A stretch of DNA of 63,021 bases, the filler included, from Stramenopiles sp. TOSAG23-3 (lineage: Eukaryota), in assembly GCA_900128585.1 (NCBI GenBank). It is 3 parts of 3 records of this genome, joined end to end, with 100 filler letters (N's around TTAATTAATTAA, not from the genome) between each part and the next. Parts side by side here need not be neighbours in the genome. Positions count along the whole stretch, not along the records: positions 21,166 to 42,059 come from LT642366.1; 2 more parts are not named here. The stretch is one strand, 5' to 3'. The stretch's first letter is position 1; every line of letters starts with the position of its first letter. Under the pieces are notes generated by a model. The model saw nothing but the letters and a program-made list of their open reading frames with translations. It was not told the origin of the DNA and made no database searches. Positions 1 through 63,021 of this stretch are shown here, in pieces. Position numbers and translations under genes: made by a program.

Positions 1-267
1 TTTTTTTATTTCACAAAAAATGGTTTAGTTTATTTTCACTATACCAATTTTTATAGGCTAATATTACAAGTACAAAAAACATTGAATTTTATCGCAAAAA
101 CTTAAAATACGGTACAACAAAATTGTGATTTTTGAATACTCAAGGACTCCCAGCTATATGCAGAAAGGAGCTACGGAAGAGTTCACATATCACTCTACTA
201 TGAACTTTTCGAAAGTGAGCAGAGATTGGGATTCTCGAGCACATGGAAGATTGTACTTGCGTAGAAA

Positions 268-1044
268 ATGAAACTGCCTCAAATAACAATCGTGTTGGGT
301 TTCTTTTTTGCTGTTGCTTACATCAACAGATACAACCATGTAACTATTATTACTACTAAAGAGACTGGTCGCCAGAGCGTCTTATGGAGCAAACCTGCAA
401 ACGCAACATTTTTTTCTCCGGCTTTGATTGATACGACTACCAATGCGTCGTTACGAGCACCTAATCGAACCAACTCTACAAAACAAACCGCATTGTCCTT
501 TGCACCAAGGACAAACACACCACTTCAGAAAAAAATTGAATGTTCGTCAGATTTTGCAATCCAAAAATTTAGACAAGAAAAAGGGCAAATAGGAAAGTTG
601 TACGAACATCCAGAAAGATTTCCAAAAAATGCAATTATAATTGAAGCTGGTGCATTTTCGGGTCGTGATGCAAAAGTATGTATAGCAAATTCAAAAAACC
701 GTGGCGTTAATCTCGATGGCATGCAATTCCGACTTTATGAACCTATGCAAGATGCATATAACAAATTGGCATCATTTGCTGACAAATTATCCTTTGTAAA
801 GACTTTTCCAGCAGGCATTAGCAGCCGCAACACAACTATGTGTATGAACATCGATGATGTTTCCGATGCTGCTGTTACCAGAGACTGTGAAAATGTGAAA
901 ATAAAAACAAATAAAAAAAAGGACACTTTCAAAGTAGTCGATGTCGCGTCTACGTGGAGTAAAACAGAACAAGTGTACCTAGAAGAGGCGTTTTCTTACA
1001 GCTATAGGCACAGGCGAGTTGGAAAATCTGCTTTCTCGAATTGA
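268..1044 (+). CDS. Signal-anchored FkbM-family (Methyltransf_21) methyltransferase-like protein, apparently C-terminally truncated near nt 950
   Basis: N-terminal hydrophobic anchor (ITIVLGFFFAVAYI). SAM-motif-like IIIEAGAFSG, then LYEPM and FPAGIS, as in FkbM. The expected C-terminal D-L-L-K-I-x-x-E-G-x-E segment is missing and the ORF runs into the next gene. Confidence 0.55.
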   Translation: MKLPQITIVLGFFFAVAYINRYNHVTIITTKETGRQSVLWSKPANATFFSPALIDTTTNASLRAPNRTNSTKQTALSFAPRTNTPLQKKIECSSDFAIQKFRQEKGQIGKLYEHPERFPKNAIIIEAGAFSGRDAKVCIANSKNRGVNLDGMQFRLYEPMQDAYNKLASFADKLSFVKTFPAGISSRNTTMCMNIDDVSDAAVTRDCENVKIKTNKKKDTFKVVDVASTWSKTEQVYLEEAFSYSYRHRRVGKSAFSN

Positions 1045-3824
1045 TCGAATGGAAAACGGAGACAAACCGACGGAGGCAAAGAAACCAAAACGAAAAAAAA
1101 ACACGGCCAATGCAAAACACAAAGCCGAAGTCTTATATCGCAGCAAAGCCGCAGCTGCTGCGAAAGAAGCCAAACGAATTAAGGCCATGATGGACCGGCA
1201 AGCGCGGGAAGTGGCGAAAATGAAAGCGTCAAAGAAGAATGAAAAGCACGTAATGAACAAGCTAAACCGTCAACTAAAGGAGAAAGACGATAAGATAAAA
1301 GAACTAATGGACGAGAAGAAATCTTCACATTCTAATGTGAGTGACGACAAATTAAAAAAACACCGCAAAATCTCGACTGATCGACGCAAACAAGACATTC
1401 AGCAAAATTGACCCCAACTTAGCCGGTATATCTAAAGACGAGCTCATAACACTACGACGGGATTTGCGCACGAGCGAAACATCAAATGCCGCGACAAAAG
1501 CACAGCTAATTGAGCAACATTCGAGAATAGAACACCTGCTGAAAGAAAGAAATGAGTTGTTGGCAATAGCCGCTGATGGACAGGTAGACGAAGAAGAACA
1601 GAAGCAAGTTGCAAAAATGTTCGAAGAAAGCGCAAAGGAAAGGAAAAATATGGAAACGCGCTACAGGTTTTTGCAGCTCGCAAACGAGGAAACATTCACA
1701 AAGCTAAATGAAGCACTGGATAACGTGCGCAAGAACGATACAAATATCGGAGAGTTGGAGGAAGAAATGGGCCGTCTGAGAGCCAAGTTACGCAACAAAG
1801 ACGGGGAAGCGAATACTGCGGTCGCATTATCAGAGAAAGCCCGGAACAGACTTGAGCAAGATTTGAAACATTCGAAGACGGATTTGATGGCACTGAAAAT
1901 GCTGACAAAAATGCTGCATGATGGGACAATTCGCCGGGACAGAAAAATTGTGCGGCTGAGTGATGAAATCGTGGAACTAAAGAAAGCGATAAAGTTACGC
2001 AAACAAGAGCTCAAAGAGCTGTTTCTATCTAACGAAACGTTTTCCTCAAGTTTTATAGCATCGGCCCACGAAAGCGAGCAATTAGCAACACGGCTGCGTT
2101 TTTGGCGCCAAAAATATGATTCGGAAGTAACAAATCTTATTCAGAGCTTCGACCAGAAGACTATGACATTAAAAGAAGAACAGCAGAAGAAATTAAATGC
2201 TATACGAAATAAATACAAAGCATTGGTGGAGGAAAGACAAATGGAAAAGGTGAAGCAAGCGCAAGAGTACCGGGAAAAACTTGAAAATTTGAATTTGGTT
2301 AAGAATGAAGAAAAGAGACAATTGGTGCTACGAATGCAAGCACGATTGGATGAGTATGCAGAGGACAAAACACAAGCCGATCGAAAATTAGTTGTGAATG
2401 ACATAAGGCTTAAAGAAACGATGGGTAAACTAGAAACAGTCGAAGAAGAGCTGCAGCAGAGCAGAGTTCTATGTGCAAATTTAACATCTTCGATTAAGAG
2501 TTTGGATTGGGCAGCCCTCACGTTACATCGACAGAGAGCGATAACGCTTCAGTGTTTAGCGGATGTAGCGCAGAACTTTTTTGTAACGCACCGCAGAAAG
2601 GCAGAGTTAGAACAAAGCTTTGGTGGCCTCACAAAAACGGACATCCTACTGCACAGCAATATGTCAGATTTCCCCCCCGAACACAGTCATGGGCGCCAAA
2701 ATGAACACCGAGATCTTGTGAACAATCACTTGGGCTTGTCCCCAAGAGGAAAGAGAGGAAATTGCAGAGTACCCCAGTACATGTCTCTGATGCACCTGGC
2801 TAGTGGAAACGATATTCGTCGTGGGCACGGCATCAAGCAGAAACTAATCCAGCAGTCCCGGCCACTTCAGACCACAACACCCAAAAAGACTTTCAAGAAG
2901 CGCCAGCAGGCTAAACACATAGTACTTAAAGCCGCAAGTTTTGGTCCTACCCCATCGGGTACGTACACAAAAACGGTGCAAGGGAGTGAAAACCAATTGT
3001 CTGTTTCGCACCCAGAGGGCAAAACCCCAATGAAAGAAACTTTCCCACTAGGTCTAAAGGGTACAAAAGAGCCAACGGGATTCGGTAGTGAAACCGTAAA
3101 AGCAGTACTGCAGTATCTTTGCACTGCTACAAAATCATACGCTTCCAAATTCGATGTTTATAATGCAAAAAAACACAGCTACAGGGATACAACAAGTAAT
3201 GCTCCCACGTACCGATCCTCAATGCCGTTGATAAACTTCAAAGCCTTGACAGCAATCGTGATTGACCACCACCAGGAAATGCTGAAGTCGACAGTCACCG
3301 AACTGAAAAAATCCGGTATCGGAATGGTCCATACAGCCAGGACAATTGAAGTCGCCCGGTCAGTGTTTGCAACAAAAATAATCGACATTGTTTTGATACG
3401 ATATTGGATGCCAGAAGGAACTGCAGAAAAGACGATCAAGAAATTGTGGGGAACCAGCGCTTCTTCACAAAATGCTTACACTGCCGGGCCTGCAAACTTG
3501 CGATTCTGGAGCAAAGCTCTTGAATCGATTGTAGTGATTACCACTTACGACCCACAATGCCGGGCTGAACAAGATGCAATTTTTGCTGCAGACGCAAGCG
3601 GCAAAAGGTTAAGTAAAGCATGGACAGGAGGAGGGTCTATGAGGCAAATAGTAAAACCTTTGAATGTGCCGCTCACCGATTGCCACGCACTTTCATTGCC
3701 CCTTGAACCGCACAGCGTAAAAAAAAACGAACAAGCTGGTAACGCCCGTCAGGGAAGAAACTCACTAGAAGAGACTCTTTACAAAGCCGTCTTGGGCAAG
3801 CTCTGTAAATCAATAGCAGTGTAA
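1002..3824 (+). CDS. Large coiled-coil protein with C-terminal degenerate response-regulator receiver domain; ORFs 1019-1411 and 1464-3824 are probably one gene
   Basis: Continuous K/E/Q-rich helical sequence in both ORFs. The frames join by removing one A from A7 at 1354-1360 or by a 58-nt intron at 1337-1394 (GTGAGT...CTGAT...AAG). Receiver-like C-terminal motifs: AIVIDHH, VHTART, DIVLIRYWMPEG, IVVITT, IVKPL. The 5' boundary is uncertain. Confidence 0.65.
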
Positions 3825-3929
3825 TGTGCCATCCAAATTAGGGTGGGACGTGAAGCCGCTTTGGACGATGAAATCCCTTTTTCTCTATCTTCAAAAATTC
3901 ATAACAGGAGCAGATTCACATTCACGGTA

Positions 3930-4470
3930 TAGTACTTGTCTCACTCATAGATAACGCAAACCTTGTGTGATTTTCCAAGCACCAGCGTAAATGTTTTAGA
4001 GCTGCTCGTTGTCAGTCTTGTAAATCAGCCAAGGGATTGACATTTGTGGGTTAGGGTGGCGTGGGAGGGTTGTTCAGGTCGGTAGAGAGCATGTGAGCAA
4101 GCGGGCTCAAACCGAGCGGCGAAGCGAGCAATTGATGTGCCCTGAGGTTGAAGATACTGGTAGAGTCGGGGCGTCCGAGGGTAGCTGTGAGGCTGGGACG
4201 TCGCTGTTGTCTGCTGGGGCGTGGGCGTATAGTATTCATAAGTTTAAACTTTTGTCTCGGCAAAAAAATAAATTAGATAATAAAAACAAGAAAATTGGCT
4301 GTTATTTAAGTAATTAAATTTAGCTTCCTCATACCCTAATGATCTTCCAAGCAGCGGCTTAATTGTTTTTGAGGTGCTCGTTGTCTGTCTTGTAAATCGG
4401 TCAAGGGGTTGTCGTCTGTGGGTTGAAGTGTCGGGGAAGGGTCGTTTGTGTCATTTTCGGTCAGCAGTGC
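3930..4470 (-). mobile_element. Two decayed copies of the dispersed CAAGAAAATTGGCTG element (terminal motif at 4287)
   Basis: Terminal motif at 4287-4320. About 3970-4055 and 4345-4460 are paralogous to each other and to 16545-16660. The minus strand reads PLADLQD*QRAALKHLRWCLENHTR. Confidence 0.75.
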
Positions 4471-4612
4471 GGTAGACGAGGTTCGTTGGCGTGCCCGTCG
4501 GGATCTCGTCCAGATAATAATACAGTTTTTAGAGAAATTTCTTTTAAAATTTAACTTTAAGGGAATTTGTTTTTATTTTAAATGTGTGTAGGTGTGATTC
4601 TGCATTTTCGTA

Positions 4613-6256
4613 TTAAACATTTCGCACCCGCGCTCGAATGATATACTCACTGTGTCGACCGACCGGTACCCCAGGGTACGACGTGTCTGGTTGAAAACAG
4701 CCAACGCCAGTTTCACCCCCAACGATGTAAATCGAATCATTGCTGCCGATGATCATGGAAGGGTTCAGGTTAATCGGCAACGGATCGGTCCAAAAAAACT
4801 CCCGTTTCATTATGTCGTACACAAGAACCCCATTGGAGTAATCGTACTGGTTTACCTTCTGCCCAAGGTACGGGTACTCTTTGGGCACATCTTTCCGTAC
4901 CGTTGGGCTAGCACCGTGAACGGTAATGCTCGTCCTGTACCCGTAACCCCCCAGAAGGACCACATAGCGCTTCTGGAAGACAGGCGCGCTCCCCCAATTC
5001 GAAGTCACAAACGGGGTGTCCGGGAGTCTCGACCATTTCCCATTCTCGATACTGTAAGACCAGTTGTCTAGCACGCTTTTAAACGTGTTTGTAGACCCGA
5101 TTGACGTGCCAGAGGTAATGCCGCCAAAAAGATAAAGGACATTGTCCACGCACGCCAGCGCTCCGTTCATTCGTGCGTTTCCGGGCAAATTTGGCAGGCG
5201 TGCCCAAGACTCTCGCTTCGGGTCATACTCCCACGAGAACGTTCCCAGTCCCTTGTTCTCATGCTTGTTGTCGTGGTCGGTATGAAACAACTCGGAATCA
5301 TAATCGGCCCCGCCAACAATGTACACCTTCCCATTGCCGCACGATACAATTCCCATGTAAACGCCTTGGTTAACGGGCAAATCGGGAAGCTTTGACCATT
5401 CAAATAGACCAGTTTTTTTATCACGCTGCAACCGGTAGCCGTCTTTTCGGGCATAGGCGTTTGATTTTTTCTGTTTCAGCATCTCCATCGACGCATTGGA
5501 AGCCAGTGGCGTGTAACTAAATCCCCCCCAGCAGTACAAGGCCCCAGAGTCTTTGCCAACGTTTGCACATTTGTGCCCCTGTCGAGCTCCGCCGGGAAAC
5601 CCAGGAAGGGGTTTGTCCCAAACATGGTCAACAGTTACAGGGACATTCCCATTCGCTTTCCCTCTTAATTCAAGGGCAAACGAGTCCGCGTTAAACCCCC
5701 GCTCCCCACAACAGTAATGAGCCCGGAATTCATGGTTTCCCCCGCAAAAGCCGCCGAACGTGACCAGACGATCGTGTACGATCCCACCCCCACTGTCTTG
5801 GACCCCCTGCGGCAGCGTCGCAATTATATCGTACGAAACCCTTACAGGCGCTTTCGCGTAGTGTTCGTATTTTAAATTAAGCTGCGACGGGTAGCCCCCC
5901 AGGCTCCTGGAAAAAGTCGATCTCAACAGCCCGTAGCCCATGGTGCAAGTTCGTTCATCTGGCGCTATTCCAAGTTTCTGAAAGGAGTTTGGATACGAAC
6001 CAGGGGACGTTATCGGCAACAACTTGAAGAAAAATGTTTTCCAAAACTTACTCTGGTACCGGTACGGAAGCTGAAAGATATCATCGTCCGTCAAGATTCC
6101 ACCGCAGAAGTCAGCACCGTTTTTGCTTGCGAGAAAGTGCGTGGTATGGTCCAACCGATTCTGCCGAAGTGGAGTGTCCACCACATTTAGGGAAGTTAAC
6201 TGTAAAACAACCAGAAGTAAAATTAGAAAAACGACCCTCAAAACCGTTTGCCTCAT
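4613..6256 (-). CDS. Signal-anchored kelch-repeat beta-propeller protein (NanM/galactose-oxidase-like fold)
   Basis: First ATG at 6256, then a hydrophobic segment. Repeated kelch GG...Y/W...W units (LVTFGG, LYCWGG, VYIVGG, LYLFGG, VVLLGG, IYIVGG). Confidence 0.85.
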   Translation of the reverse strand: MRQTVLRVVFLILLLVVLQLTSLNVVDTPLRQNRLDHTTHFLASKNGADFCGGILTDDDIFQLPYRYQSKFWKTFFFKLLPITSPGSYPNSFQKLGIAPDERTCTMGYGLLRSTFSRSLGGYPSQLNLKYEHYAKAPVRVSYDIIATLPQGVQDSGGGIVHDRLVTFGGFCGGNHEFRAHYCCGERGFNADSFALELRGKANGNVPVTVDHVWDKPLPGFPGGARQGHKCANVGKDSGALYCWGGFSYTPLASNASMEMLKQKKSNAYARKDGYRLQRDKKTGLFEWSKLPDLPVNQGVYMGIVSCGNGKVYIVGGADYDSELFHTDHDNKHENKGLGTFSWEYDPKRESWARLPNLPGNARMNGALACVDNVLYLFGGITSGTSIGSTNTFKSVLDNWSYSIENGKWSRLPDTPFVTSNWGSAPVFQKRYVVLLGGYGYRTSITVHGASPTVRKDVPKEYPYLGQKVNQYDYSNGVLVYDIMKREFFWTDPLPINLNPSMIIGSNDSIYIVGGETGVGCFQPDTSYPGVPVGRHSEYIIRARVRNV

Positions 6257-7890
6257 CAAAACCACGCAAACTGAAGCCTCGGTTTTCGTCGCAGGGAGTG
6301 CTAAAGAAAGCAGCTGGCGAATTGTTGCCTGGGATTAACTCATAACTGCGCTGTTGCAATTGGTGAGGAAGAACAAGGGCATATGGTGCGATGACGCATT
6401 CAGTAAACAAAATAGAGAGAGAAATATCCGGAGGATAATATAATGTATAGACGACGACACGACGACACGACGACTGCAATATAATCGGGAAGAATAATAA
6501 ATAATTCTTCTCCACCTCCTCGTCGTGCTACTGTTTCAGTTCAATATCGAGGGAGAGGACGACAACATTGCGTATTATTATTATTATTTTAAAAAAAGTT
6601 CAAAATTGCACGAGTGTCCCTATCAAATTCAAATACTGTTCAATAGTAGCTATAGTTCGAAGTTTCTGCTTGTACATTAATGTGGTATAATACAGTTCCA
6701 TATGAACAGTAAACAGTAGATTCGATATTTTTGATCAGCTAGTCTAAGGCAATTTCGAGCGGGCCCTCGGTTGCTCCTTGATAGGCCGGACGAACAACGA
6801 ACAGTTATCCGCAAGGCACAAGGATAAAGCTATATAAGGAAGGATATTGGAATAAAATATACAGTATGAAAGACATTCAAAGATTGTGGTGGTGGTTGTT
6901 TTTTGATCAGTTGTTTGTAGAGTGTGTGGAAGGCGAATTTTTTACGCAGGAAAAAAACTTTTCAAATGCAATGTAATAATAATAAAATAATAGACGACCA
7001 AAATATACATTATTCTATTATATATTTTATTATTAATAAATACCGGTACGTACAGGTATTATAGGTACCTGGTACCTTTCGAATTCTTACCATTTTTTAT
7101 TATTATTTACAGAATATTTATTTTTTTGACTTTTTATTAAAAACTATATTTTAGAGTTGTTTTTTATTTTAAATTAAAGAACTACTTGAAATATTATTTA
7201 TATAAAATATGTTTTTACTACTGTAACAAAAACACCACCACCATGGCATATTAATATTTTATATTACATTACTACATTACTACTCCAACTCTTCTTTATT
7301 ATACGGTAAAATACCACCTTCGTAATGTCAATTATTATTTAGACGGCGACTTTTTTATTTTATTATTATTGTTTTGATCGGTTTGATTAATTTAATTGTT
7401 CTTCTATTATACTACTATTATTACCAGTAACTTGTTGATATCATATGTATATAATCTCAAATATTACAGCAGCAGTTAGTCGTCTAATATTAATTATTAG
7501 TTATTGTGTGTTATTATTATTATAATTATATTTTTAATAAAGAAAAACACCGACACGAACTAACAAATGACAACCAAACAAAGAAATAAAAAATGAACAG
7601 CCGTCTACCTCGACAATAACTGTTATTGTTGTGATTAAACAAACAAAAGGGAAACGCCATTCTAAAATCTGGAAAACGGGCCGCCCCAGTGATCGGTGAC
7701 ATAAGAAGTTGTCTCATGCAACCACGCCAGTCGGCATTGAATACGCTTGTCTACCGTGTCTGGACTCCCTCGCCGCGCTCTTCCGTGTCGACGTAGCAGA
7801 AAGAACCCTTCGTTGCCTTTTGCGCCCCCCCCCCCATTCAACCTCACGCCCACTGCACACTCCGCCTTGTATTGTCTAGAAATCGCCACG

Positions 7891-9027
7891 ATGGAAATAG
7901 CAAACAAACGTCGGTTGACGAAGAAAGAGAGAAAACGATTGGCAAAGGAAATGGCCAAAGTAAAGCTGAGCACCATGTCCCCGGCCGAAGTTTTGCAGCA
8001 GAACCGACCGTATTATGACGAACCCCTGTGGGTCGAACACCAAATAAAATATTATGAATTCAACAGTTACGAATTTATCAAAGACTTGTCGTTTAAAGAC
8101 TACCCTTGCACCATTCTACTTTTCAAATTTGCAGGGGAACATGTTCTCCGGGGTGGGGGGGGGGTTGTGGACGGCTTTATGTTCCCCCATGTAGAGACGA
8201 TGACGACGCTCCATTCGAAACGGCTAAATATCATCGAAACGCTGTGGAACAGGTTTTTGGCCATGTTCGAGAAGTACAGCATAAGGCACACTGTAATTTA
8301 CATGATGCCCCACGTCGCATTCGAGTTAAAGTTTAACATCTTCAACTTCGTTTCCGCGATCTCCCCAAGCTGCATAGCGCAGGACCTAAACCTGGCGTAC
8401 GTCCCCGAGGCGGGGAAGTCGATTTCTACGTGCGTGAAACGCGGCGCAAGATCGCTGATAAACCAATACTGCAAAGGGAAACTGTACAATGACGCAGGGA
8501 TCGATGTTTACTTTGGCAACGTTCCAGACGGAGTGATGAAAAAGATGGCCGATAAGCACTACTTGCTGGCAAAGCGGAAAACAAAGCCTCAAGTTTGTTG
8601 GGACATTTTGGAAGAGCTTGTTACCCAGAAGAAAGCCATCCTCGTAATGGGCAAGACCAAGGTCGTTGGGGACCATCCAGGGGGCGGCAGTGCAGAAGCC
8701 ATCACGGAATCGTATAATTTTGTTTACTTCTTCGTCTCGAAGAAGTTTTCTTACTACGCATTGAACGCGTGCTCCCGCAATTCTCCCATTTGTACCGTTT
8801 TGATTTACAGGGCCATGCAGTGGATATTTGACAACGGGGGGCAATTTGTAGACTTTTTTGTCCATAGTTCTTGCAAGTTTTGGCACACGAACCAAAAAGT
8901 GATCGATATAGCAACGTACAAAGAGTCTTTGTCTAATGTGATATTCCCGGGCTACCGATTGGAGTGGAGTGCGGACAACGCCACGAAGAAGGAAGCACAA
9001 TCATCTGAGAATGATAGTCAAGACTAA
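7891..9027 (+). CDS. FemAB/GNAT-like acyltransferase-domain protein
   Basis: First ATG at 7891. Segments DLNLAYV...CVKRGARSLIN and FVYFFVSKKFSYYALNACSR...LIYRAMQWIFDNGGQFVDF resemble FemAB-type GNAT folds (recognised by eye). Confidence 0.55.
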   Translation: MEIANKRRLTKKERKRLAKEMAKVKLSTMSPAEVLQQNRPYYDEPLWVEHQIKYYEFNSYEFIKDLSFKDYPCTILLFKFAGEHVLRGGGGVVDGFMFPHVETMTTLHSKRLNIIETLWNRFLAMFEKYSIRHTVIYMMPHVAFELKFNIFNFVSAISPSCIAQDLNLAYVPEAGKSISTCVKRGARSLINQYCKGKLYNDAGIDVYFGNVPDGVMKKMADKHYLLAKRKTKPQVCWDILEELVTQKKAILVMGKTKVVGDHPGGGSAEAITESYNFVYFFVSKKFSYYALNACSRNSPICTVLIYRAMQWIFDNGGQFVDFFVHSSCKFWHTNQKVIDIATYKESLSNVIFPGYRLEWSADNATKKEAQSSENDSQD

Positions 9028-9276
9028 GTGACAAGGGTATGTCGATTAGTAAGACCAAAAGAGCAAAGATAAGTTCGCAGTTCATGAAGGAATGCAAACC
9101 TAGAATGTCTAAATCTAGATGACCCGATAAAAAAGACCGACGAAAAAGCAATGATAGACTTGGATCGTTAGAAGATACATTAAAATAAAACAAGAAAATT
9201 GGCTGTTATTTAAGTAAGATAATTAAAATTAAATGTACTGTGCGAACTGATCTCTAAATTTAGACATTCGAGGTTT
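9002..9276. mobile_element. CAAGAAAATTGGCTG-element copy overlapping the 3' end of the upstream gene
   Basis: 9002-9071 is nearly identical to 61704-61773 and similar to the reverse complement of ~50850-50890. Terminal motif at 9191. Confidence 0.8.
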
Positions 9277-10568
9277 ATAATCATTTTCATTATTTTTAGT
9301 TGTATAATTTAAGTTGTATACAAATCAATACCATTCAATCAAAGGCTGAACAAAAATAATGCATTTTAATTATTTGTCCCCCCTCCGTCGCCCGGTTCTT
9401 TTTTCCGAGCTCACGACACCCGCCCATCATCATACACATTTTCTGATTTTGTGGTATATTTATATATTTTAAGGAATGCTAATTCTGACTTGAGATATTT
9501 ACTTCCTTTTACTACATTAATTATGGTATTGAAATCACTACAACACCCTGTCATAATGATATTATCTATGCTCTGTCTTGTATAATGATTATACAATTAT
9601 ACTCCCCACTAATACCAATACCCTGACTTTAACTCTAAACCAATGTATGTTATTAGGTGTATTATAATGCTATTTACTCATAAAAAGTGTTCCCGATTAC
9701 ATTCCAAAAAATAATTGAGTACGACGGTGAATGAAACTTTGTGATTGACGCCTGTTATTCCTATGCTACGTTTGTCTTTGTGGGACGTTTTCTGATACTT
9801 ATATAGGCATTTGTAGTGTATACTTAACAAACACAAGTACATCATATGTTGTGTATTTGCTATTTATTTCCCTTCTTGTGTTTATATACACGTTACATAT
9901 AATCTCCAAACGACTGTGTGTGCCTGTATTAAATTGACGATTTTAGTAGGTGAATACAATTATCATACACTTTTTTTCATTTTACATGGGAATAGCATAT
10001 GTATATATAGTCACGACGTCACCACGTGTTTGCTGAAGCATTTTTTTCTTCGACTGGTTGTTGCATGAGCAGTGCGCCGTGGCAAAAAAAAATGTATGAC
10101 GTATGCTATTCCTATGTAAGTACAAAAATTGTTGATGTTGGAACAAAAATGTTTAGTGCTATTAGAGGTACTGAAAAAAATAGAAAACTGCCTTAACATT
10201 TTTAAACATCTAATACTGTAGTATTACGCATGACTATACATAAACACAATATAGACTAAAAACTCCACAATGGTAACCCTATACTAAAATTAGCAGGCAC
10301 ACAAAAACAGTTTGTGAAGTTGTCGTTTACTCTCTTTTTTCCCTCCTCTTCTCCTTTCAACAACACCTCCTCCCGCCGTCCGCTTCCGCCGCTACAAATG
10401 CAAAAGAGTCCGACAGTCCTTTACGTGTCTCGCGACGCAGGCTCTGGCCTCTCTCTCCCCCAAGATGCAGAAAACAAGTTCTTCACACACGGTATGAAGC
10501 ATCGTTGAACCCACCGTTCCCCGCCTTCTTTGAGGATTCAGTAGTGCTGGGCCGTTTGCTCCCTGGCA

Positions 10569-12929
10569 ATGTGCTGCAGATTTGGAAAAACCCTGTTGGC
10601 CCCAAGGCTGCTGTGGGTATTTGCCCTGTCCTTCACCGCAGTGTTTCTTTTTCTTGACATCGTGAGCCTGTTCGAGAACGACCCAAAGATTAGAAATGTT
10701 TTTGAGCGCGATCCTAAGTACCTAAAATGTGGCGGGAGTGGTGTCGGGACAGTGGCCGAAAACAAGACCGCGCACATTCCTGCTCCGGCTTGGAAGGGAG
10801 GTTGCCCGAAAGTCAAAGACTTGTCGCGCGCAGATGTGTTGAACCATCTGGACCCATTGGTCTATGTGGACAGAGAAAATGACATTCGAAATGCAATCTT
10901 GCACCCGGAAGATTTCAATTCGAACATTATGCACAATTTCGCCGTAGTCTATGCCCCGCAAAGCTCCGTCAGTAAGCGGACAGGGTATCCGTGGTGGGGC
11001 GTTGGCGGCCTTGACGGCAATACAGCACGGAACGCGTTTCTGAAAGGCATTTATCTTCTGAACTCTAAGGACGGGATAACATGGAGGCCGGTGCACGGCG
11101 ATCGGCCCATTTTCACAGAATTTGATCACCACTACAACGGCTTTTACCACAGCAGCTTCGATGGGCAGAACAGGGTCGTTTACGACGAGCACTTGGATCT
11201 TTTCTATTTTTTTACGCGGGCGAACGTCGGTCAAAACGCCCGGTCGTGGCAACGCAGCGTGTCGCGCGATATGGAATGTTTCACGACTTTGGTGCCTGTA
11301 AAGATGAAATTTTTTGGGGGGCGGTGCGGTGGCGATGATAATGCAGAACAGTTTTACACGTCCAGCGTGTTTCAGTTGCCAAAGATGTACCCAGGAGTGC
11401 TTTTTGCCGTCCCGCGTCGCCACGGTTCTCACGATCGTGGCACTTCGTCGCTGATGCATTCGTACGACTTGGGGGCGTCGTGGAGGCGGACGTCGGGGTT
11501 TCGACCTTGGGTAAACGTCAACTACACGCAGATGATAAATTCATGGTTCAAAGACTATTACTATTCAACGTTCGGGTGCGGGCTTTCCGAGGATGGGAAA
11601 GCAATCGAAGTCTACATAATGAAGGAAAGGCGGAAGCTTATTGTCCAGCGCGCCCCGCTTTTGCAAAGCGAAAAGGGGCACGATCGCTACCGGCCTCGGG
11701 TCGCGGCCCTGAAGGTAAGAGCGGGTAACCCTACCTCCTTTATCACTCGAAAGATAAAATTTGGCGGGAGGTGCGAACTGTTTGTTGATTTTAGCGGGAA
11801 TCCGCCTCAAATCGCCGTGCTGGACTCCCAAGGAAGGGAGATGAAGGCATACGCGCTTGGCGCAAGCGAAATTGCCGAAGAACTTGGGAGCGTCTTGTGG
11901 CGGACCGCCAAGGAGAATGGTGCGACACGTGTCCTTCCAAAGGCGGATGTAGTCCGGCTGAGGGTGGACGGGGAAGGTTTTGAGTTGTTTTCTATCACGT
12001 GCAAGGCACGGGAGAAGAAAGGCAAGATGCTAAAGCAGGCGGGCGAAATGTACGCCCAAAGGCTTTTGGAAAACATGGAGTACCGGATCAACCGAACACA
12101 CCCGAATGTCTACCTGACTTCGACGGACGACTACTTGGAGTACAACAAACCCTTTGTATTTCACGAGTTCTGGCACGGCCGCAGAGATCGAACCATCTAT
12201 ACGCTGGATTTCCATTTCATCGAAAAGGTGGTACGGGGAAGCATAGAGTTTTTGCTGACGCGCCCAGAAGCGTCTTCAACGGTGATTTACGAGTTCCCAA
12301 AAGACACGCACGTTATATATCCTCAGCTCGTAAACATGAACTACTACGGTGGCATTGGGGCGGAAAGGTCTTCGCTCGCGCCCTCGGAGAATGGTGGTGC
12401 CAAATGCGCCTCCCGCGGCGAAGGAACGATAGAGTTCCCCTTGCGGTTGTTCGTCAATGCTTACCCGCTGCGAAAATTAGAAGGCGGCGGGTTCTCGCAC
12501 ATGCACGACTTTTTCAATTACGTGATGCTGCACGTGGCAAAACCGGGCGATAGAACTAAGTGGTACGTTCCACGGGAAATAGCGGAGAAAACAAGAAAGA
12601 GTTTCTGCCCCGGGGCCAGTATGAAGTGCATTCTCAATTTTGGCGCGTTTAAACCATCTGGGGTGTTCAATATTCGTACCGCCGGCGCGCTGCAACAGTT
12701 TTACCGCAGCTGCATTTGGTTGTTGCTTGGCATGTTGCCATTTTTCATATTTTTGCTGTGCATACAACCGCGGGCCTACACGGTTCAAAATAAGTGGTGT
12801 TTAAAGGGGTTGAAAGCCATGGTATTTGCCAGCTTCCTCTCACTCGTGTTGTCCTTGCTGTCGGATCGCGAAATTGGCGTATTCCACCGAGGGATTTACA
12901 GAAAGAGCCTTCGGCTATCGGCACAGTAG
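10569..12929 (+). CDS. Membrane-anchored glycoside-hydrolase-like five-bladed beta-propeller protein (GH32/43/130-like clan)
   Basis: 786-aa ORF with N-terminal signal anchor and two C-terminal hydrophobic helices. SKDGITW, FDGQNRVVYDE, SVSRD and SYDLGASW motifs are typical of this propeller group. Confidence 0.6.
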   Translation: MCCRFGKTLLAPRLLWVFALSFTAVFLFLDIVSLFENDPKIRNVFERDPKYLKCGGSGVGTVAENKTAHIPAPAWKGGCPKVKDLSRADVLNHLDPLVYVDRENDIRNAILHPEDFNSNIMHNFAVVYAPQSSVSKRTGYPWWGVGGLDGNTARNAFLKGIYLLNSKDGITWRPVHGDRPIFTEFDHHYNGFYHSSFDGQNRVVYDEHLDLFYFFTRANVGQNARSWQRSVSRDMECFTTLVPVKMKFFGGRCGGDDNAEQFYTSSVFQLPKMYPGVLFAVPRRHGSHDRGTSSLMHSYDLGASWRRTSGFRPWVNVNYTQMINSWFKDYYYSTFGCGLSEDGKAIEVYIMKERRKLIVQRAPLLQSEKGHDRYRPRVAALKVRAGNPTSFITRKIKFGGRCELFVDFSGNPPQIAVLDSQGREMKAYALGASEIAEELGSVLWRTAKENGATRVLPKADVVRLRVDGEGFELFSITCKAREKKGKMLKQAGEMYAQRLLENMEYRINRTHPNVYLTSTDDYLEYNKPFVFHEFWHGRRDRTIYTLDFHFIEKVVRGSIEFLLTRPEASSTVIYEFPKDTHVIYPQLVNMNYYGGIGAERSSLAPSENGGAKCASRGEGTIEFPLRLFVNAYPLRKLEGGGFSHMHDFFNYVMLHVAKPGDRTKWYVPREIAEKTRKSFCPGASMKCILNFGAFKPSGVFNIRTAGALQQFYRSCIWLLLGMLPFFIFLLCIQPRAYTVQNKWCLKGLKAMVFASFLSLVLSLLSDREIGVFHRGIYRKSLRLSAQ

Positions 12930-13159
12930 GATATTGTACTAATGTGTAATGCTAGGATTTGCCGGATGATTCACGTGGTGTTGAAATCTCTTAGGTAATT
13001 CATTAAAAAATCATGGCGTTGACTCAGGAAGTAGAAGCGGAAGCGTTGTATCCGCAAGCCGATAAAAATGATGACAAATTGTGAATTTATGGTGGATGTG
13101 TAAAGGACGCGACGGATGCCTTGGGCGCCTTGTACAAATATTTTTTAAAAAGAATTAAA

Positions 13160-13405
13160 TTAAATAACCAGCACCTATTTTCTTGTTTAAAAAAAGAATA
13201 CTTTTATGATTAAATTGTTCATCAAATTGTTCATCATTGGAAAATATATCATCCGTCCCCTCGGTGATTGACAACTAGCAATGAAACAAAATTACAGAAC
13301 CAAGTTAGGATTAGGATATGAGGAAGCTAAATTTAATTACTTATAAATAACAGCCACAACAGCCAATTTTCTTGTTTTTAAATAACAGCCAATTTTCTTG
13401 TTTTT
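13160..13405 (+). mobile_element. CAAGAAAATTGGCTG-element copy with tandemly duplicated terminus
   Basis: The reverse-complement terminal motif occurs twice, ending at 13374 and 13400. Internal block CTCGGTGATTGACAAC...GAGGAAGCTAAATTT is shared with 17523-17605. Confidence 0.8.
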
Positions 13406-14253
13406 ATGATTGAAGTCTACACTCAAGAAATAAATGAAATCATTCCTGTTTGCTAATTGCATTATTTTTGGTATATAAATAATGATAGACATGGGTGTTG
13501 GTATCTTCTAAATTTGTTAATTGGTTGAGGGGCGAAAAGTTGCAAACATATATGATACTGAGATGAGAGTAAATATCATTTGTCACAATCTTCTGAAGAT
13601 TTAGAAATGGAAATTTTACGTTACGGGTAACAAAGAGACCATGGATATTTTTTTCCCTCCATTTATTTAAAGGTTAAAGGATGTTGTTGATAAAGATCAT
13701 CAGATTAACTGTACTAATTTGTATAGTAATAGACCCCATCATATATTATGGTATGGTGTGTGCATGCTAGTAATGCTGTAAAACGTATATCGTAATTGGG
13801 TAATAAATATACGAAATGTGTTTGTATCATTTAAATTCGAGATCAGAGATCAGAGAGGCCGTTATTTTTTATAAAATATATTTTATAGTCGTCTAAAAGA
13901 AAGAATTTTATGATTTAAATTCGTTATATATTTGTCCAGTTATATTATTACCTGTTAATTGCAGTAATGTAGTATGCGCATATATCGGTAATATTTTCAT
14001 AGGTGCAAGTTGTTGTTGCTAACTAATTGTCATTTGGCAGTTACACCATTACACCACCGGTGTTTCATCTTCGGTTCTCCTTTGTTGCCGACTGTGGCAG
14101 AAATTAACATTTGTCTCCTACTCTGTATATCAATTTGGAGGGAACGGTAGACAATTTCTGGTGTTCCTTTGTGCTAACCACAACGCCAATATTATTTTAT
14201 AACACTTTACACGCTAACATCTAACCTCCGAGTTTTTGAATTTCAATAAAAAA

Positions 14254-15525
14254 ATGGAAAAAAACCCTCTCAGACCAGGGGCAGCGTATGCATTTGGTTT
14301 GCGTCATAGAGATGGAAAGCTGAAACGTGTGCCATTTATGCCCAAATCACCTTTTAGTCCCAGAAGTAAGCATCTATGGGGATACTGTGATACGAAAACA
14401 AAACACAAAATCGTTCCAGAAATTCCTCGTGTTATCGATGAAGAGGAAGCGATTAGAAAGCACGAAGAAAGAAAACAGAGAACATCTTTCGTCTCTACGT
14501 CTCTATCAGCAATCGACATTTCAGCAAGTTTGTCCTCGTTGCGCTCTTCGGCATCTCCAAGAGAACGAAGGATAAAGCGTAAAACTAGCGTACATAATTC
14601 CTTTCACCCTCATACTACTGAGGCGATTGCAAGATCAGGCGAACAGATGCCTCCAGTGCAGGCAATGGTGTGGCTTGTTGAGAGATCTCTTGATGATTTT
14701 AGAAAACAAGGTCGGTATCGGCCGTTTCCGAATGAAGTAAAGGAGAATCTTCCGACCCTGTTGAAAAATTTAACTCATGTAAAAGGGGAGCTGGGTTACG
14801 ATGAATTTAAGACATTTGCACAGTTGACTTTGAATAGCAACGGTGGAAAAATTGTTCCAAAAGAGCATGAGCTGAAAGAGTGTTTTGAACGTATAGATGC
14901 TGATGGAGGTGGAACTTTGGACAAGGACGAGATATTTCATGCTCTTACGATAGACTGGGAGTTGATAAAATTTCTACGAAAAAGTGAAACGCTTAAGCCA
15001 TTGTTGTCTTTGCGAAATTGGAGAAAGGCTATGGCGGAAATGAAGGAGCCAGATCGCCGCCTGGAAGCATCCTGTAACATGGTAGAACTCACGGCAAACT
15101 CCATTAATGCACAAATTGTGTCCGAGAGTGGAGCCATGCCAATATTTGTCGCCTTACTTAACCCGAATTTTGGCGCCGTGTCAGTAAATGTAGCGGGTGT
15201 TGTTGCAAACTTAATTTGGCACGACAAACAATTGCAGAAGACCATGCCGTTCGATTTTCCTAACAAGGAATATTTTGAAAAAGACAGGGAGAGCGGGTTT
15301 ATACCAATGTTACTGTCTGAAAACTTATCAGATAATGCCAAGGCAACTGTGCTCACTGCTCTCCACAATTTTTGTTGGAAAAATGAAGATAACAAACTCG
15401 ACTTGGTGGAAAGGCATTTGACCCATATCGAAGAAGAACTGTTAAGGCTGCAAAGCAAGGGAGCTAGCCTGCGTTCTCGGAGGTGCGCTGCTGCACTGCT
15501 GACTATGCTAATGGCGCACTCATAA
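14254..15525 (+). CDS. EF-hand plus armadillo-like repeat protein
   Basis: ATG at 14254. Canonical EF-hand loop DADGGGTLDKDE. C-terminal ARM-like helices (IVSESGAMPIFVALL, ALHNFC). Confidence 0.75.
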   Translation: MEKNPLRPGAAYAFGLRHRDGKLKRVPFMPKSPFSPRSKHLWGYCDTKTKHKIVPEIPRVIDEEEAIRKHEERKQRTSFVSTSLSAIDISASLSSLRSSASPRERRIKRKTSVHNSFHPHTTEAIARSGEQMPPVQAMVWLVERSLDDFRKQGRYRPFPNEVKENLPTLLKNLTHVKGELGYDEFKTFAQLTLNSNGGKIVPKEHELKECFERIDADGGGTLDKDEIFHALTIDWELIKFLRKSETLKPLLSLRNWRKAMAEMKEPDRRLEASCNMVELTANSINAQIVSESGAMPIFVALLNPNFGAVSVNVAGVVANLIWHDKQLQKTMPFDFPNKEYFEKDRESGFIPMLLSENLSDNAKATVLTALHNFCWKNEDNKLDLVERHLTHIEEELLRLQSKGASLRSRRCAAALLTMLMAHS

Positions 15526-16301
15526 ACGAATGTGACTCGAAGAAGCAGCAGTTGAAACAAACGACACTTTGTGTTAAACATTTTAAACATGCGGAATTCG
15601 AATAACAAAATCAAAGCTTTCGGAGGAGATTTGTGTACCAAATTAAATAGTGTTAAATGTTAGGTTTATTAACGTGTTTCACTTTCTCGAAGGAGAGAGA
15701 GAGAGATGATGATTGTATTTAGAAATTCCTCCTCCTGGGAATGCTGCCAGGAAGAGAATTTTGGTTAACATACAAGAACGGCGGGCCCTTTAACAACGCC
15801 ACTCTGTTGGATCCGCTGGTCCGAAATATAACGTTAGTGCGAAATCTGCCAGCATATATGGGTTATTCCATTTGCGATCACTGCTGCACGAACAACGTCG
15901 ATACGTCCTTGCAAAGTCAGGTGTACCAGATCTTCATAGATGTTTACAGACACAACACAAATGTACTTGTTTCCCGGAGTGGCATTGGATGAACAGGTAA
16001 TCCCAGAGGCAAAGTAGCCCGTGCTAAAACTCTCACTTGATGGCGTTATGCAAGAAAATTACAGAAAACTAGCGGCCCCAAAATTTATGCTCAGCACATC
16101 TTGGTTTGGTGTGATAACTGCCAATATGTTCTCCAATCTTGCACACCCTTCGACACTTTAAACCAACTTCCATTAGGGCGAGGACATGGTCGGTGCCATC
16201 AGACAAGCATTTACTGGATAGCGGACAACTTTTCGTTCTGTAGCATACCGTAACTAATTTAAGAAATAAAAACGTGCAATTCATAGAGGCCTCGTCCTAA
16301 A

Positions 16302-16949
16302 CAAAAAAATGGCTGTTATTCAAAGTAAGTATTAGTTAATTATGACAAGGAATGATTCACTTATGAGTGAGACATCGGATGAGGAAATTGATTATGGGTC
16401 TCCTGACATCGACGCAATAATTTTTGTTTCGTTGTTGGTTGTCAATCACCGAGAAGATAAATATTACAATGAACAATTTAAATCCATTTGTCCGTTAAAG
16501 GCCTCATCCGATATCTCACTCATAGGTGACTCAATCCTTGTATGATTTTCCAAGCAGCGGCTTAATTGTTTTAGAGGTGCTCGCTGTCTGTCTTGTAAAT
16601 CAGTCAAGGGATTGTCATCTGTGGGTTGAGATGTCGGGGGAGGGTCGTTTGTGTCATTTTCGAAATTAACGGGTCTTTTGCCATTGGCGCAAATCCACCT
16701 ACGGATTCGGACCACGCATGGATTACATCTGAGCATGATATTCAAGACGAACTGACAAGGGTATATCAATTACTAAAATCGCAACAGTAGAGATCAGTTC
16801 GCAGTACATGAAGGAATGTAAACTTCTAACGGGCAAAAGCTGAGTAGATTCATTTTCGCGGTATTTGAGGAAGCTAAATTTTATAATTATGAAAAAACCA
16901 AAATATATAGTATGTAATTATGATACTCTAAATAACAGCCATTTTTTTG
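16302..16949. mobile_element. Inverted-repeat-bounded non-autonomous element with internally inverted blocks
   Basis: Both ends carry the same variant terminus CAAAAAAATGGCTGTTATT in inverted orientation. The interior is blocks homologous to other family copies, in both orientations. Confidence 0.8.
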
Positions 16950-17434
16950 TTTTAAAGATAAATTTTTTCTTTTTTGACTTAAAACATACTATATATAATT
17001 TGTTTTTTAGTATTAATTAAAATTTATCTCGCGAATGTGAATCTGCTCCTTTTGTCCATTAAATGTTAACGTTTCATGTACTGGGAACTTATCTCTCTCT
17101 GATGCACTCCATCCATGATCTAATTAAGACACTTGGATTTGCGATTGTCAAATGACGCATAGTCAACTTCCCACCCGGTGTCTAGCTCAATATATTATCT
17201 TTTATTATATTTTTAAGATTATCTCTGTGTTTTAAAAACAAGGAAGTTTACGTACATGAAGAGAAATATTTTTAAAACAAAAAATGGGCTGTATTAAAAG
17301 AGAGCGAGATATCAATATACTAAATAATTTTTAGCAGTCGCAAAATTAGATCAGTTCTACAATTGGGATAATCTGAGAGTCTTAAAACATACTATGTAAT
17401 ATCATTTAGTTTTTTTCAATATATACCCTAAAAA

Positions 17435-17641
17435 CAAGAAAATTGGCTGTTAAATTTTAACAATTAAGCCGCTGCTTGGAAGATGGTACTAGGATTGAGT
17501 TATCTCTGAGTGAGATACATCCCCTCGGTGATTGACAACCAACAACGAAACAAAATTTCAGAATCAAGTTAGGTTTAGGTTTAGGGTACGAGGAAGCTAA
17601 ATTTTTTAATTACTTTTAATAAATAACAGCCAATTTTCTTG
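17435..17641. mobile_element. 207-bp MITE-like copy of the CAAGAAAATTGGCTG family
   Basis: TAAAAA-CAAGAAAATTGGCTGTTA...TAACAGCCAATTTTCTTG-TTTTTA. The interior is an internally deleted version of the family sequence. Confidence 0.85.
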
Positions 17642-17753
17642 TTTTTAAAATTTAAGTAATTAAAATTTATGTACTGCGAACTGAAATCTAGATTTAGACA
17701 TTCTTCTCGTAAGATTTTTTGAATTTTAATTTAAGCAAGAGATGTGTGTATTT

Positions 17754-19229
17754 TTACCAGTTCCCTGCTTGGGCTGCACGTTGCTCTACCTCGTCACGAA
17801 ATTTCGATTTAATCTCTTTGTACAAGCCCGACAAGAAGTTAGACTCGAAAAATTCCATGTAATGCTTCAGAGACGTCTTGCTGACGTCATCTACTCTGGT
17901 GCGCTTCTTTGCACGTTTGTTCCCTTCAGCGATTTCTCCATCGTTGTCAACATCCATCACACCACTGTCGGTCTTACTAATATCGTTAAATTGGTCCAAT
18001 TCTTCTGCCAAGCTTGCAACCGTTGGAACACTGTGGGGGTCAAATGTTTCCACTGTGTCTGGATCAAGCGGTACGCACACTCGGCCGGTCTTCGGGTGCA
18101 CGCACCACGGACTTTTCAACAAGTGGTTTCGGTGCGTACTGACGTTCACGTCCAGGCGTGGGTATACATATGTAAAAACAATGGCAGCATGCGCATTTTG
18201 CAGTTTCTTTACGTCTTCGCTAACTAGCACGCCGCTTCGTTCTTTCTTTCTGCGCTGCTCCACTTGCTTTGCGATTGTTTTCTTGAGTTGGCCCCACCGC
18301 TGCTGGTAAGTGTATCCTTTTGCGCTACGGTGCTGCCATGCCTCCCGCAAAGAATGTGCAATGTCTTCGCTGGGAAGATGGGACAGGATTTCGTTCCACC
18401 CTTCTTCATTGCCAGGTTCTAACAGTCCTTGACCTTCTGCGGAGCATACATGCTTCAGAAACACGCTTTCCAGGTACGGAAGGCAACGCTCCAATGAGGG
18501 GTGGAGCGGGAGCGTCAACGGCACGCGGGTCGCACTCCGTTCGTTCCCAGTGACGACAGTCAAATAGTTTACGATGGCACTTCGGGAGGCATCATCCAAC
18601 TTCCGAGCACTCTCGTCGCAGACCCAACAATGCACACCACGACGACCAGAGAATATCCATAACAAGTGTTTGAACCCAAAGTCTTTCCGCAACGCCTCGT
18701 CGCACACTTTCACCGCGGCAGACATGAAGTACCAGCACTCCTTTCCCATCCCACGTTTAATGTCTGCCCCTGCGGCGCCAACGTCGTCGTAGTCTGTCAA
18801 GTCAATATCGAAAACAAGTTCACGCTCGAGCGGTTTGAACATATTTCCCGTGTGCATTGTATGCATGGATGGTGGGTGGGAGTAAACGGCGCCAATGTCA
18901 ATTTTGTGAGGTTGTTTTTTGGTAATCTCCTTTCGAAACTCAGAGGCATTTCTGAAGTTCAGATAACGAATATAAATGTCGTCCTCCAAAGTAAACGATA
19001 TTTCTCTGTGGTAAAAATACTCGGGGTTCCCAACGGTTGTACCAGTGGCGCTCTTGTCCGTCAGATTGTTTCCATACGAGAGCCAGCGATACATCTCATC
19101 ATAGGGGAAAAGCCTAGAGTAGTACAGGGACAGAAGCTCCGCCGAGAAAGCCTGCGTAATTACTTTCTTTGGCGCCACCACTTCCTCTTCTCCAGGCACG
19201 GAGGCCTCTGCCATTTCAACGTCTGCCAT
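17754..19229 (-). CDS. PRIM1: DNA primase small (catalytic) subunit
   Basis: YYSRLFPY, REISFTL, PHKIDIGAVY, RELVFDIDLTDYDD, FSGRRGVHCW, YPRLDVNVS, HLLKSPWCVHPKTGRVCVP. Confidence 0.98.
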   Translation of the reverse strand: MADVEMAEASVPGEEEVVAPKKVITQAFSAELLSLYYSRLFPYDEMYRWLSYGNNLTDKSATGTTVGNPEYFYHREISFTLEDDIYIRYLNFRNASEFRKEITKKQPHKIDIGAVYSHPPSMHTMHTGNMFKPLERELVFDIDLTDYDDVGAAGADIKRGMGKECWYFMSAAVKVCDEALRKDFGFKHLLWIFSGRRGVHCWVCDESARKLDDASRSAIVNYLTVVTGNERSATRVPLTLPLHPSLERCLPYLESVFLKHVCSAEGQGLLEPGNEEGWNEILSHLPSEDIAHSLREAWQHRSAKGYTYQQRWGQLKKTIAKQVEQRRKKERSGVLVSEDVKKLQNAHAAIVFTYVYPRLDVNVSTHRNHLLKSPWCVHPKTGRVCVPLDPDTVETFDPHSVPTVASLAEELDQFNDISKTDSGVMDVDNDGEIAEGNKRAKKRTRVDDVSKTSLKHYMEFFESNFLSGLYKEIKSKFRDEVEQRAAQAGNW

Positions 19230-19849
19230 TTCTTTCGCGGTTTTGTGCCTTTGACTTTGCGTGTTTATACAGAGTCTCCAATTTATATATCTAATCTATT
19301 TAGATGTTTTCTATTAGATGCATTCCTTGCCGCTGGGTGCGATCGTTTGTTTAAGCTTGTACGGTTGGGTCAACGTGTCTTTGTGCGTCACCACCCAATG
19401 AATTGAATAGATGAAGGAAAAAGATTTTTTTCTTTTCTTTCGTTGTTGCTGTACTACAGTAGAGTAGTAAATTTTTGTAATTGTTATTATTAAAATTATT
19501 TCACCTACTATTATTATGCTAAGTATGAGGTACCAATTGGTACCATAGAGCGTATGAAAAAGACGAGGAGGACACGAAGAAGAAGGAAAAGAATGATTCA
19601 AAATCAATAATATAATACCAGTAGCAGCAGGCACACAGTATCTCCATTTATCACTTTTCCAAAGAAGACTTTCCTTTTTCATGACCGATAGGTTGGTTGT
19701 GGATTATATAAATATTTAAGAATACAATAATTAGTACTTTTATAAATACATATTTACCTGTTTATTAAGATTTCAATACTAATGATATGTAAATAGTTTT
19801 GGCGGGAGACATTTATTTTTTAATGAATCTAAGACCTCGGCAGTGCAGA

Positions 19850-20150
19850 TCAGATGTGGAGGGATGAAGGAGAGGGAAAATATTATTACTTGAAAGACTA
19901 CGAGTCCGTTCTTTCTTCTATGTACTAGTAGTATTTTGAAAGACTACGAGTACGTTCTATGTTNNNNNNNNNNNNNNNNNNNNNNNNNNNNNNNNNNNNN
20001 NNNNNNNNNNNNNNNNNNNNNNNNNNNNNNNNNNNTGTACACGGTACAGGGCACAGGTATTATAGATTATGGAGGGATGAAGGAGAGGGAAAATATTACA
20101 TTACTTGAAAGACTCCTTGTTCGTTCTTTATTGTTCTACGTACTATATAT
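19850..20150. repeat. Local tandem duplication flanking a 72-N scaffold gap (19964-20035)
   Basis: GGAGGGATGAAGGAGAGGGAAAATATTA and TTGAAAGACT occur on both sides of the gap. Confidence 0.8.
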
Positions 20151-20849
20151 TGTTATTAATTAATTAATTAAAAACAACCTGTATAATAACTAGGAGTTCG
20201 TAATCGCGCGATTCGCCTTTTTCTTTCCTTATTGTGTTAAGGAATACGTACTCAATCTACAAAAAGTATTAGAAGAAAAAATGTCTAAGAAAAAAGTGGA
20301 GCATATTAATACCTGAGATGAGTGACGAGGAGCGCAAAGATGGAAAAATGTTCTAAAAATCCTGGAAAAGTTGGGGGATGGATAGAAGAAGAATCGAGAA
20401 CTCGTAATTATTATTTAATATATATCTCTACAGTATTATGGTATCTGAAAACAATAAATATAATTGCCAGGACTTCCGAGCAAATCCCCGTACGGAATAT
20501 TGTACTGTACCATAATAAGAATTCATACGGTACTAAAACTAGAGAGGGACGAACCGATGATTATATCATTACACCATGAAGCCACAACGATCGACCACAG
20601 TTTGATTTACTTAAAAGAATAGGTCGATTTATATATAATACCTTTATATATTTTGCGTTAAAAATACTATGATTATCATCATATTTTAGAATGAATATTA
20701 AACATTCGATTAGTGCGACATGGAAAGTAACAATGAGCAAACGAACAACATGTTCACACTTGAAACAACAGTTTTGAAAACTCTCGTGGTTCCTTTATTT
20801 ACCGACAGAAGATCATCAAACTTGACCTCTGTTAGGATAAAGAAGTACG

Positions 20850-21065
20850 ATGAGATTGCCCGTCTTTGTGTTCGCGTTAGCCCTACATGCGGCCCAAGGG
20901 GTTAACTTGCGGGGTGGTAAAGTAGAGCCGGGCATGCCCAAATGGATGAGACCGCCAACCATGCAGACCGATGCGATAAACGGGAAAGGGCAGCTTGGAG
21001 CAATTAATGGTGGTGCCGCCATATTAAAGACAAAGGGCAGTGAAACGATAAACCCGATACCGACC
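20850..21065 (+). CDS. 5' fragment of a probable secreted protein, cut by the contig end
   Basis: ATG plus signal peptide MRLPVFVFALALHAAQG. The frame is open up to the linker. Confidence 0.6.
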
Positions 21066-21165
21066 NNNNNNNNNNNNNNNNNNNNNNNNNNNNNNNNNNN
21101 NNNNNNNNNTTAATTAATTAANNNNNNNNNNNNNNNNNNNNNNNNNNNNNNNNNNNNNNNNNNNN
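21066..21165. other. Artificial contig linker N44-TTAATTAATTAA-N44
   Basis: Exactly 100 nt with stops in all six frames; identical structure at 42060-42159. Confidence 0.97.
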
Positions 21166-23803
21166 GTCCATCCTTTCCATCCTTTTTCCACTGTGGTGGC
21201 CACAACTGGCTGGCGCGAGCCTTAAAATTCGTTCTTATTGTCAGCGCGGCGCCGAATACAAAGTATGCTAGCGATACCCCTGCCAGAGACTTCTCTCCGC
21301 AGAATGCTGTGAGCGCCACGCGGTACAGTGCTTGCAACATTACTGTCTTACCGGGACCCCACTTGCACGTGCCTCTTCTCACTCTAAGGTACCAACATAT
21401 GTCAGTGATTATGATCCAGCCCATGGTTTCCCATCCAAACAACTTGGTACTCGGATCACAATAATCTTGCACTATGATTGAAAAAACAATCAATATGAGA
21501 ATACCGAGCGCGTACAGCATCATTGTTCGTTTCTTCCTCGTACTCTTCGTCCCAGCGATCCCGCTGGAGAGAGGGTCAGCGTATTTAAATGCAGGGTCTT
21601 TTGCATTGACGCTGTAATCTTCCCCCAAGTAGTCAAGAATCGACGGGTCTCGCGGTGCAGCAGCTTTTTTCCCTCCAAACTTTGCCCCTGCAAGCTTGAG
21701 TTTCAAACCCATTGATCCCATGCTTTTTAATTTGTCTTTTACTCGACCTACTTTCTTTGATTTTGATATAGTAGCAGCTAATTGGCTGAAGGAAGCGCTC
21801 AAGGCGGTATCATTGATGACCGCAATCGCCATGGTTGGGAGAAGGTTCAGTGTCATAAAGACGCAAGTTACTGAGAACAAGTCCAGGTATTCGCCTTCGA
21901 CAATAACGGCTGGGTCAATGAATGGGGCCATGCACACAAACAGGAACAGCATAGCTAGACAGAAGATCAGCGACAATAGAATAGTTCTGCTCATTCTCCA
22001 TCCTTGCTTTGCCCACAATCTCATAGTTAGGAAGCAAATGACAGCCGGGTATCCGACCAGCACTAAACTGAAACCTAAAGTTAAAGGCTGCACTTTCCCC
22101 ACCATAACTATTCCAAATGCCAAGATTTGCAACACAGGCAACGCAACGATAACGTAGACAGCCCGTTTAGCCCAGAAGAGGTGCCTGCAAAACTCTGCGT
22201 TTGGACCGTCGTCACTGTCATCATCTGGATCATCACCATCATAGCACAGAAATATTCCGGCAAGAATGTTCCTGTCATCACCGTCAATGGTAAGTCTGCA
22301 CAGCCAGGCTTCTACTCGGTTTAGTCGGAAGTCGAGCTCTTTCGCAATAAAACGGACCACTAGAGCTAAAAATATCGACCCAATGACTCCAAACTGCCAA
22401 ATGCAGGCCCAAAAAAGTTCACGATCGAAATCTTTTGCGTACTTGTACCCGGGTGGTGGAACACCCGGGAGCATTTTAACGATTACATTGTACATTTTCT
22501 TCATCTCTCCTTTTTCGTATTTGTAAGCATTTCCCCCAAACGTAAACTTTCCTGGGTTGGGAAACACTTTCCTTACCGCCTGCATATCATCTTCAGAACC
22601 AGCAGCACCAAAGAATTGACTGTACACCCGAGTCTTTTCGAAACCAGACCCCTCTAGCCACTCTAAAGGACGGTCTTCAAAGTCCTCTTTATCACGAAAT
22701 ACGTAAATTTCGACTCCATAATTCCAACTGAGATCAAAGTACTCTTTCGCCTTTAGGTCACGGTCTTTGTTATGCACCATTACCACATTCCCCCCGGTAG
22801 CATTTTGAAAGCGAAAATACTTCCCATCGTAAGTGTTTTCACTATCGAAGTATGCCCGACCCCAAGGGTACCGGTATACGTTTGGGTCAAATATGCCGGC
22901 GTGAGTGAAGCCAAAGACCCGTGCCGTCGTTTTCCCTGTTCCTGCTTCCGTAGAAACTGTATACACTTTTTCTACTTTGAGGTTAAACGCGTCTACAGTC
23001 TGCCGCAAATGTATGCACATCGCATCCGGATATTTTGTCTCATTCATGCAGTAATCTGCTGGCTGGTCCTTCTTCAGTGCTATCCACGCGCTCTCTTGGC
23101 ACGTTGTTGAGTGGGTGACTCTTCTAGAGAATGGGTTTCCCCAACTATTGATTTGCGAGATTGCTTTCGCGCCCACATTGTTGACACTGTCCAAGAAGGA
23201 GCATGGGATCACATGGTCGCTTATGGTTGCAATTGCATCGTCTGCAAATTCAAGCCCGGTATCTTTGTCCCATACTTCAATTTTGATCGGAGTACCCGAA
23301 TATTGAACACCCATGGACACGTTCACTCCACCAACGGGCCATATAGGGTTGAGACTGTTGCGCACCTTTTCTGAATCGCGCGATATATCGCCAATTACGA
23401 ATCGAACAAAAGCGTCTGTTTCCCCACCCGCAGCTCCAAACCCGTCCAGATCAGGCAAATTCTTTGCAGCAACCACTGTAATCGTTAAATTGCCACCCCG
23501 AATTTCCGTTAGGCGTCCAAGGCCGTTGTCAAGCTTACAATCGGCTTGCTTTTGGCATGAAAACTGCTTCGATGGTTCTAAGAATTGACAATATTTACCG
23601 ACATTGCCTGCCTTACATTTACAAAAGCCTTTAAAGCACTCCCCCGTCGCGTACGGGTGATCCCCAGTGTCATGCACGAAGTAAGTCCACGAGCAATTGA
23701 CGTTTTCCATGCACTCTGGCTGGCGAACCGACACGACTAGCGCAGGCAGAACGATCAGCAAAAGGAGTCCAAACCAAAGCGCTGGCGCTTTATGTTGACT
23801 CAT
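21166..23803 (-). CDS. Signal peptide + EGF-like + C2 domain + multipass membrane protein (3' truncated)
   Basis: Signal peptide; CFKGFCKCKAGNVGKYC EGF-like motif; C2 domain (ITVVAAKNLPDLD...TDAFV...SLNPIW...IEVWDKD); many hydrophobic helices afterwards. Open to the contig end. Confidence 0.8.
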
Positions 23804-24988
23804 GTTGGCGTGTCACTCTAATATCGAATCCTTTCGTACCAATCTCTACAATTTCCAAATTCTTCTAGAAGGAAATTGTAGCGTACGATTCTGTTCTCCT
23901 TGACAAGATCAATTGTATTAAAAATTGGATACATTTTAGTTGGTTAGTTTTAACCACCCACATTCTACTCCTTCATACCTTACACTGCCAAATAAAATAA
24001 TACCGAACAACAGTTGTTTTTGCGTCTTGTTGTTCTTGTTGTTCTTCGATATTGAAATAGCATTGAATAATATATATGCCGTTATTTTTTTATACGCACA
24101 ACATCGCGATATCTCGATTCACTCATAAAAATATATCTGAAATACCAGTCCTCGTATTACATTAAAAGTATACAAACACAACTAATTAGACCAAGGAGGA
24201 TGGTGGTATTAATATATAGTAATAAATAATAACCAACGACTATGAAGTAGAAAAAACAGGAAACAGGAAACAGGAAGCCATCGAAAGAAAACAGACGACT
24301 GAGTAGAATATATAGGCAATAATAATATAATTATATTTATATAAACAGTATTCTAATTTAGACCGTTAAATATTTTTTATCAAATTACTTCTTCGTATTC
24401 TCCACTCTCCACTCCACCAAGTTCCTGCTAGATAGTGTACATTTTACTGTATCGATTTCGTATTAATTGTCTATTTATTACCTATCATTATTTGTACTAC
24501 TGAATCATCTTGGTATTTCTTCTTTTTTGAGCACAGTGCACAGTCCATCGAACTATTATATTACATTATACCGGTACGTACCTGGTACTCAACGAGGAGT
24601 CGTCAGTTATTTATTCCTATAGTTCACTCTGATCATTTTTAATAATGATGTACACCTGTAAAATACTAAAAATAATAATATTATACTGAATTAAAAAAAA
24701 ACGAAGAAGAAGAAGAAGAAACAACACAACAAAACTACTCACAACAAACTAACGAGGAAAAAAAAAAAAGAAGAAGACGACGAGAAAGAGAGAACTTTCG
24801 ATTTAACGATACGCGAGGTAATTTTATCATTTTTAACGTGTGTAACTTTGGATGGACTAAGAGTATGTTTCTCGTTTGCGCCGTGCTCTTTTCTCATTTT
24901 ACATCCACAAGACACGTTTTCAACATAGTTTTCACCCATAATTACAACTTTTATTCTTCAGAATATTGTACCGATTATTTTGAAAACA

Positions 24989-25807
24989 ATGTCAAGCATT
25001 TCACAGCAGCGGCTTACCTACGAAGAGATCTCTCAGTTGAACCAAAGAAAAGATGAACTGAAAGCGCAACACCAAGGGTATCTCGATGAGCACACCGAGA
25101 TCCCTCGTATGCTAAGTGACTTTATGAGCGCAGTGTTGTTAGATAAGCCGGAAGATGTGTTTCTTTTTGCAGCGGAACATTTCGGCACGTTTGAAGGCAG
25201 CGATGGAGGTTTTCGCCCGGTAGTTATTTCGGGGCCGAAAAGTGTGGGCAAAACCACTGTTATAGGAATGCTGGTAAAGAAATTTCCGGAGGCCTTTGGG
25301 TTCTGCGTTAGTCATACTACGCGAGGAGCTAGAGAAGGAGAAACCGACGGGGTAAATTATTCCTTCATCTCAAAAGACGTTTTTAAGAACATGGTCGAAC
25401 AAAAACAATTTATTGAGAACGGCGACGTTGCGGGCGACTCTTATGGGACCAGCATTGAAGCTGTGAACGCAGTGCGAAAGACAGGGAAAGTGTGTATCTT
25501 AGATATTGGCGTTGGAGGCGTGCAAACAGTCAAAGAAACGAAAATAGCTCCCAGATATTTATTTATTACTCCGCCTGATCTTGCTGAACTTGAACAGAGA
25601 ATGCGTGGGCGTGGAGCAGAATCGGAGGAAACGTTAAAAGCGAATCTCAAAGACGCCAGCATTGATATCAAGTATGGAACGGCGAATGGTAACTTCCACA
25701 AAGTTATTGTGAACGATGACATTGAGGAGACGTTCCATGAAGTTCGAGATACGCTAGTATCTTGGTTTCCACACCTTGAAAAATTGGAAGCTGAAGATGA
25801 TGATTGA
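24989..25807 (+). CDS. Guanylate kinase with N-terminal RIIa/Dpy-30-like dimerization-docking domain
   Basis: YLDEHTEIPRMLSDFMSAVLLDKPEDVFLFAAEHF (RIIa-like). GK motifs SGPKSVGKTT, VSHTTRGAREGETDGVNYSF, YGTS, CILDI. Confidence 0.9.
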   Translation: MSSISQQRLTYEEISQLNQRKDELKAQHQGYLDEHTEIPRMLSDFMSAVLLDKPEDVFLFAAEHFGTFEGSDGGFRPVVISGPKSVGKTTVIGMLVKKFPEAFGFCVSHTTRGAREGETDGVNYSFISKDVFKNMVEQKQFIENGDVAGDSYGTSIEAVNAVRKTGKVCILDIGVGGVQTVKETKIAPRYLFITPPDLAELEQRMRGRGAESEETLKANLKDASIDIKYGTANGNFHKVIVNDDIEETFHEVRDTLVSWFPHLEKLEAEDDD

Positions 25808-25916
25808 GCCTCTTTTCCAATATAAGCACTTCGTATTTTATGAATAATAAATATATATTATAAATGTAAGAATTTTAAAAAATAATTATCATAGTTTTGT
25901 ATAAATACAAAGAAAC

Positions 25917-26190
25917 GATCAAACTCAATACCGATCATTATTTCATTGAGCAGTACCACAGACAACGAGCCCCTTTAAAACATTTATGCCTTTTTTCTTT
26001 AATTTTAATTACTATAAAATAACAGCCAATTTTTCTTGTTTTTAAATACAAAAACATTTTTTTATGAAATTCAACACAAAAATATCTTATTTTTATTTTA
26101 GAAATTGACCTTTCTCTAAACAAGAAAATTGGCTGTTATTTAAGTAATTAAAATTAATGTACTGCCAACTGAAATCTCTAAATTAAAACT
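25917..26190. mobile_element. Two back-to-back ends of CAAGAAAATTGGCTG-family copies
   Basis: 25917-25990 matches ~61798-61875 and the reverse complement of 43621-43680. Terminal motifs end at 26038 (reverse) and start at 26121 (forward). Confidence 0.8.
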
Positions 26191-26278
26191 AAATTTTATG
26201 AATTTAGATTTTTTATCATTTTACCTTCTTATTATATAATTTGTTTTTTTTTTACCTTCTCTGACCTCCGACCTAGCG

Positions 26279-29200
26279 TCATCCTTTAGAAAATAGAAAG
26301 GTAAGATTTATTCGACGATTCTTGTAGCCTTTTTTAAAATTCATAGGGCCAGTGTGATGAAACATTCTGGAGTCGAATATCACAACGCGGTTTGCTTTGT
26401 ATGGAATATTAATCCCCGTGACTCCGTTCTGCTGTTTTTGTTGCTGAAGGTATTGCTTAATTTCGTCTATCCTGCCAATTTTATTACCATCTAAACGAGA
26501 CCATTCATTTGGCTGAGTAACGGGATATATAACTAAGCCCCCCGTTTCTGAATCGAAGTTCGCATCGTCTGGAGTAATCCACATATTGAAACTTACGGAT
26601 GCATCATCAGCATGAATGGGCACTCCAGTATGGTCCTGCGAAGATTTGTAGGCCCACAGATTGGTAAGTTTGTGATCCTGTAGAATGTTTGGAAATTTAT
26701 CTCTCAGTTCCGTTACAAGTTGCTCAAGGACCGGGTGAGACAACCCGTCGTCGTGGTGGGCTCCTAGATAACCTTGCTTGATTGTGTACCAAAATGTAGA
26801 TTCTAGACAGTGGTTGTAAAGAAAGTCTAATGCTCCTTCCGTCAAAAAGTTGTCAACTATGACCAAAGAAGGCGTGCGTTGCGCGTACAACTGCTCTATT
26901 TTTGCAAAATCTAAGCTTGGCGATATGACACGAAACCCCTCGGTATTAGAGGACTTCAGTGCACTGGAGTGAGAGAATAGGGCTGTGTTGTACGAGGACC
27001 CCAAAAGACGATGGTGCTCCAACTTGAGCAGGTACGACCCTTTATCAATACCGTTATTCGGGTCTTCAGTGGATACTCTCTGATCAGCCAATTCCCGGCG
27101 AACCTCAGCTAGTACTTGCGTGTATTTATCAACTAAAGATGAAAACGGTATTTCAGGCAATCGCCCCAACTCTATTAAATACTCCAGTTGCTCAATGTCA
27201 TGCGTCAGCTTGTGCGGAGCCGTCATGTAAAAGTTACCTCTTCGTGCCCAGTTCTTAGGCGAAAATTTTCCCCCACGGATTGGATGAGGCATTGGGATCG
27301 CCAATTTTTGTTCGTAAAACTTTTCGATTTCAGGGAACGATTCGTTACGATGATTTAAAAATGCAATGGGGTTAACCAGCGCGTGCAGGTCCCCAAAACT
27401 GTCTCCTCGTTCCTGTCGATGCCATTCGCGCCAGTGTCGCAAATCTATGAATCTAGGCTTTGGAGAATATCGTTTCTTACAGCTACCGTTCGCACGCTTA
27501 AACGAAGCACCCGCTGCACACACGGAACCATGGTCGACTAGGGTTTCCCGTTTTTCGTTGAGGTCAATTTCCGTATGTTCGTTCAGGTACTTGTTGCAGA
27601 GAATTGAGTTTACTGTTCTTGCATAGGCACTCACAACTTTCGTCTCTTGAAACGGGGAGTTTTCTGCAGTCACGTATTTCCTAGCTTTTACCCCCATTTC
27701 CCGCCTCATTTTCCTGTTCGAAATCAGATTCAAGATAGAGAATGCCATCGCTTCAGGGGAAGGCTCACTTACAACTATCCCTCGCTCTCCATTTCCATGG
27801 CTTTGGCTCAAATATTCTTGAACGCCCCCTACGCCAAATGTGACGACCGGAATTTCGGAAGCCATGGCTTCCAAATTTGAGTAGCAAAAGGTCTCATTCA
27901 AAAGCGTTGTATGGACCACAATATCGACATTCTGCGCTAGATAAGAGGGTATGGCTTCATGGTTTAGCTTCATAATCTTAAAATATTTGCGGAGATCTAA
28001 CGTCTTGATTGCTGCTTGCAATCTGTCATTTAGCTGGCCTTCCCCAATGAACGAAAACATTAGGTCAGGAACATGGTCTGCACGTTTCCCTTTGGAGACC
28101 TTCTTCCACGTTTCTAGCAAAATATTTGCCGCCCGCAAGAAGATGCCTGGGCTCTTCACTGCTGTTAGCCGTCCGATATAAGCTATGTTCAATGTCGAAG
28201 GAGCGCGGTCCATGTACCGTTTCGCGCGAAGGGGCCAAAAATGTTTATATTTGGACGAGTCTATCCATGGCGTCATGACATGCACAGGAACCTTCGGCCG
28301 ATGGTGTTTCATGTGGTTTCGGGCAAAAGTAGAGGGGACAACGAACGCGTCAGGATTATCAATAAGCCCTAATTCAATGTTGCCCGGCTCTGCAATGACC
28401 ACAGGAACCCCCGACGCTCGAATAGCAAACAGCATCAGCTCATCTTCCCATCGTGATATCTTTCTGGTAGTAAAGTGAACTACGTCAAAGCCTTGCACTG
28501 CGCTTGAAATGGGCTCTAGCATTTTTTGGATTAATTGCTGAATTGTAGCAGGGACCTTCCTGCCCTTGGGCATTTCTGTCAGCAGCTGGGCCACCGCCTT
28601 TATAGAATTTCCAGCATATTTATACAGACTTTCATCAATTACCATAATTGCCTTTACGTACTCAATTCCCGAACGCTTCAAACCCGCGATTTCTTCTCTA
28701 TGATGACTTTGTGGAGACGGTGAATCCGAATCGGCTGCTATCCATTTTACACGCAAGGTCCCGGCCGACCCGTTCTTCGTCTGTATTGGCATTTTCGCAA
28801 GGGCCGACGCTAGTTTTAGCAAAAATATGCTCTGGCCATTTGTCACTGTGACAAGCGAGCTGATAATTGCGACCGACTCCACTTGAATACGTTTCGCAGC
28901 ACAGTAAGACAGTCGAATTGGTGAATTTTCTTGCAAAGTATTTTGCAGTGGGACCGGCTCGAGATTATTTCTGGCTGGCACAATGTCGAACAAAACAGTT
29001 TGAGAAGACTGCAACACCTGATCGATTACTTCGTGAAAAAATTGTACGCTATGTGTACCTATCGGCAGTTCTGTGACAGAGACGGAAACTTGGTTGCTTA
29101 TTTTATTATGCGTGCATTGTGAGGGGCTAGCACACGGCAAAGATATTACTAACGGATCGAATTCGCCGACGCGCAGGGTAAGGGTACCCGCCAGGACTGG

Positions 29201-29404
29201 CACTTGGCACAAGAAAGCAAAAGGCGACCCTTCCTCGTATATTGCAACCGCCAGATTCTCTGGTCGCAAAACTTTTAATTCACCAGTAAAGCGCGACGTT
29301 ATCGACTCAGCGGATAGAAGTAAACGTAGAAAGATAATTAGCATACCAAGCATTCGTTTGCGGTCCGTACAGTCTCTGCCCGCACTGATCTGTACTTCAG
29401 TCAT
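26279..29404 (-). CDS. GT4 (GT-B) glycosyltransferase fused to a C-terminal 2OG-Fe(II) oxygenase-like domain
   Basis: YIGRLTAVKSPG and ETFCYSNLEAMASEIPVV (E-x7-E) indicate GT4. C-terminal LWAYK, IHADD, NMWITPDDAN, FHHT, RRINLTFLF give a HxD...H...R triad. Start ATG at 29404 or 29353; the latter gives a signal peptide. Confidence 0.85.
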   Translation of the reverse strand: MTEVQISAGRDCTDRKRMLGMLIIFLRLLLSAESITSRFTGELKVLRPENLAVAIYEEGSPFAFLCQVPVLAGTLTLRVGEFDPLVISLPCASPSQCTHNKISNQVSVSVTELPIGTHSVQFFHEVIDQVLQSSQTVLFDIVPARNNLEPVPLQNTLQENSPIRLSYCAAKRIQVESVAIISSLVTVTNGQSIFLLKLASALAKMPIQTKNGSAGTLRVKWIAADSDSPSPQSHHREEIAGLKRSGIEYVKAIMVIDESLYKYAGNSIKAVAQLLTEMPKGRKVPATIQQLIQKMLEPISSAVQGFDVVHFTTRKISRWEDELMLFAIRASGVPVVIAEPGNIELGLIDNPDAFVVPSTFARNHMKHHRPKVPVHVMTPWIDSSKYKHFWPLRAKRYMDRAPSTLNIAYIGRLTAVKSPGIFLRAANILLETWKKVSKGKRADHVPDLMFSFIGEGQLNDRLQAAIKTLDLRKYFKIMKLNHEAIPSYLAQNVDIVVHTTLLNETFCYSNLEAMASEIPVVTFGVGGVQEYLSQSHGNGERGIVVSEPSPEAMAFSILNLISNRKMRREMGVKARKYVTAENSPFQETKVVSAYARTVNSILCNKYLNEHTEIDLNEKRETLVDHGSVCAAGASFKRANGSCKKRYSPKPRFIDLRHWREWHRQERGDSFGDLHALVNPIAFLNHRNESFPEIEKFYEQKLAIPMPHPIRGGKFSPKNWARRGNFYMTAPHKLTHDIEQLEYLIELGRLPEIPFSSLVDKYTQVLAEVRRELADQRVSTEDPNNGIDKGSYLLKLEHHRLLGSSYNTALFSHSSALKSSNTEGFRVISPSLDFAKIEQLYAQRTPSLVIVDNFLTEGALDFLYNHCLESTFWYTIKQGYLGAHHDDGLSHPVLEQLVTELRDKFPNILQDHKLTNLWAYKSSQDHTGVPIHADDASVSFNMWITPDDANFDSETGGLVIYPVTQPNEWSRLDGNKIGRIDEIKQYLQQQKQQNGVTGINIPYKANRVVIFDSRMFHHTGPMNFKKGYKNRRINLTFLFSKG

Positions 29405-30355
29405 TGTGAAAGTCAGGCAAGCCCGTCGCAAAGCATTTGAACCTGCGAAAAAACTCCACGTTTGTGTTGAACAGTAAAGAAATTTTATCCTACAACAAAT
29501 ATAGTATACATTTGACGAGCAAAGCCTGAGAAGAATATAAAATGAAGCTTACGATTTTTTCTCTGTACGAACGAATGGTCTCTTCTTAGACGACTATTCG
29601 CAAAGCAGTTCGTTGTTTTTTTTAGTTCCATTGGTTAGAAGATTGCAGTTTTCGACTTAAAACCAAAGACCTAATATTAACACTATTTTATTAATATTTT
29701 AACTTTCTTCTTCTCAACAAAATTTTTGACAGTTATTTTTCCAAGAACAATTCACACGACACAGCATAGAAACCGTATTCGGGTACTACTATGTACATCT
29801 GATAATAATATTACATGAAATAGCATCATCATAGCAAGACGTTATGTTCTCGTCTCCATCGTGATTATTTTTTTAATGCTATTTCTATATTATTACAATA
29901 AAAAAATAAAATAGCGAAGTATTTTTAACTTTGGTTGTTTTTAATCATTAAGGAACAATATATATATTGTAAGATTAATACATATATATATCAACAAAAT
30001 GATAAATATATTATATCAAATGATATATAATACCTAAATAATTGAAGAGACGACGTTAAAAAAATGAAAATGAAGAAAAACCGCCTCGTCGTCGGACGCG
30101 ATTGCCTCCATGAGACTTGAGTAATAACTATACTGACATATTTGGTATTGTTCCATTTGCACTACGAAAGTAATTCTTTTTGTGTAAAGTTGCAACCTTT
30201 CTATTTTAAAACAAAATAACTGTTCTTTTGTAAAAACTAGAAGCAAATTGTTTTATTTCTTTACGCCAGAGAGTCCCAAACAAGACGCTGCACAGAAACA
30301 TTGGCACTAGCTGATACTCCACGACACCCATCCAAAAAAAGCACGGAATCGGAAC

Positions 30356-32506
30356 ATGTCTCGTCGACGTCTTAGCGGGAGACCAGGAATTTCCCAGCAT
30401 GTGCATGAAATTGTTCGGAACGAAAATGCCGCTATGGAAGCAAACATTGCCAACTCCGATCGCCAAAGTCGTAGACGAAGGGCATCTATGAAAAAATTGC
30501 GTCAGCGTTCTCGGTCGCGGGGGCGTTCAAGTGGCAATCTTCGGCCAGCAGTAGAGGGCATCATACGAAAAGAATCGAACAACAACGATGACGGCAATGA
30601 AATTGCAGTTGAAGAGATTCGACGAAGTACTATGCAAGCCGCCAGTCAAAATAAGATTAACGTTAAGACTGCGAACTTCTACTACCGCTTTATTGACAAA
30701 ATCGAAGAGATTATCAACGTCATCAATACCGGGGAAGGAGACGGAGACGAAGTCACAAAGTTCGAAGAGTGCGGTTGCGCGGTTGAGACTGGAGCGCAAA
30801 TTTACGCCGCAAAGGTTGACGAAACGTACGCCGCTACGGGAAGGTTCGTAGCAGACCTAAACCGCAATTCCAACGAAAATGCAGACGATGACGGAAACGA
30901 CGACGAAGATGATATGGAAGGCACCTCCCAGAAAAAGAAGAGTAAAAAAATGGGTTCGGGTAACACGCTCGACTCTATCAAGAACATTACCAGCCAAAGG
31001 CTTGAAAGTGAGTACGACGTTGACCCAATTTTCGCAAAGATGTCCAAGAATATGGACCAAGGTGGGGCACGTGGAATGCTTCTGGGAAAGCTAAATGTTG
31101 AAAATGGCCTTAACATAGTTTTTGACACCACTGCAATTATTGAAGAAACATACACCACGGAGGAGAAAGTGGTGGAGGGAGAGGAGGAGACCGTTACTGT
31201 AAAACCACTCGCCGATGACGAAATGATCGATCTTGGTCAATTCCAGGCGGAGTTGAAAGACCATGCAGGGTGGGAATCGCGCTCTGTGTGCCCTTCTCTG
31301 GACATGTTTTACAGCGCTATGAGCAAAAGCTCCCGTCTGATTGAAAATGACGGCGTTGAGCCCGTAGAACAACCAAATGAAGGCATGCCACTACCAGCCT
31401 TTATAGACATGGACGCTCTTAGTGGAGATTTTGATGATGTTCCCGGCGATGGATTTTCTCCCGGTCAAATGCCCTCGGAAGGATTCATTGCGGCACCATT
31501 TACGCCGTCACAAGAAAGGCGGGCCAATGGCTATTCTGCGAACATGGTCGACCCGTCCAACATGGAAGTCAATACGGATGGATACATTGCCGCAGCAGAC
31601 CAAGAAAAGATCGACAACATTCTTGCAAGCTGCCCCTACTGGCAGTGCTTTGCGCCGTCGGCCCGTCTGTGCCTGGAGAAGAAGCAGGAAACGGAGTACC
31701 AGGAGAAAAAGAAGAAGGAACAAACGAAGATCGACTTTGCAAACACATTTGTCGACATCACAGCAGATGAAGACTTTGGGCCAATAAAGAAGAAGAACGG
31801 GGGCAAGCAAGGCAAAACCTACTTGAAGAAGCAGCGGGCAGACATGTTGACGAATATGCTCCCAGAAGATGTACATTACAAAGTAGATAATCTGAGGAGT
31901 TTGTTTACGACGAAGCGAACAACGTTTGGATTCACAAGTAGGATAGTCGAAGGGAACAATGATGCAGGCTTTAGCCCCAGTGCTTTGGGCGGCGGCGAAT
32001 TTTATGACGACGGTGGTTTTGAAAGTAACCTTGGCTTTGAAAACGAAGACGGGGGTGGTTTTGGCTTTAGTCCATCCAAGGCAGACGGCGCCAGCGACGA
32101 ACCGCCAAGTCCTACAAGCTTGGTACCGTATGCAAAGAAGGCCACTAAGTTTAACATAAAAGACATGAAAGCGAACATGTGGACTTACATTGACAAAGAC
32201 GCAAATGTTGGAACCGAGCAAGACAAGTACGAAGACGGGTTCTTTGTGGCACAAGAAGAAGATTCAACCGAAAAAGTGGAAGAAGAACAACTGAAGGCGG
32301 AAGAGGCGCCGGAAGAGGAACTTGACGGTGCATCGTTTGCTCATGCATTTTCCCAGGTGCACTCTGAGACTGAGGCCGTTTCGGTCCCAATGATGTTTCT
32401 TACCATGCTCTTTTTGGCAAACGAAAACTCTCTTGCCCTGCATTCAAATTCTGACATGGCGGACATCAAGATTTTGAAAAACTTGGAAAATGCCACAACG
32501 GCGTGA
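30356..32506 (+). CDS. NCAPH: Condensin complex subunit 2 (barren/CAP-H kleisin)
   Basis: NKINVKTA...FID, FEECGCAVETGAQIYAAKVDETY, DVDPIFAKMSKNMDQGGARGMLL, LPEDVHY, C-terminal SVPMMFLTMLFLANENSL. Confidence 0.93.
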   Translation: MSRRRLSGRPGISQHVHEIVRNENAAMEANIANSDRQSRRRRASMKKLRQRSRSRGRSSGNLRPAVEGIIRKESNNNDDGNEIAVEEIRRSTMQAASQNKINVKTANFYYRFIDKIEEIINVINTGEGDGDEVTKFEECGCAVETGAQIYAAKVDETYAATGRFVADLNRNSNENADDDGNDDEDDMEGTSQKKKSKKMGSGNTLDSIKNITSQRLESEYDVDPIFAKMSKNMDQGGARGMLLGKLNVENGLNIVFDTTAIIEETYTTEEKVVEGEEETVTVKPLADDEMIDLGQFQAELKDHAGWESRSVCPSLDMFYSAMSKSSRLIENDGVEPVEQPNEGMPLPAFIDMDALSGDFDDVPGDGFSPGQMPSEGFIAAPFTPSQERRANGYSANMVDPSNMEVNTDGYIAAADQEKIDNILASCPYWQCFAPSARLCLEKKQETEYQEKKKKEQTKIDFANTFVDITADEDFGPIKKKNGGKQGKTYLKKQRADMLTNMLPEDVHYKVDNLRSLFTTKRTTFGFTSRIVEGNNDAGFSPSALGGGEFYDDGGFESNLGFENEDGGGFGFSPSKADGASDEPPSPTSLVPYAKKATKFNIKDMKANMWTYIDKDANVGTEQDKYEDGFFVAQEEDSTEKVEEEQLKAEEAPEEELDGASFAHAFSQVHSETEAVSVPMMFLTMLFLANENSLALHSNSDMADIKILKNLENATTA

Positions 32507-32971
32507 AAAAGACCTTGTTAAACTTATGCATCATTGGAAAGATAAACAGTCAATTCAATGGTGCGGAGATAATTTTTTAGCCTACGGCGCACACTTAAAT
32601 TTTCTTTTTATGATATCAGAACAAGTTGAGCTATGTTACGAGATTTACGTATGATATATGATACGAGTAAATTACTTTTTTTTTAATCTTACATACGAAA
32701 TATTACACGAAGTTTATTCTAGAACTCCTGCGCAAAAAATACTACTTTTAGTAGTACTACGTAAGTAATAACTTTTTTGACGCGCAGTTTGTTCAAGTAG
32801 TTTTTTTTATTAAAGAATTACGATCTTACGACGTAGAATCTAACCCCCCCCACCGCGTAAATTCTTTCACGAACGAGGAGAGAGAATTTCTCCTCCTCCT
32901 CAGGTCTGTCACAAGAGTTCAGGAAAAGTCCGGCAACAAAATATGGTCCAATAATGGCAGTGCTGATGAAA

Positions 32972-33391
32972 CTACGTGGCAATGTCCACTAGGTCATGGT
33001 CCACCCTTTTTCCGCCCGAATGCACTCTACTACTACATTCTGTACAAAATATCTCCTCGCACTCTTCACAAGAAATCTCCGCTTTCGCGCTCAGGCAGTC
33101 ATCACAAACTTTGTCCCCACCAGTCGTGAACGGTGCGTCTGCCATCCATCGAACGACACTATCGTAGTCTTTCTCGTCACTTCGAACATACACCGCACTA
33201 TCAATAATGCAAATTTCCCCGCGCTTACTCAAATTGTTGTTATCACGTGATATATACAACGTGGTTCCCAACGGCCTCTTTCTTCTTTCATTTTCATAAT
33301 TTTCATAGTCGTACGGCAAACAATTATATCCGCACACAACTCGCAGCCGCACTCGCGGGGCAACACTACCGTCGCTTTCCTTTTCTGACAT
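32972..33391 (-). CDS. Small B-box zinc-finger protein
   Basis: ATG at 33391. C-terminal CDDC...CEECEEIFCTECSSRVH...DH is a B-box signature. Confidence 0.75.
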   Translation of the reverse strand: MSEKESDGSVAPRVRLRVVCGYNCLPYDYENYENERRKRPLGTTLYISRDNNNLSKRGEICIIDSAVYVRSDEKDYDSVVRWMADAPFTTGGDKVCDDCLSAKAEISCEECEEIFCTECSSRVHSGGKRVDHDLVDIAT

Positions 33392-33572
33392 AACTAAGTA
33401 GAGCAATTCACTGCATAAACTTAAGCGATCTTGTGAAAATAGTTCGATCGCGTTTCACAGTTTCCAGACACTCTTACATCAGATATACTGTTTGTATTAA
33501 TTAAATGATCGCCAATGCTTCCATTCATTTACTAGAAATAAGTAAATAAAAAAAAGTTACTAATACAATTCT

Positions 33573-33647
33573 GAAGAAGAAGAAGAAGAAGAAGAAGAAG
33601 AAGAAGAAGAAGAAGAAGAAGAAGAAGAAGAAGAAGAAGAAGAAGAA
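33573..33647. repeat. (GAA)25 microsatellite
   Basis: Direct reading. Confidence 0.95.
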
Positions 33648-34100
33648 GAGAACGGACGACTACGATTTTCAATACTACACTTAGTCTATATCTTCTAAAT
33701 AATTAAAATAAATTAATAATAATAGAATGAAGAAGAATAATGATGAAGAAGAAGGAGGACGATTATTATTTGTTGTTATTAATAAAATTAATAAAATATG
33801 ATATTTTATTTTAAATTAAAATACTACTCGTACGTACTACCTGTACGTCACTGCTGTGATGAGAGAGGAGGAGAGGCGCGAGAGGCGAGACCAAAATGTC
33901 TCTGTAAAACAACCAAAAATCAACCTCAAATACGAGAAGACGAAAAGTTAAATTGATGCAACGAAACGATTGGTGATTCATTTTGATCGATGTTTCCATA
34001 TTTTTTTCAAGACGGTGTTTGATACGTTGGTGTATGCTGGGTGTTGTCGGAAAGTTGAACGATATTTAAGAGAACGTATATCCGGCCCGGGCTTTGAAAC

Positions 34101-35402
34101 ATGCGGTCTTGGTTTTGGCGGGAGCCTTTATACCGCGTAGTCTTAGGGTTGCTGCTGGTTATGGACTATTTTTCGTACCTTTTGAGATGGGTAGGCGTTT
34201 TGAAAGATAAATCCAACTTTGTACCGGGCCAGCAAGTACAATTGGCATTTTTGGAGGAGAAAAATGAGCTTGGCGTTGATTTCGAGGACACGTTTCACGA
34301 AGAGGCACTCCGGAACGTTCTTCCCGGACTGTGGAACTGGTATTTGTACGGTCGGTTGTTTCCCAAGTTAATGATCCAGCCTTCTCTTCAGCGGAAGCGG
34401 AACGTTGAATTGCGCTACAAACAGCGTCTCCAATCAGGGACGTTAAGAAAACATTTGCCACTGACGATATGGATTGTTGGGCTGCCAAGAACGGGCTCAA
34501 CGTTTTTTCACAAGCTCTTGGCGTTGGATGATAGGGGTTACGCCGCGCGGCACTGGGAACTTCGTGCCCCTGTTCCCCCGGCCTCTGGGGCCGATTCGCG
34601 CCTGGAAGATTGCAGGACCTTCAACAAATCTGCGTATAGTATGATGCCAAAGATGAGGCGTATACATAATGTTGAAGCGGAAGACCCAGACGAATGCGTC
34701 ATGGGGTTTTGTGATTGCGCGTTCCCAGAGTTTTACCTGTGGGGCTGCCGGGACATGAAGCCGGCCTACGACTGGTACATGGGGAGCACGATGGTTCCAC
34801 AGTACTCAAATTATAAGAAACTTCTGCAAGTATTGTGCAGCCAGAAAGACAAGACATGCAGCTCACATGTCGTCTTGAAGTCGCCCCACCACACAGCAAA
34901 ACTAAAGACAATCGCCAAGATTTTCCCAAACTCAAGGTTTGTCTGGCTTCATCGTCCTCTTGAGAACGTCGTTGCCTCGACGTGTAGCATGAACGAAACC
35001 CTGAACGACTATACCGATGCATTTTATTTGCCGTCACAAAAAATGGGGGAACGAACGTTAGATCGCTTGGCAGATGTCATGAAGCGCGGATTAAAAGAGC
35101 GTCGAGAGCTTGAAGATACGAAAAAAAGCATGCCCCCGAAATTTACGGACATTTACTACAACGAGTTAATCGCGGACCCGATTGGAACCGTCAAAACGCT
35201 TTACAAGGAGTGCGGCCTGACGGTGTCCAAAGAATTCGAGCAGCGTCTGACGACATATTTGGAAGACCAGGCCGAAATGCGGCGGCAACGGCGGAGCACC
35301 GGAGCCTCTCACAAATACACGCTGGAGAATTTCGGTTTGACGAAAGAAGCAGTGAACCACCAGTTTGAAGAGTACCTAAAGGTGCATGGGGAGGGACTGT
35401 AA
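34101..35402 (+). CDS. PAPS-dependent sulfotransferase (Sulfotransfer_3 / Stf3-like)
   Basis: 5'-PSB loop IVGLPRTGSTFFH; PDEC; VLKSPHH; 3'-PB WLHRP...VASTCS; ELIADPIG. Confidence 0.9.
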   Translation: MRSWFWREPLYRVVLGLLLVMDYFSYLLRWVGVLKDKSNFVPGQQVQLAFLEEKNELGVDFEDTFHEEALRNVLPGLWNWYLYGRLFPKLMIQPSLQRKRNVELRYKQRLQSGTLRKHLPLTIWIVGLPRTGSTFFHKLLALDDRGYAARHWELRAPVPPASGADSRLEDCRTFNKSAYSMMPKMRRIHNVEAEDPDECVMGFCDCAFPEFYLWGCRDMKPAYDWYMGSTMVPQYSNYKKLLQVLCSQKDKTCSSHVVLKSPHHTAKLKTIAKIFPNSRFVWLHRPLENVVASTCSMNETLNDYTDAFYLPSQKMGERTLDRLADVMKRGLKERRELEDTKKSMPPKFTDIYYNELIADPIGTVKTLYKECGLTVSKEFEQRLTTYLEDQAEMRRQRRSTGASHKYTLENFGLTKEAVNHQFEEYLKVHGEGL

Positions 35403-35645
35403 ACAAGCTGGGTTAAAATGTGCTTGTGTAACCGCTCATACCGTAGTCGCGCTGTACCTTTACTCTTTTACGAGAATTAATATATTTTCTGAAGTTTAGT
35501 AAACTTCCTTTGTTATCATATTCTACAACTACACGCTCACCAATTAAGATCTCAGTCCTCTAATCTTACTCCATCAAGGAATTCGGCTGCGGAGCCCCGT
35601 CTAGGAGCACAAGTAGTGCTAAAGATTAAAGAAGTCTATCTCTCA

Positions 35646-35873
35646 TCAATCTTTTTTAGTTTTTTCCTCTCCAAGGTAACTTCCAATAACGTTCGAGCTG
35701 AAAGTAGACAGTAGTGAGCAAATTACAATAGAAACACTCAACAACATCAAATCGTGCGGCGGCGGCCATTCCGACAGAGTCACCTGACCACTTTTCCCAA
35801 TATTATAGTGCAACAAAGCCTCCAAAAAGAAAAAGAAGCAGGTCACACTGATTTGAATTAACGCGGTCATCAT
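35646..35873 (-). CDS. 75-aa two-helix membrane protein of unknown function
   Basis: ATG at 35873; two hydrophobic segments around EALLHYNIGK; coding-like composition. Confidence 0.65.
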   Translation of the reverse strand: MMTALIQISVTCFFFFLEALLHYNIGKSGQVTLSEWPPPHDLMLLSVSIVICSLLSTFSSNVIGSYLGEEKTKKD

Positions 35874-36180
35874 TTTGCCAACTTGATACCTGCGACGACC
35901 GTTCAAAACCAAGCACAAGGAACGAAATTCAATACACCAACTCTTGTTTTCCTGCAGAGCTACGTTAAACTATTTATGTCGTCGAGTAGAAAGAAAAAAA
36001 TCAAGCAAACACTTTCCTAACTGTTCGTTCTACTATTATAAAAGTGTTGATGGAATAGAAGCCGTCTTAAACTATTATTTATTATTTATTATTTTTTATT
36101 TTAGTCGTCTCTAATAATAATAATAAATAATAATCAACTCTCTTCTCTCTTCTCACCCCCAACAACAAAGCGAAAGCGCC

Positions 36181-36392
36181 AGAAGAAGAAGAAGAAGAAG
36201 AAGAAGAAGAAGAAAGAAGAAGAAGAAAGAAGAAGAAGAAAGAAGAAGAAGAAGAAGAAAGAAGAAGAAGAAAGAAGAAGAAGAAGAAGAAGAAAGAAGA
36301 AGAAGAAGAAGAAAGAAGAAGAAGAAGAAGAAGAAAGAAGAAGAAGAAAGAAGAAGAAGAAGAAGAAGAAAGAAGAAGAAGAAGAAGAAGAA
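36181..36392. repeat. Compound (GAA)n/GAAA polypurine tract
   Basis: About 210 nt of purines between divergent genes. Confidence 0.95.
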
Positions 36393-36672
36393 GGAATAAT
36401 AATATAAGAAGAAAATGAAAATGAAAAGATACTACACAAAAAGACGACTATAAAATAATAATAATATAATAATTGTCGTTTTCTTTATTTGAATTGATTG
36501 ATTGATTGATTGCGCATGATCCAAGCAAAACAAACCGAAACAAACCAAACGATTCAATTATTAGTATTCTTTCTTTAGCTCGACTCTTCATAAAATTTAC
36601 TCATCTCTCAGTTTACTATTTAGCCACCATCCACATTTTTCGAATTCAGAAGACAGTCTTCTTGCTTTTACA

Positions 36673-39657
36673 ATGAGTTTCTTGGACCATTTGTTTACTA
36701 AGATTGTTGCGGGGGAGATTCCTTCGTACAAGATTTACGAGGACGAACTAACGTACGCTTTTCTCGACATCAACCCCCTCTCGGAAGGTCACTCTTTGGT
36801 TATTCCAAAGAAGAAGTACGTAAAGATGGACGATGTGCCGGCCAAGACAGCCGCGGCGCTCGGAAAAACGGTGAACTTGATTGCCGCTGCTATCAAGAAA
36901 GCCACGGGGTGCGCGGACTACAACATTCTGCAAAACAACGGGAAGGCCGCCCACCAGGAAGTCCCTCACGTCCACTTTCATATTATTCCAAAAAAGGGAA
37001 GCATGGGCCTCGGGGTCAAGTGGGACGCGCAGAAATTGTCGGAGGCCGAAGGCAAGGCCGTGCAGGGGAAGATCGTCTCGGCAATTGCCGAAGCGTCCGA
37101 GGACGAGCACCGCTTGTCGCAGAAGGTCGTTCCGCGAAACTACCAGCTGACGCTGAGCCCGGACTTGGGCACGTTCTCGTTTACGGGCAAGGTCGTGATT
37201 GAAGTCGACGTGCTGGAGCCCACTAGCTCGGTCACGATGCACGCGGCAGACATTGATAATGTCTCCGCGCGCGCGTGGAAGTGCGGCACGGACAGCTCGA
37301 ACGGACAAGCGATGACGGGGGTCAGCTTCAACGAGAAAAAGCAGCAGATGACGCTGGAGTTTGCAGAGGCTTTCCCAGCCGGCGCCCACTCCCTTGAGAT
37401 CACGTTCACCGGGACACTGAACGACAAGATGCATGGGTTCTACCGGTCCACGTACAAGGACCCGAACGGAGAAGAGAAGGTCATGGCGACCACGCAGTTC
37501 GAAGCCACGGACGCGCGCCGGGCATTCCCGTGCTGGGACGAGCCCGCCTTCAAGGCCACATTCGACATGACGTTGATCATCTCCGACCCGAAGCTGACGG
37601 CACTCTCCAACATGCCGGTTCGCTCGACCGAGACCTTGGACAACGGAAGCGTGTCGTACACGTACTGGAGAACCCCTGTGATGAGCACGTACCTTCTTGC
37701 CTTCATCGTGGGGGAGCTCGAGAGCATATCGGGAAAAACGGAGAGCGGCACGGAGGTGAGCATTTACACCACGCCCGGGAAGCTGAACCAGGCAGAGTTC
37801 GCCTTGGACACCGGCATCAAAGTCCTGAACTTCTTCGAGGAATACATGGGGATCCGGTACCCTCTCCCGAAGCAGGACATGGTGGGCATCCCGGACTTCG
37901 CCGCCGGGGCCATGGAGAACTGGGGCCTGATCACGTACCGCGAGACTGCCCTTTTCGCCACGGCCGAATCTTCGGCGTCTGGCAAGCAGCGGGTCGCCTA
38001 CGTGATTGCGCACGAGCTGGCCCACCAGTGGTTTGGGAACCTTGTGACGATGGAGTGGTGGTCGGATCTGTGGCTGAACGAGGGGTTTGCGACGTGGGCC
38101 GGGTGGGTCGCCATCGACAACATTTTTCCGGAGTGGGACGTTTGGACGAACTTTACGAACGACGACGTCGGGTACGCCATGAAGGTGGACGCTCTGGCCA
38201 GTAGCCACCCCATCCAAGTAGCGATCGGCGACCCCTCGGAAATCGACCAAGTCTTCGATGCCCTTAGCTACAGCAAGGGCGCGTCGATGATACGAATGGT
38301 CGAGGCCCACGTCGGCGCGGACGTGTTCCGGCTGTCCCTTCGCAATTACCTGGAGCGCCACCAGTACAAGAACACGTTGACCGCGGACTTGTGGGCAGCC
38401 ATTTCGGAGTGCGCCGGGTACAACGTGGCCGAGATCATGGACTCGTGGTGCCTGCACATGGGGTTCCCGGTCATAAATGTGGAGTCCCGCAAGGGGAACG
38501 TCCTGTCCTTGAGCCAGTCCCGCTTCCTGTCGGGTGGCCAGAAAGACGCGGGGGACCACAAGTGGGCCGTTCCCCTGCACGGCCTGAACTCGACCGGGCA
38601 GGTGACCAGCACCATGCTAAACGGGGAAACGTGCGAGTTTGCGGCCGAGGGGGGGTGGCTGAAGCTGAACGCCGGCCAGACCAGCTTCGTCCGAGTAAAC
38701 TACGACGAAGAGGGCTGGAAAGCATTGCAGGATCCGATATCGTCCCGCGCCCTGCCCCCCGTGGACCGGCTCGGGATCGTCATGGACGCGTTCGCGCTCG
38801 CCAAGGCCGGGATGATGGCGACCCCGACCGCGCTGGACCTTTGCCGCGCGTACAAGGACGAGGACTGCTACCCTGTGTGGAACGCCGTCAACAGCGGCCT
38901 GGCGGAGGTCTCCGACATTTGCTCGGGGTGCGACTTTTTCAAAAAGTACGAGTCCTTCTGCGGGGAGGTGTTCGGGAACCTGCACGCCAGGCTCGGCTGG
39001 ACGGCGAAGGACGGCGAAGGCGACCTGACAAAGAAGCTGCGGGCGCTGTGCCTGGGCGCGGCTGCAAAGTACGGGAACGACGCCGTCGTGAAGGAGGCGC
39101 TGTCCCGGTTCAAATCGTACTGCGACGGGGGCGATCTGGACGCGGACCTGCGCTCCGTCGTCTTCAAGTGCGCGGTGAAGTTTGGTGGCCCCGCAGAGTT
39201 TGACAAAATGCTGGAGCTCTACGAATCGCTCCCGACGCCGGAGCAGCAGATGACGGCCCTGACAGCGGCAAGCCTTACCCGCGACCCCGCGTGCGTCGCA
39301 AAGTACTTGGAATTTGCGTTCAGCGGAAAGGTGAAGAAGAACAACGTCCTGTACGTTTTTGCCGGGCTCGCTGGGAACGCGGCAGCCCGGGACGCCGCGT
39401 GGGAGTTCGTCAAGGCAAACTGGAAGGGCAAGATCACGCCCATGTTTGAAGGGTCCCACGGGCTATACGCTTACATGGTCGCGCTTCCCATCCGTGGCTT
39501 CGTTACCTTTGAAAAGGCGCAGGAGGCGGAAGACTTTTTTACGGAAAACCCTGTGCCGGCGGCGTCCATGCGGCTGAGCCAGACCCTGGAAAGCATTCGG
39601 ACGCGGGCCAGCTGGCTCCAGCGCGAAGAGAAAGCGCTCGCGGCGTTCTTTGCGTGA
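36673..39657 (+). CDS. HIT (HINT-type) hydrolase fused to a puromycin-sensitive-type M1 aminopeptidase
   Basis: aa 1-~135: LFTKIVAGEIPS, AFLDINPLSEGHSLVIPK, NNGKAAHQEVPHVHFHIIP (histidine triad). From aa ~145: TQFEATDARRAFPCWDEP, GAMENWGL, HELAHQWFGNLVTMEWWSDLWLNEG, YSKG, then an ERAP1-like C domain. One uninterrupted 994-aa ORF. Confidence 0.96.
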   Translation: MSFLDHLFTKIVAGEIPSYKIYEDELTYAFLDINPLSEGHSLVIPKKKYVKMDDVPAKTAAALGKTVNLIAAAIKKATGCADYNILQNNGKAAHQEVPHVHFHIIPKKGSMGLGVKWDAQKLSEAEGKAVQGKIVSAIAEASEDEHRLSQKVVPRNYQLTLSPDLGTFSFTGKVVIEVDVLEPTSSVTMHAADIDNVSARAWKCGTDSSNGQAMTGVSFNEKKQQMTLEFAEAFPAGAHSLEITFTGTLNDKMHGFYRSTYKDPNGEEKVMATTQFEATDARRAFPCWDEPAFKATFDMTLIISDPKLTALSNMPVRSTETLDNGSVSYTYWRTPVMSTYLLAFIVGELESISGKTESGTEVSIYTTPGKLNQAEFALDTGIKVLNFFEEYMGIRYPLPKQDMVGIPDFAAGAMENWGLITYRETALFATAESSASGKQRVAYVIAHELAHQWFGNLVTMEWWSDLWLNEGFATWAGWVAIDNIFPEWDVWTNFTNDDVGYAMKVDALASSHPIQVAIGDPSEIDQVFDALSYSKGASMIRMVEAHVGADVFRLSLRNYLERHQYKNTLTADLWAAISECAGYNVAEIMDSWCLHMGFPVINVESRKGNVLSLSQSRFLSGGQKDAGDHKWAVPLHGLNSTGQVTSTMLNGETCEFAAEGGWLKLNAGQTSFVRVNYDEEGWKALQDPISSRALPPVDRLGIVMDAFALAKAGMMATPTALDLCRAYKDEDCYPVWNAVNSGLAEVSDICSGCDFFKKYESFCGEVFGNLHARLGWTAKDGEGDLTKKLRALCLGAAAKYGNDAVVKEALSRFKSYCDGGDLDADLRSVVFKCAVKFGGPAEFDKMLELYESLPTPEQQMTALTAASLTRDPACVAKYLEFAFSGKVKKNNVLYVFAGLAGNAAARDAAWEFVKANWKGKITPMFEGSHGLYAYMVALPIRGFVTFEKAQEAEDFFTENPVPAASMRLSQTLESIRTRASWLQREEKALAAFFA

Positions 39658-39999
39658 ATCAGAGTGCGCGGGAGATGAATAATTTCTTACCGGTCAGTGC
39701 GGTACGTCATTCTTAAGAATTCTTAAAGAATCCTATATGAGATTACGTTAAACATATCTATATATAATTTGTTTTCAATAAATTGTGTCGAACACGACTT
39801 CTTTAAACAATATGCGCGTATGCACCCGAGAGTGTACGAAGTATTTTACGAATTGTTGTTGAATACACATAGCCATTTAAATATTGTCTTATTGTTGAAA
39901 CAATTATCATATCATACCTTACGCTTTACTTTCTTTATAAAGTTTTACACACTTTCGTCCGCTAAAAAACTGTTGTAAAGGGGGAAAGTTGCCTCCCGT

Positions 40000-40821
40000 T
40001 TACTCTTCGTCCTCGTCGTCGTCCGAATCGTCCTCGTCGTCATCGTCGTCCGAGTCGTCCTCGTCGCTCTCTTCGTCCTCGGCGGCTATCTCGTCCATGG
40101 CAGCTTTGCGGGCAGCAAGGGCATCTTCTGGCTTTACCATCGCCCACTTCATGCCGGTCTCTTCGCACACCCAGCTCATCTCCAAAAGGTAAGGCTTGTC
40201 TTTGACGTCGTCGTGGACAATCTCAATGATCTTAGCGAGGTCTTTGAGCGCCTCCCTGCAGGTCTTGTCGGAAAATTTCATGCGCTCGATCTCCGTCTTG
40301 GCCGCACGGGCGCCCTTTCCCACGGAGTGGCCAAAGTAGCGAAGGGCGTTGCCGGCAGAGTCTACGCCATAGAGTTCGGCCTCTTTGTTGGTCGCGTCGT
40401 ACCCGGCGAAAATGAAGCTTGCGCCGAAGGGCCTGAACTGGTAATAACATGTATACGCGTGGATGAACTGCCCCATTTGGTCCGCCAGCTGCTGCGGGAT
40501 GATGGGAAGCGCGTAGGCGCCTTTGAACTGCTTCGCGACGGAGCGCGCGCGCAAGGCCAGCTGCCGCCCGTCCGGCAAAATCCCCGACGTGACCATTCCG
40601 CAGTGAAGGTCCAAACCAAAATGGGCCCGGTTGCTCGAATCTACCAACATTTTCGAAAACAGCAACTTCTCGTTGGCCAAGACTACCCCGTCCTTGCACT
40701 TAACCCCGATTGATGTGCCGCCTGAATCGATCGCCTTTTGGGCGTATTCCACTTGAAAAATTCTACCGTCGGGACTATAGATCGTGGGCGCATAATCGTA
40801 TCCAGCTCCAGTCGAAGACAT
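40000..40821 (-). CDS. PSMA3: 20S proteasome subunit alpha type-3 (alpha7)
   Basis: MSSTGAGYD...YSPDGRIFQVEYAQKA, GKGARAAKTEIE, VHDDVKDKPYLLEMSWV, acidic tail. Confidence 0.97.
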   Translation of the reverse strand: MSSTGAGYDYAPTIYSPDGRIFQVEYAQKAIDSGGTSIGVKCKDGVVLANEKLLFSKMLVDSSNRAHFGLDLHCGMVTSGILPDGRQLALRARSVAKQFKGAYALPIIPQQLADQMGQFIHAYTCYYQFRPFGASFIFAGYDATNKEAELYGVDSAGNALRYFGHSVGKGARAAKTEIERMKFSDKTCREALKDLAKIIEIVHDDVKDKPYLLEMSWVCEETGMKWAMVKPEDALAARKAAMDEIAAEDEESDEDDSDDDDDEDDSDDDEDEE

Positions 40822-41971
40822 GTCGGTGGTGGTGCTTCAAAGTTTATGTAGTATACGTGAACCGTTGGGTTGGAAAGAAAACAGTTTGTCTGTACGTACG
40901 TTATGACAAACAACAGGATTTTTCTTCTTTGGTTTTTTCGATCTTCGTTTCAAACACATTAGTTTTCTTTCGTAGATGTTTGTATAGTTTAGTTCGTTTT
41001 TGGTTCTAAATTCAAATCAATTTTATTTTTTCTTAAATAATAATGTAATAATATAATAATAGACTAGTATATAATTCTTTTATTATTATTTTTATATTTT
41101 TTATATTTTATTATTTATTAATTTTAACTCTACCGATATCACTACAACACCTCCTCCTCCTCCTCCTCCTACTCAAATATAATAGTTATTTATTAAATAC
41201 ACCACATACTACTACAACAATAACAACCTTCTTTCATCAAGAAGAATAAAATGGGAAAGAAGAAAGAAAAAAAGAAGAAGAAAGAGAATGGTGTGTCCAT
41301 CTTAAAAAATAAAATATCTTAATAGTGTTATGATATAGGGTTGAGAACATTTTTAAGAAGGAATTTTGAATAAATAATTTATATAGGTAATTATATTCTT
41401 TACACTATATATACATTGTATTTAGTATAATATTTTTATAAATTCTTCCTTCCTTCCAAATTCAATTCAAAGGTTCAAAGGCCTTTTCGTTAGTAGTGAG
41501 ATGTCCGTCTATTTATATGTAATAAATAATTATAATAATAGATAAGGAAATTCATACTGTAGCTATAATACAATGACTAAGAAGTGTCATTTCATTCTGT
41601 CCGATTCATATAAAATATACAGTTATAATAGTCTAGTTATATTGTACAAAGTAATCGATCAAAATAATAATAACTATAATAACTATAGCTCTGTACCCTT
41701 AAAAACATTAATATCTCTTTTTTCTTTTTAGAGCTTTTTTTGAAAGATTTGAATTTGAAGAAGAAAGAAATTAAATTAAAAAAAAAAGGAATTTACACTA
41801 CACTACACTATGGATAAAGAATTCTATACTATAACATGTATTTAATTAGAAACTGAGTCAAAGAAGAAATAAAAATGAAAAATATAAATAGAGGGGCACA
41901 GTATGAATAGAACAAACACTACATAATATATTTATTTAAGTATGGATAAGCAAGAAAGCAAAGAAAAATAA

Positions 41972-41986
41972 GGAAGGAAGGAAGGA

Positions 41987-42058
<72 letters not shown>

Positions 42059-42059
42059 A
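41972..42059. repeat. (GGAA)/(GAAA)n microsatellite at contig end
   Basis: Direct reading. Confidence 0.95.
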
Positions 42060-42159
42060 NNNNNNNNNNNNNNNNNNNNNNNNNNNNNNNNNNNNNNNNN
42101 NNNTTAATTAATTAANNNNNNNNNNNNNNNNNNNNNNNNNNNNNNNNNNNNNNNNNNNN
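42060..42159. other. Artificial contig linker N44-TTAATTAATTAA-N44
   Basis: Same 100-nt structure as 21066-21165. Confidence 0.97.
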
Positions 42160-42160
42160 C

Positions 42161-42557
42161 CTCTTCACGCAGTGCCAAGCGATTCACGCTCGGTCCTTTC
42201 TCCCCTGCCAAGATACGCCCGGCGCGAAGACGACGTACACGGCGACGATAACGACACCAAAAGCGCTCACTGCGATCATGTCGGCACTGGGAAACGGCAA
42301 CTCGAGTTTCGTTCGATGGCGACGATTGGCACACGTTCACCTTCGAGCAGCCGGTCGCCTGTGCGTCCTACATAATCGCGCTGGCCGTCGGAGATCTTGG
42401 GTTTCAAGAGACCGGCCCCCACACGGGTGTGTGGGCGGAGAAGGGCGTCGTCGAGCAAGCGGCGTATGAGTTCGATGCAAAGGAGGCCATGGTCAACGCT
42501 GCGGAGAAAGTATGCGGGCCCTACGAATGGGGGCGCTACGATGTCCTGTGCATGCCA
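42161..42557 (+). pseudogene. LTA4H: Leukotriene A4 hydrolase-type M1 aminopeptidase fragment, frameshifted and truncated
   Basis: [28 protein letters not shown]; then, after a 4-nt duplication (TTCGTTCG, ~42308-42315), [21 protein letters not shown]...VWAE...CGPYEWGRYDVLCMP. Homology stops just before the expected PSFPYGGMEN. Confidence 0.8.
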
Positions 42558-42626
42558 AATTTTTTGGCGACCATCCTCCTCGTTGTCCTTCGCAGACAGG
42601 GAGCCCTCTCCTCAATTTTCTTTGGA

Positions 42627-42653
42627 CCCCCCCCCCCCCCCCCCCCCCCCCCC
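42627..42653. repeat. C27 homopolymer
   Basis: Direct reading. Confidence 0.9.
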
Positions 42654-43584
42654 GATTCGCTCGAACTCTCAGAGTGCGCGTCATTACTGCGGCGGCTTGT
42701 GTGGACTTTCTGCTTTTTTGCCACCCTCTTGGGGACCCGTCTACCCTCTCTTCTACGCTTCACAGGCATATTAAAACCGCAGGATGAATAAAAATATTAC
42801 ATTTGGAGCGAAACTTTTAACAGAACAGGGGAGAACAGGGAAGTGCTGTGGAATTCGTCCACAGCCGTCCCCAAATTGGGCAAAAAAATGAGTTACAGTA
42901 TCAACGTGTCATAGACAAGAGGAACGTCCAAGAGTTGAAGCAAAGTGGGAGTTAACTAGAATACATTTGGACAAAAGACTTCCCAAAAAAGAATGGGTTA
43001 AATGTTTGCGAAAGAGTAAAAGTTTATGTTCCAAGTGATTCATGTCGCATTTTAAAATTATTTTGGAAACCAACCCAATGATATGCCTATGTAATAAATA
43101 TCCCAATCTTTTCGCTGTGGACGATTTTCGTCCACAACAACAATGAAAAATAGAATGGAAATAAGAGGTAATTTAGAAAATCTGTGTTAGCTAAAGTATA
43201 AGCTAAAGAGACGTACTTCGACTACAAGACTCTTTTCAGAAACTCTCTGAAAATTTGCCACCCCAGTCAGACACCTATTCCACACTCTAGGTTCTGATTG
43301 TTAGAAACACCTTGCACCGTAAACAACCTTCAACAACCGCTCACAGCCATTCATTTTCATCATCATCTTCATCACTTTCCTGCTGTTACTTCCTTAACGT
43401 CTTTTTGTCATACTACAGTAATTTAAATATTTTTTCTAATTTTCGACGATTTTTTTTTCTTCCTATATTTAGTAGACTATACAACTAGTACCATTGATGT
43501 GCGCGGCCTAAATTTACTATCCCGGCTATGAGTTATAGTATGATAATTAAAATTAAAGAAAAAAGAAGGTGTCAGTTCAAGAAC

Positions 43585-43895
43585 AATATCTCCTCCTATT
43601 GCAGATCCTCCCCAAGTTCTGGCATAAATGTTTTAAAGGGGCTCGTTGTCTGTGGTACTGCCCAATGAAATAATGATCGTTTCCTGTTCGTATACACATA
43701 CAGATGTAAGTGTACCTTCTGGGAATTCTAAACGGCTAGGCCGGTCAGCGATTTCCTGGACATAAAAAAACAAGAAAAATTGGCTGTTATTTCCAGAACA
43801 TATTCGTAATGTCACTCCCAAGTATGAAATTAAGACTAGGCAGATTGCTCTCCTAGGGACGATGTTACCGTTTGGTATTAATCAAGTCCTTCTAG
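43585..43895 (-). mobile_element. Fragments of the CAAGAAAATTGGCTG family
   Basis: 43586-43622 is the reverse complement of ~61913-61949; 43621-43680 is the reverse complement of ~25930-25990; terminal motif at 43771; 43848-43892 matches 49708-49752. Confidence 0.75.
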
Positions 43896-44176
43896 ACTTT
43901 TTGAAAACGTTTGTTTTTAGTACACTAAATAGATAAACGGAATTACATATTTTATTTTTTTTGTTTAGCAGCCCCAGAGTTTTGAGTAGAACTTGGAGCG
44001 ATATACGTCATTTGATAGCCGATCAAGATTTTCAGGAAGGGCATATACATACATATGTGTATACTTCCAAATCATTTTCTTCCTTCTCCTGTATCTTCCC
44101 TGCATCTACATCTAAAGTTTTTGTGATTTATGGAACAACAGGGTTGATGTTGATTTTTCTCGCGTTGTTCTTTTCT

Positions 44177-45454
44177 TCACTCGGTCCATTTCAAACCACC
44201 ACCAAGTAAAAATACTATTGTGTCATCTAAATGCAGTTCCATTGGCATCAAGAGTTCCATGGTTTTCTTTTCCACATCAACTTTCTGAACATTGCAAAAT
44301 CCAACACAAGAAGAATACGATGCATTCTTTTCTTGTACTTTACGAACAATACCTAGTATGCAATCAAGCAAATCCTTGGTTATGATAATTTCTTCCGGTG
44401 TTGATGTTCCCAATACACTGGTTTGACCTACAGGTAACAATTCTACATTGATTTTTGAAGAGCCAACAGAAACTATTTTGATGGCATTCCATGATACAGT
44501 TCTTAATATTGGGGATAATGATATATTACCCACACAGCCGTAAAAATAACCCTTTATGCTCGCATTCCGAATTTCTCTTCGATATTCAAAATTTTTTTCA
44601 ACTACCCCAGGCGGCCTTAATACCTTCATTAAAGCGACATTGGAAAGTTCAATGTTTTGTTGAATCCGCGAAAAAAGACGGTCATCTTCCATGATGACAA
44701 TAAGATTGACGCGAAATATCCTTACAACTGTTGCGATAAGTTCCAAACCTGTCTCATCTGCCCATGCACCCGTGTTAATTATTGCGCCTGAGTACTTAGT
44801 TTCGTTTCTCAATGTTTGAAGACGTCTATTTACTTTCATTGCAAACTGTTCTAGGACCGCTTTAAAATATTCGGAGTCAGCCCTGTAACTTTCGTGTCCG
44901 TACCATTGTATTAAAGGCTGCACAGGACAAACTCCATTACACGTGCTAGGGCTTTCGGAAGAATATTGGTAAGCTGAAAACGTGCCTGGTACAGAGAAAC
45001 CAGCATCTGCAACGTCTAAGTCCACAAAAATTGGACTGTGCTCGCGTTCGCGCCTCGCATATGATAATAAAATTCGACAGAGTGATGATTTACCACTATC
45101 ACTGCGTCCACATACAAGTACACGCGGTCCCTCGTCAAGCGAGTGTTGTGCGTTCTTGCGAAGGGTGTGTAATTGAACGTGCAGGTTCAAAAATTCTTTC
45201 ATAGACGGGTTGTTCCCAACGTACGCACTGCTGACATTTCTGCCCACAGCAATCTCGGCACCGCACCACGTAAATACAGCAAATTTGCAAGGTCCTTCAA
45301 AACAACTCTCTGACCCTAACTCAGAACCAAAGACTTCAGCGTAGCCAGAGATTAACCTCACCAGGCATCGTTGTCCTTCCAATATTTCTATGCGCAACTC
45401 TTCGCAGGCAGCAATTCTCCATTGTTTCTCGGTGCTTTGATTGGTGCTCACCAT
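44177..45454 (-). CDS. CLP1: Clp1 polynucleotide 5'-kinase / mRNA cleavage factor
   Basis: EELRIE, GYAEVFGSEL, AVFTWCG, GPRVLVCGRSDSGKSSLCRILLSYA (Walker A), FVDLDV, SGAIINT, YFYG...LSP. Confidence 0.95.
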   Translation of the reverse strand: MVSTNQSTEKQWRIAACEELRIEILEGQRCLVRLISGYAEVFGSELGSESCFEGPCKFAVFTWCGAEIAVGRNVSSAYVGNNPSMKEFLNLHVQLHTLRKNAQHSLDEGPRVLVCGRSDSGKSSLCRILLSYARREREHSPIFVDLDVADAGFSVPGTFSAYQYSSESPSTCNGVCPVQPLIQWYGHESYRADSEYFKAVLEQFAMKVNRRLQTLRNETKYSGAIINTGAWADETGLELIATVVRIFRVNLIVIMEDDRLFSRIQQNIELSNVALMKVLRPPGVVEKNFEYRREIRNASIKGYFYGCVGNISLSPILRTVSWNAIKIVSVGSSKINVELLPVGQTSVLGTSTPEEIIITKDLLDCILGIVRKVQEKNASYSSCVGFCNVQKVDVEKKTMELLMPMELHLDDTIVFLLGGGLKWTE

Positions 45455-48400
45455 GTTTCACAAAGGGGCGTGCTTGTTATCCGCGTTTAATGTGGGCCCA
45501 TAAACAAAGGAAAGTTAAATTCTCTGTTGACTGCCTTGTTTTCTGTCGCGCTTGTGGTCCAGTTTGATATGATAGCCTAGTCCGCGTTTTCGTTCTATGA
45601 CAAAAATCTCATGCAGAAATCTATATATTGGCAATATCTTAGATGGAACGGATGCACAAGTTCCTTCGCGGGCAAAAGTTTCTATCACGGTTTGTTATAC
45701 ATATTCAGACACTTCAAACAGCATGACAATGCCATAATGCAATTTCAGGTATGACAACCAAAACAGTGACATGATTGATTATTGAAATATTAATTTTGCT
45801 CCGCTGCCATTTGATGGGGAGGACCCCTGCCCTCATTTTACTTTTTAAGGATTACATATTTCTTTTTCTTGCGAAATGAGATTAAGGGGGTGGGGGGCGT
45901 ATTCTCGTCAATGTGTGTTGCGTGACAAAAAGATGGTTATTTTACCGTGTTGTATTATTAGCTAATTAACTCTTTGTGCATTTTCTGTTGTTGCTGCTGT
46001 TGTCGGACATAAGTTCTGATGTATTTCTACAGGGACAAAACGCCTGTGGTATTTCTATATATGATTTGCTTCAAAATGATGGTGTTTCTGTTTTTCTACA
46101 GTATTATCTCTTCGTATATTTGCTGTTGTGGTTGTTGTTTTGCTTCACGCCTGTGGTATTTCTATTTATTTTATTTTTGACAAAACGTTTCGTACTTGAA
46201 CTTCAACTCTAAATTTCAGTTTTTCCTACAAAGTGCTAAATTTGAATAAATTGTACAGAACCCTTCGAAGTGAATATACACTCTACTTGTATAAAAGTAT
46301 ATAAATAATCTATAGTTAATTATACAATATTATAGCATTACTAATGATGAAAACACTTAACTAATAGGAATGTAACCGATTCATTTATTCCAATTCTGTA
46401 CATAAAAATAATTCATCGACTGAATGTAAGAATTCCTTATTTTCGATTTTCCCTGCCCTCGTTTTTTTACTTGCACTTCGAGGGCAGGGAATAAAAAAAT
46501 GCATCAGCCGCCTCCCCGTTCGGGCGAGACCACCTGATCGTAATTTTTTAAGAGTAATTGATTAATACTTTTATTTAACCTATTCCTAACTCTAGTTATG
46601 GGGCAAAAGAAGTAGCGTCTATTATTGTTGTGAAGAACATAATTACACTTTGAGTCGTATTCTTTTTGTAGTGTAGTTTACTAGATACTTAGGTAATGTA
46701 ATGTAACATTAGAGCCTATTGTGCTCGGAAGTGTTTCTTCCTTACCTTAAGACGACTGTGGATAATTGAGCAAAATATTATTGGAATATAAAGTGTGCGT
46801 TTATTTGGCTGTAATAAAATAAATATTACGTTGGTATTTATAATTATTTTCTCTTCTTCTCCATTGTTTCTCCATTTTTCTGCTAACCGTCTGTCGGAAC
46901 GCTTTCCCATATATTCTAAGAGTGCAACAGTACTAATGTATCTCCCGCTGTTCTCCTATACTTGAGAGGTTCGTAGTAGCAAAAGGAAAATTCACTCAAA
47001 GCTTTAGTTTGTGAATATATCCGGTAGGTGTTTCGTTCTCGTGCGCGTGACTCCCTTTGGAAATTGATAGGCAATTATTTATGCGTACTTCTAGTTTTTA
47101 TAATAATAGAAGATAGGTGAGGAATTATGATAAAATAGCGGAGGACGATTATGATGATGATTTATTATATTTTTAATAAAATCTGATTTTATGCCTGTAG
47201 GCGATTTGCTTTTTTTGTTGAAAAGAGATTTTTAGCATCGGATTAGTAATATAGATTTCGAAAAGGTAATAACATTGATGGTCTATTTTGAGTATATAAT
47301 ACCTTAATATATTTGTTTGAGAAATTGTGATGAAGAAGAAGGGCGTACGATGCAATTGTCAGTGAAGTCTAATAACCATGAATTAGAATACGGTATTTAA
47401 ATAGATCCAATGATTGTTTTGTATAGTTTTATGTACATAACTATGAATTAGAATACAACATTTAAATTCTACCTATGATTATTATGTATACGGAATTTAA
47501 ATAATACCTCTTCCTCCTATATCATCTAGAACGAGCACATGTCATTCATTGACATATTCGATGATTAGGTGGTTTGACGAATTCAACCGGAAACGTTGTT
47601 CACTTTAATTTCAAGATTGAAAACTCGACATTTTTAGTTCGCGAAGAGAGAAGAAGATGGAAATTGTCGATATTAACGATTAACAGGGACACAGCATAAA
47701 CCGGAGAAACTGATCACCCAAATCAAGAAGAAGAAGATGAAAGAAGACACGAACACGACACAGCAACGGAGACTCTTTCTTAGTCATCGATCGTCATTTA
47801 GCACCGCAACTGTGATTTGTCATATATGGAAATATCAGTAGCGTTCTGTGATCTTACAGAAACTACAACACAAAATATACATTAAGATTAAAATAAAAAG
47901 CATCATTTCGTGACTCATAAAATATATTCTAGTACATAATATAATTATTTTAATAATTATGTCAGCTACACTCAAGTCGAGCCCTGCTGTTGCCATTCTA
48001 CTACTAAACACGAACGCGGCATGGTCCTTAAAACCACAAACACTTCATGCTTTAAAAGATTGCCACACCCCTTAAATCAGCAGGGTCATCGTGCCGGAGC
48101 TACCTCTAATAATATATTTCAACCGTTTTTTAAATAATAATTAATCACCTCATTTTGGCCTTAAAAATCGTAATCAACTGTTTAAATGTACATATTAGCA
48201 TGTCAATACAAGCATAATGCAATACAGAAATATTAAAAAACTCGTTACTGAATTTTGGGAGAAGACATTATCTCTTTGTTTGAAATCATCGTTTGCGCAG
48301 CAATTCTATAAAGTTAAAGTAATTCATGTACGTATTTATTTCCCACCGTAACTTCGTTGTTTCGAGAAACAGTTATTACCACGCGTACGTAAGGATTTAT

Positions 48401-48466
48401 CCCGAACATATAAAACCTTTAACAAAAGAACAAAGAAACTAAGCGCACACACATCAATTGAGGAAC

Positions 48467-49036
48467 ATGACTACCTGCGCCAAAGCACTTCAAGCATGGT
48501 CCGCTAAAGAGGAAACGCCATTGGAAGAGGCAAAAATTGTAAAAATTTACGCGCAGATTCCTCCCATTACAAAGATGGATAACTCTTTAAATCAACTTGT
48601 CGCTTGTGAACAATTGTCGATGTCGACTAACGCAATCGACAGAATTTTGCCATTACCTGGACTGAAAAGTCTCCAGCGATTATCCGTCGGACGAAATAAT
48701 TTGAAAAAAATTGATGCAGCGCTGGCTGCTGACCATGGCAATACGTTAAAACAATTATGGTGTTCGTACAATAAAATTAGTACTCTTGATGGCATTGACA
48801 AATTGTTGGCATTGGAAGTCTTATATATTTCGAATAACTCCTTGAAATCACTTGATGAACTGTCGAAATTAGGCGAGTTGAAAAATTTAAAAGATGTACT
48901 GTTTCTTGGAAATGAGATGTACAATGGTCTTAGTAAAGAAGAAAGACGAATTGAAGTATTGAAACGAATTCCTCATGTGACAAAAATTGATGGGGAAATG
49001 GTCACTCCCGCAGAGCGTGAGTCTGCCGGCGTCTAA
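48467..49036 (+). CDS. DNAL1: Axonemal outer-arm dynein light chain 1 (LRR)
   Basis: TTCAKALQAW, PPITKMDNSL, CEQLSMSTNAIDRI, LSVGRNNLKKI, LKQLWCSYNKI, KIDGEMV. Confidence 0.96.
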   Translation: MTTCAKALQAWSAKEETPLEEAKIVKIYAQIPPITKMDNSLNQLVACEQLSMSTNAIDRILPLPGLKSLQRLSVGRNNLKKIDAALAADHGNTLKQLWCSYNKISTLDGIDKLLALEVLYISNNSLKSLDELSKLGELKNLKDVLFLGNEMYNGLSKEERRIEVLKRIPHVTKIDGEMVTPAERESAGV

Positions 49037-49139
49037 TGTTTGCAGGGTGAACACGCAGCCGTGCAAGACATGGATTCGGTATATCAACATGCAATAAAAT
49101 CGACAAAACGCTGACATATTGGGGAAAATGTAATCTCCT

Positions 49140-51150
49140 AATTCACTTAAAAAAACAAATTATATAGTATGCTTTATCTAAATTAAAAAAAATAATAATT
49201 TATAAGTATGTTTCAATTTGATGTTAAACGACTCAAGGTTAATTCAGTTTTTAAAAAAACTAATTCAGTTTATCTAAATAAGCATACTATATAATTTGTT
49301 TTCTAAATGTTTTAATTTGATGTTCAACCACCCGAGGTTAACTTGATGTTTAAACACTCAGGTTTATTTTTCTTCTTTCTCTTTCTACAATTTCTGGAGT
49401 TTGGTCTATGTTGCTCTGTGTGTTGTGTGCTTATTTGTTTTCGTCTTTTTTTATTGTTTTGGGCGTCCATCAAATTAATCGTTGCCTTCTACCCTTCCTA
49501 GACATCATTGACGTGCTATTGTCCCCAAAATTACTTGCTTTTTTAACAGTCGGGGGCGATTTTACCCTCCGGTCATTCGGCATATCTGGTGAACTGACAT
49601 CCCACGCACGTTCAGGTGGCAAGGCCCCATATTTGAAATCACTGTCATCCCAGTCATCCAGTTCGTCCTCCGGCGTGTTTGAAAAATAGTAAAGACTAGG
49701 CAGTGCACTCTCTGTAGGGACGATGTTACCGTTTGTAGGATCAATTCCTTCTCCTCGCGGCAATTGGCTGCGGCTTGAACAGTGGCTGATATTGTTTTTT
49801 GTGTAGCCGAGGCTATCTAAACGGGAGTGATATCTTGAGTGTCAGGGCACTTCTAACGCAATGTTAAACATACTGTTATTTTTAAAAAAAAACTAAGTCA
49901 GTTTATCGAAGATAAATAGTAAATAAATAAAAAGCCTAATTCAGTTTATCTAACAATAAAAAAAACATATTATATAGTATGCTTTAAGACGCTCACTTAA
50001 TATTAGCCATTGGTTCTTGTCCAATTAACAATGTTTTTTTATTTATATATAGGTGATTACTAAAATCACACCAGTAGAGTTCATTTCGCAGTACATTAAT
50101 TTTAATCACTTAAATAACAGCCAATTTTCTTGTTTCTATATAGGTGATCTGTATTCAACAAATCGTTTCTTCTCTCGATGAAAGTCCCTGAAAGTTTCGT
50201 CCCTCTTGGGAGACTCTTGCGAGTAAATCACTTCTTCACCGAACCCGTCCCATCAGAGTCACTTGGAAAATCAGTCTCCCCGTTATACCAAAGTTCAATA
50301 AATAAATTTAAAAAAACCAAATTCAGTTTATCTAAATTATTAAGTAAATGTTTCCATTTGTTGGAACGTAAATATTTTCCTTTGATTGTAAACCACTCAG
50401 GTTAATCTTTTCTTTTTCTGTCGTATAAAAGCAAGAAGATAAACACAACAAACAACAAGCAAACAAAACAAAAAGCGAAATAATAGAAACCCAAGGCGGA
50501 AGAGGAAAAGAAAATGGAGAGGGGGAAAAATTAACCTGAGTGGTTTACAATCAAATGAAAACATTAAAAACAAAAAATTGGCTTTTATTTAGAGTGATTA
50601 AAATTTAGCTTCCTCGTATACCGCGAAAGGAATCTACTCAGCTTTTGTTTATTTTTTGTTAGTAGAGGTTTACATTAAAACAAGAAAGTTGGCTGTTATT
50701 TACACGAAGGAATGTAAACCTCGAATGTTTAGTAGATTTCAGTTCGCAGTACATTAATTTTAATTACTTAAATAACAGCCAATTTTCTTGATTTTATTTA
50801 AGTGATTAAAATTAATGTACTGCGAACTGAACGCTACTGGTGCGAATTTAGTAATCAATATATCCTTGTCACTTAGTCTTGACTATCATTTTTATATGTA
50901 CTATGCATGATCCGATTCGGTGAGTGAAAACGCGTTAACGCCATAAGACCCATTATCAACTTCCTCATCCAATATCTCACTCATAGATTAATCATTCCTT
51001 GTGTCGTTTTCCAAGCAGCGGCGTGAATGTTTTAAAGGTGCTCGCTGTCTGTAGAGGTTTACATTTACTTTACAAATCTAATGGAAAAATGTACTTGTAA
51101 TATACAGCCATTTTTTTGTTTTTTATGTACTTGTAATTTAGATAAACTGA
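49140..51150. mobile_element. Nested cluster of family copies and short sub-repeats
   Basis: Terminal motifs at 50132(-), 50571(+), 50681(+), 50790(-), 51118(-). Sub-repeats AATTCAGTTTATCTAA and TTATATAGTATGCTT. 26-bp perfect inverted repeat at 50381-50406/50530-50555. Longest colinear decayed ORF block at ~50800-51050 (minus). Confidence 0.8.
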
Positions 51151-52054
51151 ATTGGTTTTTGTTTTCTGTCTCAATTTTCTTTTGTCTCGAGTTTCTGTAG
51201 TTTCGCCTTTTGTTGGTTCAATTACCCCGGAAGAATTGTAGGGGCAGTTCTTTTCAAGAATTTGAACGCCTAGGTAAAAACGGAACCAACCGTCTTGCTG
51301 GTATCGATGCGCCTAGACACTGAACCACTTCTGATGCGCACAGATGTAGCTGGGGCAGTTTTCCGCCTTTGGCACAGCCAGGTATTTGGTCGGGGGAAGG
51401 CTGAGCACTTTGCGACAAATTCCAGTTCAGATTTAGGTCAAAAGTCGAGAAGAGGGCTTTCCCATCACGAAAGAGATTTCAGATTTTGTCGTGCCCTGCG
51501 TGTTTGTTCTGGTCCCGTCTCCCCAGCACTACACTCTTTTTATCGATAAATACATAATTTACTCGAATACTATCTGAAAGAAAATATTCAATCAAAGCCA
51601 CATTTTAAAATCTAAACGTCGTCTTAAATAAATAAATTAGGGACCTACCATTTGAAATTGCGTAAATTTATCCATTTAGCAACTTACGAAGGCTTTTCGT
51701 TGCAAGGAATGTCCTAAAATTAGTGAATTTTAGTGGAATTTCACAAACACATATACGTAACCGATTTTGTGCAGGATCACTTTTCATAGATTTTGTTTCA
51801 TGTCCAATATTACCAATTGACTGGAAATATTCACTCCGATAATTATCTGAAAAGTGAAATAGGCGGCAGAAACCCTTCGTTTAATATCGAAAAGAAGCCA
51901 ACAGAATTAATCAAGAAATCCTAATTTTCTTAAGCTGACTTTGCATTATTGCATTAAGTTTGTACAATAGGCCTATCTATCTCTATGATTAATCACAGAA
52001 CATAGTAGAACGACAAAGGTACCTGATGTGCTGGGATCTGTGCTAAATGCCTGA

Positions 52055-53692
52055 TCATTGAGTGGTTACTTCAAGTTTTTGAGACAAATAAGGAGACGCG
52101 TCTGCTGTTGCACAATAAATATCATATGATGTCATTGGCGACAGACCAGTGTATTCCATAATATGGTTGTCTCCACCATTTGTTTTCCCAGCAGGCAAGA
52201 CAGCAACCACCGGGCCATTTAATGCACCCACAGCTGCATTCCCGGTTCCCACGCCTCCCAGCACATTGCTTGCCGTCGGAATTACTGCACCATTTGCAAA
52301 TATTGCACAACGGATATTTATATCAGTCGCAGGATCTGCGGTAATAGTTATGCTTGAACTGGTTACGAAAATCATATGTGGCTGTTCAACAAAGCCGACT
52401 GTAATCACATCTAATCGCTTCGAAAGAATTCTATGGGGACTTGCAGTTGCGCAGTATACGTCATACTGTGTTGCAGCTGTCAAACCTGAATATGATATTT
52501 GGTGAACATCTCCAAGTAAAGATTTGTCTGGGACAAGGACATTTACAACAGGGCCATTAAATTCTCCAGTCTGAGATCGTCCATATCCAAGACCAGCTAA
52601 AACTTCAGTTGCTGATGGGACAATTGCATGGTTCGAATACACACCGCACCTTGTAGTTACATATAATGACGCGACAAGATTTATTGTAAAGCCTGTACTA
52701 CTTATCGAAGAAGCGAATGGCTGCTGGTTGAACCCGAACTTTCCCCGGTCAAAATTACTTCCTTTCTTTACAACTTCGCTGCATGATGTTCCAGTAAACC
52801 CTTTGAAACAACTGCAAATCCCAGTATCATAGTCACATGATCCTCGATTACTACAATCAATATGACATTTATTGCCAACGCTTCCATAACCTTTTATATG
52901 GCTATAGAGGCCTTGAACATCTACGGTTTCGTTATCAGATTTTATTTGTTTGGTGTTGTAGAAGTACACTCGGGTTCCACTAGAGTTCATAATCCCATTG
53001 TATGATTTCCCCTCGCAATTTGTTTCATCATCAACCGTTAATGGATCATTACCTGACGGGCATCGCTTCATAGAACAATCGGGGCCAAACCATTCCGTTG
53101 CTTGCGTTTCACCATTACCAAGACCGACTGACCAAGAGGAGTCACACAGGCAACCCATCAATTTTCTACCATCCCATTGTTTTGAATATGTGTACCTTTC
53201 GTATGTAGTGCTCACATTATGAAGAGGAAAACCACTCTCGTGCATTCCATACCTTGCAATATTAACACACTTCCCATGCCCACTGCAGTCGTCCGACACC
53301 CCATCCTGGGTCGGGCAAATGGTGCGATCACATGCAGGACCGCCATATCCTATAAAACACTGACACTCACCTGTGGCTGCATCACATAAACCACGGTTAC
53401 TACACTCAGCAAGTTGGTGACCAATATCTGAACTGTGTGGGCGATCGTTCCATGAAACGCCCGAAGGGCACAGACGTGATGTGCATCGCGGATCTTTATT
53501 TATTCCCATGTCTAAATTGTTACCAAATCCAACATGGCACAAACATCGTCGAAATGCGTAATCGTACACCCCTTTCTGCAAATTGCCACATCCCTCCATC
53601 CACTCATATTTGCCATGCCCCCATGTCCATCCCGCTGTATTCGCGACCGGCGATAATAGACAGAGAATTTTAAATAGAAAAATGCACCACAT
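52055..53692 (-). CDS. Secreted Sig1/mastigoneme-like EGF (tenascin-type) protein with two C-terminal ~105-aa repeats
   Basis: Signal peptide; ECSNRGLCDAATGECQCFIGYGGPACDRTICP, CSGHGKC, WDGRKLMGCLCD, GPDCSMKRCPSGNDPLT, characteristic of the stramenopile Sig1/mastigoneme family; tandem repeats ending YDVYCAT/YDIYCAT. Confidence 0.85.
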   Translation of the reverse strand: MWCIFLFKILCLLSPVANTAGWTWGHGKYEWMEGCGNLQKGVYDYAFRRCLCHVGFGNNLDMGINKDPRCTSRLCPSGVSWNDRPHSSDIGHQLAECSNRGLCDAATGECQCFIGYGGPACDRTICPTQDGVSDDCSGHGKCVNIARYGMHESGFPLHNVSTTYERYTYSKQWDGRKLMGCLCDSSWSVGLGNGETQATEWFGPDCSMKRCPSGNDPLTVDDETNCEGKSYNGIMNSSGTRVYFYNTKQIKSDNETVDVQGLYSHIKGYGSVGNKCHIDCSNRGSCDYDTGICSCFKGFTGTSCSEVVKKGSNFDRGKFGFNQQPFASSISSTGFTINLVASLYVTTRCGVYSNHAIVPSATEVLAGLGYGRSQTGEFNGPVVNVLVPDKSLLGDVHQISYSGLTAATQYDVYCATASPHRILSKRLDVITVGFVEQPHMIFVTSSSITITADPATDINIRCAIFANGAVIPTASNVLGGVGTGNAAVGALNGPVVAVLPAGKTNGGDNHIMEYTGLSPMTSYDIYCATADASPYLSQKLEVTTQ

Positions 53693-55157
53693 CCGAGATT
53701 ACCTTGACAATTTTTTTCAAAATTAAAAGGATTAAGTTTGTGGGGCGGATTCCAATTAACAATTAACAACTGAATTTGTGATCTCAAAATTATCAAAAGT
53801 TTCAGTATTTGAATATTTCAATTGTAAAAGTGGTAGGGAATATTGTACGATGGCTTTGTTGTTTTTTAAAGAAGAAATTTCCCTTGATGAGAACGGTCGA
53901 AAAGAGAGATTCATTTGTAGTCGTCTGCATAGTTATCCAAAAAAGTGCAAAATAAAGAACTATTTATTATGGAAAGAAAAACGTATAATTTGTGTAGTGC
54001 ATTATAGGTAAATAGTTTGTATTCTATTATTATGTGATTCGAACTAAGTCTGAATGTAATAATTAAGAAATTAATTCCCCGGGAGCCATAACGTAAAACA
54101 GCATAGGTCACCCTGCGAGAAAGAAAAAGAACAGCATGGAAAAAACTGCGACCGATGTGGTTGATAATTAATTATGACCAAAACTGAAACAAGTGTTTCA
54201 AATTAGAAAAAAACATTTGTTATCCAATGAGCAATGAGATGATCAAAATTTGCACGCTCACTTCTCATTTGCAGAGCAACCTTGGCCACGGTAAATAAAT
54301 ACACAGACGCACCTAAATGGCAATAAGAAACAAGATTCGCTTCCGCGCATCATCGTGGCTGTATAATTACATAATTATCCTTAACATTACAGCCTAAAGT
54401 CCTCCGACATTTATTAGTTTGTTTAAAGAACCTATGGCACGGATGGCCCTGTTGATTTAAGGGGTCCCCGGTCGCTCGAAATATGCGGCGTTCGTGGGTT
54501 TATGAAACATAAACAACCCAATTAATAGGTAATTAACGTTTTCTCTATATATAATACAATTGAGAAATTAAGATGATGAGATTTTTCCATTTTTTAGAGA
54601 AAGAAGGACTCGTACTAAATTATTTAAAAAACAATACTTTAGATAAGGCACAATGATACACGTTCGGTCACGCACAGTATTGTGCCTTTTCTAACTACAC
54701 TAGTTACTCTCCTTCTGTCTTATTTATCGACTTAGAGTATTTAATAATTAGTATTGAAGTATTTGGAGCCTTTCTTAATGTCAATTTTGAATCGACTTTT
54801 TGACATTCATCGCCGAAAATGGTCGATGTTTTTTATATACCTGCGAGAGTGAGTTATTTATCATCATGAAGATGACAACTACTGATGACAGTACATATTG
54901 TACCAGTAGAAGCAGTATAATCAAGACATATCAATGAATGAATCATAACCATTCGCCCTGTTATTCCCCTGCTAAATTTTTAAATCTTTGTTTGTGCGTG
55001 TCCAGCGTTATTTTAGTCATCAAAAAGAAGGAAGAAGAAATCGAAAAAAAAAACAAGAAAAGAGGGGAATCATACGTATAGGAAACCTAAAATATCAATA
55101 GTACAAAACTTTCCTGGCACTTGGCGTACATCTCATCTCTTTACAGACTTAAAAGCC

Positions 55158-55306
55158 AAGTGATAAATGTCGCATTTTAAAATTATTTTGGAAACCTACC
55201 CAATGATATGCCTATGTACTAATTAACCCTATTAAAACACATTAGAATACAAAACGACTAAACGGTTGGTTTCGAAAATAATTTTAAAATGCGACATTTA
55301 TCACTT
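55158..55306. mobile_element. 149-bp MITE-like foldback element (second family)
   Basis: AAGTGATAAATGTCGCATTTTAAAATTATTTTGGAAACC at the left end and its near-perfect reverse complement at the right. A one-ended copy lies at 43031-43093. Confidence 0.8.
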
Positions 55307-56099
55307 AGATTGTCAAGATATGATGTTTCTATATTTTACAGTATTATATCTATTTATTTTCTGTTGTTGCTGTTGTAATCTCTTTGTAAAATTTTTGTTG
55401 TGACATTAGATTGTTTTTTATTTTTTTCATTCAATCTTTTATATCTTTTATCCCGAATTAATGTACCAGGAACCATTTACACTAGGACTACCTTCCCCCC
55501 TCTTATTTTTATATAAAATACCTTAATATATCAATTCTTTTTATTTACTAAAAATACTAATTATTCCTTATTTCATGAACCCTTTTTGTTTTGTTTTTTT
55601 TCTAGTAAGGAACTTAAATGCCAATTCTGAAGTTCTCAACGACCGTAAATTAATCATTAAGGTATCAAGTGCAAACTTTTACAGTATCGTATGTGAAGAA
55701 GTCGAAGAAATATCGATTGCTAAGAAGAAAAACTTAGCCGCAGTTTAAATTTACTCTGACATCCAGACATTAGACATTAGTAACTCAGTGAATTAAACAA
55801 ACCACTGTCAGTGCGCGGAAACAATTGAATGAGAATCGCCGAGAACAAAACGCATTTATTCAACAAACAAATAGCCGATATAGTCAATCATGGGAAATTA
55901 TTGAATAAGGACAGAATTTGTTATTTAAACGAGAAAAATAATTAAATAAAATTTTTTGTTTGTCTGAAAGTTTTGTGAGTACGAGTACTCAAACGGAGTG
56001 TTCTGAAGAGACGCAAAAACGGAATGAAAAGTGCGCTACTTTTGAGGTTTTGACCACTAGAATCTTAGCCTTAATTCTAACTATTTTATTATTCAAATT

Positions 56100-57098
56100 A
56101 TGTATTTGGTTTTTGTTTACCAGACCCAAGCCTATCCAAAGTTAACACAACAAAAATGTCGAGAAAAGAAACCCACTATCACATCGAAGGACAAACTGTC
56201 ACGCTATGCAATTTCGATTCTCAACAAAGAGAGGCGCCTGAATAGTGGTAGCGACATCAAGGCATCAAGATATTTATTCTCTTTGGACTTGACGCCTGCC
56301 ATTGAACAGCTCAAAGAGGCAGTCAAAGAACGCGTCAATGAGATGATGACAGAAGAGTTCCCTGACCCGGACCCTGAAGACATTCCGCTGGAATTTAGTC
56401 AAGCAGAAATTCAAGAACTGTCGACTGATAAATTCGTGTATGAAATAATCATGTCAGGTGATGAGGATTCGCTTGACCAAGCGAGCAACGATTCACTACA
56501 GCTGGAGTAAACACGCTAGATCTTACGATCAATGATCCTATCGACGTTAGCGTCGACACAGCAATGGTGCAGTGGTCAACAAAGGTTGTACAACTACATC
56601 CTGGAATGCCTCGACCAGTCAATCAAACGCCAAGTGCAAGAGCACATTGATCGGTTGCGACGAACCAAAGTTGCGAGGAACGAAGGTGAAGCGGTCCTTA
56701 CAGAACTTGACCGTCTCTACCTTGCTGATACAGCCTGAGAAGAGCAAAAGATGGCAATGGCTACCGAAACGCCGACCCTGTAGGATCTGACAAATGAAAA
56801 GATCTATTTCCATAAGGCCCTGGCTGCCCTAATGGTTTCAGAAGAAAATGAGAATGCCTCTTATCAATTGTCACCAACATCGGTAGTCATGAAGATTACT
56901 GCTGCACATGCCATAGGGACGTTTCTCTCATCGCAGGAGATCATAACGGAACTGGAAAATGCTGAATCCGCAGTCCAGACTTCCTCTGATATTGCAGAAT
57001 TTAGACCTACGCGAAGAAGGTTACTTTGAGCTTATCAAGAACGCGAAGAACTGATAGCCTCCCTGCAAGCTCAAGTCGATCGACTTGCCAAAGCATGA
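56100..57098 (+). pseudogene. Decayed single reading frame, possibly an LTR-retrotransposon gag
   Basis: ORFs 56100, 56532 and 56832 share one frame, broken only by in-frame stops (56508, 56517, 56736, 56781, 57027). QRLYNYILECLDQSIKRQV...GEAVLTELDRLY resembles the Copia gag helical core (by eye). Confidence 0.5.
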
Positions 57099-58056
57099 AA
57101 ATTGCAAGACGTTCAAAATGGCAAGACGTTCAATCTGAAAATTGCAGTCTGGTGTTATAAGTGCTTTAAAAATACCCGAAGCGCAATACAGCGTTCCGTG
57201 GTTACAGGTTACAATCAGCTAGGCATAACAAAGGAAATTATATATATCTGGTATTTAACTTATTTTATTGTAGTCAGTCAAAAGATGTGTATTTCAGTTT
57301 GGATTAGAGCCAAATTGGCAATCTCTACATCTCTGTACTCAAGTGTATACTAGAATATATGTTAATAGGGAACATACATATTTCGTAACAAAAAAGTAAT
57401 TGAGCATTAAGGTGAAATTGGCCGTAAGGATGCGGACGATTTAGCACGCAGTGTACGAAGCATCCATCAACGACCCGACATCACGCACGAACGCAACAGC
57501 GACAGAAGAAAAACAGTACAACTGAAAAAAACGTTTGGTCGTCCTTCTCGACTTCAAAATTTTACAATACCTTAGCAAATAAATACAATTATAAAAATGA
57601 CATAATTCCTTATTTGGTAAAAAATGTCTTGGAGACTTGGTGAATCCTTTTTCTGAACAATGCTGTGCTCTACTAAAAAAAATCAGGGAATTAAAATGAT
57701 ATAATACAGAAGTTGGTATTGAATTGGCGTTACAAGACGACAACTGCTATACCTTAGTATAAATTGAAAAGATAATAAAATCACCTACCAATTCGAACTG
57801 TAAATATTGGGGCCTGTACAACTTTGCGTGGCTTTTTTCATTTATAATTAAAAAAAAGATATAAGAATTACCCACCACAGCTGCAATTTTAACTCATGTA
57901 ATAAGTAACACTTGATAAAAAAATTTCAGCAATAATGACACACAATTGTCATACTAATCTGCGATTGCTGTTGCTACGACAAACATTAACTGACCAAACA
58001 TAAAACAAACAACCAGATTGGCAATGAAATGCACCCAACCGAAGTAAAACCCAAGA

Positions 58057-59463
58057 ATGGAAGAAGCAATATCGACAGTGTTTTGTAAATATTCCTCCCT
58101 TCGTAAAGAGATACCGTTGTTGAAAGTCCAACAGTCGCTCCTTTTATCAAGAATATCGGAGTTGCAGAAAGAGAACACACATCTTCGCGAGCATAAATTT
58201 GTCTATTCTTCTGGGGACAGAACCAATCAAAACAGGCCCTACGACGAATTTGCATTGTGCCAGAAACAATTTTCCTCAAAATGCCGAGAATATCTTCGCC
58301 GCAGACTGACTGAGCTGGGAATATCTGCTTCTGTTGTAATCCGGGACAGTGATAGCAACACAATCGATAAATCTTTATGCAGAAAATCGGAAAAACGAGA
58401 TTATTTGCATTCTACAACAAATTCTTTCCCTTCAAACACAGTAGATACAAACTATCGTGCACACCTTTCGCCGATCACAAGAGTAAATATTTTGAAAAAT
58501 CGTAACGTTTTGGCCTCATGTGATTGTTCTGGCACTATTAAATTTTGGAATATGCAGAAAATAGTTTCAGGGGTGTCTCGCCGCATGCACTTTCTGAAAT
58601 CGATTCAAGGGCACTGTGGTCCTATTCTTTCATCGTGTGTAATTAAATCATGCTCAATGGTTGTCACTGGGGGATGCGACTCTAGTATTAAATTGTGGAA
58701 TATTCATAATGTTGGCACAAATACTAACACTACAAGCGATCTCTCATCAATAGTCTTATCAGATCACACGGGACCAGTCAATGCTTTGAAATACATCACT
58801 TCACCAGCTGACAAAGACATATTGGTTTCTGCGTCGTCAAGTGATAAATCTATTAGACTATGGGATCTGGGAGCTGAAAAAAGTGCAACTTGTACTGCTC
58901 GACCAGTCGCGTTGAAAAAGTACGAAGAAAAACGCGGACCTATGAGCATAGCATGGGACAAGGGTTTTGGAAAACAGCTAATTGTTGGATTTGAAACAGG
59001 AGAAATCTGCGCATTGGATATTGAAAAAAACACGAAAAAAGTTCTGTACCGAATAAACGATGGTAATCAATGCGGATATCCTGTGAAAAATACTCTGACG
59101 ACGGCATCCAGTAGTCCTTTTGTTCTAGTCACATCACCCAATGGTGTTATAAATTGTATTGATCTAAGGGCAAGAAAAATATGCCTTCATGCAAAAATTA
59201 ACCATGGAGGGATAACAGCAATCGATTCTTGTAATTGTAACTCTTACCAATATGCATTTGGGGACCGGCTCGGGGGTGTTGGAATATGGGATCTCCGAAA
59301 ACGCGATATTCAATGTGGTTTAATGTGTACTGAGGAGGAGGAACCCATGAGTGCACAAGAATACACTGCGGATAAAGCCATTTACAGTATATCTCATCAT
59401 GACAAATATCGCATTTTTGCTGTAGGCAGTGGCAATAAAAAAATAAGTGTCTTTAAATACTAA
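58057..59463 (+). CDS. WD40-repeat protein with N-terminal coiled coil (striatin-like)
   Basis: LLSRISELQKEN coiled coil; WD repeats (GTIKFWN, GHCGPI...SIKLWN, DHTGPV...SIRLWD, VGIWD); the ending AIYSISHH...AVGSGNKKISVF is striatin-like. Confidence 0.75.
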   Translation: MEEAISTVFCKYSSLRKEIPLLKVQQSLLLSRISELQKENTHLREHKFVYSSGDRTNQNRPYDEFALCQKQFSSKCREYLRRRLTELGISASVVIRDSDSNTIDKSLCRKSEKRDYLHSTTNSFPSNTVDTNYRAHLSPITRVNILKNRNVLASCDCSGTIKFWNMQKIVSGVSRRMHFLKSIQGHCGPILSSCVIKSCSMVVTGGCDSSIKLWNIHNVGTNTNTTSDLSSIVLSDHTGPVNALKYITSPADKDILVSASSSDKSIRLWDLGAEKSATCTARPVALKKYEEKRGPMSIAWDKGFGKQLIVGFETGEICALDIEKNTKKVLYRINDGNQCGYPVKNTLTTASSSPFVLVTSPNGVINCIDLRARKICLHAKINHGGITAIDSCNCNSYQYAFGDRLGGVGIWDLRKRDIQCGLMCTEEEEPMSAQEYTADKAIYSISHHDKYRIFAVGSGNKKISVFKY

Positions 59464-60319
59464 TTTCAAAAATCTCTACGAAATTAACAAGTTATTTGCA
59501 CTGCACGCCGGGCATCATTAATTTGTATTCTGTAACAAGATTCGTATTTACGGGTAACTAAATAGTTTCAAATTATTATGTTAATGTGCAAGTATCCGAC
59601 ACATAGATAGATTGGCAGCAACCAAGTGAAGTACCCAGCCCGGCGATATAGTAACAACGAGTGCCGAATCTATCGGCAGAAGGTGGTTCAGCACATTGGA
59701 TCTAATGCAACATGTACTAATCTCTTAGCCTAGTATTCGATTGTGTGTTTCAGATCTGCAGACAGACCACCCTTACGGACCTTTCAGGAGACTGCGAGCT
59801 GGCGGCAGTCGCACGCAGGATCCAGGATGAACCAACCACCCAATCGCAAAAACAGGTTAATAGAACGGATATCCATCGAAAAGCAAAAGCCATCAGGATT
59901 TCTGCGCATGGATCAACCATCTCTGCATCAAAAGGGGTGAGCACCGAGGGGGAGGAGGATCTAGTGAATGGAAAGATACCACCAATTACTCACTCACTGT
60001 AGTGTTTCAGAGAAAATCGTGATAAACAACATGGAAAACAAAATGCCGGACAACCCAGTCAGATCACCTCTACGAAGTATTCCTCATTCCTCATCACGGT
60101 ACAGCTGCTCACAATGAAAGAGGGGCAGGTAAGTTAGTAGAAGGCAGGAACAAAATCTCGCGGCTCCATGATAGTTCGATAGTCATAGCGAGACACTATG
60201 TTTTGGAAAGGCATGGACTGATTATTCTAAAGGGGAGAAGCCAATGCAATAGCGAAACACGTTAAAGAAGCGTTTGGACAAACACACAACCCCAGCATAC
60301 GTGAATTTACTTTATGATA

Positions 60320-61050
60320 TGCTATACGGCGAAGAAGTGATAATCTCGCAAGAGTCTCCAAAGAGGGATAAAAATTTCAGGGACTTTGACTGGGACAAGG
60401 ATCGATTTGTTGAATACAGATCACCTTTACAAAGAAAAAAAACATTATTACTTGGTAGTAAAAGTTCATTGGAATATAACACTTCAGTGATTGACAACCA
60501 ACAAAAAAAAAGTTAGGTTTACGGTTGGAACAGAAATCGTAATTTGATATAAAATTTGAGTTTTAAAGTATACTAATATAATTTTTTTTCTTCTAAAATA
60601 GAACACAAGTACGCATCTCATATCATATTTTATAAAGAAAACAAATTATATATATGCTGTTCGAGTTTTGGTAATAAAGGGACGATTGATTCTCCAAGTG
60701 ACTCTGATGAGTTCGGCGAAGAAGTGATCTACTCTGGGATTTGGATCGATTTGTTGCGTACAAATCACCTTTAACAAGAAAAGAAAAATGATATTATGAT
60801 ATCATATCACTTGGTAGTAATTCTTCTCATTGGAATAAAAATAATTCCTCAGTGATTGACAATCAACGAAACGAAATTAAAAAATCAAATTAAAACTTGA
60901 AGATAGGACTAGGGTTGGAACTGAAATCGTAATTGATGAATGATATATAAAAAAATGAGAGTTTTAAAGCATATGATACCATGATATTTTGAAGATCACA
61001 CAAGGAATGAACCATCTACGAGTGAGGAAGTTGATTATGGGTCATGTGGA
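60320..61050 (+). mobile_element. Diverged tandem pair of internal family blocks
   Basis: 60328-60548 and 60715-60937 align (GGCGAAGAAGTGAT...GGATCGATTTGTTG...CAGTGATTGACAA...GGTTGGAAC.GAAATCGTAAT) and share the GTGATTGACAA block with 13260 and 17525. 60995-61045 matches the HTRN...EEVDYGS block. Confidence 0.7.
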
Positions 61051-61669
61051 AGCTGTGTGTGACGACCGGTATTCGTCACAGGTGCTATTTGCATATAGGT
61101 TTCTAATTCTGTTCAGTAAATTTTTTATGGATGTAATTTGAGTACGAGAATTCTTTTACATTTCGTAGAATTTCCTTTTGGTCTGGATTTTGTTGGAGAA
61201 GTACGATTCAGGGGTTTGAGTCACAAGAATATTCTTCGACATTTTGGATTGAAAGTTGTAAGTGCGTCAGCAGGATCATAGCAGTGGTGTTGAAAAGAAT
61301 TTCAGGACCGGCTTCCCGTGGGTCGAATATATCGATCTAGATACATCGGCATATAATAGAGTTTGAGGTGAAGTGATGATGACCCGAAGAAGGGCCGTGG
61401 CATCGCGATGGGTTAATGTCATCTCTCCTCTCAAACCGTGTGTGTCAACGTAGTCTACAAAGGTCACTTTGTGACATTTTGAGAATAGAAGAAAAGTTGT
61501 GAAGAAAGTTGGAAAGACTTTCCGGAACGACTCAAGCTTTAAGCGTAGATTAATATCCTAGTATAAACAATTACTCTACCTATTTACAGCACTAGATTTC
61601 AAGTACTTTGTATACTTGACATTTTCTTTAACTACATTGCATTGACATCTAGACGGTGTCATATGTATT

Positions 61670-61950
61670 AATCCATCTACCGATTCAGATCATAAATGGA
61701 GTACATCTGAGAATGATAGTCAATACTAAGTGACAAGGGTATATCGATTAGTAACACCAAAAGAGCAAAGATAGATACTATGATATATAATATATAAGAT
61801 CAAACTCAATACCGATCATTATGATATTCATTGAGCAGTACCACAGACAACGAGCCCCTTTAAAACATTTATGCCGCTGTGTACTATTAAGACCAATCAA
61901 TTGGAATCTTGACCAGAACTTGGGGAGGATCTGCAATAGGAGGAGATATA
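61670..61950 (+). mobile_element. Mosaic of family blocks
   Basis: Blocks match 9002-9071, 25917-25990 and the reverse complement of 43586-43622. Confidence 0.75.
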
Positions 61951-62229
61951 AAATTTATATTTTATTGAATAATAGTACAGATATCTAGTGTACAGATAGA
62001 TATCTATTGCATTAATATGACTTCTGGTATTTTTATATTTATTTGTAGTCTTGTTTGGTATTCAAGTATAAGAAAGGGAGGGTGTCTTTTTTAGATGGTT
62101 GATAATTTACTAATTACATTTTGATACATAAATGAGCTCTGAATGTCACACAAATGGCAGTCCTTGGGAATCGCCAACAACAGCAGTGGTCCTGAGCATC
62201 CTCATAGCCAGGCTTCGGAGATTCATTAA

Positions 62230-63021
62230 TTACCATTGTTTGCCCAAGTGTGTGCAGTGTTCTATTCCGTTTTCTACAAAACACTTTTTTAATTTAGGTA
62301 CGTTATCTGTCTTCGGAGCTGTCCCGCTCCCATTATCATAAACAGTGAAGTATGTGATTTTTTCCGTGCCACCTGTGGTGTCCAAATACATGAATCCAGA
62401 ATCGGTGCATTTACCAGCCTTTCCCTTACCTGCCCCCGATTGTCCTATTTGGAATCCTTTGGCGCCATATTTTTTATTGCAATGGTAATGAGCCATGATA
62501 AATTTGAAATTGTTCTTGTTGCATCCTTCTTGTTTCTCTGCGTATGCGTGAATATCAATGGTTCCCATTTTGGCAGGTGCGCCATACTCAGAAGATTTAA
62601 CCCAATGCCCAATTAGATATATAAAGGAAGGATTTGATGTTTTAAAATAGCTACATGCGGTTTTTACGAAGGTCTGAGTTTGTTTTAGGTTGCCAACTGA
62701 CGTATATCCAATTAAACCCACATTTCCTATCTGATAGTACCAATTAAAGTTGTCTTGATTTGCGGCACGCTTTGAGCTTGGGTCCACGCTAAAATCAAAT
62801 GGCGATAGGGAAGTACTCGCAATTGTATCTTGTGCATAAAATTGCATAAATCCATTGGCAAATTGATCTGTCGCTCTTGCTTTAGATGATAAACCACTTT
62901 GCCAGTAGTCGTGGTTGCCAGGGACTGTGAAAAAAATTCGTGATTTCAAAGATTTACTAAACTTTTTAAAGATGCCCTCAGAAATCTTTCCATTGGTATC
63001 ATAAAAGTTATCGCCCAGAAT
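62230..63021 (-). CDS. Calcineurin-like metallophosphoesterase (5' part outside the window)
   Basis: The frame is open from the window end: ILGDNFYD...VPGNHDYW...LIGHW...AHYHCN. Confidence 0.85.
   Translation of the reverse strand: MLGDNFYDTNGKISEGIFKKFSKSLKSRIFFTVPGNHDYWQSGLSSKARATDQFANGFMQFYAQDTIASTSLSPFDFSVDPSSKRAANQDNFNWYYQIGNVGLIGYTSVGNLKQTQTFVKTACSYFKTSNPSFIYLIGHWVKSSEYGAPAKMGTIDIHAYAEKQEGCNKNNFKFIMAHYHCNKKYGAKGFQIGQSGAGKGKAGKCTDSGFMYLDTTGGTEKITYFTVYDNGSGTAPKTDNVPKLKKCFVENGIEHCTHLGKQW

What the first reader, a model, noticed from the sequence alone, without database searches (positions are those of the whole stretch)
36673..39657. Intact HINT-type HIT hydrolase fused to an M1 aminopeptidase: candidate two-step peptidyl-nucleotide processing or detox enzyme
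Seen: one uninterrupted 994-aa ORF with a complete HIT domain (HVHFHII triad), a short helical linker and a complete M1 peptidase (GAMEN, HExxH-x18-E, YxKG). Both active sites look intact. Known: HINT proteins hydrolyse nucleoside phosphoramidates and aminoacyl-adenylates and are usually small stand-alone homodimers. Microcin-C-type peptide-nucleotide antibiotics are activated by aminopeptidase trimming and can be inactivated by HIT phosphoramidases. Inference: the fusion could channel peptidyl-nucleotides (prey-derived toxins, or nucleotidylated peptides left by the proteasome) from trimming to P-N hydrolysis, or use HIT to dimerise the peptidase. I do not recognise this architecture from characterised proteins. 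It sits tail-to-tail with proteasome alpha7 on the same contig, and both genes are conspicuously GC-rich.
Basis: partly seen in the sequence, partly recalled or inferred. Interest (0 to 1): 0.8.

Follow-up and report, generated by a model that had tools for sequence, protein, structure and literature searches.

The report
HINT hydrolase fused to PSA-type aminopeptidase
An uncultured marine protist, probably a stramenopile, carries one gene that joins a small nucleotide-removing enzyme (HINT) to a large peptide-trimming enzyme; the join is real and shared by related lineages, but its purpose is still only inferred.

Summary
Window 36673..39657 (+) is one 994-aa ORF. It has a complete HIT domain (H40, H99-V-H101-F-H103-I-I) followed by a complete four-domain M1 aminopeptidase (GAMEN 412-416, HELAH 447-451, E470, Y533).

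The fusion is not an assembly or gene-model artefact:
- Contigs from three RNA runs and one independent DNA run bridge the domain junction, with no spliced joints.
- The same architecture occurs at 59-73% identity in five other full-length or nearly full-length proteins and five shorter fragments.
- These form one clade on both the M1 tree and the HIT tree.

The HIT part is a "type I" HINT, closest to the Leishmania and Candida HINT structures. The M1 part is closest to puromycin-sensitive aminopeptidase.

The microcin-C detox idea fails the published MccH signature (HxHxK, N-terminal His to Phe). The domain is a canonical HinT type, and the two HinT enzymes assayed barely cleave processed microcin C.

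Best reading: a cytosolic, probably highly expressed and probably dimeric bifunctional enzyme of peptide recycling. Any coupling of nucleotide removal to peptide trimming is inference. Four full-text searches found no description of it. It is a new variant of known kinds, of moderate interest.

The parts
36613..36672 (+). probable 5' UTR
   Evidence: RNA contigs of three runs begin at 36613, 36621 and 36634 and none covers 36300-36547. This is a weak hint only, because contigs cannot show transcript ends.
36673..39657 (+). single-exon gene for the 994-aa HIT-M1 fusion protein, stop codon included
   Evidence: ORF; no joints in 4 laid runs; the exact protein also occurs on other public contigs (P0155 and P0159).
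36673..37095 (+). type I HINT-like HIT domain, residues 1-141, including the C-terminal helix 124-141
   Evidence: Pfam HIT 14-108; best solved relatives 3ksv at 5.7e-30 and 6iq1 at 2.9e-28; model pLDDT block means 83-98 with helix 124-141.
36790..36792 (+). codon of His40, the conserved N-terminal histidine of HinT-type enzymes
   Evidence: H in 8 of 8 fusion rows covering it and in 49 of 49 stand-alone HIT rows; its role is taken from PMC7157772 section 10.
36967..36987 (+). histidine triad HVHFHII (H99, H101 the predicted nucleophile, H103)
   Evidence: H99 is kept in 9 of 9 fusion rows covering it, H101 and H103 in 10 of 10.
37096..37125 (+). true inter-domain linker, residues 142-151
   Evidence: Coil between helix 124-141 and strand 152-164, pLDDT block mean 78. 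Only 30-50% identical among orthologs, against 66-70% for HIT in the seven orthologs that cover most of the domain, and 59-73% for M1 in those with at least 230 aligned residues.
37129..37695 (+). Peptidase_M1_N beta-sandwich domain (residues 153-341)
   Evidence: Pfam 1.6e-53.
37798..38448 (+). M1 catalytic domain (residues 376-592) with GAMEN 37906-37920, HELAH 38011-38025, E470 at 38080-38082 and Y533 at 38269-38271
   Evidence: Pfam 6.6e-84; motifs; A413-N416, H447, E448, H451, E470 and Y533 are invariant in the 8-row alignment A1.
38656..39600 (+). ERAP1_C helical domain (residues 662-976)
   Evidence: Pfam 6.6e-83; the model matches PSA 8sw0 and closed ERAP1 (TM normalised by target 0.86-0.93).
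39658..39762 (+). probable 3' UTR
   Evidence: RNA contigs end at 39697, 39724 and 39762. There is no RNA cover over 39772-39895, while the DNA contig X7 runs on. Weak hint only.
40000..40821 (-). neighbouring proteasome alpha7 (alpha type-3) gene, tail-to-tail; context only, no link shown
   Evidence: Separate RNA contigs start at 39921-39922.

Best explanation
This is a genuine, transcribed, intron-free nuclear gene of an uncultured marine protist with stramenopile affinities. It encodes a bifunctional cytosolic enzyme made of two modules.

Module 1 (residues 1-141) is a canonical HINT-type nucleoside 5'-phosphoramidase of the 'type I' subfamily. H101 is predicted to attack phosphorus and form a nucleotidyl-histidine intermediate, helped by H103 and H40. 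It would release AMP or another NMP from P-N adducts such as AMP-lysine or amino-acid phosphoramidates. Its own C-terminal helix, which clamps the homodimer in the closest solved HINTs, runs through about 10 residues directly into module 2.

Module 2 (residues 152-994) is a puromycin-sensitive-aminopeptidase-type M1 zinc exopeptidase. It would trim N-terminal residues from oligopeptides, such as those released by the proteasome.

The fusion arose once and is kept under purifying selection on both halves in a small clade.

Most likely working mode (inferred): the HIT pair makes the protein a dimer with two peptidase lobes, and the two activities act on the same pool during peptide and amino-acid recycling. 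HINT would strip nucleotidyl groups from lysine side chains or alpha-amino groups of peptides and amino acids, which would otherwise block trimming or survive it.

My odds: real conserved fusion 0.95; both sites active 0.8; dimer through HIT 0.5; shared nucleotidylated-peptide substrates 0.2-0.25.
For: SHOWN
- One ORF with four Pfam domains.
- The M1 part is closest to PSA 8sw0 (1.6e-216), ahead of ERAP1 (9.9e-154). Foldseek on the model also ranks PSA first.
- The HIT part is closest to the Leishmania (3ksv, 5.7e-30) and Candida (6iq1, 2.9e-28) HINTs, far ahead of human HINT1 (about 1e-10) and FHIT (1e-7).
- Every HIT residue that is invariant or nearly so in 49 stand-alone relatives (D32, P35, G39, H40, L42, Q95, H99, H101, H103, P106) is kept in all fusion rows that cover it.
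- The M1 catalytic residues are invariant.
- Orthologs with the same architecture: 3 of the 120 listed hits; 6 of 8 proteins scanned; 6 of 37 hits in the 'longer' HIT search; plus fragments P0197, P0205 and P0244.
- Identity to the window protein is 66-70% in HIT (seven orthologs covering most of the domain) and 59-73% in M1 (at least 230 aligned residues), but 30-50% in the linker.
- Single origin: the 6 fusion rows are one clade (SH-like 100) on a 55-row, 865-column M1 tree. On a 137-row HIT tree, 8 fusion rows plus the fragment P0244 form one set (SH-like 98).
- Junction: RNA contigs X4 37000-39762, X18 37009-37331 and X6 37064-38275, and DNA contig X7 36676-37756, bridge 37096-37125. No joints were reported.
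- RNA cover stops in both intergenic spacers while DNA cover runs on in the 3' spacer.
- GC3 shows no break at the junction: 0.76 for codons 101-150 and 0.80 for codons 151-200.
- The AlphaFold2 model has mean pLDDT 93.3 and pTM 0.87. It shows helix 124-141, then a coil, then strand 152.
- The N-terminus starts directly with the HIT fold (helix 2-12), so there is no presequence.

FROM PAPERS
- The type I C-terminal helix clamps the CaHINT and LmHINT dimers (PMC6354057, passages).
- The two HinT enzymes assayed hydrolyse epsilon-K-AMP (PMC7157772 section 8).
- PSA degrades proteasome-released peptides (abstract start in the listing).

INFERRED
- High expression, from GC3 0.82 against 0.32-0.63 for other ORFs.
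- Cytosolic location, dimer formation and substrate coupling.
Against: - No single RNA contig spans the whole ORF. In all three RNA runs the contigs break inside the HIT coding region: 5' pieces end at 36887-36995 and 3' pieces start at 37000-37064. The His triad and the M1 domain are therefore joined only in DNA contigs and in predicted proteins. The 5' pieces also have lower word depth (3.3-5.1 against 5.6-11.8).
- No activity, oligomeric state or substrate was measured.
- The fusion HIT lacks the CxxC zinc motif found in Candida HINT and in about half of the stand-alone relatives (27 of 42 rows have Cys at position 6 and 27 of 49 at position 9; no fusion row has Cys at either).
- This HIT type is fused to many unrelated partners elsewhere, including GST, FKBP, RNase H, GreA and WD40. 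A fusion alone is therefore weak evidence for a shared substrate.
- The genome is not held, so I could not ask whether stand-alone HINT or PSA copies coexist with the fusion.
Confidence: 0.65

Rival explanations
1. Two independent housekeeping activities on one chain. The HIT domain serves mainly as a dimerising or co-expression module for the peptidase. HINT and PSA each keep their usual separate substrates and nothing passes between the sites.
For: The retained C-terminal helix is the dimer clamp of type I HINTs. The linker is short but poorly conserved, at 30-50% identity. This HIT type is fused to many unrelated partners. No solved chain or listed cluster links the two folds.
Against: The catalytic residues of HIT are strictly kept in all fusion rows covering them, so the domain is not a mere scaffold. 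The fusion has been kept across lineages that have diverged to 59-73% identity, which suggests some benefit of linkage.
Confidence: 0.3
2. Two-step processing and detoxification of microcin-C-like peptidyl-nucleotides from prey bacteria. The M1 part trims the peptide and the HIT part cleaves the released aminoacyl-amide adenylate.
For: The chemistry is coherent. McC is processed by non-specific peptidases, and MccH-type HIT enzymes cleave the product (PMC7157772, abstract and section 8). The domain has a C-terminal extension, as MccH does (section 12).
Against: The MccH signature is absent: the third triad residue is His103 rather than Lys, the N-terminal His40 is kept rather than Phe, and Ala93 stands at the Glu position. 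The two canonical HinT enzymes assayed left processed McC largely intact and gave no immunity. No mcc-like genes or any other context were found among the window ORFs scanned.
Confidence: 0.04
3. Amino-acid and aminoacyl-adenylate homeostasis. HINT hydrolyses stray aminoacyl-AMP released by aminoacyl-tRNA synthetases while the peptidase supplies free amino acids, linking peptide recycling to charging fidelity.
For: That HINTs accept aminoacyl-adenylates such as lysyl-AMP is recalled from the literature. Only the listing was seen, and no passage was read. Both halves look like highly expressed housekeeping genes by GC3.
Against: No synthetase gene or other link was found among the window ORFs scanned.
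Confidence: 0.1
4. Artefact: an assembly chimera, or two adjacent genes merged by read-through of a short spacer.
For: No single RNA contig covers the whole ORF, and RNA contigs break within 36887-37064 in all three runs.
Against: The breaks lie inside the HIT domain, not at the domain boundary, and a HIT-only message ending there would have no stop codon. An independent DNA contig covers 36676-37756. The exact 994-aa protein is predicted on other public contigs. Ten related sequences (five full-length or nearly so, five fragments) keep the same frame and the same junction motif; R147 and L148 are present in 10 of 10 rows. There is no in-frame Met between M111 and M189, so the M1 part has no start codon of its own.
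Confidence: 0.03

Closest known systems
Puromycin-sensitive aminopeptidase (NPEPPS; PDB 8sw0, 9o5k)
   Same: Residues 146-990 align end to end with PSA (E 1.6e-216). The four-domain M1 fold is the same (Foldseek rank 1, 41% identity). GAMEN, HExxH-x18-E and the catalytic Tyr are present. There is no signal or transit peptide.
   Different: It carries a 141-residue HINT domain at the N-terminus, which no solved M1 chain has. Among 500 Foldseek matches, the 40 listed are all M1 aminopeptidase chains.
Type I HINT proteins: Candida albicans CaHINT (6iq1) and Leishmania major LmHINT (3ksv)
   Same: These are the best solved relatives (2.9e-28 and 5.7e-30). The canonical H40 and HxHxHxx are present, and so is the extended C-terminal helix that clamps the dimer in these structures (PMC6354057 passages; model helix 124-141).
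   Different: The CxxC zinc motif is absent. The C-terminal helix does not end the chain but leads into an 850-residue peptidase. Neither the dimer nor the activity was tested.
MccH-type HIT phosphoramidases (microcin C immunity)
   Same: HIT fold with a C-terminal extension and P-N bond hydrolysis chemistry.
   Different: The clade signature ExxxxxHxHxKxx and the His-to-Phe change are not present here.
NitFhit (PDB 1ems), the classic HIT 'Rosetta stone' fusion
   Same: A HIT-superfamily hydrolase joined to a second enzyme in some lineages and separate in others, used to infer a functional link (1ems in the list; the listing of PMC9913352).
   Different: It involves a different HIT branch (Fhit, 2.1e-10 to this domain), a different partner (nitrilase) and a different domain order.

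Membership tests
HIT superfamily, HINT branch | Histidine triad HxHxHxx with hydrophobic x | tested here: met
   HVHFHII at residues 99-105. H99 is kept in 9 of 9 fusion rows covering it, H101 and H103 in 10 of 10. Pfam HIT scores 95 bits against a cut-off of 21.5.
HIT superfamily, HINT branch | Conserved N-terminal His (H39 of E. coli HinT) that supports the third triad His | tested here: met
   H40 within G39-H40. It is H in 8 of 8 fusion rows and 49 of 49 stand-alone rows. Its role is taken from PMC7157772 section 10.
HIT superfamily, HINT branch | Closer to HINT than to the Fhit, GalT, aprataxin or DcpS branches | tested here: met
   The best solved hits are HINTs at 5.7e-30 to about 1e-10. 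FHIT scores 1.1e-7 and Ap4A phosphorylase 1e-6.
HIT superfamily, HINT branch | Type I extended C-terminal helix (classification of PMC6354057) | tested here: met
   The alignment to 6iq1 runs to residue 141. The model shows helix 124-141 with pLDDT block means 93 and 89. The stand-alone relatives P0201, P0203, P0204 and P0206 share the segment.
HIT superfamily, HINT branch | CxxC zinc-binding motif | tested here: not met
   Positions 6 and 9 are H and T in the window protein, and no fusion row has Cys at either position. Cys is found in 27 of 42 stand-alone rows at position 6 and 27 of 49 at position 9. The motif is described in PMC6354057. It is not universal among the stand-alone relatives.
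HIT superfamily, HINT branch | Homodimer | not tested
The dimer is inferred only from the retained clamp helix.
HIT superfamily, HINT branch | Nucleoside phosphoramidase activity | not testable with these tools
   Needs an enzyme assay.
MccH clade of HIT phosphoramidases | Third triad His replaced by Lys (HxHxK) | tested here: not met
   H103 in 10 of 10 fusion rows. The definition is in PMC7157772 section 10.
MccH clade of HIT phosphoramidases | N-terminal His replaced by Phe, and Glu placed as in the printed motif ExxxxxHxHxKxx | tested here: not met
   H40 is kept, and A93 stands six residues before H99. The paper's alignment figure S4 is a supplement and was not seen.
Peptidase family M1 (PSA-like) | GAMEN exopeptidase motif | tested here: met
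   Residues 412-416. A413-N416 are invariant in A1.
Peptidase family M1 (PSA-like) | HExxH-x18-E zinc site and catalytic Tyr | tested here: met
   H447, E448, H451, E470 and Y533, all invariant in A1.
Peptidase family M1 (PSA-like) | N-terminal beta domain, catalytic domain and ERAP1_C helical domain | tested here: met
   Three Pfam domains between 1.6e-53 and 6.6e-84. The model superposes on PSA and ERAP1 with TM normalised by target 0.86-0.93.
Peptidase family M1 (PSA-like) | PSA rather than another M1 subfamily | tested here: inconclusive
   PSA is the best solved hit by 60 orders of magnitude over ERAP1. However, a protein labelled as a bacterial MAG product scores the same (725 bits, 44% identity), and no subfamily tree with named eukaryotic PSAs was built.
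Peptidase family M1 (PSA-like) | Aminopeptidase activity and puromycin sensitivity | not testable with these tools
   Needs an enzyme assay.

The most novel reading that the evidence does not exclude
The fusion would act as a natural 'Rosetta stone' for the unsettled physiological role of HINT enzymes. Their real substrates would be nucleotidylated peptides and amino acids, for example Lys-epsilon-AMP or -GMP remnants of ligases and capping enzymes, or N-alpha-nucleotidylated termini, that appear when such proteins are degraded. In this lineage the de-nucleotidylation step would be physically coupled to PSA-type N-terminal trimming in one dimeric machine acting downstream of the proteasome.
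Probability: 0.15. Interest if true: 0.75.

Novelty: new variant of a known kind. Interest (0 to 1): 0.45.

Why it matters
HINT enzymes are nearly universal and, by my recall, are known as activators of phosphoramidate prodrugs. What they hydrolyse in cells is still debated. A conserved natural fusion to the main cytosolic post-proteasomal aminopeptidase gives a concrete, cheap hypothesis to test: nucleotidylated peptides or lysine adducts as shared substrates. It also offers a ready-made protein for structural work. In addition, it is a clean lineage marker (one origin, one junction) for a group of abundant but uncultured marine protists. The stretch was held by public runs of 14 studies. If the two halves turn out to work independently, it is simply one more protist domain fusion.

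Tried and rejected
- Complex prediction, HIT (1-145) against M1 (146-994): no verdict (score 0.00, controls not run, alignment not used). It is evidence neither for nor against docking.
All were stand-alone HIT genes at 33-60% identity and no fusion ortholog was recovered. Three loci matched out to residue 200. The one I read (L069) is a 132-aa stand-alone HIT followed by another gene. Uninformative about distribution.
- Representative library with the HIT domain: 13,483 hits at E <= 0.001. None of the 150 listed is a full-length fusion; the longest, 732 aa, is HIT plus a weak, sub-threshold WD40 match. Full-length fusions probably cluster under M1 representatives, so this does not measure rarity.
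- ESM Atlas, residues 1-380: only M1_N clusters at 0.84-0.85, below the useful score, and no structure search was possible.
- Own-genome search: no genome is held, so paralogs could not be sought.
- Earlier findings: nothing on record.
- Paper search for an accession prefix shown beside a relative: no hits.
- Literature: co-mentions of HIT and M1 or PSA were proteome lists or unrelated; no listed paper describes this architecture. Paper supplements were closed.
- Rejected reading: that the RNA contig breaks mark two transcripts. They lie inside the HIT domain, there is no stop codon and no usable start codon, and DNA is continuous there.
Full report
THE OBSERVATION

One search lists a single ORF at 36673..39657 on the + strand, 994 aa from an ATG. 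Pfam places four domains:
- HIT at residues 14-108 (E 4.5e-27, 95 bits against a cut-off of 21.5)
- Peptidase_M1_N at 153-341
- Peptidase_M1 at 376-592
- ERAP1_C at 662-976

A script located the motifs: HVHFHII at 99-105, GAMEN at 412-416, HELAH at 447-451 with E470, and YSKG at 533-536. The neighbour at 40000..40821 (-) is proteasome alpha type-3, which is yeast alpha7. Both genes are GC-rich: GC3 is 0.82 and 0.73, against 0.32-0.63 for the 15 other ORFs measured.

IS THE FUSION REAL?

Public runs. 20 of 24 listed runs, from 14 studies, hold the stretch. I laid three RNA runs and one DNA run from four different studies.
- The true linker (37096-37125) is bridged by RNA contigs X4 (37000-39762), X18 (oligo-dT, 37009-37331) and X6 (37064-38275), and by DNA contig X7 (36676-37756).
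- No joints were reported, so there is no intron.
- RNA contigs begin at 36613-36634 and end at 39697-39762. They leave both intergenic spacers uncovered, while the DNA contig runs on through the 3' spacer. This fits transcripts rather than contaminating DNA.

Caveat. No RNA contig spans the whole ORF. In all three RNA runs the contigs break between 36887 and 37064. That lies inside the HIT coding region, not at the domain boundary. A message ending there would lack a stop codon, and the next in-frame Met after M111 is M189, inside the M1_N domain. I read the breaks as assembly breaks at the less deeply covered 5' end, but only long reads can settle this.

Predicted proteins elsewhere. The exact 994-aa protein is predicted on other public contigs (P0155 on 3 contigs, P0159 on 2).

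ORTHOLOGS

Counts of hits with the same architecture:
- 3 of the 120 listed hits for residues 1-400 carry HIT plus all M1 domains (P0001, P0002, P0003).
- 6 of 8 proteins scanned have the full architecture. P0005 is cut inside the HIT domain and P0004 has no HIT domain.
- 6 of 37 hits in the 'longer' HIT search carry HIT plus M1 domains.
- P0197, P0205 and P0244 are fragments that run from HIT into the M1_N start.

Identity to the window protein:
- HIT domain: 66-70% in the seven orthologs that cover most of it
- M1 part: 59-73% where at least 230 residues align
- Linker: 30-50%

Both halves are therefore under similar constraint. R147 and L148 at the junction are present in 10 of 10 rows.

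Trees:
- On a FastTree of 55 rows and 865 M1 columns, the six fusion rows form one clade (SH-like 100).
- On a 137-row HIT tree (140 columns, poorly resolved overall), the eight fusion rows plus P0244 form one set (SH-like 98).

One origin is the simplest reading.

THE ORGANISM

The other window ORFs scanned encode DNA primase small subunit, condensin subunit 2, CLP1, WD40, kelch, C2 and EGF proteins, and a sulfotransferase. This is a eukaryotic nuclear genome with mostly single-exon genes.

For the primase, the closest relatives (53-70%) are unnamed environmental sequences. The named hits, at 40-48%, are overwhelmingly stramenopiles: brown algae, Hondaea, Cafeteria, oomycetes and Nannochloropsis. 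No named species appeared among the fusion carriers.

THE HIT MODULE

On its own, the HIT module is closest to Leishmania 3ksv (5.7e-30) and Candida 6iq1 (2.9e-28). Human HINT1 scores about 1e-10 and FHIT 1e-7.

Passages of PMC6354057 class those two structures as 'type I' HINTs. Their extended C-terminal helix clamps the dimer. The alignment to 6iq1 runs to residue 141. The AlphaFold2 model (mean pLDDT 93.3, pTM 0.87) has helix 124-141, a coil at 142-151 (block mean 78), and then the first M1 strand.

All residues that are invariant or nearly so in 49 stand-alone relatives are kept in the fusions. The CxxC zinc motif, present in about half of the relatives, is absent.

THE M1 MODULE

The M1 module aligns end to end with puromycin-sensitive aminopeptidase (1.6e-216, against ERAP1 at 9.9e-154). 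The model matches PSA and closed ERAP1. All 40 listed Foldseek matches are M1 aminopeptidase chains, so no listed solved chain covers both folds.

THE MICROCIN C IDEA

I read sections 8, 9, 10 and 12 of PMC7157772.
- MccH-type enzymes cleave processed McC. They carry ExxxxxHxHxKxx and have Phe in place of the N-terminal His.
- The two canonical HinT enzymes assayed cleave epsilon-K-AMP but leave processed McC largely intact and give no immunity.

The domain here has H40, H103 and A93 at the three defining positions. It fails that membership test and resembles the canonical HinT type instead.

MECHANISM

Shown: two intact, conserved catalytic modules on one chain, with no presequence.

From established knowledge and the papers above: HINT chemistry goes through a nucleotidyl-His intermediate on P-N adducts, and PSA trims proteasome-derived peptides. 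The PSA statement rests on an abstract seen only in the listing.

Inferred: a dimer formed through the HIT pair and its clamp helix, high expression from codon bias, and action of both sites on one pool of peptides and amino acids in which nucleotidyl groups on lysine or on N-termini must be removed.

This HIT type is also found fused to GST, FKBP, RNase H, GreA and other partners, so the fusion alone is weak evidence for shared substrates.

NOVELTY

Four full-text searches found no description of a HIT-M1 protein. Automatic source names call the relatives 'puromycin-sensitive aminopeptidase' or 'aminopeptidase N/diadenosine tetraphosphate (Ap4A) HIT family hydrolase'.

I rate it a new variant of known kinds: a lineage-restricted domain architecture built from two well-known enzymes. 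It is moderately interesting as a lead on HINT's physiological substrates.

Noticed in passing
window 36181-36393: A 213-bp imperfect (AGA/GAA)n microsatellite, 67.7 copies at 90% matches, lies about 280 bp upstream of the fusion gene's ATG in an AT-rich spacer.
   Followed up: partly
window 36673-39657 and 40000-40821, compared with the other ORFs: There is strong codon-level GC heterogeneity. GC3 is 0.82 for the fusion gene and 0.73 for proteasome alpha7, against 0.32-0.63 for 15 other ORFs. CLP1, the EGF protein and the WD40 protein are lowest at 0.34-0.37. This may reflect expression-linked codon bias.
   Followed up: partly
window 36887-37064: Contigs of all three RNA runs break in this interval inside the HIT coding region, while a DNA contig is continuous. 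The 5' pieces have roughly a third to nine-tenths of the word depth of the next contig downstream. The cause was not established.
   Followed up: partly
window 39757: DNA run X7 lacks 18 bases here, in the probable 3' UTR or spacer, and differs at 39791, 39888 and 39891. This is strain-level variation in the spacer between the two convergent genes.
   Followed up: no
P0002 / P0139 (relatives), within the ERAP1_C region: A 48-residue, Phe/Ser/Leu-rich in-frame insertion is absent from all other orthologs. It looks like an unspliced intron read through by the gene caller. P0133 and P0139 also carry 44-54 extra N-terminal residues, which may be translated 5' UTR.
   Followed up: no
relatives P0166, P0168, P0171, P0182-P0185, P0186, P0189, P0199, P0211, P0295: The same HIT subtype is fused elsewhere to GST, RNase H, FKBP, GreA, dienelactone hydrolase and a UvrD-like helicase, and possibly to a second HIT copy (P0199 shows two phmmer stretches, but Pfam finds one HIT domain) and to WD40 (a weak, sub-threshold match in P0295).
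   Followed up: partly
relative P0198 (206 aa): This is the closest HIT that falls outside the fusion clade: 63% identical with the same HQEVPHVHFHIIPK stretch. It has a 72-residue N-terminal extension and ends right after the C-terminal helix. It may be a stand-alone, possibly organelle-targeted, copy in a related lineage, or a cut fragment.
   Followed up: no
window 10569-12929 (+): A 786-aa ORF with GC3 0.63 has no Pfam family at E <= 0.001.
   Followed up: no
window 34101-35402 (+): A Sulfotransfer_3-family sulfotransferase gene (9.2e-30) lies upstream of the fusion gene. No link to it was found.
   Followed up: no
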